NCBI RefSeq assembly: GCF_009834535.1
Contig: NC_045696.1
Location: 50,284,001-50,348,000 of the forward strand
DNA: 64,000 bases
Source of the DNA: Camelus ferus
Taxonomy: Eukaryota
Direction: 5' to 3'
Position numbers and translations under genes: made by a program. Position 1 is the stretch's first letter; every line of letters starts with the position of its first letter. The notes below the pieces were generated by a model. That model did no database searches, was not told where the DNA came from, and saw only the letters and a program-made list of their open reading frames with translations. This document shows positions 1 to 64,000 of the stretch, piece by piece.

Positions 1-849
1 AAGTCAAGCTACTCAAAATACAAATGTTGTAAGTGAATACAATTTCAAGCAAAGAGTTACTGAATTTATGGAAGTTTTTAATGTTATGTATTCTTTCAAA
101 TATCAAGGCCTGAAAATAAAGTATTATAATTCTGAATGGTCCCTGAAGATATCACTGGGTTAATGCAAAGCATGAACATGGTAACTACCATATCTGGAAA
201 GCTTTTTTGGAAATGATAGGACAGCTTTATTTACTTCTTCCCTCCAATACAGGTCACAGTGTTTCCTTCAACCCTACTACAATTTTTGACTGCAAAGTAA
301 TCCCCTGTATGTTTCAAAAATGTGCAAAAGTTAAAATTAGAAAATATGTGATAATAGATCTATTACAGAAGGAAATCCACCAGTCATCATCAACATTGCT
401 GCTCAGCGAATAGCACTGCAGTAGAAACATCCACAACCTGCAGATACAGAGGTTACACAGCTTGAGTACCACAGAATATGACTTTTTTATTGATAAAAAG
501 GGGGCAGTTACAACTTAACTATTACTCTGGATAATTTGATTAGGATTGTTGAAAGAATATGAACAAGGAGCTTGATTCTCTCAAACAGATCAGAATGAGG
601 GGGAAGAATCTGTTTTCTTCTCCCGAATCATAACAGTTCTTCATGGACGTGGCCAAAGGCATGAAGAGCATATATGTGACGACCAAGTATTATCTGCAAA
701 ATAAATATTGATATGCCATATACACATAAACTATTTTAAATGTACATTTTTTGCTGTCATTAATGAAATATAAATTAATTTAAAAGAATTACTAGATTCA
801 TGCTGTTGGTTTTGTTCAGTATATCTCATTGAATAAAAACAGCAATTTG

Positions 850-1090
850 CAGAATAAAATGCATTTTATGACTCTAGTCTTGGTTAAAAGAAAATAAAGC
901 AAAAGAAAATACGTCCATACGGGAAAATGCATAGAAAAAAGTCCAGGACATACAGCTGATAACAATGGCTGCCTCTGGGGAGTGGGAAGAGGTGAGGTGG
1001 AAACTTTCACTGTTTACTCCATGTAAGTCTACATTATTTAAATCTTAACAAGGAGTATATTTTACTTTGTAGTTAATAATAATACAGGAA
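850..1090 (+). mobile_element. Old L1 (L1ME-like) 3' fragment
   Basis: A-rich, with aaaatgcatagaaaaaagtccagga...ataacaatggctgcctctggggagtggg typical of L1M 3' UTR. Confidence 0.5.
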
Positions 1091-1199
1091 ATCATTAAAA
1101 AACTGATTTGTAAATATCCTTAACAACTAATATTCTGATTCTGACTTTACAAATCAGATTTTATCTCAAACTTAGAATTGCTATTTTCAATTCTTAACA

Positions 1200-1335
1200 T
1201 ACATTCATTTTTGCTTTTGTTCATTCAACAAAATATTTGCTGAATATTGTCCTAAGCTGATTCTGTGCTGGGTGCTGGATTTAGAGATAAGTAACGTGGA
1301 CAGAGTTCAAGTTCCTAATTACAGTCGGAATTAGA
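1200..1335 (-). mobile_element. L2 3' end fragment
   Basis: ttcattcaacaaaatatttgctgaa...tgtgctgggtgctgga. Confidence 0.55.
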
Positions 1336-1405
1336 CATTAACATCTACCTAACAGGTAAAGACACAAAAACCATTGAACGGCTGAGATAAGAGGAAATTG
1401 GAGAT

Positions 1406-1967
1406 TGTAGTAGATTTCAGAAATGGTCCCGATTCTCCACCCTTGCCTGTGTTTACACTCTGCCCAGTAACTGCACCTCCCTGTTATGGCAGATGGGTTG
1501 AACTGTCCTGCCTTTTGATTCTGAGCCCATCTATACTGCTTTCCTTGGCCAGGGTTCGCCAATGTTTGAAAAAGTGACACAAACAGAAGCCAGAAATGGG
1601 CCGGTACATGTACGATTACTCTTGCCTCTGCCATGGCCGTGAGACTACGTCCATACCAGCCTTCTGAAGGATAAGTCAAGCCAAGTGACTCTGGTGTCCT
1701 CCCAGCCGGGGCTACCCCAGGTTAACCAACAGCCAGTTGACCCCTAACATATGTGCAGGCCCAGCCAAGATCAGCAGAAGTACCTAGCCCACAGACAGCT
1801 GACTGCAAACACGCGAGCAAGCCTAGCCAAGCCAAGCCTAGCCAAGCCAAGCCCGGATCGGCTGAACTTTTCAGACTTGTGACTAAGTGAATGTTTAATG
1901 TCATATGCCACTGAGGTGTGTGGGTCTTTATTACATAGCCTTCTAGTGGCAATAGATAACTGACACA
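1406..1967 (+). mobile_element. MLT1-type (ERVL-MaLR) solo LTR
   Basis: Starts tgtagtag, ends ccactgag...tagtggcaatagataactgacaca, the typical MLT1 3' end. Confidence 0.7.
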
Positions 1968-2016
1968 GACACCATCTGTCCCAACCCAGTCACATAATTG
2001 AGGATGAAACTAAGAC

Positions 2017-2390
2017 TGCAGTGGGCACTCTGGTGTGTTGCCCAGATCCCACTTTCACAACTAAGGCTGCTATGAATGTCAGCAGCTGAATTCCTCTCTG
2101 AAAATTATTCTTAGAAAAGAGCTGCCTCTCCCCTAACTCACCCTCACAAGGACACAGCCCAGATTCAGTGGTTGCTGCGGTGAGGGAAGGTGTAGGTATA
2201 AAAGGGATCCCCCTTGCCTCAAAGAGAGCAACTCTGAAGAGTCAGTGGCATTACAATTCAAATTCTCCCTCTGCCGTCCTGTGTCCATCACCCCTCATAG
2301 GCATTATTCCCCAGAATACGCTTCACTAACCTCTCGCATGCAAATCTCAGGGTCTCAGAGTCTGTTTCCCAGAGAACCAACTTATCGCGG
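2017..2390 (+). mobile_element. LTR16-like (ERVL) solo LTR
   Basis: tgcagtggg...gcccagatccc start and gcatgcaaatctc...tctcagagtctgtttcccagagaacc end. Confidence 0.6.
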
Positions 2391-3369
2391 CGCCACGAAG
2401 GGAGCAACTCACTCAAGTTCACGTTGCTAGTTAATAAAAGAGTGAGGGTTGGACTCAGATACTGTGACCTCACTCTCATCCAGTGCTCTCTCTACTTTCA
2501 CAAAACACATCACACTCAAAGGCAGAGAGGACCCAGGACTATGAGTTAAGCCAAACTTCGTTCTACTAAGATATGGCAGGGGAAGGTGGGGGGACGGTTC
2601 ACATGCTATTTTCCTTTGGCATTCTGGTCTCTCCAGTGTCATTCACCGTGCTGCACCACCATACCTTAATAAGCTCTGTCCTGGAGTAATGTAAAACATA
2701 AATAGAACATATTTATAAGGTATTAAAAATACAACTATCCTATCCAAGAAGTCAGTACCAGCCAAAAATCTCATGGTTGTGCTTTGGATAAATCTGGAGG
2801 CGAAGACTCCAGCGGAGGCCGGACTTCTTTTATCTCAAGAATACTCCCAAGATTGCTGAGCGGTCCTTAGTACGTTATTTTAGTTCGGATAATATTAGCC
2901 ACCTCCAGCGACTTCCTTTTGATTATAAACAGGTAAATTTAAGTGATTTTGTCTTTGATCCACTTGCTCCTATTTTACCCTGTGAATGGGTCATTCACCT
3001 GCCTAGCGCCCCGTTGTGGGAGGAGTGACTGGATCACAGGGCTGGGTGGGACCGGCCTGGCCATTCCCGATCACAATGCTGCTGCTCTCTTCCAGCCTTA
3101 GAAGGAGCTATTTGTCTTATCTATGAAGAATGTGCCCTGCCAGTTGCTTCTCTGTCCTACAGACTGACTCTACTAAAACTTAAAAGTTATTTAAAATTTA
3201 TTTGAAAAATATTATTTAGAAATCTTCAGTGACTTCATGTGTTTTACCATATAAAGTTTGAATTCTTTGCCCTAGTATTTGAAATCCTCTAAAATTTGGT
3301 GCCAATCTGCATTTCTAGCCCTCTCTTCTTTTCTATCCTATACCCAATCTTCTGCTCTAGACCAAATCG

Positions 3370-3485
3370 AGCTGCAAATCAGAATCACTTGAGCAATATT
3401 TTAAAAACAGATTCCTGGACCCCAACCTCAAACTAGGTCAGTACCTTGGAGTAGGGAGGGGACCTGGGAATCTGAATTTTCATTC
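3370..3485. mobile_element. MER5A-like hAT MITE fragment
   Basis: ctgcaaatcagaatcacttgag...aaaaacagattcctggacccc...gggacctgggaatctgaatttt. Confidence 0.6.
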
Positions 3486-3539
3486 TAATTTATTAAGAAT
3501 ACCCATAAATTGAGATTAAAACACTAAAAACAAAGCATA

Positions 3540-4285
3540 AGCGTTCCTGAAACATAGGAAAAGATGTTCAATCATAAAAAAAAAAGAAATGCAACTCAAC
3601 ACTGCACCACACTGAGATACCATTTTTAACACCACATTGGCTAAAAACATTCACAGGTTTGATCACACACTCTACTGAAGAGGTTTGGGGAGATAGATAT
3701 TCTTACACATTTCTGTTGCAATTACAATATATTCCAACTTGCATGGACAGAAATCTGATGATATCTACCAAAACTAGATATGTTTTCCATTTAGCCCAAC
3801 AATCCTCCTTCTCAAAATCTATTGTAAAGATGTACCCACATGCACAGAGTGACATATATACAAGGTCAGTTGTGACATTGTTTATAATAACAATATACTG
3901 AAAGCAATCCAAGTGTCCACCAACAAGGGAAGTGGTTAAATAAATTATGGTCGAATCTCACAATGGTTTAATAAAGAATGAGAAAGATCTCTATACACTC
4001 ATAAGAAAAGATCTCCAGGAAATATATTTAAATGAAAAAGCAAAATGCAAAACAGTATATGTAACATACTATAGTTTGTATTTAAAAAGGAGACCACAGG
4101 TATTTACATTTATTTGTGTTTGCAGAAGCATTCAGTGGATAAACAAGGAATTATAAATACTCCTATGGGGGCAGAGACTAATAACATAAAGGTCAGGAAT
4201 GGGTGTAAGACTTGTCTGTGTATGCCTTTCATGGAACTTAGACTTTAGAAACCAAAAACTATTTTTTTAATTAAATAAAAATGAA
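3540..4285 (+). mobile_element. Old L1 (L1ME-like) ORF2 end/3' UTR fragment
   Basis: aaaagatgttcaatc...gaaatgcaa...gagataccattt; ttgtttataata...ctgaaagcaatccaagtgtcca...gtggttaaataaattatgg. Confidence 0.7.
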
Positions 4286-6319
4286 AAGTAAAGTCATCAC
4301 TATAAAAAAAAAAAGTCTATTCAGTTTCAAGTCCCCTCCTTTAAATCCACCCCTTTTTCAAAATTCTCTGACACATACGATACCTTCTGTAATGCCTGTG
4401 ATTGGAAGAGCTCATCTCCCCACCACATTCTTCAAGCACTTGTTTTGTACATTTGACTGATCAGGTGCTTTTCGCCCCTTGATTGTCAGGGGTTAATCTT
4501 GACACTGATACACTTGATGTTGGAGGCAGTGGAATGGGATGACTGGACAGGCTAGGGGATGGCCTCTTTAGCCTCTAGGGCACAGAGTGACTGACAATCA
4601 AAGACTGAATAAACAGAGAGAGACACTGCGGGCAGTGTCTGGAAATCTGATCACTCACCCAACCTTGTCTCCCAGCTCAGGGTGGCAGGGTCTAGAGAAG
4701 GCAGCTGCCAGGCCTTGTCACCACTGAAGAAAGGAGGAATTGGGGCAAAGGGTCAATTTTTCAGGTGCTCCTGAGGGAAAGCAGCATTTTTTGCATTGTT
4801 ATGGATCCTGACAGTTGTGAAGTTGTCCATAAAGAACAATTCTCTTCAACAGGATCAAAGACAGAGTATTTTAGGCTAAAATGTATTCTATCATTTTCTC
4901 ACTCATAGGTTATTTTAGAGATTCACCTATAAATTCCCTACTTATATGAAGAAGGAAGCAACACTTTTCCTGTTGCCACATTCCACTTCCATCAACTTTT
5001 CCACCTCCCTTTTTTTCGATTCCCCTCCAATTCTTCTTCCTTCAAAAGAAGCTATCAAAGAACTGCCTTTGCCCCATAAAAATATCCTGTGTTCTAGCCC
5101 TTAAAATTTGGTGATCAATACCAGTGTTAAAATACTTTTCATCTCTTAATTTTGCTAAACATATAAATGTAAACATGTATATTCATATGCCTGCTGTGTT
5201 TCCCTCCCACTTCTCTTTTCACTCTGCAATAAAGTGTCTTTAGCCAGCAACTTCCTGTAATCTGACACTGTCTATAATCCATCCTCTTAACATAGACACC
5301 AATAGTCCTATCTTACAGTAATATAAATATATTTATTGAAGTACAGTCAGTTTACAATGTGTCAGTTTCTGGTGTACAGATAATATTTTAAATATCTCTA
5401 ACAACTAAGAATGGCTTTAAATGTTAGGTCATTCTAAAGCCGCATGTGTAATATACTCTGGGCTGGTAAAACCAGATGGGCTTATTCTGCACTAGAATTT
5501 GCTCAAGCATGAATAACTTCCCTTAGGCTAATGACTAAAATCTTAAAGTAAGTTTCCCAGTGTTTGTACATCCATCATCTATAGTTCAAATACATTTAGC
5601 AAGACGGACACGCTGGTGAGTACAGCCCACACTGTAGCTGGATGTGGGCCTCTGCTTTTAAGGCCCAGTAAAAGTCTGGAAGAGTAGAGAGTGCTTGATT
5701 TATTTTTAAGAAAAGTTAAGGCCATCTGATAGATTTCCAGCTGAAAATCGGTCAAGGCTGGAGATTGGTTCACTGAGACCACGTCTCATGCCAATTCCTA
5801 TTTTCTCATGGCCAACTCCCAGACTTGGCTGGAAGTGCCACGGCCTTTCCCATAAGGGTAACCTGGGACATGACACAAGGAGAGAAAGGCCTTCCAGGAA
5901 TTAGATGAGGAGCAAAATAAAAGGCTCCCCAAATCATGTCCAAGCTGCCACTCAGTGAGTGGCAAACACCCAAATCACAATACCCGATTCCAATAAGGCA
6001 GAAAAGAAAACCCCAGTCCTCTACAGCTCAGATTCAATCCAGATGTCTAAAAAACACAGCAGGATTAAAGTTAAAATTTTGCCAAGGCAGTACCAGATGC
6101 CTGTAACAGGACCATATAGAGGTTGAGGTAGAAGATACAATGATTTTTCCACACTTCTCTGAAGTCAGGCATGAGAATGCTTGGTGTGAGTTGGTGGGTA
6201 ACACCTGGAGGAGGAAGGCTTTCACCACCGGCCGGCACCGGTTTCTGCACTGGACTGAGCATCTGCTTCCTCTCTGGACATCTGGATCACAACCAAGCTC
6301 ACTGGCTCTTGCTATTATT

Positions 6320-6760
6320 TGAAAATCCAGGAAGCCAAGGGTTGAATCCCAGTTAACCACTGACTCTGTGGCTTTGTGGTATTAGTCTCTTGGGCTTCAG
6401 TTTTGTCACCAAGAATAGTAAAGCAGCCTGACCTTCAAGAGCAGTTGTGAGGGTTCACTGTTAACATGGGGTAATCAGCAGAAAGAGATTACAAGTATTT
6501 TTCAGTTACAGGTGTTCTAGTCCCTGTGACAGCTCATTGATCTCCAGGTGGCTGCCAGATCAAATCATGGTGATGATGACCACAATAATAGCATTTATTA
6601 CGTGACAAGTATTTACATACATTATCTTATTAAATCCTCATCATCGCCTGTGAAATAGACATAAATACATTCTAAGCTGACACTTAGGAAGTAACTTGCC
6701 CAAGATCACACAACAAACACCTTGGGCCTGTGAATCTGAACCCATTTCTTTGACTCCAGA
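6320..6760. mobile_element. Two MIR fragments in opposite orientation
   Basis: gggttgaatcccag...gggcttcagttttgtcacc...gttgtgaggg and gtaacttgcccaagatcacaca. Confidence 0.55.
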
Positions 6761-7019
6761 ATATCTTTTGTGTCTGTCTTCCATTTGTATGATTACTATT
6801 GTTGCTGGTAATAATGCTCTCTCTCTCTTTTTTTAATCCCTTCCAAACATACACACAGCATAGGGATAAATGTCCACAAACCAATCACTGATCCACAATG
6901 ACTTACATTGGAAAGGATGCTATTTATTTACCTCTGGAGCTATCTCAGGGTAAGGTGAGCTAGTAACAACAGAGAATGCATAACTGAAACTTCACACCCA
7001 AATAAATTTGACAGGCCTG

Positions 7020-7120
7020 CTGTCCAACATTGTACCTACAGTAAACAATACTGTATCGTGAACCTGAAAATTAGTTAAGAGGGTAGATCTCATGCTAAGT
7101 GTTTTTACCACAATGAAAAA
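7020..7120 (+). mobile_element. L1MA-like extreme 3' end
   Basis: acagtaaacaatactgtatcgtg...ttaagagggtagatctcatgctaagtgtttttaccacaat. Confidence 0.65.
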
Positions 7121-8205
7121 TGTGATTTAGAAACTAGACTATATTAAAATCAAATTGACATTACATAATTATGACTGACATATTCAATTATACCAAGATC
7201 ACATAACAGAAAAATCTGTGATATATATCTAAAAATCTGTGAAAAAATGCTATATGTATTGAATTTAAATGTTAACTAATGGGGAAAGTATGTTTTATAT
7301 TCTTGCAGATGTTTTCAGATGAAATATATTTTATGAAAAATATGCAGAATATGCAAACAGTACAATAAGAAGGATTTTCATTATAGTTGAAACAGCAATT
7401 TTAAAAAGCAGAGAATCCATGTAAGAAAAAAAAATTTTTAAAGAAAATTAAACTCTAGAGATGTAATAGTTATAAAAGAAACTGGGTGGGTCAGATCTGG
7501 GGCTGCTGACTATGAGGCCTAACTGCTCACAGTAAGTCCTGCAATGTTCCCATGGGAACTGCAGTGAGTCAGACCCCAGCCGCCCAGCGCTGAGCTGTGT
7601 GCCTCACATGCATCATTAATATGAAAAATTGTGAAAACTCTACACTCAGCCAAATTCTTCTGCTCTCCAAAGGACGTGGGTGCAGTTCAGTCCACATTTC
7701 CAGTGACTTTTCATTTAGCTTCACAGCTTCTCTCAGCCCTGGTTAATTCTCTCCCCAGCCTTGCCAGAGTCAAGGACTCCCAGGGGTCTGCAAGGTTCCT
7801 GTCTGCGAGGGAGTTGCCTGCAGCGTGAAGGCTGCGGAAGGATCAGACGGTGCTGATCCCAGGCAAGGAGACTCGGGGTTCAGAAGAAATTGCTGGAATA
7901 CCTCTCCGGTTCTCCAAACTGCCCCTCCCACCCCGTATTACCTCTCCCGTTTTCCTCCACCTTACTGACTTTCAAACTACAGAGTGCTTGCATGTTTTTC
8001 ATTTTAAAGTGCCAGAAACTTAAACCAGACCCATCTGGAATGATTATATAAGTAGTTAGGCGGACTGACATTTGTTACCACAGGAAAAGCACCCTCCTCC
8101 CCATATCTGGATTTTCCTCTTGATTCCCCACCGACCCCACCCATAAGGTGTGCCCCACCTTAGCGATGAGAAAAACAATAATATAATTTAAATGTTTTAG
8201 AGAAC

Positions 8206-8362
8206 CTAGCTGGAAGTGGTCGATTTTCATGGTACTATTGCTGACGGGGCCGAAGATGGTGATCACGGAGACCTTCCTGGTGGCCATCTTGCAGAAGTTT
8301 TCCAGATATTCATCCCGCTGCTGAACGTACATGTTGTTCTCAGCCTTAGGAGCGGTGATCAG
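8206..8362 (-). CDS. CCDC80: CCDC80 exon 3 (157 nt), second thioredoxin-like repeat
   Basis: Acceptor cacctgcAG|CTGATC. Translation LITAPKAENNMYVQQRDEYLENFCKMATRKVSVITIFGPVSNSTMKIDHFQL continues exon 2 in frame. Ends CTA G|gt (phase 1), as needed for the following Asp codon of CCDC80. Confidence 0.95.
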
Positions 8363-10315
8363 CTGCAGGTGGGCGAAAGCAAGCAGATGTTAACTCACAG
8401 CGAGTATTTCACACTGAGGCAAAATCCAATGGGGGGAGGGCTGGTAGTGGCTGACACCTACACTATAAAGAAACTAGACTGTTTGGTTGGATAGTTAGCA
8501 ATAATTAGGGCCAAACAAGATCATTTGGAAAGGCTTTTTTTTTTTTTTTTTTTTTTTTTAATGGTTCCAGGCAGCTTCGAGTTTTCTACTCCCTTCCACT
8601 ATTATTTACCTTCCTTACCAGGCTCTATGTGTCTTGGTGTTCTCATTTGTGAACTGTACACAGGAACACTTTATTTGCAAGGCTGTTGTGAGCTTTACAT
8701 GAATACTTGGCAAGTAATAAATGTTCAATAAATGCTCTCTCCCTTCCTTTATTTTGTCTTCATTATCTTAATTGGCTGCTCAGACATTTGTGAATTCAGT
8801 GGTTGCTACTATTATTTCATGTCTCACAGAGTTGAGTTTCATAGCCAGGACTTGGGCACTATGAAACATTCAACGGCTGAGAATTTTATTAGGCAGCCTT
8901 GCAGAGAATTTTTAGGATGGCCTTTCAGCTTAGTTTTGTCACACAGAATATATTCATTGTCACACTGGGCCTGTACAGAGCTCATGGTGGACATCTTTGA
9001 AGTTGGAGTCCTCCAACAGGACAGATTTTACTCTTTTAGTCCAGCCTTCTCTTCAATTCAAATCTGGTATTTCTCACCCACCCTCTCATTTCTTTCATGC
9101 CCACTTTGAACCCTGACTTCTGGGGAAAAAGAAGACAAAGCAATTGAAAGAGATTCTTTGGTCACCAACTATCTGGGAAAACATGTATTTCATTATTTTG
9201 GATAAAATGAGGATACTCTCACTTTTTAGGGCTCCCCTCGAGTCCTCTCCCTAAGAATGTCTCCATTTTTTAAAATTGAAGTATAGTCAGTTTTAATCTC
9301 GCCTGATAGAAAAGCCTTTCTACTCTTGAGATTATTTTTGTTGCCTTTTCTTAGCCTTCTCCAATTTTACCAGATTCTGCCTGAGCAGAAACCAAAGCTG
9401 CGTACCACACTGCACGAGTGTGTGGGTGTGGTGCTGTTCAGCTTGGAGGTGGAAGGACATAAAATTTTATTCTGAAATGGCCATGTCTTTGTTGATCTCT
9501 TTGACCCCAAACAGCTCACTAGGCTGATGTCTGCAGTAAACACTGTCCAGCTACCCTTTGCAGGCTCATCACTGAGCTCAGAGGCCAGTCTCTCTATGCT
9601 TTCTTGCATTCAACTACGTTCAAATTTATCAGCCACTTTTCTACTGACCCATCTAACCTTATAAAATATTTCTGAAGTTTGTGGCTATTAGCTTGGCATT
9701 TTTCAGAGGGGAAGTCACCATGTTGTTAACCTCTTTATCAAATACTTCATCATAGTGGTAATAAATCTGGTCTCAGCTCATCCTGCTGTTTATTTTTCTC
9801 TGTCAGAGATGTGTTTATTGCTGCCTGCAGGCCTTCCCTTTTAAGAATTCTCTGTGCTTGACAAAATATGATCCTTCATGGAAATGAAAATGATTCAATA
9901 AGCTTTTAAGTGGAACATTAACAAAGGTTTTTCTGGGATGAAGTTTTTTTTTTCTCAGATTGTTATTTATTTTAAGTAAACATGATTTCATCTACTTTTG
10001 ATTTTGCATTTATGTGCCTTTTCAGGTGGACAGGATGCATAGGAAATGCTTGTTTTAGAAATATAATTTTCCAAGAGGAAAAACAATAAAATTTCCAATT
10101 TATTCATTGATTCATACTTAGCCTTAAAAAAGATGCCAATTCCTATTTGAGGTGGCTATAAAAAGATATGGTGATGGTATTTTTGCCTTGTTAGCTTTTA
10201 ATTAGCTATGTGACATTTGAAAATATTTCTTGAGGTTTTGATGGTAGCCCATTTCTGAGAGTTTTATTTTCAGTTGGTATGTTTTAGGTTTTTCTTTCTG
10301 GCTTTTCTTTGCTTC

Positions 10316-10430
10316 ACTATATTTTAAAAACAATCTTTTTTTCCTTTAACAGAGGCACTGGGGATTGAACCCAGGACCTTGTGCATGCCAAGCAAGCACT
10401 CTACCACTGGGCTGGCTACACCCACCACCC
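10316..10430 (-). mobile_element. tRNA-derived SINE (camelid Vic-1-like), short form
   Basis: Reverse complement of cagtggtagagtgcttgcttggcatgcacaaggtcctgggttcaatccccagtgcctc (A and B boxes). Confidence 0.85.
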
Positions 10431-11251
10431 ACAGATACACTATTTTGAAATAAATAAAATGGATGCTTAAGCAAGAACACAAAATAGTCAAAAACAAAGG
10501 TAAGATTTACTGGAAATGATTTTGGAATCCCTGTTCTAAATGAAGAGTAAGCCCATATTTAGAATATATACTAGATGACTGATAATTCCCTGCCTCTGGA
10601 ACTTCAAATCCATATATAGACGCCATCTTTCATGGACCTCATGGACAGATCATGACATGACAAGATTTTAAGAGTCCTCAAAGCCCCCTATGGTCTTTTT
10701 CTCCCCCTTGTGTATAACTGGGAATTTCAGAGAATATATAATCATACTGAACCTCATCCTCCCTAGCCGAACAGCTTCTCCCATGTACCTGAACCCAGTA
10801 GCCTTAGGCTGTGGATAGCAGTGGGAATGGCACTTAAATAAATAAAGAGCTCTGATGTTTACTTTCACCGCAGGCCCTTTGCCCCTGGAAGCCTTGACCC
10901 ACCTGGGAGGTGACATTCATTTAGCATGACTCATTTCCTAGTTTCCGGCCCTCCACAACCTGACCTCAGACTCTCCTGCTAACCTTTCCTCCTCCTCCTC
11001 CCTTGTGTGACCTCTTCACCCTCCCTGTAACCAGAGGGTCTGAATTATGAAATGAGACGGATCTGGGCAGAGGGGCATAGAGAAAGCGTGACTGCAGTCA
11101 AAATTGGAGGGCCTGCATTTTAGCCCTAGCTCACTCCCTGGCTACTTTGTAGCCTCAACAAGGCCACTTGCCCTTCTGAACCTTAGCTTTTTCATCTTTA
11201 CAATGGAACAGCTTCCCTACCAGCTCATAAAGTAGAATCAAGCAAAAAATA

Positions 11252-11253
<2 letters not shown>

Positions 11254-11286
<33 letters not shown>
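11254..11286. repeat. (TG)n microsatellite
   Basis: About 16 TG units. Confidence 0.95.
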
Positions 11287-11288
<2 letters not shown>

Positions 11289-12294
11289 AGGCTGTGTGTA
11301 CCAGAGCACCATGGATATATGTTGCCTCTGAATAATTAATTTACTCACATTCCTTCCTCTGCCTTGACTCACATCACCCTTTTAACCCAGAAGGCCCTCC
11401 CCTCGCCTCTACCTTATCAGAATCTGAGTCATTCTTCAAACGCAGCATCCCCCCTGAAGCCTGTTCTAGCCCACAGTGATCCCTTTCTCCTTTTAATTTT
11501 CATTCTTGTCTGCACGGCTCACCTGGAATTTACGCGTTTCCTTGCTGTACCATTTTGTTTTATGTTATGTCATGTCTCCTCACTAGAGTCTAGATTCCTC
11601 AAGGCACTGAAGCCCCAGCCCCATCACTGCTGTGCAGAAAGCAGGGGCACAGCGCTGGCCTATTATGGTCCTCAGGTTACAAAGACAGAGGAGGGGTCCC
11701 CTGGGTGCAGCCCACACACTGTTGGTAAAGACACTCTCCCTTACATTTACTCTGCTCCTCGAGTTTGCATCAGGGAAAGCAGAGGAGGCTGATCAGCTGA
11801 ACATATCTCGGGGATCCTTTCCCTGTGTATTGACATCTACGCGCCACTCACTTTCTAGTGTGCCAGTGTCTCAAACAGTGTTTAAAACGGTAACCATTTC
11901 CAGTCCCTTCTTCCTGAAAAGAGCATTCTAGAACTTCCAGTAAACATTATTGTCTGGCACTTGGTCTCTTTCCAGTTTGGTGGCGACAAATCAGTGCATG
12001 TATCATGGATTTATAATTGTGTTGTTCTTTTTTATGTTCCTGTTCCAACACTCCTGTGGTGTGTTGGCACAAGGAGCCTCGGAGTATAATGAAGCCAGTT
12101 TGCATAAGTAAAGGGCACAAACAGGAACGGGAAGATGCCAGGGAGAAGATATTTTAAGTCTCAGCTCATCCTAAATATTGTGTTGGGCTCAAAACACTAG
12201 ATTTTTACAGGATTCAGAAAAATTGCACTCCAGCTGGTAGTCTGCCTTAGTAAACTGGAGCTTTATATCCTTTTCTAAAATTAAACCAAATAAG

Positions 12295-12442
12295 GGGGAG
12301 GGTATAGCTCAGTGGTAGAGTGCGTGCTTAGCATGCAAGAGGTCCGGGGTTCCATGCCCAGTACCTCCATTTAAACAAATAAATAAATAACCCCAATTAC
12401 TTCCCTGCCACCCTCCCCCAAAATTAAAAAGAAATAATACTG
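12295..12442 (+). mobile_element. tRNA-derived SINE, long form, with 19-bp TSD
   Basis: ggggagggtatagctcagtggtagag...(AAAT)n tail; direct repeat taaaattaaaccaaataag at 12276-12294 and 12443-12461. Confidence 0.92.
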
Positions 12443-13009
12443 TAAAATTAAACCAAATAAGTAGATTGTTGTCCCAATATCCAAATCTCTGAGGTAAGGT
12501 TAAAAGTATTAACGCACTTGAATTACTGGAGAGTTTGAATTACTCCAAAGAATACTTATACTTGAACTTGAATCTGTGTAATTCAGCATTCTGAGGCTTC
12601 TTGTTCGTTGACAAGTAGGTAGATCTCAGGGCACCATGTGATGGCTTTTCAGCCATTCTCCACATAGTCCAAGGTTTCAGTGATAACAGCTTATCTATAT
12701 TCTCACAGTTGTCCAGCCCAAACAGACACCAACCAGTCCGAGGGACTAGGTCCACTGCGATTCAATCTGCTGCTCTCCACTCACTGCTGGGAAAGCTGGT
12801 GCAGAGAACTAGCTGCGTATTAAAGGTAGAAACGCTGCATTGGTGCTGCTCAGCACAAAATGTGGGCAGTTGGTATAGCTTATCATTTATCTGAGGTTGA
12901 AAATGAGTTTTAAGGTGTCTGTATTGATTAACAGGGTAATTTCTCAGTTTCCCCTCCACTTTGTGGCGTACGCCCACAGGAAGCTCACACCCATGGACAG
13001 GCAGATTGG

Positions 13010-13200
13010 GACTATGGCTTAAGCCTGTGCTTTAAAAATCAAGCAGATCTGAGTTCGGTTTCTGGCTTTGTCACATATTAACTGTACATCTTGGGAAACT
13101 TCTCAGCTTCTCTAAACTTCTGTTTCCTCCTCTGTAAATGAAGTCCTTCCTCATGGGATTGTTGTAAAAATTAAACCACACAGTCTCAGCAAAGCATCCT
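13010..13200 (+). mobile_element. MIR
   Basis: agatctgagttc...aactgtacatcttgggaaact...ctgtttcctcctctgtaaatg...tcatgggattgttgtaaaaattaaa. Confidence 0.6.
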
Positions 13201-16200
13201 GCAGGATGTACCTCTTTCAACTGACTGGCTAAGAAGCAGGGAGTTTGGAGGCTTGACCTCTGGCCTAAGAATAGGACACCTGGCTCTACCTGCTGCTCCT
13301 TTGAAAACCACTAGGATGCTGTTCACCCAACCATAACCTATACCATCACTGCCAGTGTTTCTAAGTAAGTAGGTAAGTACAGTTAGGTGATATTTTCACA
13401 TCTAAGAATGATATAAATACATGCAAAACACTTCAGTTTTATGATTAATTGAGTTGAGCACCAGGTTACTGAAAATCAGAAAAGATGAGCTAAGAGGCTT
13501 GCACAATTTCTTGGAATGCAAACTTCATTTCAGTTTGAGCACATTGGTTAGGTTGAGGCCAGTTGGAGGGATAAGATGTCAGCTGTACTTTAACAGTTTG
13601 GAGGCTGCTAAGCCTTAATACACATTAATTGAATCACTGAAACTTCCTAAGCAACATCTGCCATGTTTGGTGGAAAAAAATGAATGGGAAAAAGATAAAT
13701 GGCACCAGCAAAGTCTTTTACCCAGAAACACTGGTCTCCTCTCTGACTGGCAGAAAAGACTCTTTTCTCTCCATCTTTTGATTTTACATTATGTTTATTT
13801 CATCGTATCTTTTTAAGTCCATTCGTATATTAGATGTCCTTAGCTCTTCAGAGAACATTTTTTTTTTTACATGATCATCAGCTGGGCACACACGGAATTG
13901 CAAGACTGAAATGCCTCCTGTTGGTACTTCCTTTCTAATAACAATCCTGGTTCTCTCTCCAACCCCAAAGAGCAACCCTGCCCTGAGCAATCCCAGCTGG
14001 TTTCTGTTTTGCCTCACATGACATCAGCAGAAGCTGTCGTTTGAGTTTCATTTGCTAGAAATTTATGATCAGGGATACTGTTAAAAGCAGAAAAGACCCA
14101 GCTGGGCTTTCAAATCCCTGACTAAGGGAGTGGGGAGAAAGAGAAAGAAATGAAAGGCATGACTAATATCAGGGATATAGTATGAAAACCCCTTTCTTTG
14201 GACTCACAAACTAGAGGCAGTGGAAGTATTTGCCAGATGGGTGCACAATTACAATCCTGACATTTTACCCATGATTATTTTCCCCCCGGTTAAAACCTGA
14301 CCATGAGGAACACTATGCCTGCTCTGTTGGCCAAATGGCCAGGGTTGGGTGATGTGCTTTAGCAAGCTGGACAGAGTCCCAGGTACTCAGGAAGAGAGCA
14401 GCAGAGCATACCACTGATGCTCTCCCATACCCCCAGAGAGAGCAGTTTGCCCCCACAGGGTCTGTCGCAGGTGGAGTTCTACTCTAAAATCAGTGATCCT
14501 TTTTGGTCCTGATTGGAACATTCCCATTTAAACTTACATACTCTGGGAATAACCAAACAGCTGTTAAACTACTCTAATAGTCAACCTATCTTCTGCTAGC
14601 CTAAGTTTACACATTTACTTTAAGGCTCTGGTTAAAAACAAGAAACAGAGAGTCTGGGGATAAGCCCCACCCATGATAAACATCACAAGGCACTCTGCCC
14701 TGAATAATATTTCACATGCACATTTAACTTTTTGAAACCACTGAAGATAAATGGACACCAGAGTCACTTTGCTCAGATAATTAATCTAAATTTAGTTGGA
14801 AAAACTAAAAGACCCTCTGAAAGATGCCTTCAGAGGTGAGTGTCTGTCTCTTTTAATGGTGGGCATGCAGGGTGTGGAGTCACCGTGTGCCTTCAGCAGG
14901 ATAGGTGCTGTCCTCAGTGGCATGAAACAGCCCCCTCCCACTCAGGTATCTGACAGAATCATTCCTGGCTCACATTATCCAACATTAATTTATTGATTTT
15001 TTTTTTCTCTGAAGTAACTGCATCGTGCGCTTTTTGTCCTAGACAGCCTGGAGTAAAATGATGGCATTAAGAAGCTAGGGGTAAAATCTTAGACGGGCAC
15101 TAAAAGAGGGACAAGGAGACATTAAGAGAAGAGCGAATCTTCATCACTCATGAGAACTGCCCTTACATTTAGGATTGTGCTTATTCTTGTCCGAAGCCCT
15201 CTTGGACTTTGACTAGATTCTAGTATCATCCTTTGGATGGTGGCAAGGAATGGCCAAAAGAGTTACTGAGATGGACCTGTAACTTGGGGCACTCAGAACC
15301 ACAGGCAAAGTAGAAGTAAGGACTTTGTGTCCCCTTTTAAACACACATACACACACACATGCACACATACATACTAGCATGCACGCACACACAAGCTCAT
15401 TTTCTAGAGGCTCAGGAGAAACTGTCATGACATCTTGACTCTAAATTCAGATGTAACTCTAGGGCATTGGAGACTGGAGCAATTAACCCAGTTCCCCACA
15501 CTCCATTCTTTTCTCTTCCTACTGGTAGTTGGGCATTGGTAGGGGAGGCACCCTTTAGGGGAGACGATTTTAGCTAGCTGGTTTTAAAGGTATTCATGAG
15601 GGCAGATCAACAAGGACCCTTCCCCACTCCCGGTCACATCCACTCCCCACCCAGGCTGCTCTACTTCCCCTTTGAGTCTTCCAATTGTCCAATTGTTGGC
15701 AGAGACCTAGTTAGGGGGGAAGGGAGGAAACCTGCCATGTCCCCCAGACACATGCTTCTAGTTCTTAAGTTCATCCAGAGAGAAACCCTTTTCCTAAACT
15801 GTGACCACAGTCAATGCATTCCATTTTAGGAACTCCTTCATTCTCCTTTTATTCTTTGAACTTGGCAAAAGGGAGCTGTATCTAGAACTGCCCCATGGAA
15901 GAGAGCAGTAAGGATGGGGATGGGTCTGACGGGTTTGGAGGAAGCTCAGCACAGGTGCCTCCCTGGGCTCATGTCTAAGATCCACCAGCCACTGACTCTG
16001 AACTTAGGGCTGCGCATCTGTGTGGATAGATGTTCACAGACCATCTAAACCAGAATGAGCTGGCCTGGCTGCCCTTCCCTGACAAACCTCGGGATCTTGA
16101 CAGAGTGCAGCTTCAGCCACAGTCTGCCATCCAGCAATATGATTTTAGAAAAATCACACACCAAACCCTAACACTGCCTTAGCCCACAGGAAAACACCAA

Positions 16201-16216
16201 GAGGAAGATTACTTAC

Positions 16217-18106
16217 AAGCAGCCTTCGTTTGCCCTCAAAGGGCCCCAGCAGGTCGCTCACCGACTTCCTCGGACTCTGTGTGAAGTGTTTGGTGGGTTT
16301 CAGGTGCCCGTCCTGCTCGTGTTTCCCCACTTTTTTCTTCTTGTTCTTCTCTTTCTCCTGACGGCTCTTTTTCTCAGCCTTGTCCTTCTTCACTTGCTTT
16401 TCACTCTTAAGTAACTTGTCTGCTTTCTCACTCTTCACCTTTTTTTTCTTCTCCTTCTCGGCTTTCTCCAGCTTTTCGTGCTTTTTCGACTCCTTGGCCT
16501 TTTTCGGGGGAATGTGTCCCACTTGCAACTCCTCCTCCAGCTGAGAGGCGGTTGGCCGGCCGAGGTCATACTTATCCTCATACTCATTGCTGAGAATTTT
16601 GTCCTGGGCTTTCTTTTTGGGAGATTTCCCTTTCCCTGGCTTGTGCGGCCCTGGCACCACATTTGGGTCCCGGGGGCCCGTCTCGCGCCTGTCGGTGCGG
16701 TTGTCCCGGAAACGGCCCGCGCCAGCCCGGGTGCTGGGCTCCGAGATGGTGGTGGGAGGGGCAGCCGTGAAGCTCTCCAAGCTGGTGGCCTTGCTGGGCC
16801 TCCTGGTGGTCGGCGGCCTCTCCCTGGGCTGCTCCTTCCTGGGTGGAGGGTAGAGATTCTCGGAGGACGCGGGCCCCCTGCCAGTGGTCACCTCGGCCGT
16901 TGCGGGGGGCCTGTGGGAGTCTGAGGAAGGATGCACCCGGGGGGTCCAGGGCCTCTGAGTGGTTGGAAAGGGTGTGGTGGTGGTAGGTCTTGCAGCTCCA
17001 GTCACCACCCGAGAGGTGGCCCGAGTCACTGTTGTGACGGGAGTAGGAGGCATGGTGGTGGCCCGTGCGGTTGGAGGCTGTGGGGGAGGGGCCCCCATCG
17101 TGGCGGCCGGTTTTCTCATCACCTTCACCCGACTATCTCTGGTGGGTGGCACGTGCGCTCTCCTCTGCTCTTCTTTCCTCTTCTCGCTGCTCAGGCCTGG
17201 CTTTCCTGCTCCTCCACCATTGTTCCCCTCCTCCACCACCTGGCCCTCTACCCCCGAGGCCTTACATTTTTGCACAAAACCCTTCTGCCGGATCTTCTCT
17301 ATCCGGCGGATGGGGCCCTGGTCGATGATCTCGTACATGGCCTCCAGCCTGACGGGATAAGGGTAGCGCTCCTCCACCTGCAGCGTCTTCTTCAGCAGCA
17401 CCATGCCAAACTTGCCCTTCTCCAGCTTCAAGAAGCTCATCAGCTTGGGGATGAGGCTGGGGTCCAGGGGCTGCTCCAGGACCCGGCCCTCACTGGTGAT
17501 CCTCCGCACCTTGCCTCCTTCCTCGCCGGCTTGGTGGAACAGCACGATCTGCTGGATGTGCCTTTCCGCCAGCTCACAGTACACATCGTCCTTCAGCAAG
17601 CTCATCATGAGGCGGTAGTAGCCTTCGGAGGCATGAGGGGCCGAGATGACCCACACCCTGTTCTTACCCGCAAAGCTGGCAAGGATGTTGGGCGAGCTGG
17701 ACCCAGACGGGAAGCGCAGCATCCTTGATCGAGCTGAGGACCCCTCGTCTCGGACCATGTCGCGGGGAGAGCTCCGAGCTGCTGGCCTCTGCTCAGTTCT
17801 TACCCGGGCCCCATGGATGCCCCGCGAGGCTGGCGGAGCCGTTGACTGACCTACTCTCAACACCGGTATGCTCCTCCTTCTTGGGAGAGGCTGAAGGTTT
17901 GGTTCTTCCAGAGTGGTTCTCTGAATTCCCTGAGACCTCCCCGTGTGCCTCAGAAGCCGAGCTGGCCTTCTGTTGACGGGGGAAACCAGAGGCACTTTCC
18001 GCCCCCCGTGGCTCCCTCTATTCATGGCCTGAGATGGGGGTTCTGATCCGCACACCAGCCACAATGCCAACAGCATGGTAAAACTGGGTCCCATTCTCCA
18101 TGTCAT
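16217..18106 (-). CDS. CCDC80: CCDC80 coding part of exon 2 (630 codons): signal peptide, first thioredoxin-like/DUF4174 repeat, Thr/Pro-rich region, Lys/Glu-rich coiled coil, start of second repeat
   Basis: Translation MTWRMGPSFTMLLALWLVCGSEP...ASFAGKNRVWVISAPHASEGYYRLMMSLLKDDVYCELAERHIQQIVLFH...FEGKRRLL is recognisable CCDC80. Acceptor ccccaaAG|TGGACTGCACAATG (exon starts at 18117). Donor CTT|gtaagt (intron starts at 16216), phase 0. Confidence 0.97.
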
Positions 18107-18555
18107 TGTGCAGTCCACTTTGGGGAGGCAGCAAGGTCAAAAGATAGAAAGGGGAGGACGGGGGGAAAAAGAAGAAGAAAGAAAGAAAGAAAGAAAATCA
18201 CTTAATTGCAAACAGAGCTGGGCATTATCTTTTTCTCTATCTTGGCCAAGGGGAGGGGGAAGGGGTGGTTAGAGAAGAAGGAGGGAGGTCAGGGAATGGA
18301 AAATAGGATGATATCCTGTTGCTTTTGAGTCCCTGTAATTTGTCAGTGCTTAGCAGAGACGGAAAACCCAACTCAGTTTTTAAGCAGAAAACCCAACTCA
18401 GTTCCCCATTCAGCGTGCTTGCACTGTTTCAACTGACTGATGCTCCAGAGAAAATGCACACTGAGCAATTAATTATGACAACATTCTGATTTCGTTTCTT
18501 TACATAAGCAACAAAGAAACAAACACAGCAAAGACAGGCAAGGTTACACACTTAC

Positions 18556-19514
18556 ATTGTGGCTCATGGAGATGGAATGCAGAGGGTTTAAAAATCAATC
18601 TGAAGTGTGCTCCCAGGACAGTTCCTAGATGAAGTACTTTTCCTCCCAACTCTCTTTCTCCTTTTCCAGGCTGGGCGATACAAAGGGGTGTGCTGCAGCT
18701 CCGGCTCCCAAAGCCACACACAGACCACCGCCTGTCCGGACCCGTGGGCTGAGCCTTCTTTTCTTTCTAGCTGTGCCTTTTTACCTTCTTGACAAGTAGG
18801 ATGAGGTGAAAGGAGCTGTCCTTTTAAGTCTTTGCATCTCCATTTGTCTGCAGCTTCTACTCAGGCTGGTGTGTCTGTGTGTGCCAATCCCCCCGGCCGA
18901 CAGCACTGGACGCCCCTTAAAGTGGAGCCCCAGCTGTTTCTGTATCTCGCTCTTTCTTTCCAGTTCCAGGATCCTTCTTATCACGCTTTCCCCCACAGTC
19001 TGGCTTAGTCCCTTTGTTTCCAAGCAAAAGCACTGGGATTAATCTGTTTTCCAGGCTGAGGGAAAACACAGGAATGTGATGTTAAAAAAGGACTTTTTTT
19101 TTCTTTTCCTGCGCTTCTCTCCTCCCTTTATTTCTCCCCACCTTTTTCTCTCCTCTTTTCCTTCTCCTTTTTCTTCTTCCTCTTGCCTGGATTCAGTCCC
19201 AGAAATGCCAGGACAACCTCAGTTTTGATCCAAACCAAACTCAAACAACAGCAGCCACTGGAAATCAACGAAACTTCACTAAGAATTTAACAGATCAGCA
19301 AAACACCACCTCCTTCCCATTTCAGCACGGTGAGCGGTGAGCCCAGAATGGGGGTGGGGTGGGGAAGAGGGGCTGTTCCTTGGGGGTGGGGGAAGAGTTT
19401 TGAAACACTGCACATCATCATAAATCAATTTAGAACAGGATGGCTGAGGACTTAACCCCTTCCCTACTGAGTCATCAGGAGACTGCCTCTTCCAGTCTGT
19501 ATTCACACTGCACT
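18556..19514 (-). other. CCDC80: CCDC80 non-coding exon 1 (long 5' UTR); 5' end inferred
   Basis: Consensus donor AAT|gtaagt (plus-strand acttac 18550-18555), 438 nt from the exon 2 acceptor. 5' end placed ~30 nt downstream of the TATA box. No obvious interspersed repeat in the interval. Confidence 0.7.
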
Positions 19515-19536
19515 TTGGAAAAGGAAAATTCTCGGG

Positions 19537-19544
19537 TTTTTATA
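19537..19544 (-). promoter_or_regulatory. TATA box of CCDC80 promoter
   Basis: Minus strand gaTATAAAAAcccg, correctly oriented ~1 kb upstream of the exon 1 donor. An AP-1 heptamer lies at 19468-19474 just downstream. Confidence 0.7.
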
Positions 19545-20669
19545 TCTGACTGCTTGGTTTTCCTAGAGACAGATACTCATTTGGGTTAGGGTGCTTGGCT
19601 GTACATACACAGATAGTATATATATTTATAGTTCCGTGTGTATATTTTTATCTCTTTCTCCTGGCTTCATGCGTTTAGTTTGAGGTTGGAATAGCCCATG
19701 GAAAACATGACTGGGTTGTTTTTATTTTATGCTAATTGGGGATCGTATTACTGTCTTCTTGTTCCTGGTTTCTCCTTGGCATGAAAGGAAGCTGGTAAAA
19801 GGTTAGCAATGCAGGCAATGCTGCTTCTCCCCTGAGACTGTGGTCGCCATTATACAGGGAAAGGCCGTTATGATCTCCAGTTCTGGGCTCTGGCTGTAAG
19901 TGGTAGGCTAAGGGCTTCCTCAGAGGGCATGAGTGCATGTGCATGAGTGTGTGTGTGTGTGCGCGTGCGTGCATGCGTTGCAACATCTTGCTCTCCAGAG
20001 GCTTCAGGTGTCCAGAAGGCTTTAGGAAATCCTTAGAAGTAGCCTGTCAGTTTTCAAAGGAACGACTGAGGCAGCTCTTTGCCTTCACCTCCTGGATCTG
20101 CCACGAGGATTCAGCTTTTACTGGGGATGGAAAGTACCTTGGGTTATGCAGATATATCTTCCAGCCTCTCCAAGACATTTAATCAGTATTAACTGCCACA
20201 GATAGTGATAAGCCAGGGTTCTCAGAAGGCTCTTAGCAAGCTCGGCCATGTTAACAGCTACCCTCGCTAGATAAAACCTGGTCCCCATGGTCCCCAGTTT
20301 GCTCCTTGTGATCAGCCCCATCTCTGACTGGTCATTTCCTTTTCCTTCACATCAGCTCCCAGCACTGAGTTGAACACCTGCAGGGGGTTGAATGTCAGGC
20401 TCTTAGTCCATAGCTTGAAGACCAAGGGGTGCCAAGAAGGAAGGCCCTCCTGTGGAGCCCTCTCAGACACTTGTGAGTACAAAACAAAGGTGGGCTGCAG
20501 GCAGAGATCCTCGGTCCACCAGAGTCAGAGAAGCTTTCCACTTTCCTGGGATTCACCTCTTAAGTTGATCAAATGCCTTGTGCTAAGTTGGACAGTCCCA
20601 GATGTGATTTCCTTTCTCACATCATAATGTGTTCCCCCCTCCTTTTGGCTTCTCCCTGCTAGTAACAAC

Positions 20670-20880
20670 TACCATTTATTGAACATTTTCACATGACACT
20701 CTGGGCTTGGCACTTTCATATATTCTTTTATCTAATGCTCACAGCATTCCTGAGAGGCAGGAGGGACAGTCCCCATTTTACAGATGGACAACCTGAGGCT
20801 CAGAGAGTTTAATTAATTGCTTACTGTCCCACAAATGCTCAGTAGTAGCTCTGAAAGTTGAAGCCAGGTGTAGAACTGTC
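20670..20880 (-). mobile_element. MIR
   Basis: accatttattgaaca...ctcacagca...ccccattttacagatggacaacctgaggctcagagag. Confidence 0.7.
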
Positions 20881-21292
20881 CACAAAGCATTGTGTTATCC
20901 TGCCCCTCCCCTTCTGTTTACTTCCCGTACCTTCTCTTTTTTCTCTCCCTTCAGTTGCCTTTTTGTGTTTCCCATGTTCATAAAAGAGTCTCATTTATTT
21001 GCTCAACCAGAGCAATTATACTTTTAGGGTCCTACTTTCTGGAATAATTATGCATCAGTCCTTTTTGCCTTTCTTAATAGGCCCTTAAAATCTGTTATCT
21101 TTTTTCTTGAAAAAGGATATCCCATGGCTTCCACCCACCTCCCAACGAAGTGCATAACATTTGTCATCTCTGCACCGGTTAAGTTGAAATCAAGCCACTT
21201 TAACGATCTGGATTTGAGCGAGATGGGAAGCCAGCCCATCCCTGAGCTGTGTCTTCCTGGGGCACTCAGGCTTTCTTCCTTTCTGCGAGTTT

Positions 21293-21311
21293 CAGCCACT
21301 AGATGGCGCGC
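21293..21311 (+). promoter_or_regulatory. CTCF binding motif
   Basis: CAGCCACTAGATGGCGCGC contains CCACTAGATGGCGC, a full match to the CTCF core CCASYAGRKGGCRS, in a locally CpG-retaining patch. Confidence 0.75.
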
Positions 21312-23694
21312 TAAACACATACGCGGGAGAGGACCTAACTCCGCCACCTTTGTGTCTCCCCGGGGCTCCCCACCCCAACAGGGACACAGTGGCGAAGTGC
21401 GGCTTCTGATGCCTGCCCAGGATTTTTCAACCTCAACACTTACAGCCTTCCCTGGAACCTCAGAAAAGCCTCCCAGGAAAGTCCAGGGAGCTCATGTCTG
21501 ATAAAAGCAATTAGGAAGCAAGTTAGCATGACTCCTTTCTGGAGAAGCCCATGGTGCTATATGATTTGTAATGATTCTAGATTTCTAGTCCATGATTTAA
21601 GGGCCGTGTTTTTAAAATTTCCTCCCTAGATCCTTCCATTTTTTTCCCTGTAACTTAAGAAAGAAACATCAACTAATTGGTAGAATAGAGAAAGAGAGGA
21701 GAGCATTTGAAAGAGAGAGGGTGGTTGATGTTGAGTCAAAGAAAGGTGAAAAGAATAAAATTCAAAACTAGATTTTAGAAATGCTGATTTAGGAATTCAC
21801 CGGCAAGATGTTGCCTAACTGGGTGTGCAGTAATTTGGAGGGAGGAAAGGAAAGAAATGTGCAAAACAGAATTGCCTTAGAGACTCTGGGATAGGGGGTA
21901 ATTATTTGATGAAAATCAGAGTCAGTGTAAGGAGGCATCCAGAAGTGGGTGTGCTGGCTGATAGGAACCATGCTGATGTGAGGCTTCAGTAACCTGGGAC
22001 CGAGACTCAGGACAATATTCTGTCCCAGGCACCCTAGAGAAACCGTGGTTTCTGTCTCATGTAATTGGTTCCCCTCCACAGAGTAACACTCGGTGGATCT
22101 TATTGATTGGATTCAAAATATTGTTCTATTGCCTGAAAAAAATCATTCGCTTAAGAGGAAACTAGAAAGAAAAGAAAAGAGGGGGGAAAAGTGCAAGCTC
22201 TGCCTTGTGGTCTTGAAGGGAAACCACCTCTCCCACTCTGTGATAACCTGTACCCCTAGCAGGAGAAAGAGCAGGGCCATTTGGTCACAGCTTGGCGGCA
22301 GAGACACAAGTAATATTCACATCGAGGATAATGCTGTGTGTTTTCCTTTCCATTTCCAGACTGTAATCACTGTTCAGGCTCCCCCCACACGTATGTCATT
22401 CAGAATGAAAGCGAACTCCTCTCTCTGTATTCACGGTGTAGGACAAACTAAAGAAATGAACAGCACAGTCAAGGGGAAAGCCCACGGTTGACTGTGAAAT
22501 CCGGATGCTGCTGCAGCCCAGAGAGGCGCTGAGAAAGGGTAATCCCCAAAATGAAACACTCTGAAATTGTCCCTGAACTGTCAACAAGGTCACAGATTTG
22601 ATCCAAAGTTGAGGGATCTGTATACTTCGTTAAAAAATAAATAAAAATAAAAGTTGCTGGATAGATAGTGGCCAAAACTATTGGGAAGAACAGTTTTAAA
22701 GTTCTTTTTATTCATATAGGTTTGATTACTTCAGAGTTTTTTGGGGGGTGTTGGACTTTGAAAGCACTTTTTTCCAAGTGGAAATTTGTTTAAGTAAGAA
22801 AATATCGAACTCCTAATTAGAGTAAATGGAAGTATCTTGCCATATCAGAGATTAAGGGACTATGTGAACGACTTAATGGCTCATTTAAAATCTTTAACAT
22901 TCAAATTTTAAATCTTTAACTGCTCAGTTTCTTTGCTTGAGGGGTTAGTTGTGAATTGGGAAGGCGTAGATGGTGCTGGGTTCAAAATCTTAACCTTTGC
23001 ATTTAATGCATACAAAAGATTTGTATCAATCAGGTTTCAATGGGAAAGTTCTGAATATGCAGCTCTCCGTGCCCTTAGGTATAGCCAAGAAGAGAGCCAG
23101 AGATCCAACTTCTTTCTCTCTTCTTCTAGCCATTCTCTCAAATGTCTGCCAAGAGTGCAGACTTTGTACTAGGAATGACAGAGAACCAGGCAGGCTCTCT
23201 CCCTAAGAAGCTCACAGCTCATTGGAGAGGCTAAACAAAATGTTAGTCAGTGATTCTCCCTGCAGCAGTCCTGCCAGCTTTCTTCACATGTAAAAGTTCA
23301 GTGCATGACGATGGCCCCATTCCTCTTGGAGACTTTACCTCTGACTCCTTGAGAAGGCTTTTCTGTGAAAGACGCCGCCCATAGCAGCCACTGCGTGGCA
23401 CCTGGAAAACTTGCTTGGTACATTCCATTGGCTCTAAAGTCCGCTACAGTCTACAGGAGTCTGAGACACTCTGCCTGGCAGGATGTGCTGGGTTGTCTGC
23501 CAGGCCTTTCATCCTCATTTTCCCAGTCCCCATCTTGGCTCTGTCTCCGGCACCTGCCCTGCTAGGATTGCCCTGTCTTTTACTTGTTTCTCTGTATTTG
23601 ACCCTGCACTCCCGGTTTTAATCACGTCACTCAGGACATCACCTTATATGAGGAGGGATTAGCCAACAGGATGGCAGTTCATTCATTCAGCAAA

Positions 23695-24720
23695 TATTTA
23701 TTCAATGACAGACATTATTCTAGTCACAAGGGATATAGAAATGAGCCCTCCCTGACCTCATGGAGCTTCTGTGCCAGTAACAGGAAACATGCAGAGAGGA
23801 GGGAATAGCTCAGTGGTAGAGCATGTACTTAGCATGCACAAGGCCCTGGGTTCAATCCCCAGCACCTCTGTTAAAATAAATAAATAAATAGATAGATAAG
23901 TAAATAAATAAACAAATCTAATTACCACCCCCCAAAATAAAGTGTTAAAAAAAAAGATTTGTAAGCAAAAAATAGGAAACATGCAATAAGAATATGAACA
24001 AATAAATATCCCGAGGCCCAGACATGCGCTTGGGAGAGAGTTTTTAAAAGGGAAGAGAGTGAAAGGTGATGAAGGCGAGGAGGCCATTTTAGATAAGAGG
24101 CCAAGGGATAATGAATCTAAGTGAAGCCAGGGGAGCAAGTCACTCAAGGACTGGGGGAGGGAAAGAACATTCTAAATAAGAGGGAGCCGCAAGTACATAG
24201 GCATTGAAGCAGAGACTGTGAAAGACTAAGCAAGGATGTGTCAACACCTGATACATGGTTTCAAGTGGGTGATCCATGGAGGACAGAGTGCAGGGGCCAG
24301 CCTGGCAGCAGGAAGACCAGTTAGGAAGCTATTGTTCTAGTATGAGCAAAAGGTGTGCTAGATTGAATTGGGGTGCCAGGGGCCGTGTTAGTGAAGAGAA
24401 GTCATCCTCTTTGGTATATATTTTGAAGATAGAGCCGATAGTTTCGGGGCAGAGAGAATCAAATGTTTTGTTTGAAATTTCCATTTGATATTCTGGCACA
24501 GAGGTTGAGCAGACTGCTGGTACACGAGTCTGACCTTCAAGGAGGGCTGGGCAGGGATTATAAACTTGGAAGGCTATTTAAAGCACAAGGCTGGGAGAAA
24601 TCACTTAAGGAGTGAGTATAGGTGGAGATGAAGAGTTCTCTGGCCTGGCACAAAATATTTAGAAGACGAGAAGGAGGTAACGGACAGGGAGGAGCGGCAG
24701 CTGGTGGTGAGAGAAAGGCA
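23695..24720 (-). mobile_element. L2 fragment interrupted by a SINE
   Basis: cattcattcagcaaatatttattc...ctgacctcatggagctt; gcaggaagaccagttaggaagctattg; tatattttgaagatagagcc. Confidence 0.65.
23794..23973 (+). mobile_element. tRNA-derived SINE, long form, with 12-bp TSD
   Basis: gggaatagctcagtggtagag...gggttcaatccccag; TSD aggaaacatgca at 23782-23793 and 23974-23985. Confidence 0.92.
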
Positions 24721-25339
24721 GGAGCAGGTGATGGTTTTTTCTCACCTACAGCTTAAACCATGTCACCTCTGGCCCTTTCTCCAGAGGTCCTTAGTCCATG
24801 TGTCCACATTCAGTTCATTCTTCAATGTCCAGGCCCTATACTATCTCTTCCACAGGATTTTCCCAGAAACTCCTTTCTCTGAGAAACCACTCTCCTTTCT
24901 CTGAGAAGGTGTTGTGTAGAGCATCACTCTTCTGATCTTTTTATAATTCAGATAGGGGATCTGTCCTTTCAAGCAGATCTTTAATCTTCTGGAACATGGA
25001 ATAGCCTTACATTTATTTTACGTCCTTCCTAGCACCTTACATACAGTTAAGGAACAAAAATTGTAACTCTGTACCAATCAAATGCAGTTAAGAAGAGCAG
25101 TGGCAAAGCCCCAGAACACAACCCAGCTATAACATACCACTTTAAAGAGGAAAGAAAAGAAAAAAAATTGCACAGTTAATGAACCAGAGAGTCTCTATCT
25201 CTATTTATTAAATAATAATAGTAGAAACAGAAGACATGGCACTATAAGCCATCAAAATTCAACCTATACTTGCATTGAATTATGGAATTGTGAAATTGAG
25301 GTGAAACATTTTATGTAAAGTAATACAAATTTTCATTTT

Positions 25340-25570
25340 ATTTATTCATTCATTCATTCAAAAACTATTTATGGAGCACCTTGTAAGTGTTGGACATTAT
25401 TCCAGTGTTGGAAATACAGCAGCAGACAAAAGTCTCTACTCTCATAGAACTCACACTCTGTCAGTGAGAGATAAGTACTCTGAAGAAAAGCGATACAGGA
25501 AAAGTGATAGTGAATGAAGGAAGAAAGGTTCATTGAAGATGGGGTGATCAGACATGAACAGGGGCTAGCA
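25340..25570 (-). mobile_element. L2 3' fragment
   Basis: (ttca)n aaaactatttatggagcacc...gacaaaagtctctactctcatagaactcac. Confidence 0.6.
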
Positions 25571-26545
25571 CGTGGAAGTAGGTATATGCTGCATGTCAAG
25601 GAATCCTTGGCATATCTTCAACTTTGTCAGTTCTTCAACCTTTGAAGTTGGAGTTGAATTTTAGTTTTAGTTTAAAGTCTCTGGGAGCTAAGTCTATTGA
25701 ATGATGTAGATGATCAAATTGTGTAAGTTTGTTTAAGGTCAAAATAATAAATCACTATAAAGTAATACATTTCCTGCATGGTTCATTAACTGGCTTTGGA
25801 GGAAACATGGAAAAGGAATTTTACAAGTGCTCTGAGTGTCTGGTATAGAATAATTATATGCTTCAATGAATGAATAATTGAAATATTACTATATATATTC
25901 TCGCAAGATGACTGCTTTGAAGTCAATGATATTATTTTGAACTCTGCTGTTTCTTTTTAAGAAAACAAGCACATTCATTTGTGATCACATCTCAAAAATC
26001 TGTTTAAAAACTATATTGTTGTAACTTAAATGTTTGTAACCAAAGACTATTGGAAAAATTTCAGAATGAAGATCAAATATAATGTGGTCTTCAAAGTGAG
26101 TTAAAAAGTTCAAAGTAGAATTCGTTCTGAATATGTTAACAGGTAACACCCCAAAGTTTTAAATACTATTTTTACTTAAAAGTTAAGTGTGGAAAGTAAA
26201 AGCATGTGGTCTTTTTACAGGTAATTTGTGATGGTGGATTTTGGCAGAAGCTTTAGCATTAAATATTGGGAAAATCCAGAGTCAGTACAAATAAATATTA
26301 GTGAGTAACTGGATCAAAATGAGAGGAACAACTCAGATTGAAAAAAAATTCCTTATTAGAGAACAGTTTGCATGTTTGAAATTTTCACTTGTTCATTGGA
26401 TAAAATTTGTTTTGCCTCTGAGAAAGCCACACAAAATTTGCAACCAGAACTTAGACTGGAATCCCAGTTTTACTGCTCATTAGTTGTGTGACTTGTCAAC
26501 CTCCCTGAACTTCAGTTTCTTCATCTATAAAAATATGAATGGTTT

Positions 26546-26547
<2 letters not shown>

Positions 26548-26589
<42 letters not shown>

Positions 26590-26616
26590 TACATACATAC
26601 ATATATATACATATAC
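26548..26616. repeat. (CA)n/(TACA)n compound microsatellite
   Basis: Directly visible. Confidence 0.95.
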
Positions 26617-26814
26617 AAACCGGATTAAATTTTTTTCTAAAAATGATTTTATTAAAGTGTTTCACAGTTTAAATAACAGCAAATTTACAGCTAACTACCG
26701 TAAACATCAGGAAGTCTGTCAGCTCAGAGAAATAAAATGTCCTGAAGTGTGGTAAACTTTTGGGTTGATTTGCTTCAAAATTTCTCAGTCTTTTTGGTTT
26801 GTCTGTTTCTTGAG

Positions 26815-27010
26815 GGAAAATGTACATAACACTCACCACTACAGTGATTTTAAGTGTGGGGTTTTGCTGCATCACCACTGCCCATCTCCCCAACTTTTTT
26901 ATCTTCCCAAATTGAAAATCTGTACCTATTTGGACAATAACTCTTTGTTTCTCCCCTTCTTCAGTCCCAGGTAACCACTATTTTACTTTCTGTCTCTATG
27001 AATCTGTGTC
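26815..27010 (-). mobile_element. L1MB-like 3' fragment
   Basis: catcaccactgcccatctcc...ttttatcttcccaaattgaaa...gtaaccactattttactttctgtctctatgaat. Confidence 0.65.
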
Positions 27011-27029
27011 TATGACTTGAGAATGGTTA

Positions 27030-27178
27030 TTTTTTGGCAGGGAGGGGTAATTAGGTTTGTTTGTTTATGTATGTATATATGTATGTATGTATGTATTTAA
27101 TGGAGATACTGGGGACTGAACCCAGGACCCTGTGCACGCTAAGCATGCACTCTACCACCTGAACTATACCCTCCCTCC
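27030..27178 (-). mobile_element. tRNA-derived SINE, long form
   Basis: ggggtaattaggttt...(tatg)n...tactggggactgaacccaggacc...aactataccctccc. Confidence 0.9.
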
Positions 27179-28999
27179 GATAATCATTATTTTTAATGTA
27201 TGAAATGTGCCTAATACTCAGCTAATGGTGGGAGAAGTGGTGTCTGCACAAGAGCAGTCACAAGCTTTGACTTCCAGCCTAAGGCAAAAGGCTGGTAAAA
27301 CAAGATGGGACGGAGCTAAAAGTCAGGCAGAGGTGCTAAGCACCAAACACAGAGAGGAATGATTAAGCATTGGAAGCAGATTCATCTATTACATATTTTG
27401 TGCCAATCTGTCATGAAATCCAAAGCCAGAGCAGTGTTTGCACTTCATGCCTCTTGTTGGCTCTCACCTCAAAGGCTGTAAATTGTCTTCCAGTCTGTCT
27501 CCTGGCCACCAGACTCATCCTTTCCAATCCATCCTCCAAATGATCGTCACTATAATTTTCTTTAAACATCAATGTTTCATTCCTGCTGTGAATCCCTCAA
27601 CAGTGAGCAGAGAACTTGAGAAAGAAAGCTCAAGGCTCCCCTGGCCTAAAAGTGAGATCGGAAAGTTAGGCACTGACCCTAGTGGTAACGATGGAAATCT
27701 GGCGAAGTTGAACCAGATTGAAAGGAAGAGTGAGACTGTTTGCCTGCAGTGTAGTATCTGAGTGGAGCCTGGCACCCCAAGACTTCCTTCTGCAAAGGAG
27801 GTTTTGAGCTCTAGCCAGCAGATGAGTATGATGCAGAAGACACTGAGGAGCAAGAAACGCACGTCCTTAAGGTCATGATCTTCAGGAGAAAACCATTTGA
27901 TTGTTTCAGTGTGAGCTGTGCAGAATTTACTGGAACTATAAAACTCCTAAAGACACAGGGCACATCGAATAGAGAATATCACCATGTACTAAGCAAAAGC
28001 AGAGCCCTAGAGCCTCTGTTTCCAATTAAAGCACAGTGAAATTGCATGATTTGGAAATCTAGGAGCAGTGATTTCATTAATTACAGGTCTTGACAACTTA
28101 GTTATAGAACATTTGCCTGAGTGTAAACTTGGAATAAGATGGAAGGAATTTGTTTTCACCACAATGGACCTAAATTAACCTAGTTATACTTAAAACTTAG
28201 AAAAAGAAAAAAAGCAGGAAGAAGATTGTGGTTTTAATTTCTTTTTTAGAAATAAAATAATTCATTATTTTTAAAAGTTATGACTAATTTTATTTTTAAT
28301 TTAATGTCTCAAAATAGATGGACATTATAACATGGCACATGTACACCTATTCATGGTCAGCTAGTATGTCTAAATTATCAAGATTTCTGTATAAGTGATT
28401 ATAGATAGAAATAGAGCATCAAACAATGTTTTAAATCTTTGAGTTACTTTAAGAGTTTTTTTAAAAAAACAAATATTTTATTATGTGTAAATGAGTAATA
28501 TTCAACCAGTTTATTGAAATGTTATAAGGACTTAGTGAGAGATTTAAAACTATTGTTTCATAGATATTCAGAGTGTGACAATCTGAAGCTTGAAAGAATC
28601 AATTTCTTCCTGTGTTTTCAACTGCAGTAGAGCCAGTTGAATGTTCACCCAGCTATTCAAACTCAATTTATCTCAATGAAAAAATAACCTGGTTGATTTT
28701 TGTTCTTCTCTTTTCTCCACTATGTTTTTTCAGCAGCCTGACAGCTGTACTTTCATGTGCTCAAATACTAGATATTAGATAACATTGCAGCTTACCAGAA
28801 GGAAAATGTCAATATCAGAGCTGTTCAAAGATGAAGAGAGATGCATGGGGAGGCTGTAAGCTTCCTGTTGGAGAAGGTGTTAGAGGTTCCTTAGCAGAGA
28901 ATTTAAGCATTGGCCAACTCAAATAAATGTTCACCCTTAAAAGAGTCTAGGAGTCTACTATGCTATTCTAGGAGTCTACTAGGTTACTATAATTGTTAT

Positions 29000-29510
29000 G
29001 TATGAATTGTTCACCTAAATAAAGAGGTAGACTGAGGCAACTCAAAAAAAATGGTTTATTTGGGAATAGCAGAGGAATTGCAATTGGGACAAGCAAATGA
29101 GTCTGTTGAGGGTTTGGAATAGGTTGTATTTATGGACAGGAAGCTTAGAGGGGAGAGTTCAGTTAGTGTCAGTTAAAATAAAAAGCAAATGGAGCCCAAC
29201 CTTGAAAACTTCCTGAGCAGACAAAAATCAATCTAGTCACACAAACAAAGCTCAATTCATCCCACTTTGTGAGACCAACCTGACTTGGGTCATCTCTTGT
29301 TCGTGCCTTTGGCAAAACTTCCCGGAGTTGATATGAAAAAAACTTCTGATCAATCCCCATCATCTGAGTAAATTCTGACACTACCAGTTTTCTGTAAATC
29401 AGGCGTTTACAGGAAATTCGTCTCTTAGTCCTTGCGTCTCATCTTCCAGAGGGCATGTGCATCAGATTGTCTTTATGTCCTCCAGCTCTGTTGCATTAAA
29501 CTCTTCCATA
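29000..29510 (-). mobile_element. Probable solo LTR, family not identified
   Basis: ggtttatttgggaatagcagaggaattgcaattggga (AATAAA on the minus strand) in an LTR-like layout. Confidence 0.35.
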
Positions 29511-31329
29511 GGTATCACTGGGGGTTCTTACCGTAAGTTTATCTCTACCCCAAGATTACACCTTAATAATTAATTATCAAGAAAGACTGCTTTGGACAGG
29601 CACAACTTCTACTTTACTAGAAGCCAGTTTGGTTCTTCCCAGTTACAGAGTAATGCCCCAGGACAGGGTTGGGTAACCAGGAAATCCTGGTACAAGGTGG
29701 ATACTTAGGTCTTCTCGTAATTGAGCTGGGAAGGCTTTGGAGCACATATCAGGTAAGACAGAACCCCAAATGTAGACTAGAACCCAAAGACCAGCCCAAA
29801 CAGCCTTTCAAGACCTTTCTGGCACCTCCGTTGCCCTTTGTAGAACACACAACCTCACATGCTGCCCATAAACACACTGGCTTTTGGGCCATGGCAGCGA
29901 GGTGAAACTTTTGAAGAATGGTCCTGAGGTAGAATTCTCCTCTACAGGAGTTTTTCACTTACTTGCTTCACATTGGGAGAAAAGGCTTAACCTCTGGCTC
30001 CCTCCCTTTATTACATAATCCATTCTTCACTGAGGGTCCAACCCTAGTTGTTGGTTGCTTATTTGATATAAAGAGAATTTTCAGTCCTGGACTTCAAATT
30101 CTTTAAAAGCTTATCTGAGTGGCTTAGTGTCACTCTCCTCTGTGTTGGTAAATTCATGCCAAATGTGTTTGTTTAATGTGATGACTTTTACATGATGTAA
30201 TAGGACAAAGTCTTCAGCTACCTGTTTTGCTCCTACTTAATTAGTTCCCCCTTGCCTTGGGAATAGGAAACCCAGTCCCACATTGTCCCCTGGCTCCAAA
30301 AAAACCCAGAGCGAGGGCTGAAAGCTCCTCTGTGGGACATACCAAGACAGTGTCTCACACTCTCTGGAGTTCATTGTGGAAATGTGACGGAGATTAGAAA
30401 TATGTAGACCCTTCTCTGTGTCTGTCTTCCAAACACTCTGTGAGGGCTGGCAAAAATGTTCTTATTCTCCAAATATTCACTGGCGTGAATTTGTGTAATA
30501 AAATTATGTTTGGGGTTTGTAGTTGGCTTTTTTTTTTTAAATGAACATCTGTTATTCTCTTTCAGTCAAAAGGCTCTAAACCCAGCTGGGCAGGGCAACT
30601 TGGCTTCCTCCACCACCTCTGCAGAGTCACAAATGGAGCCTGTCATCTGTCAGCTGCTTGCTGATTGGCTGACCAGCCACCACTCATGTCCCACAGCTGT
30701 TCTGGCCCTGAGAGTCTCCCGGGTGGGGAGGGAGGGGGTCAGGGTCAGCTTGTTCTGTGCACGTAGCCCATGGGACTTCCAAGAGCAGGGATATTTCATT
30801 AAACTGCTCTGATCAGCGGTTCCTGGATGCTGTGTATGTGACAGGCAGATGGCCTGTCTGGTCTGTACCTTTTGAAATGGTGAGTCATAGCTTGGTTTTT
30901 GGAGCCACTGTTTTTTCCTCCTGGTGTCTCTCTTCCTTATTTCTATGATATGAGATTATAGATAATGTGACCTGTGCTGAGGCAAATGAGAGATAAAGTT
31001 GCAAAGAGTGCTTTTCTTTGGTGAAAATAAAGAAAATTTTCAAAACAGAAACATACTCATTGGATCTATATTATGAGTTTCACGTTATTCAGAAAAGGAA
31101 GTTTCGTGTCTATATGCCTCTGTACCATCAAATACAAAAACGCTTCAAGTTCCCTAGACCACTCCAACTTTGATGGCTTCAGGACTAGATTTCAAGAGGA
31201 CCAAAAAATAAGACCTCAAAAGCTCTTTCCCCAAACCCTTCAGCAAAATCATACCAATAGTTGTAACCACCCATTTGACATGCAGTTGTAGAATGATTAC
31301 TCCTCACAGCTCCCAGTCCTGACTCACAG

Positions 31330-32160
31330 CTCCGGTCATGTTGCTGTCTTGCTCAAACTCCTTTCATGCCTTGCAGCTGTCAGAAATACAGATCACACTC
31401 TTTAGCTCGACATTCAAAGTCCTCTACGAGCTAATCTCAAACTGCTTGTCCAAATTCTCATGGCCAACTACTGCCATTAGTGCCTTCTGCAGTCTAGCCA
31501 AAATGCACATACACTGTTTCTTTGTTGCCCCTTGACGATCTCCCTCTTCTGTACTTTTGCTTGGTCTATTATCTGATCCCTTCAAGTCCAAATGCACCTG
31601 CTGCATAAAGTCTTCCCAAATGAGCCCATCTCTGCCTCCTCAAACACCCACTCTCTTTCCCTTCCCTCTCTCAAAGCACCTGTTAATGCTTTATGCCTGG
31701 AATCATGGCCCACAGTGCCCAGCTTCTCTGCCTCTCCTCGCAGGAGCAGAACTTGCATCCAGTTTATCTTTGTACTTTCCCTAGGACATTGCAATTAGTA
31801 TATGTTCATAAATTTTGTTACAAATATGGCACTAGACATTTGTTGAAAGCTTTATAATTTCCAAAGTGGATTCACATTCATGGATTCACTTAATTCTCAG
31901 AAGTTAAAGTAGAAGGCACAGGTGTTCTCTTTATTACAAATGAGGACAGAGGAAGGGGAATATTCATTTTTGGTCAGGATTAACTTTTTCTTATTAATCA
32001 AATTATTATTTGTGCCTTTCTTAATGCATGCCTCTTCTGCCATGTTTTAAGCTCCATGAGGATAGAACCATGTCTGCTTTTTCTCTGCTGTATTTCCAGT
32101 GCCTAGCACATTGCCAGACATAATGTAAAACCTCATTAAACATTGCTGAATGAATGAGTC
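31330..32160 (+). mobile_element. L2 fragments
   Basis: Pyrimidine-rich L2-like body and 3' end aagctccatgagga...ccagtgcctagcaca...tgctgaatgaatga. Confidence 0.55.
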
Positions 32161-34530
32161 AATATTATGAGACCAGCAGTGGGCCAAATGTTCTGTGTGA
32201 GCTATTTTAATCTCACAGCGGGTATCATCTCTATCGCACAGGCAGGGAAATGAAGTCCTCAAGGGCATTCGGTGCTAGTGTGTGTAGCTGGAATTGAAAC
32301 TCAGATCTCATGATCATAGTATGTGTTTTCCGTCAAAGCATCAGTGCCTGTAAGCTGTCTTTCGTTTGTTTTTTCACCCTTAATTGCTCTATAATTCTAT
32401 TTTAGAAAGAAATTTCAAGAGTTATTTTAACTGTAATCATCAGAGTTAGAAAATATGGGGTAGAGTATTACTCATAACTGCCAAATTCAACGGTATCACT
32501 GAGGGCAGATGGGGGTCTCCTGTTGGAAGGGAGGAAATAATTTTCTAGAGATTTCTTTACCTCTATAATTCCCTGCTTTTGATCTAAGAATGAGAAATAG
32601 TTAAATTCCCATCACAATTTATTTTGTCCTAAGTGATGCAGAGGAATATTCATACTTTCATTTTGATCATTGCCTTGAAGAGAGGAAATAAACATATACT
32701 GGGCAATCTCCTCATGCCAGGACTTTATTTAAGTGAACATCTGATGAAGTAAATATTATCTCCTGTATTTTACAAGGGAAGACAGTATTGCTTTTATTTC
32801 TAAGCACGGTTTATTTTGATACCTATTAAAATTTAAATGAAAACTTGAATTTATCATTGAATTATCCAAATTTTCTGCTTTCTCTTCATGTGAAATTTGG
32901 GTAAGATTTTCTTCTGATTTAACAACATTTTTTCATTTCTAAAGTCAAAAGGGGAAACTTTAAATTTGTATTTTGGGGTCCTCTTTCATAGTGTTTTAAA
33001 ACTGAGGTTAAATCACTGGGCTTGAAATTTTGTGTTTGGTTAACACAAGTATACAAAAATGGAGTTAAGTAATGTCTGATGATAATGATGATGATTTAAT
33101 ATATGTGTTTTCTTTTTATCGTAAATCTACATATTTCTTTAACTTCTCCTTCTCAACATACATTTGGACAGCCAAGTCTGAAACTACTTGCTTGGAAGAG
33201 TAGTATGTTTCAGTATGATTTCTAACAGGGAGTTCAGTTTATTCATATTTTACAAATCTATGCTAATCTGCTTTTACTACCCATCATCTAATTTGCATCT
33301 TTAATATTTAACATTTAATAAATATCTAATATTTAATATGTAATGTGTCTTTAGTCACAATGTGTTTTGCTCTATTTTTGTGCAGACTGCAATTATGAAA
33401 CTACTGGTAAGCAGTTAGTCGTCACAGAGTGTTTTGGATCAAAACAAGAATCTTTAAGGCCAAAGCTTCATTCTCTAATACCATTCCCATGAGCTTGCTT
33501 GGTTTCTACAGCATGTTCTTATCATTGTGATGTGGATTTAAAGAAAGCTTTTAAAAACATGGTAGAATAGCAACATCTAATCATTCCTGGATGGAACCAT
33601 TACTCTCAAAATGCAGTCCAAAACTGACATCACACAGATTCTTTTGTAGAAATTTCTGTTCCTGTGGCTACTCCTGCAGTGCAAAATATTTATGTGAACC
33701 CATATTTTTCAAGTGACTATTGAAACGATATCATCTCATGGCTTCTTACTACTGTCTTCATGGTCTCACTTCAAATTTGTTGCCCTTTTACAGCAAGGGC
33801 CCCCTTGAAATGTCAAATGTAAAAAAAACAGAAATATACCTTCTAAATAGTTTTCTAAATAATTGCATCAATTTAAAATAAATAGAAACAGAAGTTCCTT
33901 TTCTGAAGATAGGAAAGTAGTGTTTTCTTTGATGGGCCACTATGTGCACACATACACTCCAGGACTCCAGATCAGTTCTGCAGAGTCCCCAGGTCCAGAG
34001 AGATCAGCATCCTTCAAGAACCAAAGGCAAGAGAAGGGGTTCTTGCAAATGTCTCTAGAGCTCTGTCCATCACCTCTGCCACCTCTGCCTGTGTGTGATG
34101 AGCACTGTTTCCTTTCCTTCCCATAGTCCTTAGTCCTGACCTCTCAGGATTTAGAGCTGTCATCCACACTGGTTTTAACTGTCATTTGTTGGTCATCAGG
34201 TTCCACCTCATTCCTCTTTAGTTTTCTGGTTCTGGTCTTGGTGGAGCTCTGGCCTACTTCTTGTCCTTACTGCCCATCTGTAAACTCCCCTAGTCCCCTC
34301 CTCCCCCCTGGAATTTCCCACTATAATAACTACTTAAAGCTCTTTCCTGCTCTAAGCAGATATAACCCCAACTGGTTGATGCAGATGACTTTCACCCTTC
34401 AGGTTTTAGTAAGATTACCCAGTGAGTGCACAGTATAATGAATGGAGATAATGATTTTTGAGGGCATAGGTGCCTAACTGATGTCATAAGACAGCCTATA
34501 GTGCCTATAAACTCTCTCATCCTCTCTCTC

Positions 34531-34615
34531 TTTATTTTTTCCCTTAGTGAAAGTACTGGGGACTGAACCCAGGACCTCGTGCATGCTAAACATATGCTCT
34601 ACCACTATGCCCACC
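34531..34615 (-). mobile_element. tRNA-derived SINE, short form
   Basis: gtactggggactgaacccaggacctcgtgcatgctaaacatatgctctaccact. Confidence 0.85.
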
Positions 34616-35899
34616 TTTCCTGTCATTCTCTCTTATTCTCTGTATGCCTCCAGCTCTTTTTTGCTTTACTCTTCTGACATGGGAGTATGAATTAGAATAA
34701 GTGAAAGAGAAGAGATAAAACAACCACAAGAACAACACCAAGGGAACAATTCTGACCCCTTCAATTGATAAGGAATAAGCCAGAAAATCCATGAGGATCA
34801 GTTGAAAGGTATAAACAAATTTCATACAAACATTAATTTATGTAAATTAATTTTAACTCCTCTATTTAAAACTAAATTTGTGGGTTTTAAGAAACATCTT
34901 GCAAAGACCATGCACGAAGATCTGTCCCTTTCTTTGATCAGTTGGCCACATGGAAAACGTTGTGTAAAAACTACAAATGAGAGAAACACTTGAAAACAGC
35001 CTAGGATTGGGATTTCCTAGAACTCTCCATGTTCTCTACATCTCTTCCTGGCACAAAGATTTTTACGAGGGGATTGAAACAGGAAATACACATTGATTCA
35101 AGTGTATGTGGCCTCCATTATCAGGAATTCTAGAAATTTTGAGAATCATTAAGAAGGCCCATGGTGTTAAGATAATCCTAAAAATACTAAGAAGAGAAAT
35201 TAAGAAGTTAGCCACAATAAAGAAGTGGACTTAATATGTGTCAAATTAAAGATGGCAGACATTATAAATAGCTCACAAAATCCTTATAGAAGAATTTGAT
35301 ATACCAAGATGACTTTTCCAAAATTTGGAATTTGACTAAAAGAAGTACTATTTTTTAAAATGAGGTCAGAACATCCATATAAAGAGATAACTGGTCAATT
35401 ATCAAGTAGCTGGAATTTCACAGTGCCTTAATATCTAGAAATTTGGAAATATTGGGGTAGTTGGTGGTATGGGCTTGATAATTTCATTTCTTTTTAAAAA
35501 AATATTAATTCACACTTTGAGTAGCACTGCTTAGAATTCGAGCCATCTGAGTATGTGTTGTAAATCTGAATGTATTTGAGTTTAACCAGTTTCTATGGCT
35601 GTTAATAACACAATGAAGGAGCAGAATCATTAATACACAAAATGTTTGGAAGAATCATTGGCCTTTGGATTGGAGCAAAGGTTTGAATTGCATTGGAAAC
35701 AACCCACTTTCATGGAAGTCTAGCCTTCTGGAATTTGGTTTCTGGACAAAAAACTCAAAATTCTCTGGGAAATGGAACAAAAGGAATTAGATTCCATAGT
35801 ACAAAAGGATCCTAATTACATAATTGAGATGAGCTTTTCTGTTTTTATAAAATATGAAATAATTAAAGGGAGGAATGAGAGGTATGACAGAAACTGGTA

Positions 35900-36385
35900 C
35901 CTGTCTTTTAACATTCAGTTTCTCCTTCTTTAGTAATAAGAAACCCATATTTTAGCTTGGAAGTGGCTACACACACACACACACACTCAATCTCCCTTTA
36001 AGTTAGAGCTAACTATATGACTAATTTTATCCCATATAATATAAATGGAAGTACTGTGTGACATTTTAGGAGTTTTTCTTAAAGATCAAAAAACCCTCCT
36101 TTATCCTTCCTCTATCCTGCTGATGTGATGGTTGGAGCTCCAGCAGCTGTCTTGAAGCATGAGCACAAGGACTACCCCTTAAGCATACTGGAGAAGAACC
36201 TCAGAGAAAGACTGGTTCCCTGATGACTTTGAGGTTGCTATCATTCTGGATTTAATATCTCTGAAGTTATTTTACATGAGAGAGAATGACACTTCTATCT
36301 TTTTTAAGGCAATTTTATGTGTGGCAGAAGGAGGGGGAAAAAGTGGTCCATATTATTCTCAGATGAACCTAATCCTAATTAATAT
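35900..36385 (+). mobile_element. MLT1 (J/K-like) solo LTR
   Basis: ccttctttagtaataagaaaccc...gatgtgatggttggagctccagcagc...aacctaatcctaattaatata. Confidence 0.6.
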
Positions 36386-39179
36386 ATTTTATTCTCCCCT
36401 CCCCAGAACTCTGCTGGGATGTGGTGTTGGACTTGGAAGAAAGTTAGAGGTAAATGAGACATAAGTCAGAAGATTTGACATTCATTGCAGCTGCAACCTT
36501 AGGCATGATTCTCCAGAGAAAATGTGGACAAGAAGTAATTTACTGAGAAACTGAAACAGTTTCTGGATTATCTGCTGAGTTGTCCACCATGTTATTAAAT
36601 AAAAGACATAGTCAAATATATAAATGTAATTTTTCCTTTCTTAAGTCAAAGAGTATGTGTATGTTACAATTCTGATTTTCTCATGAAGATTAAGTGAAAT
36701 TTCAGTTTTAATACTTTTCACTTAAGTGATTAAACCACAGGAAATCCTAAAATCTGAGTCCCTTGGTCTATGTTCAATTTTAACTGAATGCTGGCCAGTT
36801 TTTTATTTCTAGAGGCAAATTCCCCCATAACTTCGATTCCCAGAAACAAAAGTTCTCACACAGCTGTGGCCAGAACTTCCTGTTTGGGAACAAACAGTAT
36901 GACCAGCTGTGGTCCTACTTCCTACATGACTTCTATCTGTCTGGTGTCAAAGAACAGTAAAGAAAAGTGTATGGTTTGTGAGAAAAGGAAAGAAAAAATC
37001 ATTAGATGTAGAAGCTAAATTATCTTTCAATTGAGAGATGAAATGTGTTTTGCCTTGTTGAAAGACATCCATTAATGTAAAGACAGTGAGATGGGAAGAC
37101 AATTACATTTACTCTTCTTTGCTGCTAGAATTTGAGCACATTTATATACATATATATAATCAAATCATCACAAACTATACAAAAGCTTTTAATGAAATTA
37201 GCCGGTAAAATAACACCTGCCCTTATGTCAATTATTCTTGTAAGTAAATTGCAAGGGGTTGCACTTTTATATAGTTTAAGCAAATGGGTCAGAACTACGC
37301 TGAATCTTTTTGGGAGGTTTTGAAAATAGTTCAGAAAGTTCTACTTTCAAATTTTGTAGGTGTACATAGAAAGAATAATGTGTGATAACATTAAATCATT
37401 TTCAGTGAAAAAATTACATATTAATAAAAGCTTTTTCATAAAGATTTTTTCAGAGTAGGGGTTTCTTTTGAAAAGTAATTATTTTCTCATTCACTGTTAA
37501 AATACTTTACCTTGAAGGAAGAATTTACTTTTTCCTTGAAGGAAGAATTTACTTTTACAAAAAATACCTGCAATGTAGCATATTGTCAGATCAGCTTAAG
37601 TTGTCATGGTTTTTACATCATTTTCATGGTTGACAGAGTTTACACTAAAAATAAAAGTATCATTTTTGACATGTTTTATTGTTTCCTTGTGCTTGGACTA
37701 TTAGCATTATCTTCAAGGTGAAGAATACTTGGTTTTGGAGTTTTTTTGCAGAAATCTTTTTTATGCTATTTTTTCATTTTGTGAAGTTTGTCTAAGTTAA
37801 ATCAAATACTATATTGGAACTACACTTAGCCAGAAATACATAAATCACAATACATTACAATTCTCGCAAAACAAGCAAATCAGTGAAGATGCCTCTGTCA
37901 ATTCCCCCATGGCATGAGGGTCCCCCCTTCCCCTGGGACAGCTCACATGTGTCTATGACATATGACCATCTGACATTCACGCTCAGTGAGGTAACCCATA
38001 TCAATCTGTACACTAGTAAGAAAGAGCTATTTCTCTTGTGTATATATATATATTTTCTTTTTAAAAAACAAGTACAAACAGAAGTTCTAATATTTTCTTC
38101 CCACACTTCAGTGGACTGCTCTGCATATTTCTGTGGTTTATTTAGCCCACTTTGGACAGCACTGGGAAGCTCGAAATCAACCCCACCTTACAGCAACCAT
38201 TCATTCAGCCACTGATGGCAATATCATAATATAGGAGTGCCCTAATCATATCTACAGTATCTTCTATGACTCATATGACCCAGTTCAACTCAGAGAATTG
38301 ACGAGCAAGTCCATCCTTTACCTGCCGGTAATGAGAGCCAATCTAAGACCTGGACACTCCCTATTTTGTTCCAATGTATGAGAATCTTGGGCTTTGAAGC
38401 AGATGTGAGGCCAGCACCCTTCCATTTAGCTGCACTACCTCTGGGTGGTGAGGCATCGAGAGCTAAGGAGAAGTGAACCCAGCACTCAGTTGTAAGGCCA
38501 GTTCTCCATTTCAGCATCTGTACATCAGTGTGTCTCCCTTTTTTAAAGCACAGCCCATGCTAGCTATAAGTCAGACCTAGAGCACAGGAGTTAGGTTTGG
38601 CTCAACAGTTTGCCAATGCAAGGACCCAGAGCCTCATTTTCGTCTTCTCCTCCCTAGTCAAGGATTTGGACTTCAAAATAAGGAGTTTTTCCATCTTTTT
38701 TCCCCCAGGTAATGAGGCAGTCACCTTCTAAAGGTAGGCACCTACAGTGATTCTAAAGAACATTTCTTATCTCAACCTCCTTCTAAGAAATGAACCTCAG
38801 TGAGGTCAAAGTGCTTTTCTAGTGCCTTCTCTTGGAAGCAGAGAAAGAAAAAACAAATTCTATGCCCAGCTACGCCTGCACTACAATATTGAATGCACGA
38901 TGTGTTCAAGGCACTGTGCTAAGACATTCACAGTCAACATTTAATGCTCACACAAGACTAAGGGACAGTCATGATTATTATTTCCATTTTATGGTTGGAG
39001 AAATTGAGGCTTAGAGAGATTACAAAACTGGGACAATTCAGGAAATGGAGGTTCTATTGGACAAACTCAGGCAAGACTCACTTCAACCTCCATAAAATAA
39101 CCAGTTATACATTTGTGGACAACAGTAGCTTTCTACCAGAATTATGCTCAGTGGTAATATTGACGAAATGTTTTTTTCT

Positions 39180-39660
39180 TGATTAGGTCACAGTGTGTTT
39201 GGAGAGAGAGAAAACGTGTTACAATAGAAACTGGCAAAGGTTTCTTAGAGAATATGGGAAAGAGAGCACCTAACTCTGCTTAGAAGCAGATCAGAGAAAG
39301 CCTCACCCAGGAGGAAACTCTTGAGCTAATCCTTGAAGGATGAGTGGATGTCAGCCAAGGAGAAAAGGCTAGTGGGCATGGCTGGCAGAGGAACAATTTC
39401 TGCAAAGGTGTGGGGCTTGACAGAGTCTGGCACATTGGAGGGCAGCTTTTCATAGATGGAGCAAAAGAAATGGAATTTTGAGTACTGAGTGGAGGAGCAA
39501 TAAGAGACAAGATGGGAAGAAAAGGCAGAGGGAAGAAGACAGAGCGTTGGCATGATATGCTAAGGGTGTTGGACTTCTTCTGAGTGGGGCAGAGAGCCAT
39601 TCAAGAAGTGAGCGTATCATGATCATGTTTGTGTCGTATGTAACTCTAAAAATGGATTAG
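39180..39660 (-). mobile_element. L2 fragment
   Basis: tcagagaaagcctcacccaggagg...tgagctaatccttgaaggatgagtgg...gcagaggaaca...tgcaaagg. Confidence 0.6.
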
Positions 39661-40919
39661 AGGATTGCATAAGGCTTAGGGCCCTGAGTGGAAGGGTTCC
39701 AGAAAGTCATGATGCCATTTTATTCTAAAATTCAGGAGTTACCTGAGCCACTAGGATAAACACATTGACCAATGTAGTCCTCGTCACATTTTCGAATTTA
39801 GTACCTAGAACCAAACCTGAATTTCTTTTTTTTTTTCTTTTCTTTTTTTAAAAAATAGGTTATTGAGAAACCTGGATTTCTTAAGGCTACTCACTCACTT
39901 ACTGACTCATTTTTCATTCAACAGACATTAATTTGGTATGACTTTCCAAGAACTAAGCTCAGAACTAGAGCAAACTCTTCCCATCAAGTTGAGCCCAGGA
40001 CAAACCTATATCCTTTAAGCTAAAGCAGAAGAGACAGACTCTTCCCCTGAGCAGGACAGAGTGAGGCCACCTTAGTGCCCCTCTCTCCGCCTTTCCTCTG
40101 CATTTTCCTTTGCAAATCCATCTCACTACCAGGACCCCAGTGGGAACAGCAGTCACACTGGTCCACGTAGAGGTAGAGTCCCTGCCTTCTAGATAATCAT
40201 GTGTGGCGACAAAGTGCTGAGCACCTCACGTGCCAGAGCCCTGCAGAGCTTTCCGCAGAGGGTCCTGCAGACCATTGTGGGGGAAATGCTAAGTTGAAAT
40301 CAGAACTGCATTGGCTAAAGCATGTCAGCATCTTCACCTTATCAGACAAATGTGAGGTTAATGAAAATCCCCATGTGGTTTGTAGAGACATTTCAGGTCA
40401 AACACACATGTTGTCAACAACAACAAAGAAAACCGTGATCATCCCGGCTCTCCAATTCACAAATATGAAAATTCTGCCTTCTAGATTGTTTGGATTCTTC
40501 ACTGTTAAACTAGGAGCCAACATCCCTCAAATACAGTTTCTCTATTTTCTGTCATTCTCATCTTTCCAAGTTCTGCATGGTCACTGTTTTCACTAGCTCC
40601 AGCAACAAAAAATTACTTGAGGACCCACATGTACAAAGCACTGTACGAGATACAGGAGATACTAACATGCATAATAAAGCATCGCTGTCTTTGAAGACTT
40701 CAGGCTAATTGAAACGGATAAAAGGTACATAAAGAAAAATAAGTAACACAATAAGGTAAAATATGCTATGCATTAAGTACATCATCCAGACAATGGCCTC
40801 AAGGGAAGAGAGGATTTATCAGAGATTAAAAGCAATAGGAAGGGTTTGAATTCTCAGAGAGAGAAGCAACCCAGGAAGGGGTTGTGGAGGAACAACATGA
40901 ACTCCAGGATTGGAGAGTA

Positions 40920-41160
40920 ACAATATCTAACATTCATGGAACATTGCCAGGCTCTGTTCCAGGCACTTTATACACACAAATGTATTTTATTCCTTACAAT
41001 AGCCTTATGAGAGGAGCACTGTTATCTCCTTTATTAAATGGGAGGCAAATACAGCATAGAGAGATTAAGTGACTGGCCCAAAGTCACACAGCCAAGAAGT
41101 GGCAAAGTCAGATTGTGATCTCAAGCAGTTAGCCTTCAGAGTGTGGTCTTAACTACTCTT
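40920..41160 (-). mobile_element. MIR
   Basis: tgccaggctctgttccaggcacttta...gagagattaagtgactggcccaaagtcacacagc. Confidence 0.7.
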
Positions 41161-42638
41161 CCACTACATCCCTCAGAAAGTGTGGACAGCAGCCTGGTTA
41201 CACCCAGGGGCAGCAGTAGAGGTGGGCAAGTAGGTCCATGGGGTGGTGGGTGAAAATTGAAAGGAGTTGGGGGCGTTTACAGAAATACCCCAGAAACCCT
41301 GATATTCTCAGTGTGGGTGTCAGACTAGAAGCCATTCACTTCTAGATTGTCAAAGGCCTTTTATTTAATATTTACAAACATACCTAAAGGAGAAGGCCAA
41401 AACTCAAGTCACAAAAGTCTTAAGTAACTTCAGGCAGCAGTAGTTTATGGTTGAACGGGAAAATGGGGGAAGTGGTATATTGCATAACTACAAAAATGAT
41501 AACCAACTGTGCAAACGAACAAATTTAGAATTCTTCTAGAATTTGTATTTATAGAATCGACTTTAATTAAAAGACATTCTCCAACTTTAATGAGAAGACA
41601 TTCATGAATGTTCTTTATGTTTGGTCTCTTAATTTACCCCCTTCCCCTGCACAGTGCTCCTTGCTCCTTCTTCCTCCTGGCGCAGGTCAGAGCCAGTGGG
41701 CAGTGTTGAGGACCGTCCTTAGCAGGCTGGTGCATGCTCTGTGGGGCCATTTAGGTGGGAACACTGAGCAGCTCACTTCTGCACTCTGGTCACAGTACCC
41801 ACCATGCTTCTGGTTAAAGGTGAGGAAAGGAGAGGGATGTGGCGAAATGGGGAAGTTGGTTTTGTTGCAGGTTGAGGGAAAACTCTGTAATCAAAAAGTA
41901 AGCCTCAGTGAAATGGACACTATTCTGGAACAAATTCACAGAACTCTTTTCCACCCAAACTTGTTAGCAAAACAATGATCTCATTCAAAGGGGAAAAGAG
42001 CAGTTAGATGAAGACCCCAGCAGACAAATTTCCTGAAAAGAAAAAAAAAATTAGTCAAGATTTGAGGTCCATAAGTCTTCCTCCCTCCCCAATACGTCTC
42101 ACGTCTCCTGGGGGAGAGGCCGGTAACTCTATCCCCTCCTCTCTTCCTCCAGTTCTAATTCCAAGGACATCAAACAAAATCTTCAGGTACATTTTGAGAT
42201 TTTGTTTTCCTCTTATATTTTAGTTCTCTGTCCTCATCCTGAGGAATTTAATATTTTGAAAACTTTTCAATCATGTAACAGTCATTTGTACTTCTTTGAC
42301 AGCTTATTTATTTGCGTACATTTTAGTGAGTTTGGGTCTTCTGGACTGAAGTCTCACTTCTCCATGATAAAGTGGGGAGGGGGTTCATGCCAGGAGTGAG
42401 AGAAAATGTCTCTGTTTCTTTTATGGTTTGGACCAGGGCCTCCCTACACAGCCCCAAAGCATCCTGGAATGCAGAACGGGCATGGCCAAGGTCAGGATGG
42501 GTCAGGAGTTACAATCTTCCAAACTGCCTGGAAAAGACCCTTTTCAGTAGTCCCACCTCCCGTAGGAGCAAAGCGGGAGTGTGGAGTACCCCCTTCCTCC
42601 TCTCTTTGTCTGTGAATAGGCGGTATTTATTTAAAATA

Positions 42639-42843
42639 CAGTCAACCCTTGAACAATGGTTGGGTTTGGGGTAATTAGGGGTGCCAGACACTCCACACAG
42701 TCAAAAATCCATGTACAACTTATAGTCAGTGCTCTACATCTGGATTCGACCAACTTATAGTACTGTAGTATTTACTATTGAAAAAAAATCTACATGTAAG
42801 TGGATCCAAGTAATTCAAACCCACTTTGTTTAAGAGTCAAATG
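42639..42843 (-). mobile_element. Tigger2-derived MITE (Tc1/mariner)
   Basis: TA-flanked; termini cagtcaacccttgaacaa and ttgtttaagagtcaaatg are imperfect inverted repeats matching the Tigger2 TIR pattern. Confidence 0.75.
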
Positions 42844-42846
42844 TAC

Positions 42847-43439
42847 TGTTGGGGAGGGGAAATTCCCTCCCACCCCTTTGAGTATTTTTGGCTGGTCTAA
42901 TAATTAAATTGACACAAGACAGACTAACAGCAGGGAAAAAACCTCATTGAATTAGTGCATGGAGGTCTCAGAAAAATGACCTCTGAAATGACTAAAGCAG
43001 GCTGTTTAGATACCATTTTTATTTGTGAAGAGTTAACAAAACAGAGGGCTTGTGCTTGGGGTAGCACACCAACGATGAAGTAATGAAGTCTGTTTACACA
43101 GCTTTCTTAACCTTGAACTCCCTCCCTCTGATGATAAGGATGCTTTCTCTCCTCCTGATACAGGGAGGGTACCTTCACATGGAGATTCATTTCCCACTTT
43201 CAGGGAAAAAGAGGGTCAGAATAAGGTTTTTAAAATATCAGTTTCCCCCAATGGCTCTTTCTCAGATAACTTAAATTCAGAATAATTGGGGGTAGGGGGA
43301 TAAAGCTCAGTGGTAGAGTGCATGCTTAGCATGCAGGAGGCCCTGGGTCCAATCCTCAGTACCTTCACTGAAAAAAAATTCAAAATTATCAATATGGCAT
43401 TGAGGCATATTTTGTCACAGCCTGCCCTGGGCCCCAGCA
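42847..43439 (-). mobile_element. ERV1-class solo LTR (MER34/MER39-like start) with 4-bp TSD
   Basis: TGttgggg...ccccagCA termini, GTAC on both sides (42843-42846 and 43440-43443), and the motif atcaatatggcattgaggcatattttg. Confidence 0.75.
43288..43378 (+). mobile_element. tRNA-derived SINE, short form, inserted in the LTR
   Basis: agctcagtggtagagtgcatgcttagcatgc...; degenerate TSD aaattcagaataat / aaattcaaaattat. Confidence 0.88.
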
Positions 43440-44214
43440 GTACTCATGCTAAAGTCTTCATTTATCATTGTTTACAGCTCTCTAGAAATAAGAAAAAATA
43501 CATAAAACTGTTCAGAATTCTCTGAAAAAAAGAACTGAACTAGGTACTTACTGCTCACAATAAATCTTGCTGATGAATGAATGAAAGTAATAACCAGTGG
43601 CACGCTGAATAGAAATAGAAGAGGTGTGACTCTTGGGAGAAGCAAAAGGTCAAAGGGAGACCTGGAGATGGAAGGGGAAGGAGAAGGATGGAGGAGGGGT
43701 TGGGGACATGTGCACATGGATGATTTTATGCTTGAAAAGTCTGGGGACCCTGGTGATGGGTGCATCTCAGCCTGGCCTCAAAGAGTGACAGCCTTCTGCT
43801 TCCCGGGTGGCCACAGGGTGAGACAAGACAGTTCAGCTGGGACTAGTGGAAGAAGCAGGATGCAAGTGTTGGCAAAAAGGTTTTCTGATACCTAGGGCTG
43901 GTGACAAGTGTTCTGGGATGCTCAGACAGAAATATCTAGAATAATAATTTGGTAAATCCTAAACCAGACAGTGTTTTCTTAGTTATTTTCCAGTCTTTCT
44001 TCCATGCTTCTTGTTAAATTTTTATTTAAATTTCTTCACCTTTAGCCATCTTGTAACCGAGCCTTCATTTTGAGATAATTTTGTCGTTTTCTTCCATTTC
44101 TTTCCTGGATTCAGTCAATACTCATTTCATTTCTTCCTGACGGCTTTTTTTTTTTTTTTTTTGGATCCACTTTTGCTTTGAATTTTTAAATTTTTGATTC
44201 AGCCCAAACATCGG

Positions 44215-44830
44215 TAAGAAAGGCTTGAAGGAGGTGGGTGGAAATCGTGTGGGTGTCTGTGAAGCCGGGGCCATGCAGAGAAAGCATATTTGCAAAGGCA
44301 CTCAGGCAAGTACAGACCTGCCTTGTTTGAGGGAAGTCACTGAGGCCAGCATGGTTGGAGCAGGCGGAGCGATAGAATTGCCCTTATTACGTGTCAGGCT
44401 ATTTTAAGGACTTTAAAAATATTAACTGGTTTTGTCCTCATAACAACATGATGAGCAAGATACGATTATTAGCCTCATTTTACAGACAAGGAAGTGAGAC
44501 ACAGATCTGTTAAGTTACTCACCCCAAGACACGCAGAAAATAGTGCCAGGATTTGAATCTGTGTAATCTATGGAAAGAGGAGAAGGAAGAGAAAAGGTGG
44601 AGACCAAAGGTAATGGGGGGTCCCATCATGTAGGGTCTTGCAGAGCATGTCTGGGACTCTGGTTTTTACTCTGAGCAAGATGGGACATCATGGGAAGACT
44701 TTGATCAATGAAGTAACATGATCTGATTTACATTGTAAAAGGATCTCTCTGGCTGCTGGGTTGAAAACAGACAGTAAGTGGTAGTGCCTGCTAAGAAGCT
44801 ATTAAAATAATACTGGTAAGGTTGCCAGAT
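44215..44830 (-). mobile_element. L2 fragment with an embedded MIR (~44390-44570)
   Basis: tgcaaaggcactcaggc...gaggccagcatggttggagc; tttactctgag...atgatctgattta...ctctctggctgctg; MIR core cctcattttacagacaaggaagtgagacacag. Confidence 0.6.
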
Positions 44831-44944
44831 CAGTTAATAGTCATGAATTCTGGGTTTTTTAATGTAAAATAATCCTTTTTTGAAAAAACATGTTGGCAGC
44901 TAATTCAGGCCTTTCTGTAACAATGTGACTGCTAACAAAGGACA

Positions 44945-45218
44945 TGTCTACTCAGAAAACAAAAGGGAAAGGGGAAGAGGGAAAAATTAAGAGTATGGGA
45001 TTAACAGATACTACTATAGATGAAATAGATAAACAACAAAGATCCACTGTACAGCACAGGGAACTATATTCAGTATCTTGTAATAACGCATAATGGAAAA
45101 GAATCTGAAAGAGAATATACATGTATAACTGAATCACTAAGCTGTACACCTGAAACTGACACAATATTGTAAAACAGCTATACTTCAATAAAAAACAAAC
45201 AAACAAGCAGACAGAAAA
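44945..45218 (+). mobile_element. Relatively young artiodactyl-type L1 3' end with 11-bp TSD
   Basis: aaatagataaacaacaa...tagcacagggaactatattcagtatcttgtaata...gctgtacacctgaaact...tacttcaataaaaa; TSD aacaaaggaca at 44934-44944 and 45219-45229. Confidence 0.85.
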
Positions 45219-46629
45219 AACAAAGGACACTGATCCCTCTGCCCCGTACACACATCTCTGCTCCTGTGGAAGAGGGCGCTGTGGTCTGTACCGGCCTCCT
45301 TCTCTCTCAAGCTCCGTTTCTCTCCATTTGAAATGGATGTGCCACAAATGAATCAGTTCAGTCATCGCTGGAGTGAGGGGGCGACACAGCAGACTGCCGT
45401 GGGGGGGTTCACTTCCTTTGTGGTGTTGATTCTGCTCCCACACCTCACGCTGCCTGAGCTGTTGGAGAGAGGCCTCATGTGCTTTCTCTTCCTCCTGTCC
45501 CACCCCTTGCCCTCCTCACGCAAACGCGGAGAGGGGGCGGCTGGGGCAATTCAGATCAATGTTTGAGATCATCCCAGTTCACTTGTTCCTGCCCTTGGAG
45601 ACCTGAGATCTTGAGTTACAAACACCCTCTCTGCTGATGCTGCCTTCACATTTGGCACTGTGTTTTGCAGGCCCAAGTGAGGCAAAGCTTGTGGGGAGAG
45701 GATTATGTGCAAGCCTTCATCTCCCCAAACAGAACGATACAAACCAATGCAAGTGAGCCACTGGCCACTGGGGATACCTGGGATCTGTCTGAGAAAACCT
45801 CAGTGGGATTTCTGAGGGGTGCTTTGAACTTTGACCCTTGTTTCAATACCCAGGGCTCTGGTTCTACCTGAGAGGAAGGTCCTTGCCCATTTTTCACACA
45901 TTTCTTTCAGATATGGCCACAACAGCAACACATAAGTCCAGCTTAGGAAGTCTGCCACAAGCTGCAGTTAGAGTACAGGGACAATTTTGTCTTCTCAGCC
46001 GCTGGCATGGGAATTTCCTAAGGCAGGTATGGCTTTCACAGGCTTGTGAGGAGGTGAAAAGCCATGGTCTAGGTTTTAAGGGGAGAAGGAAAATAAAAGG
46101 AAGACTGGGACCAAGCCTTGCAGGACAAACATGAGGTGTGATGGGAGACTGGCTGGGGCTGGGGAAAGGGTCTTACAGAAGTTAGTGTTGCATAAGGTGG
46201 AGGCATAGAGCAAATGCTGCACACTGGGAGGTGTGGCCCTTTCCCATGGATCCCCAGATCTTCATGAAAACTAAAAACAAAATCCTGGCTATGCTTAGAG
46301 TGATTGAATTTCTTGTGAAGGCTGGCGAAGGGCCTTGAGCATCAGTATTGGCCTGGGACAGAAACAGTCAACCTGCACAACCCAGGGAAAGAGTTGAGGT
46401 CTAGGCTAAACTGTGTGACACAAGCAGTGACGTATCACGCACAGAGCCAGGTGGGCCCTTGCAGGACAGGTGTCCCCTTGCAGGACAGGTGTCCAGTCAG
46501 ACCTGGACTCTTTCTGCACCTTATTCAGGCCTCCTCCCTGGCTCCCTGAAGATCTCCTTCCTAGTCCTGATACTTCTATTTCAAGCCAGGAAGCTCAGTT
46601 CCCAACCATCTGAGAGTTTTGTCTGAGAA

Positions 46630-46890
46630 TTAGTGCAGTGTGATGGTCACCAGTGAACTTAGCAGAGCTGAATAGTCTGGATTTAAATCCTGGCTTGGCT
46701 AGTTTTTGCAGTGAGTCCTTGGTGGAGTCTATCTGTGCCTCAGGTTCCCCAGCCATAAAGTGTTATAATGGGGTTCTCTATCTCACGTGGATGTTGTGAG
46801 TATTAAACAAGCTAATACATGTGAAGTACTTAAAATTAGGCCTGGTTCATGGTAAGCTTTCACTGAGTATGCCTGCTTGTTATTACTCAC
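46630..46890 (+). mobile_element. MIR
   Basis: tctggatttaaatcctggct...tctgtgcctcaggttcccc...gttgtgagtattaaa. Confidence 0.65.
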
Positions 46891-46952
46891 TGCTGGGAGG
46901 AATTGGAAATTTAGCCACAATAGCAAAACATTTTTTTTTTGATCACTGAATT

Positions 46953-47129
46953 TGTTTTGTTTTGTTTTGATTTGTTTGTTTGTTTGTTTTGTTTTGTTTT
47001 TGAGGGGGAGGTAACTAGGGTTATTTATTGCTTATTTATTTATTTATTTTAGTGGAGGTACTAGGGGTTGAACGCAGGATCTCGTACATGCTGAGCATGC
47101 ACTCTGCCACTGAGCTATACCCTTCCCCC
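46953..47129 (-). mobile_element. tRNA-derived SINE, long form
   Basis: (tttg)n...gggggaggtaactaggg...(ttta)n...gaggtactagggg ttgaac...tgagctatacccttcccc. Confidence 0.9.
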
Positions 47130-47174
47130 TTATTTTTTTTAAATTTCAATCTATATTCATAATTCTGCCATTTA

Positions 47175-49140
47175 AAAAAATTTAAAGTGTAATTGACATA
47201 AAATAAACTGTACATATTTAAAGTATACAATTTGATAAATTTTGAGTATATGTATGTATATATTTGAGGTTACATATGTATGTATATATTTGAGGTTACA
47301 TATACCATTAAATCAAGAAAGTGAATATATACATCACCCAAAAAAGCTTCCTTGTGGTCCTTGGTAGTCCCTCCTTCTAGTCCTCCACACTCCCCTCCAC
47401 TTCCTGTTACCAGCAATTGATTTGCTTCCTGTCACTGTAGATTAGTTTGCATTTTCTAGAATTTTATATAAATAGAATCATACAGTATGTGTTCTTTTCT
47501 TTCACTCAGAGTGGATATTTTAACATCTTCCATGTTGCTGCATGTATCAATAGTTCGTTCCTTTCTATTGCTGAGTAAGCAGTATTCCATCGTGTACCGT
47601 ACTTTTATCTGTTCACCTGTGGATAGATATTTGGGTTGTTTCTAGGTTTGGGCTACTACAAAAATAGCTGCTATGAGTATGTGTATGCAAGTCTTTGTGT
47701 GGATGTGGTTTTTGTTTTGTTTCTCTTATGTAAATACCTAACAGAAAAATTGGCTAGATCATAGTTAAATATATTGTTAACTTCTTAAGAAATTGCCAAA
47801 CTGTTTTCCAAAGTAGTTGCATCATTTTTACATTCCCCCCAGAAGTTCCTTCACATCCTCATCAGAGCTGTATATGGTCAGTCTTTTTCCTTTGAGTCAT
47901 TCTGGTAAGTGTGTAGTGTTATCTCATTGTGATTTTGTGTTTCCCTTATGAGTAACAATGTTGGCATCTTGTCATTTACCTTCTTTTTTTTCAACTCTCA
48001 ATTTTGGTTTATTCTCCCCCCCCCCTTTTTCAGTTTTATTAGGTAGAATTATTACAGTTCGACTGCACATAACTTGTCATTTATTTTCTGTCATCTATCT
48101 TTTTTGATGAAGTATCTGTTCAAATATTTTGCCCATTTCCAAAAATGGGGTAGTTAACTTCCATATTATTGATTTTTGAGAATTATTTATAAATTCTGGA
48201 TATAAGTCCTTTTTAAAATATATGCTTTGCAATTATTTCACCCTGTCTTTGACTTGAACTTTCATTCTCTTAACAGTGTTTTTCAAAGAGTAGAAATTTA
48301 AAATTTTTCATTACCTCAAATTTATCTTTTTTTTCTTTTATGGATAGTTGTTTTGGTGTTGGATAGAAGAAATTTTTGCCTAAACCAAGATACTAGAGAT
48401 TTTATTATAAGTTTTATTATATGGAAGTTTTATAGTTTTGGTTTTACACTTAGGTCTATGACCCATCTTAAGTTAAATTTTGTCTGATGTGAGATACAGG
48501 TCAAACTTCTCTCGTTTTATTTTGCATAAAGATATCCAATTGTTACAGCATGGTTTATTTTTCTTTTTTAGTTTGTTAATATAGTTAATTATGTTAGAAT
48601 GTTAAGCCAGCACTGCTGGCTGGGATAAACACAACTTTGTTGTATTATATTATACCTTTTATGTATTTTGGATTCATATTGCTAAAATTTTATTTAGAAT
48701 TTTGCATCTATATTTGCATATATATAGTATGAGGGATATTGTTCTATAGTTGTTTTTTTTTAATACAGTCTTTGATTTTGGTATCAGGGTAATGTTTGTC
48801 TCATAGAATGAGTTCAGAAGTATTCCCTTTTCTTCTGTTTTTTAGAAGAGTTTGAGAAGGATTTGTATTTATTTTTCTTTTAATATTTGGTAGAATTCAC
48901 CATGAACCCATCTCATCTTGAGTTTTTCTTTGTTAAGAGGTTTTAAATTACTGACTCAGTCTCTTGTTATAGAGCTGTTCATATTTTCTGTTTTTCTTGA
49001 GTCAGTTTTGGTAGTTTTTGACCCATTGGTTATTTACTAATGTGTTGTTTAACTTCCACATATTTATGAATTTCCCAAATTTCTTACTCTTACTGAGTTC
49101 TAATTTTATTCCATCGTGGTCAGAGAACATATTTCCAGTA
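47175..49140 (-). mobile_element. L1 (L1MC/ME-like), ~2 kb degenerate 3' part
   Basis: T-rich; taattgacataaaataaactgtacatatttaaagtatacaatttgat, aaactgttttccaaagtagttg, ttggtatcagggtaatg...tcatagaatgagtt. Confidence 0.85.
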
Positions 49141-51949
49141 TTGACCTAGGTACACTCTCCAAGGCAAGTCAAGTGAAGGCTGCTGAGATAACCTTCTGGC
49201 CTTTGTCAAGTTTTGCTCTTGACGGGTGGGAGTTTCTTTAGAAGCTAAGTTGGCTTCTGCAAGCAGTGTGCAGCCGGTGAGGGCTGAGCTCAGCTTTCCC
49301 ACCTGGGTTTCTTTCTGGCTCTGATCACAAATCCCTTGGTTAGAATAAAGTTAGGAATGCCCTTATTTCTCTGGTTGGTGGAGCTGAAAGGCATTCCAGT
49401 CCTAGGCACATTGGTGGAGTAGGTGAATGTGATGTTAAACTTATCAGGTTACTTTGTAAGAGCTGTTTGCAACATTCAAATGAGCGTTAGGATAGATGTG
49501 GCTGGGTTTCCGATGATGAGTTTTTTTCATTACAGGTTTCATTTCCTTATCTGGCCTTCAACCAACATCCCCCTCACTGACTGTGTTGAAATTAGAACAA
49601 TAAAACATTCCCTTCCCTCAGAAGTCTCAGTAAAATTCCCCTTCATAACAGGACCATATTTCCTGGCCTCTGTCAACCCATTAGGATGTTTCAGGGTATT
49701 TTTCCTTCTCCTTCACAGCCCTAGGAATAGCTACAGGAGTTCACACAACAGTCTACTCAAATACTCTGAGGTGAGTCTGATTCAGAGTCCACTTCGGGGT
49801 TATTTATCTGAGGAAATACCTAAGCCAGTGAAGAGGTCAAACTGAGTTCTGCAAATAGAAAGGAAGTGAACCAGGGAAACAGAACACATTAGTACCTCGA
49901 ATAAATAGCCTGCAGGTTCCTCCTTTGGCATCGTGCTGCACAATCTTGATCAGATTGAAGAAACCATTACAGGTTTTGTTTTCATCACTAGAAACGTGAA
50001 AATTAAACCCAGCTAATAAGGATCTTGTGATATTTGCCACAAATAAAAAGATGTCATTTTTATTTTGTTGTGTTCCTTTATCAGTTGCCACTGAGCAAAG
50101 GGGGATGACTTAGTGGTGAACATGTTTGACCCATGGTGTCTCCCTGATTCAGTGAACAAAGAACATAGATTCTTTCCTTAAACGTTTAGCTTCATATTAA
50201 ATATCAAGTTAGGGAAATTAGTATCTAGTTAAAAGATATGTATAAGAATGAATTGTAAAAAGAAAACAGGATTTCAAAGAAACACAAATCTCCACATATG
50301 GACTGTGGTATATTTTTAAATTCAACTTTTACAATCAACATTTGATTCACCAACTCTAGTTCAAAATCAGAGACGTAAAAATAAAATGCACCTTTCTTCC
50401 TTCCTAGGTTCAGAAACTCATCTCCTAGATTCAGCAACGTATACATAAATATGAATAAATATACACATACACATTGTGATTATATCCTACACAGGACACA
50501 ATAATTACAGAATATAAGCAATTATAGATGCCATTTAGACCCCTTAACTGCTTCTAAGTAAAAATAAGCTGTTCATAACAAAAATGGTGAAGAAAAATAA
50601 AAATTTTGCCTGTGCCCAAGAATGTGAAGGACTTGTCCTTGAAGCCCTTAAACTATCTCCTGTCCTTGAGGAGGACACAGGGCAGATATTCCAATGGCTA
50701 AAAGCATCAGGTGAAAAATGAACTGAAGTTAAGGACTGAAAACCATGAGGAGGCAGACAGCATCTGGAGGTAGTCACTTTATAATGAGTAGACCCACACA
50801 CCACCTCTGCCTCACCCTTCTACTTCCAAAGTCATCATTATGGCTCCTAGTGTTTGTAACAGAAGGATAATCTACCAGCAAGGCTGGAGAAGGGATAATA
50901 GCTCCTGCCCTCCTCTGTCCCTGCCCTATCACCAGTTTGGTTGGAGGAAGCTGAACGCTAGCCACCATGAGAACTGTGAGGCCTTATTTCCCATCATCTC
51001 ACTCACTACACACTCTTGAGACATTCCTTAATCTGATTGGGTCTCAGCCTTTTCATTCACAAAACAAAATGATTGCCCAGGTGGTCCTAACATCTGTCCA
51101 AGCTCTCAGACTTGGAGATCCAAGAACTGGAAGTAAGCACCTTGAAGGTATGATGTAAAGTATTAAGTCATGAATATAAAACAGGAACTATTAACGAGTC
51201 AGTAGGAAAAACAGAGTCACAGAGTGAAACACAAAATAAAACACATTAATAACAAAGATTTATTTTGTAACCTGGATGAGCTCAGCTAGCTAGCATCTCT
51301 TTCCATTACAGCTGATTATCTTCACTCTGCAACACTATCATCCTGTTGAACTGGTCAACTTAGTTATTAGTCAGTGATCTCAGAGACAGAAAACTTTCCT
51401 GGGGAGATTATTGTTCTATTTTTATGGATCCATGGCTGTTTTTATATTTAACTTTAGTCAGACAGACACCGAAGAACATCTGGTGTTTCGTAAAATGTTA
51501 CCTTTGAATAGAAATTTGGCAATCACGTGCTGAGTTCTGGAAAATGACATACTGTCTAACCAGAGTCCATGTGTGGGTTCCTGTAACAGATTTGAAAGGA
51601 AAGTGACTTGATCCAACCCACCCAGAAACCCTGAATGAGGGCTCCACTCTGTGATGACTTCTCTTACAAGTGGACATATGCCACATTCCCCAGCATCATT
51701 TCAAACATAATCAGCCCACAGATACCATTTGGCACATGGAGTAGCCTGCCAGGTCAGGGAGAGAGGAGTAAGGATGAAGGGAAAGAGAACTGGATTCCAG
51801 CGCCACAGAGTATTAATCCTGTTTGGAACACTGTGGCTTAGTTCTTGTCACTCAAATACAAAGCGTGGCCATTGAGGTCAAAGGAAACAAATGACTCATG
51901 CTACTTTACCTGCCTTTAAATTCTTTTTTTTTTTCCCCCAGTGAAAGTG

Positions 51950-52200
51950 TTTGGAGTATCTTTAGCCTCTGGAGCTAGACTGCCTGAATTTAACTCCTTA
52001 CTTTGCCCTTGCTCACTGTGAAAACTTGGGCAAGTTACTGACCCTCTCTGTGCCTTAGTGACCTCATTTTTTAAATGGGAATGAAAAGAGTACCCACTTT
52101 ATAGGGCTGCTGTAAGAATTTAAAAACTTAATATATGTTTTTAAAAGAGCACTTAGACTAGTGCCTGGCATAGAGTAAACACTGTAAATTCAGTTATTAC
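51950..52200 (+). mobile_element. MIR
   Basis: ctctggagctagactgcctg...cttgggcaagttact...ctctctgtgcctta...aaatggg...gtgcctggcatagagtaa. Confidence 0.75.
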
Positions 52201-53285
52201 TATACTGACCTTCAAAAAGGCTAATTCATTGATAAGTATAACACTTTTTGAATAGACTACAAGATTGTCAGACTTAGAATTTATTTCTTTGAAGAATTCT
52301 TAATCCTTTTAGCACCTGGACTTCATTTAATTCTTTCTGCCACCTGCTTCTTTATGGATGAAAAGAAGCAGATGGTTCTCAGTCTCGCAGCAAATGGTTT
52401 CTCTCACTAAGGTGCCTCTCCTTTTCTATGCTTGGTCTGCTCGGGAAAGAAAGCAACGTATAGGTCTGAAATTAACATTTTCCTTCTCTTAATGGAGCTT
52501 CAGTGGCTCAAGAAATGAAATTATCCTGTTTCCCAGTGAAGATGGGCTATGTCCTGCCAACCAGACGGAGTTATGTCTGCCAGGAGATTGACAGCAACTG
52601 TGTCAGTGCTGAGCCACAAACCAAACAGAACTCCTAGGGCTTTGGAGTTTAGACAATAGATGAATTACAAGGGCACTGTCCCAGAAGAGACCGTGCCTAT
52701 TTTTGCAGACCTGGGCAATAAAATGGCCATGTCTTTGCAGCCAATAGTCCATGTCTTGGCTTTACTGGGATGTGCCTTTCCCTTGACAGCAGAGAATTCC
52801 CAACATGGGGAGAAAGCAGGCTCCATTTCACAGTCCCTAGTGTAGCCTGGATGACTATAACTGAGGTGCTTCAAATCCCCTGTGTGACATCCGTAGGGAC
52901 TGATTCCACCATGCTAAGAAAAACTTATTGGACCAGGGAGAGTGACGTTGTTTTGATTTGCAATTCAGCCAAACAAGGAGATTACTGCAAACTCAGATGG
53001 GTGGAGAGTTTCCCAGAAATGCTGAGTAACACCCAGGGGATATGCTATGATCTGAGATAAATACCTTGCCAAACGTGAGATCCCACAAGAATTTAGCTGG
53101 TTTCAAGTAAAACACCCATCTAACAGTCGTAGAACCAGCCCCTGGGTTCAAATGGCAATGCATTCAATGGCAATGGCCCTCAAAGCATTCTAAACACTCA
53201 TCAAAAGCCCCTTCTCTTAGGATGTTCATTATCTCCAGGGAGGAAGAAAAGACTAGATGAAACTAATTCTTATTAAGATGTTAAA

Positions 53286-53410
53286 GGGGGGAGGGTATAG
53301 CTCAAATGGAGAGCACATGCTTAGCATGCAAGAGGTCCTGGGTTCAATTCCCAGTACCTCTAAAAATAAATAAATAAACCTAATTACCACCTCACCCCAC
53401 ACCCCCAAAA
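53286..53410 (+). mobile_element. tRNA-derived SINE, long form
   Basis: ggggagggtatagctcaa...gggttcaattcccagtacctc; direct repeat aagatgtt at 53275-53282 and 53411-53418. Confidence 0.9.
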
Positions 53411-55572
53411 AAGATGTTCAGGCCTGAATGTGAACCTCCTTCCATACTCCAGAGTTATGTACTCTTTGAAAAAGAACTGAAAAGAGACTAGTCAGTCACC
53501 TCCCATAGTAAATCTCAAAGCAAAATTTCAGGCCTTGTGTAATTCATCATATTATCATCACCTATGTCACCACCTTCTCTTCGCTCACAAGGCTAACCCT
53601 GCAGCACTTCCCTGAACAAACAGTCCACTTCTGCAAACATTTAAGTGTGGCAATGTACAAGGATCTAGCAGAATGCAGCACAGAAATTAAGAACACTGGG
53701 ACAGGAGTTAGAGCTTGGGTAAAATCCTAGTTTCACCCATTACTGGCACTATGAACAGTTTCTCAATTTCTTGAGTTTCAACTTACAAAATACAACTGAC
53801 ACATTTAATCCTTACAGGGCTGCAGTGGGTACTTCATAGGATGAAGATTTTTACACAGTGCCTGGCGTGAAGTGAAGGCTCAGAGATATTAGCTACATGT
53901 AGTATTAAGCTCAGCTGGTGACTACCTCATGAACCACTGAAGTCCTAGCTCCTGGCACAGGGTAGATAATAAATATTTGTGGAATGAATAAAGTTATGAG
54001 TTTCTCGCTGCATCATCTACTCTCAACCCTGCCTCTTCCATCACAGAAGTTCTTGAGACAGAGGAAAGAGTGTTATGTAGGTGAAGTTGGTGGTGGTAAT
54101 AGGGCTGGTCAAGACTAATGCTTAAAGCAAGAGCCCAGCTGGAAAACAGGAGCCAGGAGTAGCCTGATGTCCCAGAAGGTCACAACTAGGAGCCAGGATG
54201 GGCATGAGACTGCGGTGAGGGCCAAGTCCAGGGCATGTGAATTCTGCGTGCCTCTTTCTCTGAGGACTGGACAAGCCAGTAATTCTAGCAAGCTGAACCC
54301 ACCAAGTTGAAACATAAAAGCTTCTCTCAGGTTTTGCCAGGACTTGTGACTCATTCCAGGTAGGATGCAAAGATCACGCTCAATAAGCAGTCACTCATGT
54401 TTATGTACTTACTGTCCTCCACCCTCTTTTCCCCTGATCGCCTTCTCCCTCTACCTCCAGGGTCTTCTTCCTTCACAGGCTTGGTGGGAACAGAGCTGGT
54501 ATGCTATGTTTCCTGACATAGTTGGACTTAAGGGTGTAATCTGCCTTCTAAGCATCAGTAAAATCCAGCGTTCTCCACTTGTTTCTGTCAAAACACATTG
54601 TAAATTAAACGGATTAGGTTTGTGTTTCAGGTAAATGAAACAAATGGTCCCAAGTAAATAAAACCAATGCACCTAGATATGTGGGGTCAGGCAGTGCGTT
54701 GATGGCCAACTTATCACTTGGTTGTCCTAAACTGTTCTTACCAGGGATTTTCCATTAAAGGGGACATTACTAGCTTTGAGTTTCAAAGCCTTCAGCTTTG
54801 AAGAGGAGAAGTCTCAATGTGGAAGTATGTTTTTAAGTCCTGCAGATGGTGGTTGAAGATTAAAAGGCCAACCTGAAATAGGTGTATTTTTTTTTTTTTA
54901 AGAACTAAAATTTCTTGTTGGCATTGGCAAGTGGCCTAGTACAAAAGGATGAAAGAATTTGTTCCTGGCAGCTTTCAGACCCACAAAAAGTCAGCATTTG
55001 CTTTGCACACACAGGCTTTGTGTGCTCCTGCCCACAGTAGGCAAGCAATTTACCCTTTAGCAGCAGCAACTCAACATGCTTCAAAGGATTTCTTCGGTGC
55101 CCTTTCCTCACTCCGTGCCAGTTCTCTGACCTATGGAGGTCTCACTAAGACATCAGCAGTAAGAATAGACAACAACATAGGTGCCAAAGGAAAACAGACC
55201 CTTGGCTTTTTTTCACACCCTATTGTTCAACTTTTGTTGTTACTGCATTGGTGGTTTTGCTGCTTCTGTTTTGCTGCTCTCTAATTCTGTAACTATTCTT
55301 CAGCTTTTTAAATAAGCGTTACTTACACCTTCTCTTTCCTGCTGCTTCTTGACAGCCACTAAATGTTCATTCTTGTTATTATTATTAGAAAGAGTATTCA
55401 TGTCTATGTTACAACTATATAACTTGGGAACACTGCTTAAAACAAAGCCAGCCTCTTCAAGATTTTGGTTGGTAGGCTCATCCAACACAAGTTCTCCTGG
55501 TGAAATGAACTCCTGGCCTTTCTCTTAGGGATTCTCTCTCCTAAATGTCATGGTCCTTCTCTTGGAAAAAAG

Positions 55573-55760
55573 CAGTGGTTGTCAACCAGGGGACTAATTT
55601 TGTTCCCCGAGCAACATCTGACAATGTCTAGAGACACTTTTAGTTGTCAACCAGGAGAGATCCATCCTATTGGCATTTAGTGGGCAGAAGCCAGAGATAC
55701 TTCTAAAATCCTACAAGATACAGAATTATCTGACCTAAAATGTCAATGCTAAGGTTGTGC
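55573..55760 (+). mobile_element. MER20 hAT MITE
   Basis: cagtggttgtcaaccagggg...caatgtctagagacacttttagttgtca...tggcatttagtgggcagaagccagagat...aaaatgtcaat. Confidence 0.8.
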
Positions 55761-57961
55761 CCAGGAAGAAGAGGAGGTCTGGGAAGACCAGATGAGCAAT
55801 GTGGAGTCTGCCTGAGGCCTTAGAGTCTAGAGTCCAGAAAACACACCAAAAGCTTCAGAGAAACTTGAATAGATTTGTAAAACATTCTAGACCATATTGG
55901 AGACACAAACACACACTTACCACAATTTATTTTCATGGCAAATCTTGTCACCCTATATAGGCCTTCCAGAATAAAAAGCTTATTCAATAAGGTAATAGAT
56001 GCCATATTTCCTAGGTGGATTCATCAGGTAACACCAAAAAAGCAATCAACATTTTGCAGCGACCCATGAGAAAGTTGAGCACATGCAAGGCGGGAATGAG
56101 GCTGAGATGATAGGAATGTTCCATGAAGCCATCCAGCCCTAATTATATTCCAGAAAGATGAACATCTGCAATATTTATGGCCAGGAGTTCAAAGAAAACG
56201 GAAATGCATTTTTGGAAAATGGAGAATCTTTGGATAAATGTCACAAATTTTGGAGCTTCAGACACAAGGAGAGGTGGTAGGGGAAGGCTGTCATTCATTT
56301 ACTACTAACAGTTTCAAATAATATCTTGGCTTAGTGTGAAGACATGTTGCAAAGTTGGTTAACAAACAGCATTGTCTAGAATCTCACCTGAAGCACTAGT
56401 ATTTTTGTACTGCAAAGCAAGTTAGTTCATACACGCTCTACAGGGAAAGAATGCATACCTCTTGTAAGGATCATCTAAACTGCTCCTATTGGTGCATGAA
56501 AAACCTTTAAATATGCCTTAATTTTCCCTTAATTTATGACACTCAAATGAAGTCAAAATGCTTCTTGGGTTTTTTATTACATGGTTGGAGGGAAATTATT
56601 TCTCAGCTGCCTAGTTTGGACATTTTTCTCCTTACGATGTAATCATATTAAAAAAGAACTAAAAACTCTTAAGTTTCTACCAACTGGCACCAAACCAAAC
56701 TCAGAAGCCAAGTCTAACTCCCTAACCAAACTTAGCTCCACCCTACCCATCCCCTGCCCTAAGTAAAAGATGGTCACATTACATCTTTATGCCAATAAAA
56801 ATCAATCAAATCCAGTCACTGGGCTGAAGAAAAATAATCTATCTAATGAATTCATATAAAGTCCTAGCTCTTATTAAAGTTATTGATAGCCTGTATCTTC
56901 CTAAAATTAATGATTATATTTTATTCCTTTTATCAAAAGTTTTTATTTCTTTGGGGAAAAAAAACTATTGGAAGAGTATACTAAATAAAGAAAGAGAAAA
57001 GGGATGGGAAATGAGAAGGAAAGGGGAGAAATAAGATACTTTGAGCAGTGACAGGAGGACTCCGTTCTAGTCTGACACAACAGACCTCTTCAGTTACATT
57101 TCCCAGGGAGGGAATGGAAAATAAGGTCAGACTGAGTTATAAAATAACACCAGCTGATAGCCAGAGACAATGCTTTTCCCGTAGATGTTTTGAGTAAGAA
57201 AGAAAATTCATTCTCAACCACAGCTAATAAATACACACATGCAGACATACATTAAGTCACCAAAGATTTATCATGAAATGTTATATGCAAAACACTGGGC
57301 GAGATTTTCGAGTGACAGATGAGAAAGGCGAGAAAACCATAATACGTTTCCTCGACAAACTTGAAATGTAGTGGGGACGTCAGATAAGTGTACAACTGAA
57401 CACATGTAAAAGAGGCAAGAAGAGGAGGGGGAAGGAGAAATAGGGAGGGGAGGGGAGGGAAGGAAAGAGAAAACAGGTGGGGAAAAAGATATTAAAGGAT
57501 GGATATTTCCTGACTGAGTGAAGACGTGGTATAGCTGAGATATGAAGAAGCAGGGTTTTAAGGCAAAATTAAGAATATCTTACTTCTCTGGGCAAGATCA
57601 TACTCCGGATTATGATGAAATGGAAATTCCAGGTACTAAGAGAGGAAAACTGTAAGATTTTACGTGGTTTTTATTACCCATCAAATGCACTGCCAAGCCA
57701 TCTCTAGCAATTACTCACATGGCTTCTTGCCCTCTGCCTGAAAACAGGCTTCTTCATTTCTCCAAAGGCTCTGAGTTCCTGGTCTGGCCTTAATCCTCAG
57801 TGGCCTGAGGTGGACAGCAAAAGAGGGTGCACCTTGTTTAGCACGATGCCATCCAATCACTGCTCTCCTGTCTAATTTGGAATACCATGAGCAGGTGTCT
57901 CTTTCCTCTTTCAGAGATACAAAAAACAAGCAAGCTGAGTTTATAAGTCAAAAAGACCTTT

Positions 57962-58050
57962 GGTGGGGGTAGTGGGTATAGCCCAGTGGTAGAGCACATG
58001 CTTAACATGCACAGGGTCCTGGTTTTAATCCCCAGTACCTTCATTAAAAA
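57962..58050 (+). mobile_element. tRNA-derived SINE, short form
   Basis: gggtatagcccagtggtagagcacatgcttaacatgc...; near-TSD aaaaagaccttt / aaaaagtgaccttt. Confidence 0.87.
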
Positions 58051-58129
58051 GTGACCTTTTAATAGGGAACTTCCCAATGTTATGTGTTCCCTCTCCTTGG
58101 TGTAATATGCAGCCCCACTCTCAGACACC

Positions 58130-58390
58130 TATAGTGTAACGGTTTAAAGAAGGGATTTAAGAGTTAGATAGTTTGAGTATAAGTTTTGGTTTTACCTCCT
58201 ATCACTGCGTGGTGTTGGATGAGTTTATTAACCTCCCTCTACTTTCCTCACCTATAAAGTGAGTTAATAGTAGTACCTATTTCATAGGGTCATGATGAGG
58301 ATTAAAAGAAGTAAATAGATAGCAAATAACTTATAATGATACCAGGCCCATAATAAGAGTTCAATAAATGCTGCTATCAATAACAATAGC
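58130..58390 (+). mobile_element. MIR
   Basis: aacctccct...tttcctcacctataaagtgag...tacctatttcataggg...tgaggattaaa...tcaataaatg. Confidence 0.65.
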
Positions 58391-58959
58391 CAATAATAAT
58401 ATAATGTTAATTCCTTATGTTTTCCATAAGAAGAAAAAATTATAGGTGTCAAAGCATCTCAGATCCCATGGAGGAATCTTCCCAGCATCTTCCATCACAG
58501 TGGACAAATACTGAGTCAATAACAGCTCGTAGACCCAGAGATGCAGTCCTGTTTTCTCCAGAAGGCTGGCATCCTGACCCCAGATTCGTTTTCTCCAACA
58601 GAAGAATCTTACACATCACCACCAGAGGAAGACAGAGGCCCTAAACTTGGATGCTACTATTTCTCTGGCTACTCCCAAGATGTTATCTCTGATTTTCATT
58701 ATCCAGAAGAGTGACAACTTATCCCAGATTTGTGTCATAGAAAGGTGATGAGTATTCTTCCCTTTACATCCTTATTCAGGTTGTTGATAAAGTATCAGAC
58801 AAGATTCAGTCACAGACAAAGACTCACACGTGGGTTTCTCTGTAAGTGTCATTCAGTCCTTGATGGTCTGCAGAGATGCTGGCACTTCCCTTCTATTACG
58901 GTGCCTGCCCTCTCTCCCTCTCTCTTCTTCCTCTTCCCTAGAATTTGAGCTCATTAGTT

Positions 58960-59430
58960 CATGACATATTATCATATTAGTCTGTCCAAGTTTTTTTAAT
59001 CACCATACCCCAAGCTCCCCACATAGGCATTTACTCTCACATGTTTAATGGATTTGTGTGTGTGTGCTGGTACATGTACTTTTGAAATGTGTATGATTTT
59101 TTTCTTGTGCATGTATTCTTTGAATACATAATTGATATTGTGTCATGTATCCCATCCTATTTCTCTTTTTTCACTTAATACCATCTTTTTTAGTTTTATA
59201 CAAGATATCCATATCTACTTCCACTCTGCTGTTTCTAACAGCTGCATGATGCTTCGTGGTACTCATCCACCACATTCTGATTATCTCCAATTCCATGGAC
59301 ACCTTGATTACCTCCAGTTCCCTACCTTGATTACCTCCAGTTCCCTATCACCACTGAAATGGCTGCAATAAATCTTTCTGGACCTGTGTAAGACTCTCTG
59401 AGATGTATACTCAAAATCCAAATTTCTTGG
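58960..59430 (-). mobile_element. Very old L1 3' fragment
   Basis: tttctcttttttcacttaata...tggacaccttgattacctccagtt...ctgcaataaatc. Confidence 0.45.
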
Positions 59431-61479
59431 TGCTCAACAAACATAGAGTAAACCTAAGAGCTGTCGCTTTGCTCTCCAGCATGGCTGCACCAGCTGGAGC
59501 AGTCACGGTTATCACATTCCACAGTACACCTCACGGTCATAAGCCCCATCCCTCTATGTCACCACAGTGATATTCATGCAATCACATTACCACCTTGTGT
59601 TAAATGTCAAGTTCTATTAGTTTGTACCCATTCTCTATGCATTAGGATACATAGTAAGGCAGGGACATCAATTTGCTTATTGATTTTCTTTCCTGATATT
59701 TTCTCGTTAGAATAACTGGAGCATTTTGTTATTTTTTTCCCCAACGTCCTATCAGTTAATCGCCAAACTTTTAGAGCTTTATCTATGCTTTTTTCCCTCA
59801 CTCTCATTCATATTTCAGATTAAACTCTTTGAACAGGTTAGGAATTCTTCTGTCAAACACAGTTTTCCTCTTCTCATGGGCTGCACTTTATCTCTTGCCA
59901 ACACTCAGACATTCTGGCCTGAAAAGGCATGGTCTAAAACACTTTAAAACCACTCCTATGGCCAATGGTTTACTTCCCCAAAGCCTTTTTCTCTTCCAAA
60001 TGCTTCAAATGCCTTCAGTTTGTAGCCTGGACTTCAAAGTCACCAGCAATACATTCCAGATTTCTTGGCTCCTGTATTATTCATTCCCAATGAGATCAGC
60101 AAAACAGCCAAATTGTTGGTGGGTTTAAGGAAAGAGTCAATTGCTGCTACTTTTTCAGAATATTAAATCACCCCTTTCTGAGTCATTTTCTCTACACATT
60201 AACTTCTTGATACTGGCTTCAATTCTATTCAAACTCCTGGGATAATTTTTTCCTCCTGACTTCTCTGTTGGATGACTTTCTTCATCCTGTAGAAAATGGT
60301 ATGATATTTCTCCACTACATCTGTCCACATAACTCAGGAGTTTAAAAACATCGTTTGTTTCATAACTTCACATGAATCTTGTGATTCCAAGTCCCCATTT
60401 GTGATGATGGCAGAAAAATTAATTCAGTCACTTTCAGATACTTTTCATCCAGTCAAATTTAAAATTATTATCTCACCAACAGTCCAGTTCACACAAATGC
60501 TTCTTTCTCTTCTTCTCCAAGCCAGTTTGCAATCAGCTGCCCTGGAGAAAACAAAGGAGAATGCCTCACCTTGTCATATCTGTCCTGTGCTCACTCTCTG
60601 CAGTTTCTCAAGTCTCACACAGTCTGGTCCAGGATCAGAACCTGACATTGACTATGTCAGTGTCTCCTCCAAGGTCAGGGGATGGAGGAGGAACGGGCTC
60701 TGCAAAGACTTCCTTTTAATTTAGTAATTTGGATTCTGGGCCATTTATCTTACGGTAGCTTATATCCACAGCAATAATTTCCAGATAAACCTCACAATAT
60801 TGGAGAATGAAACAGGGACACATTCCATTACTACTTTACATACCACCTGGCTGCAATCTCAAGTGTAAAAGCCTTCCTCTTTATAAATCCAGCCGGTAGA
60901 AAGACCTTCTGCAAGCAACAGATGGGACAACTTTTCAGTTATTTGCCCAGTAAGCCTTGAAGGTTCATACATGGCACAAATTCCCTTTGGTGAAAAACTT
61001 AAATGCTTAAATGAAATATGGTGACTTGCACTACAGCAAAAGCCCCGCCAGGTTGTTCTCAGAGAATACTGAATTCAGAGCAGGACCATGTGGGGAGCTG
61101 ATCTAGGCAAAAAGCCTGAAACACAGGGCCTTAGCCCCCAGCTGAGTGCAGTTCAGCAGGTGTTTACAGTATGATCAGTGTTCACTGATTCCAGACAAAA
61201 GCACTAAAACTTCATCTCTGTTAAAAGTCTGAAGAGACGTCCAGATTTTTCACAATTTAATTGAAATAGTTTGAGTTACCTTTTTTTTTTAACTGAGGCT
61301 GTCATTTTCCTATTTGAAACAGATTTTAAACATCTTTATCTATATTATCATGCATTAGTATGCATAATAAAGTGTAAGCGATAAAGGAAGCATTTATGGA
61401 ACTTTAAAAGTTCATTTGTTATGAAGTCTGGCACTTCCCCTCATTAGGGAAATTTGTAAAAGACTTTGAATTTGACAGA

Positions 61480-61965
61480 GATTACTAGATTTTTCTGCTG
61501 GTTTTCTCTTACTATTGTAATAAATTACCACATAGTTAGTGGATTAAAACAACACAAATTCATCAGTTTATACTTCTGGAGATCAGCTGTCTAGTATACT
61601 GGGCCTAAATCAGGGTGTCAGCAGGGCTGCATTGCATCTGGGGTACCTAGGGGAGAATCTGTTTCCTTGCCTTTTCTCAGGGCCAGCAGCATTTCTTGGC
61701 TTGTGGCCTCTTCTTGCATCTTCAAAGCCAGCAGTATAGTATCTTCAAATCTCTGACTGTGACCTCCTCTTCTGCCTCCCTTTTCCACTTTAAAGGACCC
61801 TATAGTTACATTGGGCCCATTCTGATAGCCCGGGACAGTTTTCTTATATAAAGTCATCTGATTAGCAAACATAATTCCAACTGCAAACTTAATTCCCTCT
61901 TTCCACATAACATATTCACAGGTTCTAGGAATCAGAACAGGCAAGGGGCATTATTCTGCCTTTCA
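61480..61965 (-). mobile_element. MLT1 (B/C/D-like) solo LTR
   Basis: gtaataaattaccaca...ttaaaacaacacaaatt...ggtgtcagcagggctg...ggggagaatctgtttccttgccttttc...ggcattattctgcct. Confidence 0.8.
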
Positions 61966-63339
61966 ATGGAATGCTCACTGTTATCCATCTACTGGACACT
62001 CTGGGATTATCTGATTTTATGTGAATATTCTCTTGTCCTTGACAAGGCTATTTCACAACTCTGTAAACTGGAGAAACTAAGAGCAATGCAGATAATTCTT
62101 CTCTATAGATACACAAATGAATTATATATAATAGATATAATTTATTTCTTCTCTATAGGAAAGATAATTTCAAACTATATTTTATTGCCATATAGATATT
62201 AAATAGTTGTATAGTTTTACATATAACACATCAATTGCTGTATTATGTATATTTATATAAATATAAATACATCCATTGGTATTGCTGATTACCTAGATGT
62301 GTGTCTGTTCTCCAGAGTTTCCTTTGAATCAGTTTTAACATCTTGCTGATTTCTTCATTAATTTAATTAAATTAAATCTTTGACATGTGTTCATTTTATA
62401 TCTGCATGAGAGTGATGATTTTATCTTTCAAAAATTAAATTGCAACAGCTGTGAAATCACCTAATAGCTGAGAACTAACTGCCTAGAAAATGTACCAGAA
62501 GCTGATACTCTTTAGACAGTATTTCTCAAAGTGTCCTCAACCTAACATAAGTTCTGCGAGTGTTAATAAATGTTCCCTGAAAAAAATGGTTTCATTTTAA
62601 AATAATTTCAAGGAAGTTTTTTATTCACAGGCCCTCTCACAGGGATAGTATTTCATGTAAAACATTTTAGAAAATTCTATTCCAGATTATTGGATTTTGT
62701 CACATTGTAAACTAACCAGGAGCCAAGACTCTCATAAAATTATAATGTTCATGTCAAAACAAAAACTCATGTTCTCCATTCCTTTGCCTCAATTTACCCA
62801 AATTCAAAATGCTCTTGAATGTGTTTAAGTAAAACCTGCTTGCAGTCAGGAAGGCTGTAGGTATGTATGTGTATCTCAGAAGTGGGGCCATCTCTGATTT
62901 TCACTTGATCTGATTTTCTTTTTTTTTTTTTAGAGATGCAAGAGATGGAGGTTGGACTTAGAGTGCCAAACCATTGATTTACAAGAGATCACCTGTGACG
63001 CAAAAACTCTTGTTTGTTATCCAAACTTCCACCATACCGGTAACAGAGGGCCTGTAGCTAGTAGGTAGATAACTCCTTGGTGACTACAAATCAGAGGAAG
63101 ATGAGGTATGCTGTCTTTCAGATCAAGTAAAATAATAAACGTTATTGGATGATTACCATTTGCTAGGCTATGTGCTGAACATCGTGCATAACCTCATTTA
63201 TTATCTAAACTAGTACTATCTTTATCTTACTAAAAAAAAACCCAGATCGTGGCACCAGTGAATCACTTGTTCAAAGTCATGTGACATGTGAGTGGCTGAG
63301 CTGGGACTGAGGCCCACACAGATCAGGCATCATGACACA

Positions 63340-63615
63340 CAGATCTCTAATCCCTTAGCTGATTGGGGCCAGATGTAGTTCGGATTTCACAATTTTTAAG
63401 ATTTTAGAGAAGTAAACAGTTCATTTACTGTATGTGACAACAGCCCTAGCGGGGTTGAGGAGTATCTCATGATCAAACACGTGAATGTATCTATAACACA
63501 ACATAAAAATATTCACACTGAGATAAAAGGAGGCTATAAATTGTTCAGGCCACGTTTTGTTGCCAAAGGAGTGGCAAAACATCTTCTGTTTCCAGAGATG
63601 TTTGGATTTTGGAAC
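63340..63615. mobile_element. Possible MER46/Tigger4-like DNA transposon relic
   Basis: tggggccagatgt...ttcggatttcacaattttt...gattttagagaagtaa and tttggattttggaa. Confidence 0.35.
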
Positions 63616-64000
63616 GGTTCCTGCAGGATTCTGGACCTGACTTCCCTTCAAGTGCCCAGCTCTGTTCACTAAATTTGGTATCTCTCACTTTCCTGGATAG
63701 TGCTGGCAGAATACTGCTGATTCTTACCCTTTTATTTTAGATTTTGCGAGCCACCAGGCTTCTAAAACCAGGTTCCTTTTTCAGTCATGGCAAAATGCAG
63801 TTCGCCTGGAAGGGGCGCTCCAGGCCTCTGGTTTCATTCCCCTACTCCTCACCACTTCCCCACACCCCACTGCAAACACATCAAGGCACATCAAAAAGGA
63901 CTTTTATTGAGCCACGATACTAAGGCTGTGGTCTCTTTTTCCCAGTATTTTCTTTCTTGGGATTCTGTCTTGTCTCTGCACACTCGGTACAATAGATGAC

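Follow-up and report, generated by a model that had tools for sequence, protein, structure and literature searches.

The leader of the CCDC80 gene in Camelus ferus contains a small upstream open reading frame (uORF) whose stop codon overlaps the main start codon. What would such an arrangement do to the synthesis of CCDC80, and by which route would ribosomes reach the main start? We studied this locus in a window of 64,000 nucleotides, the whole stretch of DNA that was analysed, where the gene lies on the minus strand; all features described below are on that strand. We identified the gene as CCDC80 (URB/DRO1/SSG1) by its first 202 codons (17501..18106), whose best 120 of 427 hits include named CCDC80 proteins with identities reaching 90%. 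These codons encode a signal-peptide-like core, in-frame methionines at residues 11, 28, and 117, and, from residue 142 on, the beginning of a DUF4174 domain.

An 8-codon uORF completed by splicing

We found that the upstream start codon (uAUG, 18567-18565) stands 12 nt ahead of the splice donor and opens a block of four codons at the 3' end of exon 1 (18556..18567), while exon 2 contributes a further 15 nt (18103..18117). In the spliced mRNA, these 12-nt and 15-nt blocks form an ORF of 8 codons and 27 nt, whose TGA (18105-18103) shares two bases with the ATG of Met1 (18106-18104). Human CCDC80 has blocks of the same two lengths, and horse protein model P0007 has the same first four residues. 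The uAUG lies in a weak Kozak context, with T at -3 (atctccATG), whereas Met1, located 23 nt past the uAUG in spliced RNA, has A at both -3 and +4 (acaATGa). The sequence check bears out the preliminary description of this locus, both in where it placed the uAUG, donor, acceptor, TGA, and Met1 and in calling the uAUG context weak. Its statement that the reading exists only after splicing holds for the ATGA end, which is made by splicing, but not for the uAUG, which in unspliced RNA opens a 7-codon uORF that stops within the intron at 18544. With an AUG in the leader, a frame different from that of the main ORF, and a stop no earlier than the main start, the reading frame is an overlapping uORF (ouORF). 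The arrangement by itself is not above chance, as an open AUG frame ended at the fixed ATGA in 22.7% of 20,000 resampled exon-1 sequences.

Intron 1 (18118..18555) is predicted to be 438 nt long, with a GTAAGT donor and an AAG acceptor, and the human intron at the same place measures 410 nt (NM_199511). Its donor (18556/18555) is the best U1 match, at 7 of 9 bases, among all GT sites in 19600-18100, and its acceptor (18118/18117) has AAG ending at 18118, preceded by a long pyrimidine tract and a branch-like TTGAC at 18140-18136. From these splice signals and the agreeing human annotation, we infer that the 18556/18117 junction is used in Camelus ferus. At least half of the sequence words of this region occur in 20 listed sequencing runs (6 recorded as RNA; 9 studies), but shared words do not reveal a junction, and we give them no weight. 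Since intron 1 is common to both human reference transcripts, nothing that we saw suggests a regulated intron.

Protein models from other mammals bear on the same junction. Horse model P0007 begins with MSHNDCT before Met1, which corresponds to the same exon-1 uAUG, here spliced in frame. Predicted horse and donkey models that read through the intron have K-E-D where the window has K-V-D, which would imply that Equus has another AG two bases further downstream, a statement about the presence of the site and not about its use. In seven more read-through models, four residues separate the codon for K or Q that holds the acceptor from Met1, and this spacing, seen at the protein level, is consistent with a fixed acceptor-to-Met1 distance of 11 nt. 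We set aside a naked mole-rat model that starts with MSH (P0076) as support for the uAUG; its extension of 11 residues is the same as in three intron-read-through models and is probably intronic.

Translation calls in human and the other leader uORFs

The human orthologue of this uORF appears in two published catalogues of translated ORFs. Among the human-cell entries in Supplementary file 1 of Ji et al. 2015 are five non-canonical ORFs of CCDC80. One of these, at NM_199511 792:818, is an overlapping uORF that is called translated, and its 12-nt and 15-nt blocks flank a 410-nt intron (PMC4739776). Supplementary Data 5 of Yang et al. 2024 lists a 27-nt ATG ouORF of CCDC80 at ENST00000206423.8 806:833, which RiboTish and PRICE match in full and RiboTricer only at its stop, and for which RiboCode gives no call (PMC10908861). 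Both the 2015 and the 2024 calls come from RibORF and from one laboratory (PMC4739776, PMC10908861). The human ORF resembles the one in the window in its gene, its length of 27 nt, its 12+15-nt blocks, its AUG start, and its typing as CDS-overlapping; we know it from table rows, and the comparison is one of geometry and not of nucleotide sequence. These published human Ribo-seq tables, which concern the human orthologue only, are the translation evidence for the uORF, and footprints of the main ORF may inflate the call of a 27-nt ORF that adjoins a main start.

Other lists also bear on this picture. In the supplementary lists of Ji et al., CCDC80 is absent from the uORFs translated more than three-fold above their main ORF, which counts for the reading that we favor below, and the mouse-conserved list includes a 63-nt uORF as its only CCDC80 entry and lacks the 8-codon ORF (PMC4739776); the latter list is BLASTP-based, and a peptide of 8 residues may fall short of what it can pick up. 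The 8-codon ORF is likewise absent from the supplements of PMC10032668, where the sole CCDC80 match in six files is a 20-codon uORF, and the part of the PMC8216458 supplement examined holds no match to Ccdc80. The missing RiboCode call and the absence from the mouse-conserved list count against the same reading. The literature searched, with most subscription papers outside its scope, contained no text that discusses or tests a CCDC80 uORF. Together, these comparisons indicate that the 8-codon uORF is real, is common to Camelus ferus and human, is already catalogued as translated in human, and is of a known kind. The ORF that the preliminary description had pointed out therefore exists, with identical geometry in human, where it is called translated.

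The CCDC80 leader is about 800 nt long and contains multiple uORFs, of which the 8-codon uORF is the last in the row. A 20-codon non-overlapping uORF in strong context (18781..18843) is the orthologue of the human 63-nt translated uORF that Ji et al. list as mouse-conserved (PMC4739776), with 18 of 20 residues identical and a distance of 288 nt from the exon end, compared to 296 nt in human. A 13-codon uORF, also in strong context (19279..19320), can be paired with a human translated uORF of 42 nt solely on length and position, and this human ORF is not among the five CCDC80 rows seen in the 2024 table (PMC10908861). In this way, three of the five human CCDC80 ORFs are matched in the window, while the 162-nt and 39-nt human ORFs had no counterpart within it. 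The preliminary description had overlooked these remaining leader uORFs, as well as an out-of-frame AUG at 18101. A search of 17900-19700 against Rfam returned a single match, far under its gathering score.

When Denr is knocked down in mouse NIH3T3 cells, the translation efficiency of Ccdc80 drops (log2 -0.27, with an adjusted p of 0.069 that passes the FDR<0.1 cut-off of that study), and overlapping uORFs are depleted among the Denr targets reported there (PMC6547434). Taken together, the drop and the depletion point to reinitiation after upstream uORFs. This suggests that such reinitiation supplies part of the ribosomes that reach Met1; it does not extend to the 8-codon ORF. The strong-context 13- and 20-codon uORFs, followed by reinitiation, would probably account for most of the control of CCDC80.

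Possible constraint on the overlapping stop codon

For comparison across species, we used the 94 rows with a full N-terminus by anchor among the best 120 of 427 hits; the other 26 were partial models and two tenrec rows that the anchor missed, both with Thr at residue 2. Quick trees were built with IQ-TREE and FastTree, and changes among placental rows were counted by parsimony on the FastTree tree. In the quick CCDC80 tree, the window sequence falls among the cetartiodactyls with an SH-aLRT of 93, apart from the rows of pig, ruminants, whales, and hippo. Metagenome matches were discarded as CCDC80 leaders; they amounted to 2 loci in 192 stretches, at 39-41% identity, and covered only residues 139-182, a part of DUF4174.

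We found that residue 2, the first base of whose codon is the last base of ATGA, is Thr in 56, Asn in 15, Met in 13, and Ile in 10 of these rows (from the best 120 of 427). The codon is thus A-first in 94 of 94, and ATGA, as read from protein, is kept throughout, including in the bird, reptile, and axolotl rows. Among placental rows from the same hits, Thr2 underwent no first-base changes (to Ala or Pro) and seven second-base changes, compared to 22 and 8 at four other Thr columns (Fisher p 6e-4). When only changes to Ala versus Ile are counted, the ratio is 0:4 at Thr2 and 22:4 elsewhere (p 0.003; again from the best 120 of 427). This test is post hoc and uses parsimony counts for one column, and we take the A-first constraint as a hint, not proof, that the TGA is under selection; residue 2 may carry its own protein-level or Kozak-level constraint. 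The apparent constraint on the A at +4 exceeds what a simple repressor needs and counts against one, and it may mean that the position of the stop matters.

The uAUG itself is directly supported in three lineages only, namely Camelus ferus, human, and one horse model. At a neutral human-artiodactyl identity of about 75-80%, a single AUG would be retained by chance in roughly half of cases. An A is the +4 base of roughly one gene in four or five, and since it makes TGA the first possible stop in one overlapping frame, several hundred human ouORFs would be expected to end in ATGA. A literature search on stop-start overlap in cellular uORFs yielded reviews only, and the "AUGA" of PMC10193022 proved to be the label AUG-a and not a stop/start overlap.

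Routes to the CCDC80 start codon

In our judgment, the 8-codon uORF, completed by removal of intron 1, is probably a leaky and mildly repressive ouORF. Most scanning 40S subunits would skip the weak-context uAUG and start 23 nt on at Met1, and the weak context of the uAUG against the adequate one of Met1 counts for such leaky scanning, which the preliminary description had also considered the likely route. The minority that start at the uAUG would terminate over Met1 lacking an initiator tRNA, and most of them would not go on to make CCDC80, with Met5 (+8 nt) and Met11 (+26 nt) probably too near for reloading of the eIF2 ternary complex. Translation of an overlapping uORF and of its main ORF is described as mutually exclusive, with the main ORF reached by leaky scanning (PMC10275272, PMC5972666). 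That the uORF represses CCDC80 is what we infer from its class, as represented by SAPAP3 and Adipoq. The mouse Adipoq ouORF gives about 3-fold repression in reporters, with stress resistance shown; it shares with CCDC80 a weak-context uAUG in exon 1, a stop in exon 2, and a secreted protein, and differs in its 44-49 codons, its long overlap, and its lack of an AUGA junction (PMC10501164). ATF4-type leaders are similar in having a permissive upstream uORF and then an inhibitory ouORF, and in their DENR sensitivity, although the CCDC80 upstream uORF has 20 codons and not 3 (PMC5972666). A further difference is that the AUG of the CCDC80 ouORF and Met1 lie only 23 nt apart. In ATF4, about 100 nt separate the overlapping uAUG from the main start, and the 23-nt gap would leave little room for an ATF4-like stress-dependent bypass.

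It is unlikely, on the other hand, that the uORF is a mere passenger, with a uAUG that is rarely used, persists beside the splice donor, and has no measurable effect on CCDC80. Such an ORF does arise in 23% of resampled leaders, 4,679 human ouORFs have been catalogued, overlapping ORFs make up about 14% of uAUGs across eukaryotes (PMC7889888), and a leader junction plus a uAUG is found in 35% of human mRNAs (PMC5961209); the weak uAUG context and its direct support from three lineages also fit this reading. Against it count the RibORF translation calls in two studies from one laboratory, with full matches by two other programs, and the A-first codons in 94 of 94 rows, with 0 first-base versus 7 second-base changes at residue 2 against 22 versus 8 at the four other Thr columns (best 120 of 427). 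The preliminary description had raised instead a calicivirus-like termination-reinitiation. Under such a mechanism, a TURBS-like element would tether the terminating 40S subunit and restart it on Met1, such that uORF translation feeds CCDC80. Reinitiation after a short uORF needs distance, and TURBS coupling needs an exposed UGGGA 40-90 nt upstream together with a motif 2/2* helix (PMC10275272, PMC5972666). The locus shares with calicivirus and influenza B the AUGA overlap, which lies within the stop/start proximity of TURBS (overlap or ~14-20 nt) (PMC5972666, PMC10275272). It also has a UGGGA pentamer resembling TURBS motif 1 (18611..18615) that precedes the uORF stop by 67 nt in spliced RNA, inside the viral window of 40-90 nt; similar coupling has been proposed for SLAMF1 and Gad (PMC5972666), and the A at +4 appears constrained. 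Yet UGGGA occurs in 27% of 51-nt windows of the CCDC80 leader, compared to 6% across the whole window, and folding predicts that this copy pairs within a local hairpin (UGG paired in 4 of 4 folds, with unpaired probabilities of at most 0.06 except for one of 0.29). The folding energy of its region is no better than that of shuffles (z -0.55 to +0.84), and the best predicted complement of motif 2/2* spans 3-4 nt, which makes no convincing helix. In the viruses, a long upstream ORF holds the TURBS, with motif 1 exposed and a 2/2* helix, features not predicted at CCDC80 (PMC5972666, PMC10275272), where UGGGA precedes the uAUG by 44 nt and belongs to no AUG uORF and to no long translated ORF. Since plain leaky scanning can reach Met1, coupling is unnecessary, and we regard it as very improbable.

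Start codons downstream of Met1 offer two further routes. One, also put forward in the preliminary description, is a switch in which the uORF diverts initiation to Met5 and thereby alters the signal peptide. Met5 (18092..18094) is as it was described, in strong context (agaATGg, from 18094) and ahead of the hydrophobic core, where 9-residue windows starting at residues 9-12 score >2, and a start there would remove Arg4, the sole basic residue of the n-region. Nevertheless, we give this switch hardly any credence: Met5 lies merely 8 nt past the uORF stop, a strong-context AUG (gacATGg) between Met1 and Met5 that opens an out-of-frame 27-codon ORF (18018..18101) would be met first, and both methionines precede the same core. 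Met5 is kept in 74 of 79 placental but only 3 of 15 non-placental rows (94 rows from the best 120 of 427), was lost three times among placental rows on the FastTree tree and also in the two tenrec rows outside that count, and is found in none of the 12 rows from reptiles, birds, and axolotl. With the signal-peptide cleavage site where we take it to be, the signal peptide would be removed from both forms, leaving identical mature proteins. The other route has an exact precedent in SAPAP3 (Dlgap3), where uORF2 lies in a multi-uORF leader, ends in AUGA with a stop that shares two bases with the main AUG, and represses the full-length protein, while the main AUG is reached by leaky scanning and restart occurs at +277 and rarely at +67 (PMC3387777). 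That uORF has 23 codons compared to 8 at CCDC80, and its repression and its restart at +277 were shown by mutation, whereas the CCDC80 case is read from sequence (PMC3387777). A comparable switch at CCDC80, with post-uORF ribosomes bypassing Met1 and restarting at Met28 (+77 nt) or Met117 (+344 nt) to make an intracellular, signal-less protein, seems to us quite unlikely. It would agree with ATGA being the earliest possible end of the uORF, whose frame would otherwise run 27 codons further, to 18024-18022; with Met117, which has a strong context, is shared by 91 of 94 orthologues (from the best 120 of 427), and stands just ahead of the first DUF4174 domain; and with reports of secreted and intracellular CCDC80, the latter tied to JAK2 and ERK (discussion of PMC9297110). 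Unlike in SAPAP3, however, a conserved downstream restart site is not clearly evident: among 80 placental rows, the first in-frame Met past the signal peptide is Met28 in 34 and Met117 in 32, and its place is scattered in non-placental rows (best 120 of 427). Conservation of Met117, which lies inside a conserved M-x-x-D-E-G motif, may be structural, and intracellular staining of CCDC80 includes ER/Golgi, with shorter forms ascribed to cleavage (PMC9297110). Neither N-terminal peptide evidence nor a short uAUG-dependent CCDC80 isoform was found in the literature searched. We likewise allow only a small chance that ATGA has been selected across tetrapods through ribosome re-use at Met28 or Met117, yielding intracellular JAK2/ERK-linked CCDC80, with the second horse acceptor two bases on giving an in-frame N-terminal extension.

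Read as a leaky and mildly repressive ouORF, the CCDC80 uORF would be one among thousands of its kind and would slightly curb the output of a secreted matrix protein that has been reported as a tumor suppressor and adipokine. If the apparent selection on the A at +4 is selection on the stop codon, CCDC80 would offer a short and clean test of mammalian ribosomes stopping on a start codon. Selection on the stop could then also explain how secreted and intracellular CCDC80 arise from one mRNA.

The 5' end of the leader

The minus strand carries a TATA-like sequence, TATAAAAA, at 19544-19537, which lies ~190 nt 5' of the site matching the human annotated 5' end (~19350). If transcription began near 19515, the leader would gain extra uAUGs at 19475 and 19421/19418/19415. 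On the same strand, a 13-codon uORF in strong context (19320-19279) sits ~30 nt from the presumed cap and equals in length the human translated uORF at 29:70 of the reference transcript NM_199511.

Start codons around and beyond Met1

The horse and donkey predicted protein models (P0007, P0008 and P0010) imply a second AG 2 bases 3' of the intron-1 acceptor, which is lacking in the window at 18120-18115 (minus strand). If used, the Equus AG would convert the overlapping uORF into an in-frame N-terminal extension of 7 residues. Ribosomes leaking past Met1 would be trapped by a 27-codon internal out-of-frame ORF (18101-18018, minus strand), whose strong-context AUG lies 5 nt past Met1. Since this AUG requires A as the last base of codon 2, it likely varies among mammals.

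Met117 (17758-17756, minus strand) and the D-E-G that follows are 97-99% conserved among the 94 orthologues, while the surrounding linker before the first DUF4174 domain is otherwise variable. Stretches encoded by metagenome contigs L001 (1408-1524) and L002 (1601-1717) share 39-41% identity with the DUF4174 part of CCDC80 and are probably microbial DUF4174 proteins.

A 20-codon uORF in the leader

A 20-codon uORF (18843-18781, minus strand) is intact in the window, with 18 of its 20 residues identical to the human counterpart. A table of PMC10032668 tags the human 20-codon uORF, c3riboseqorf114, as 'primatomorpha - young', and an entry in PMC4739776 lists mouse conservation and a Ka/Ks of 0.35. 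Since the uORF is intact in an artiodactyl and listed as conserved in mouse, its true age probably exceeds the catalogue label. This uORF is the better candidate for the main control element of the leader.
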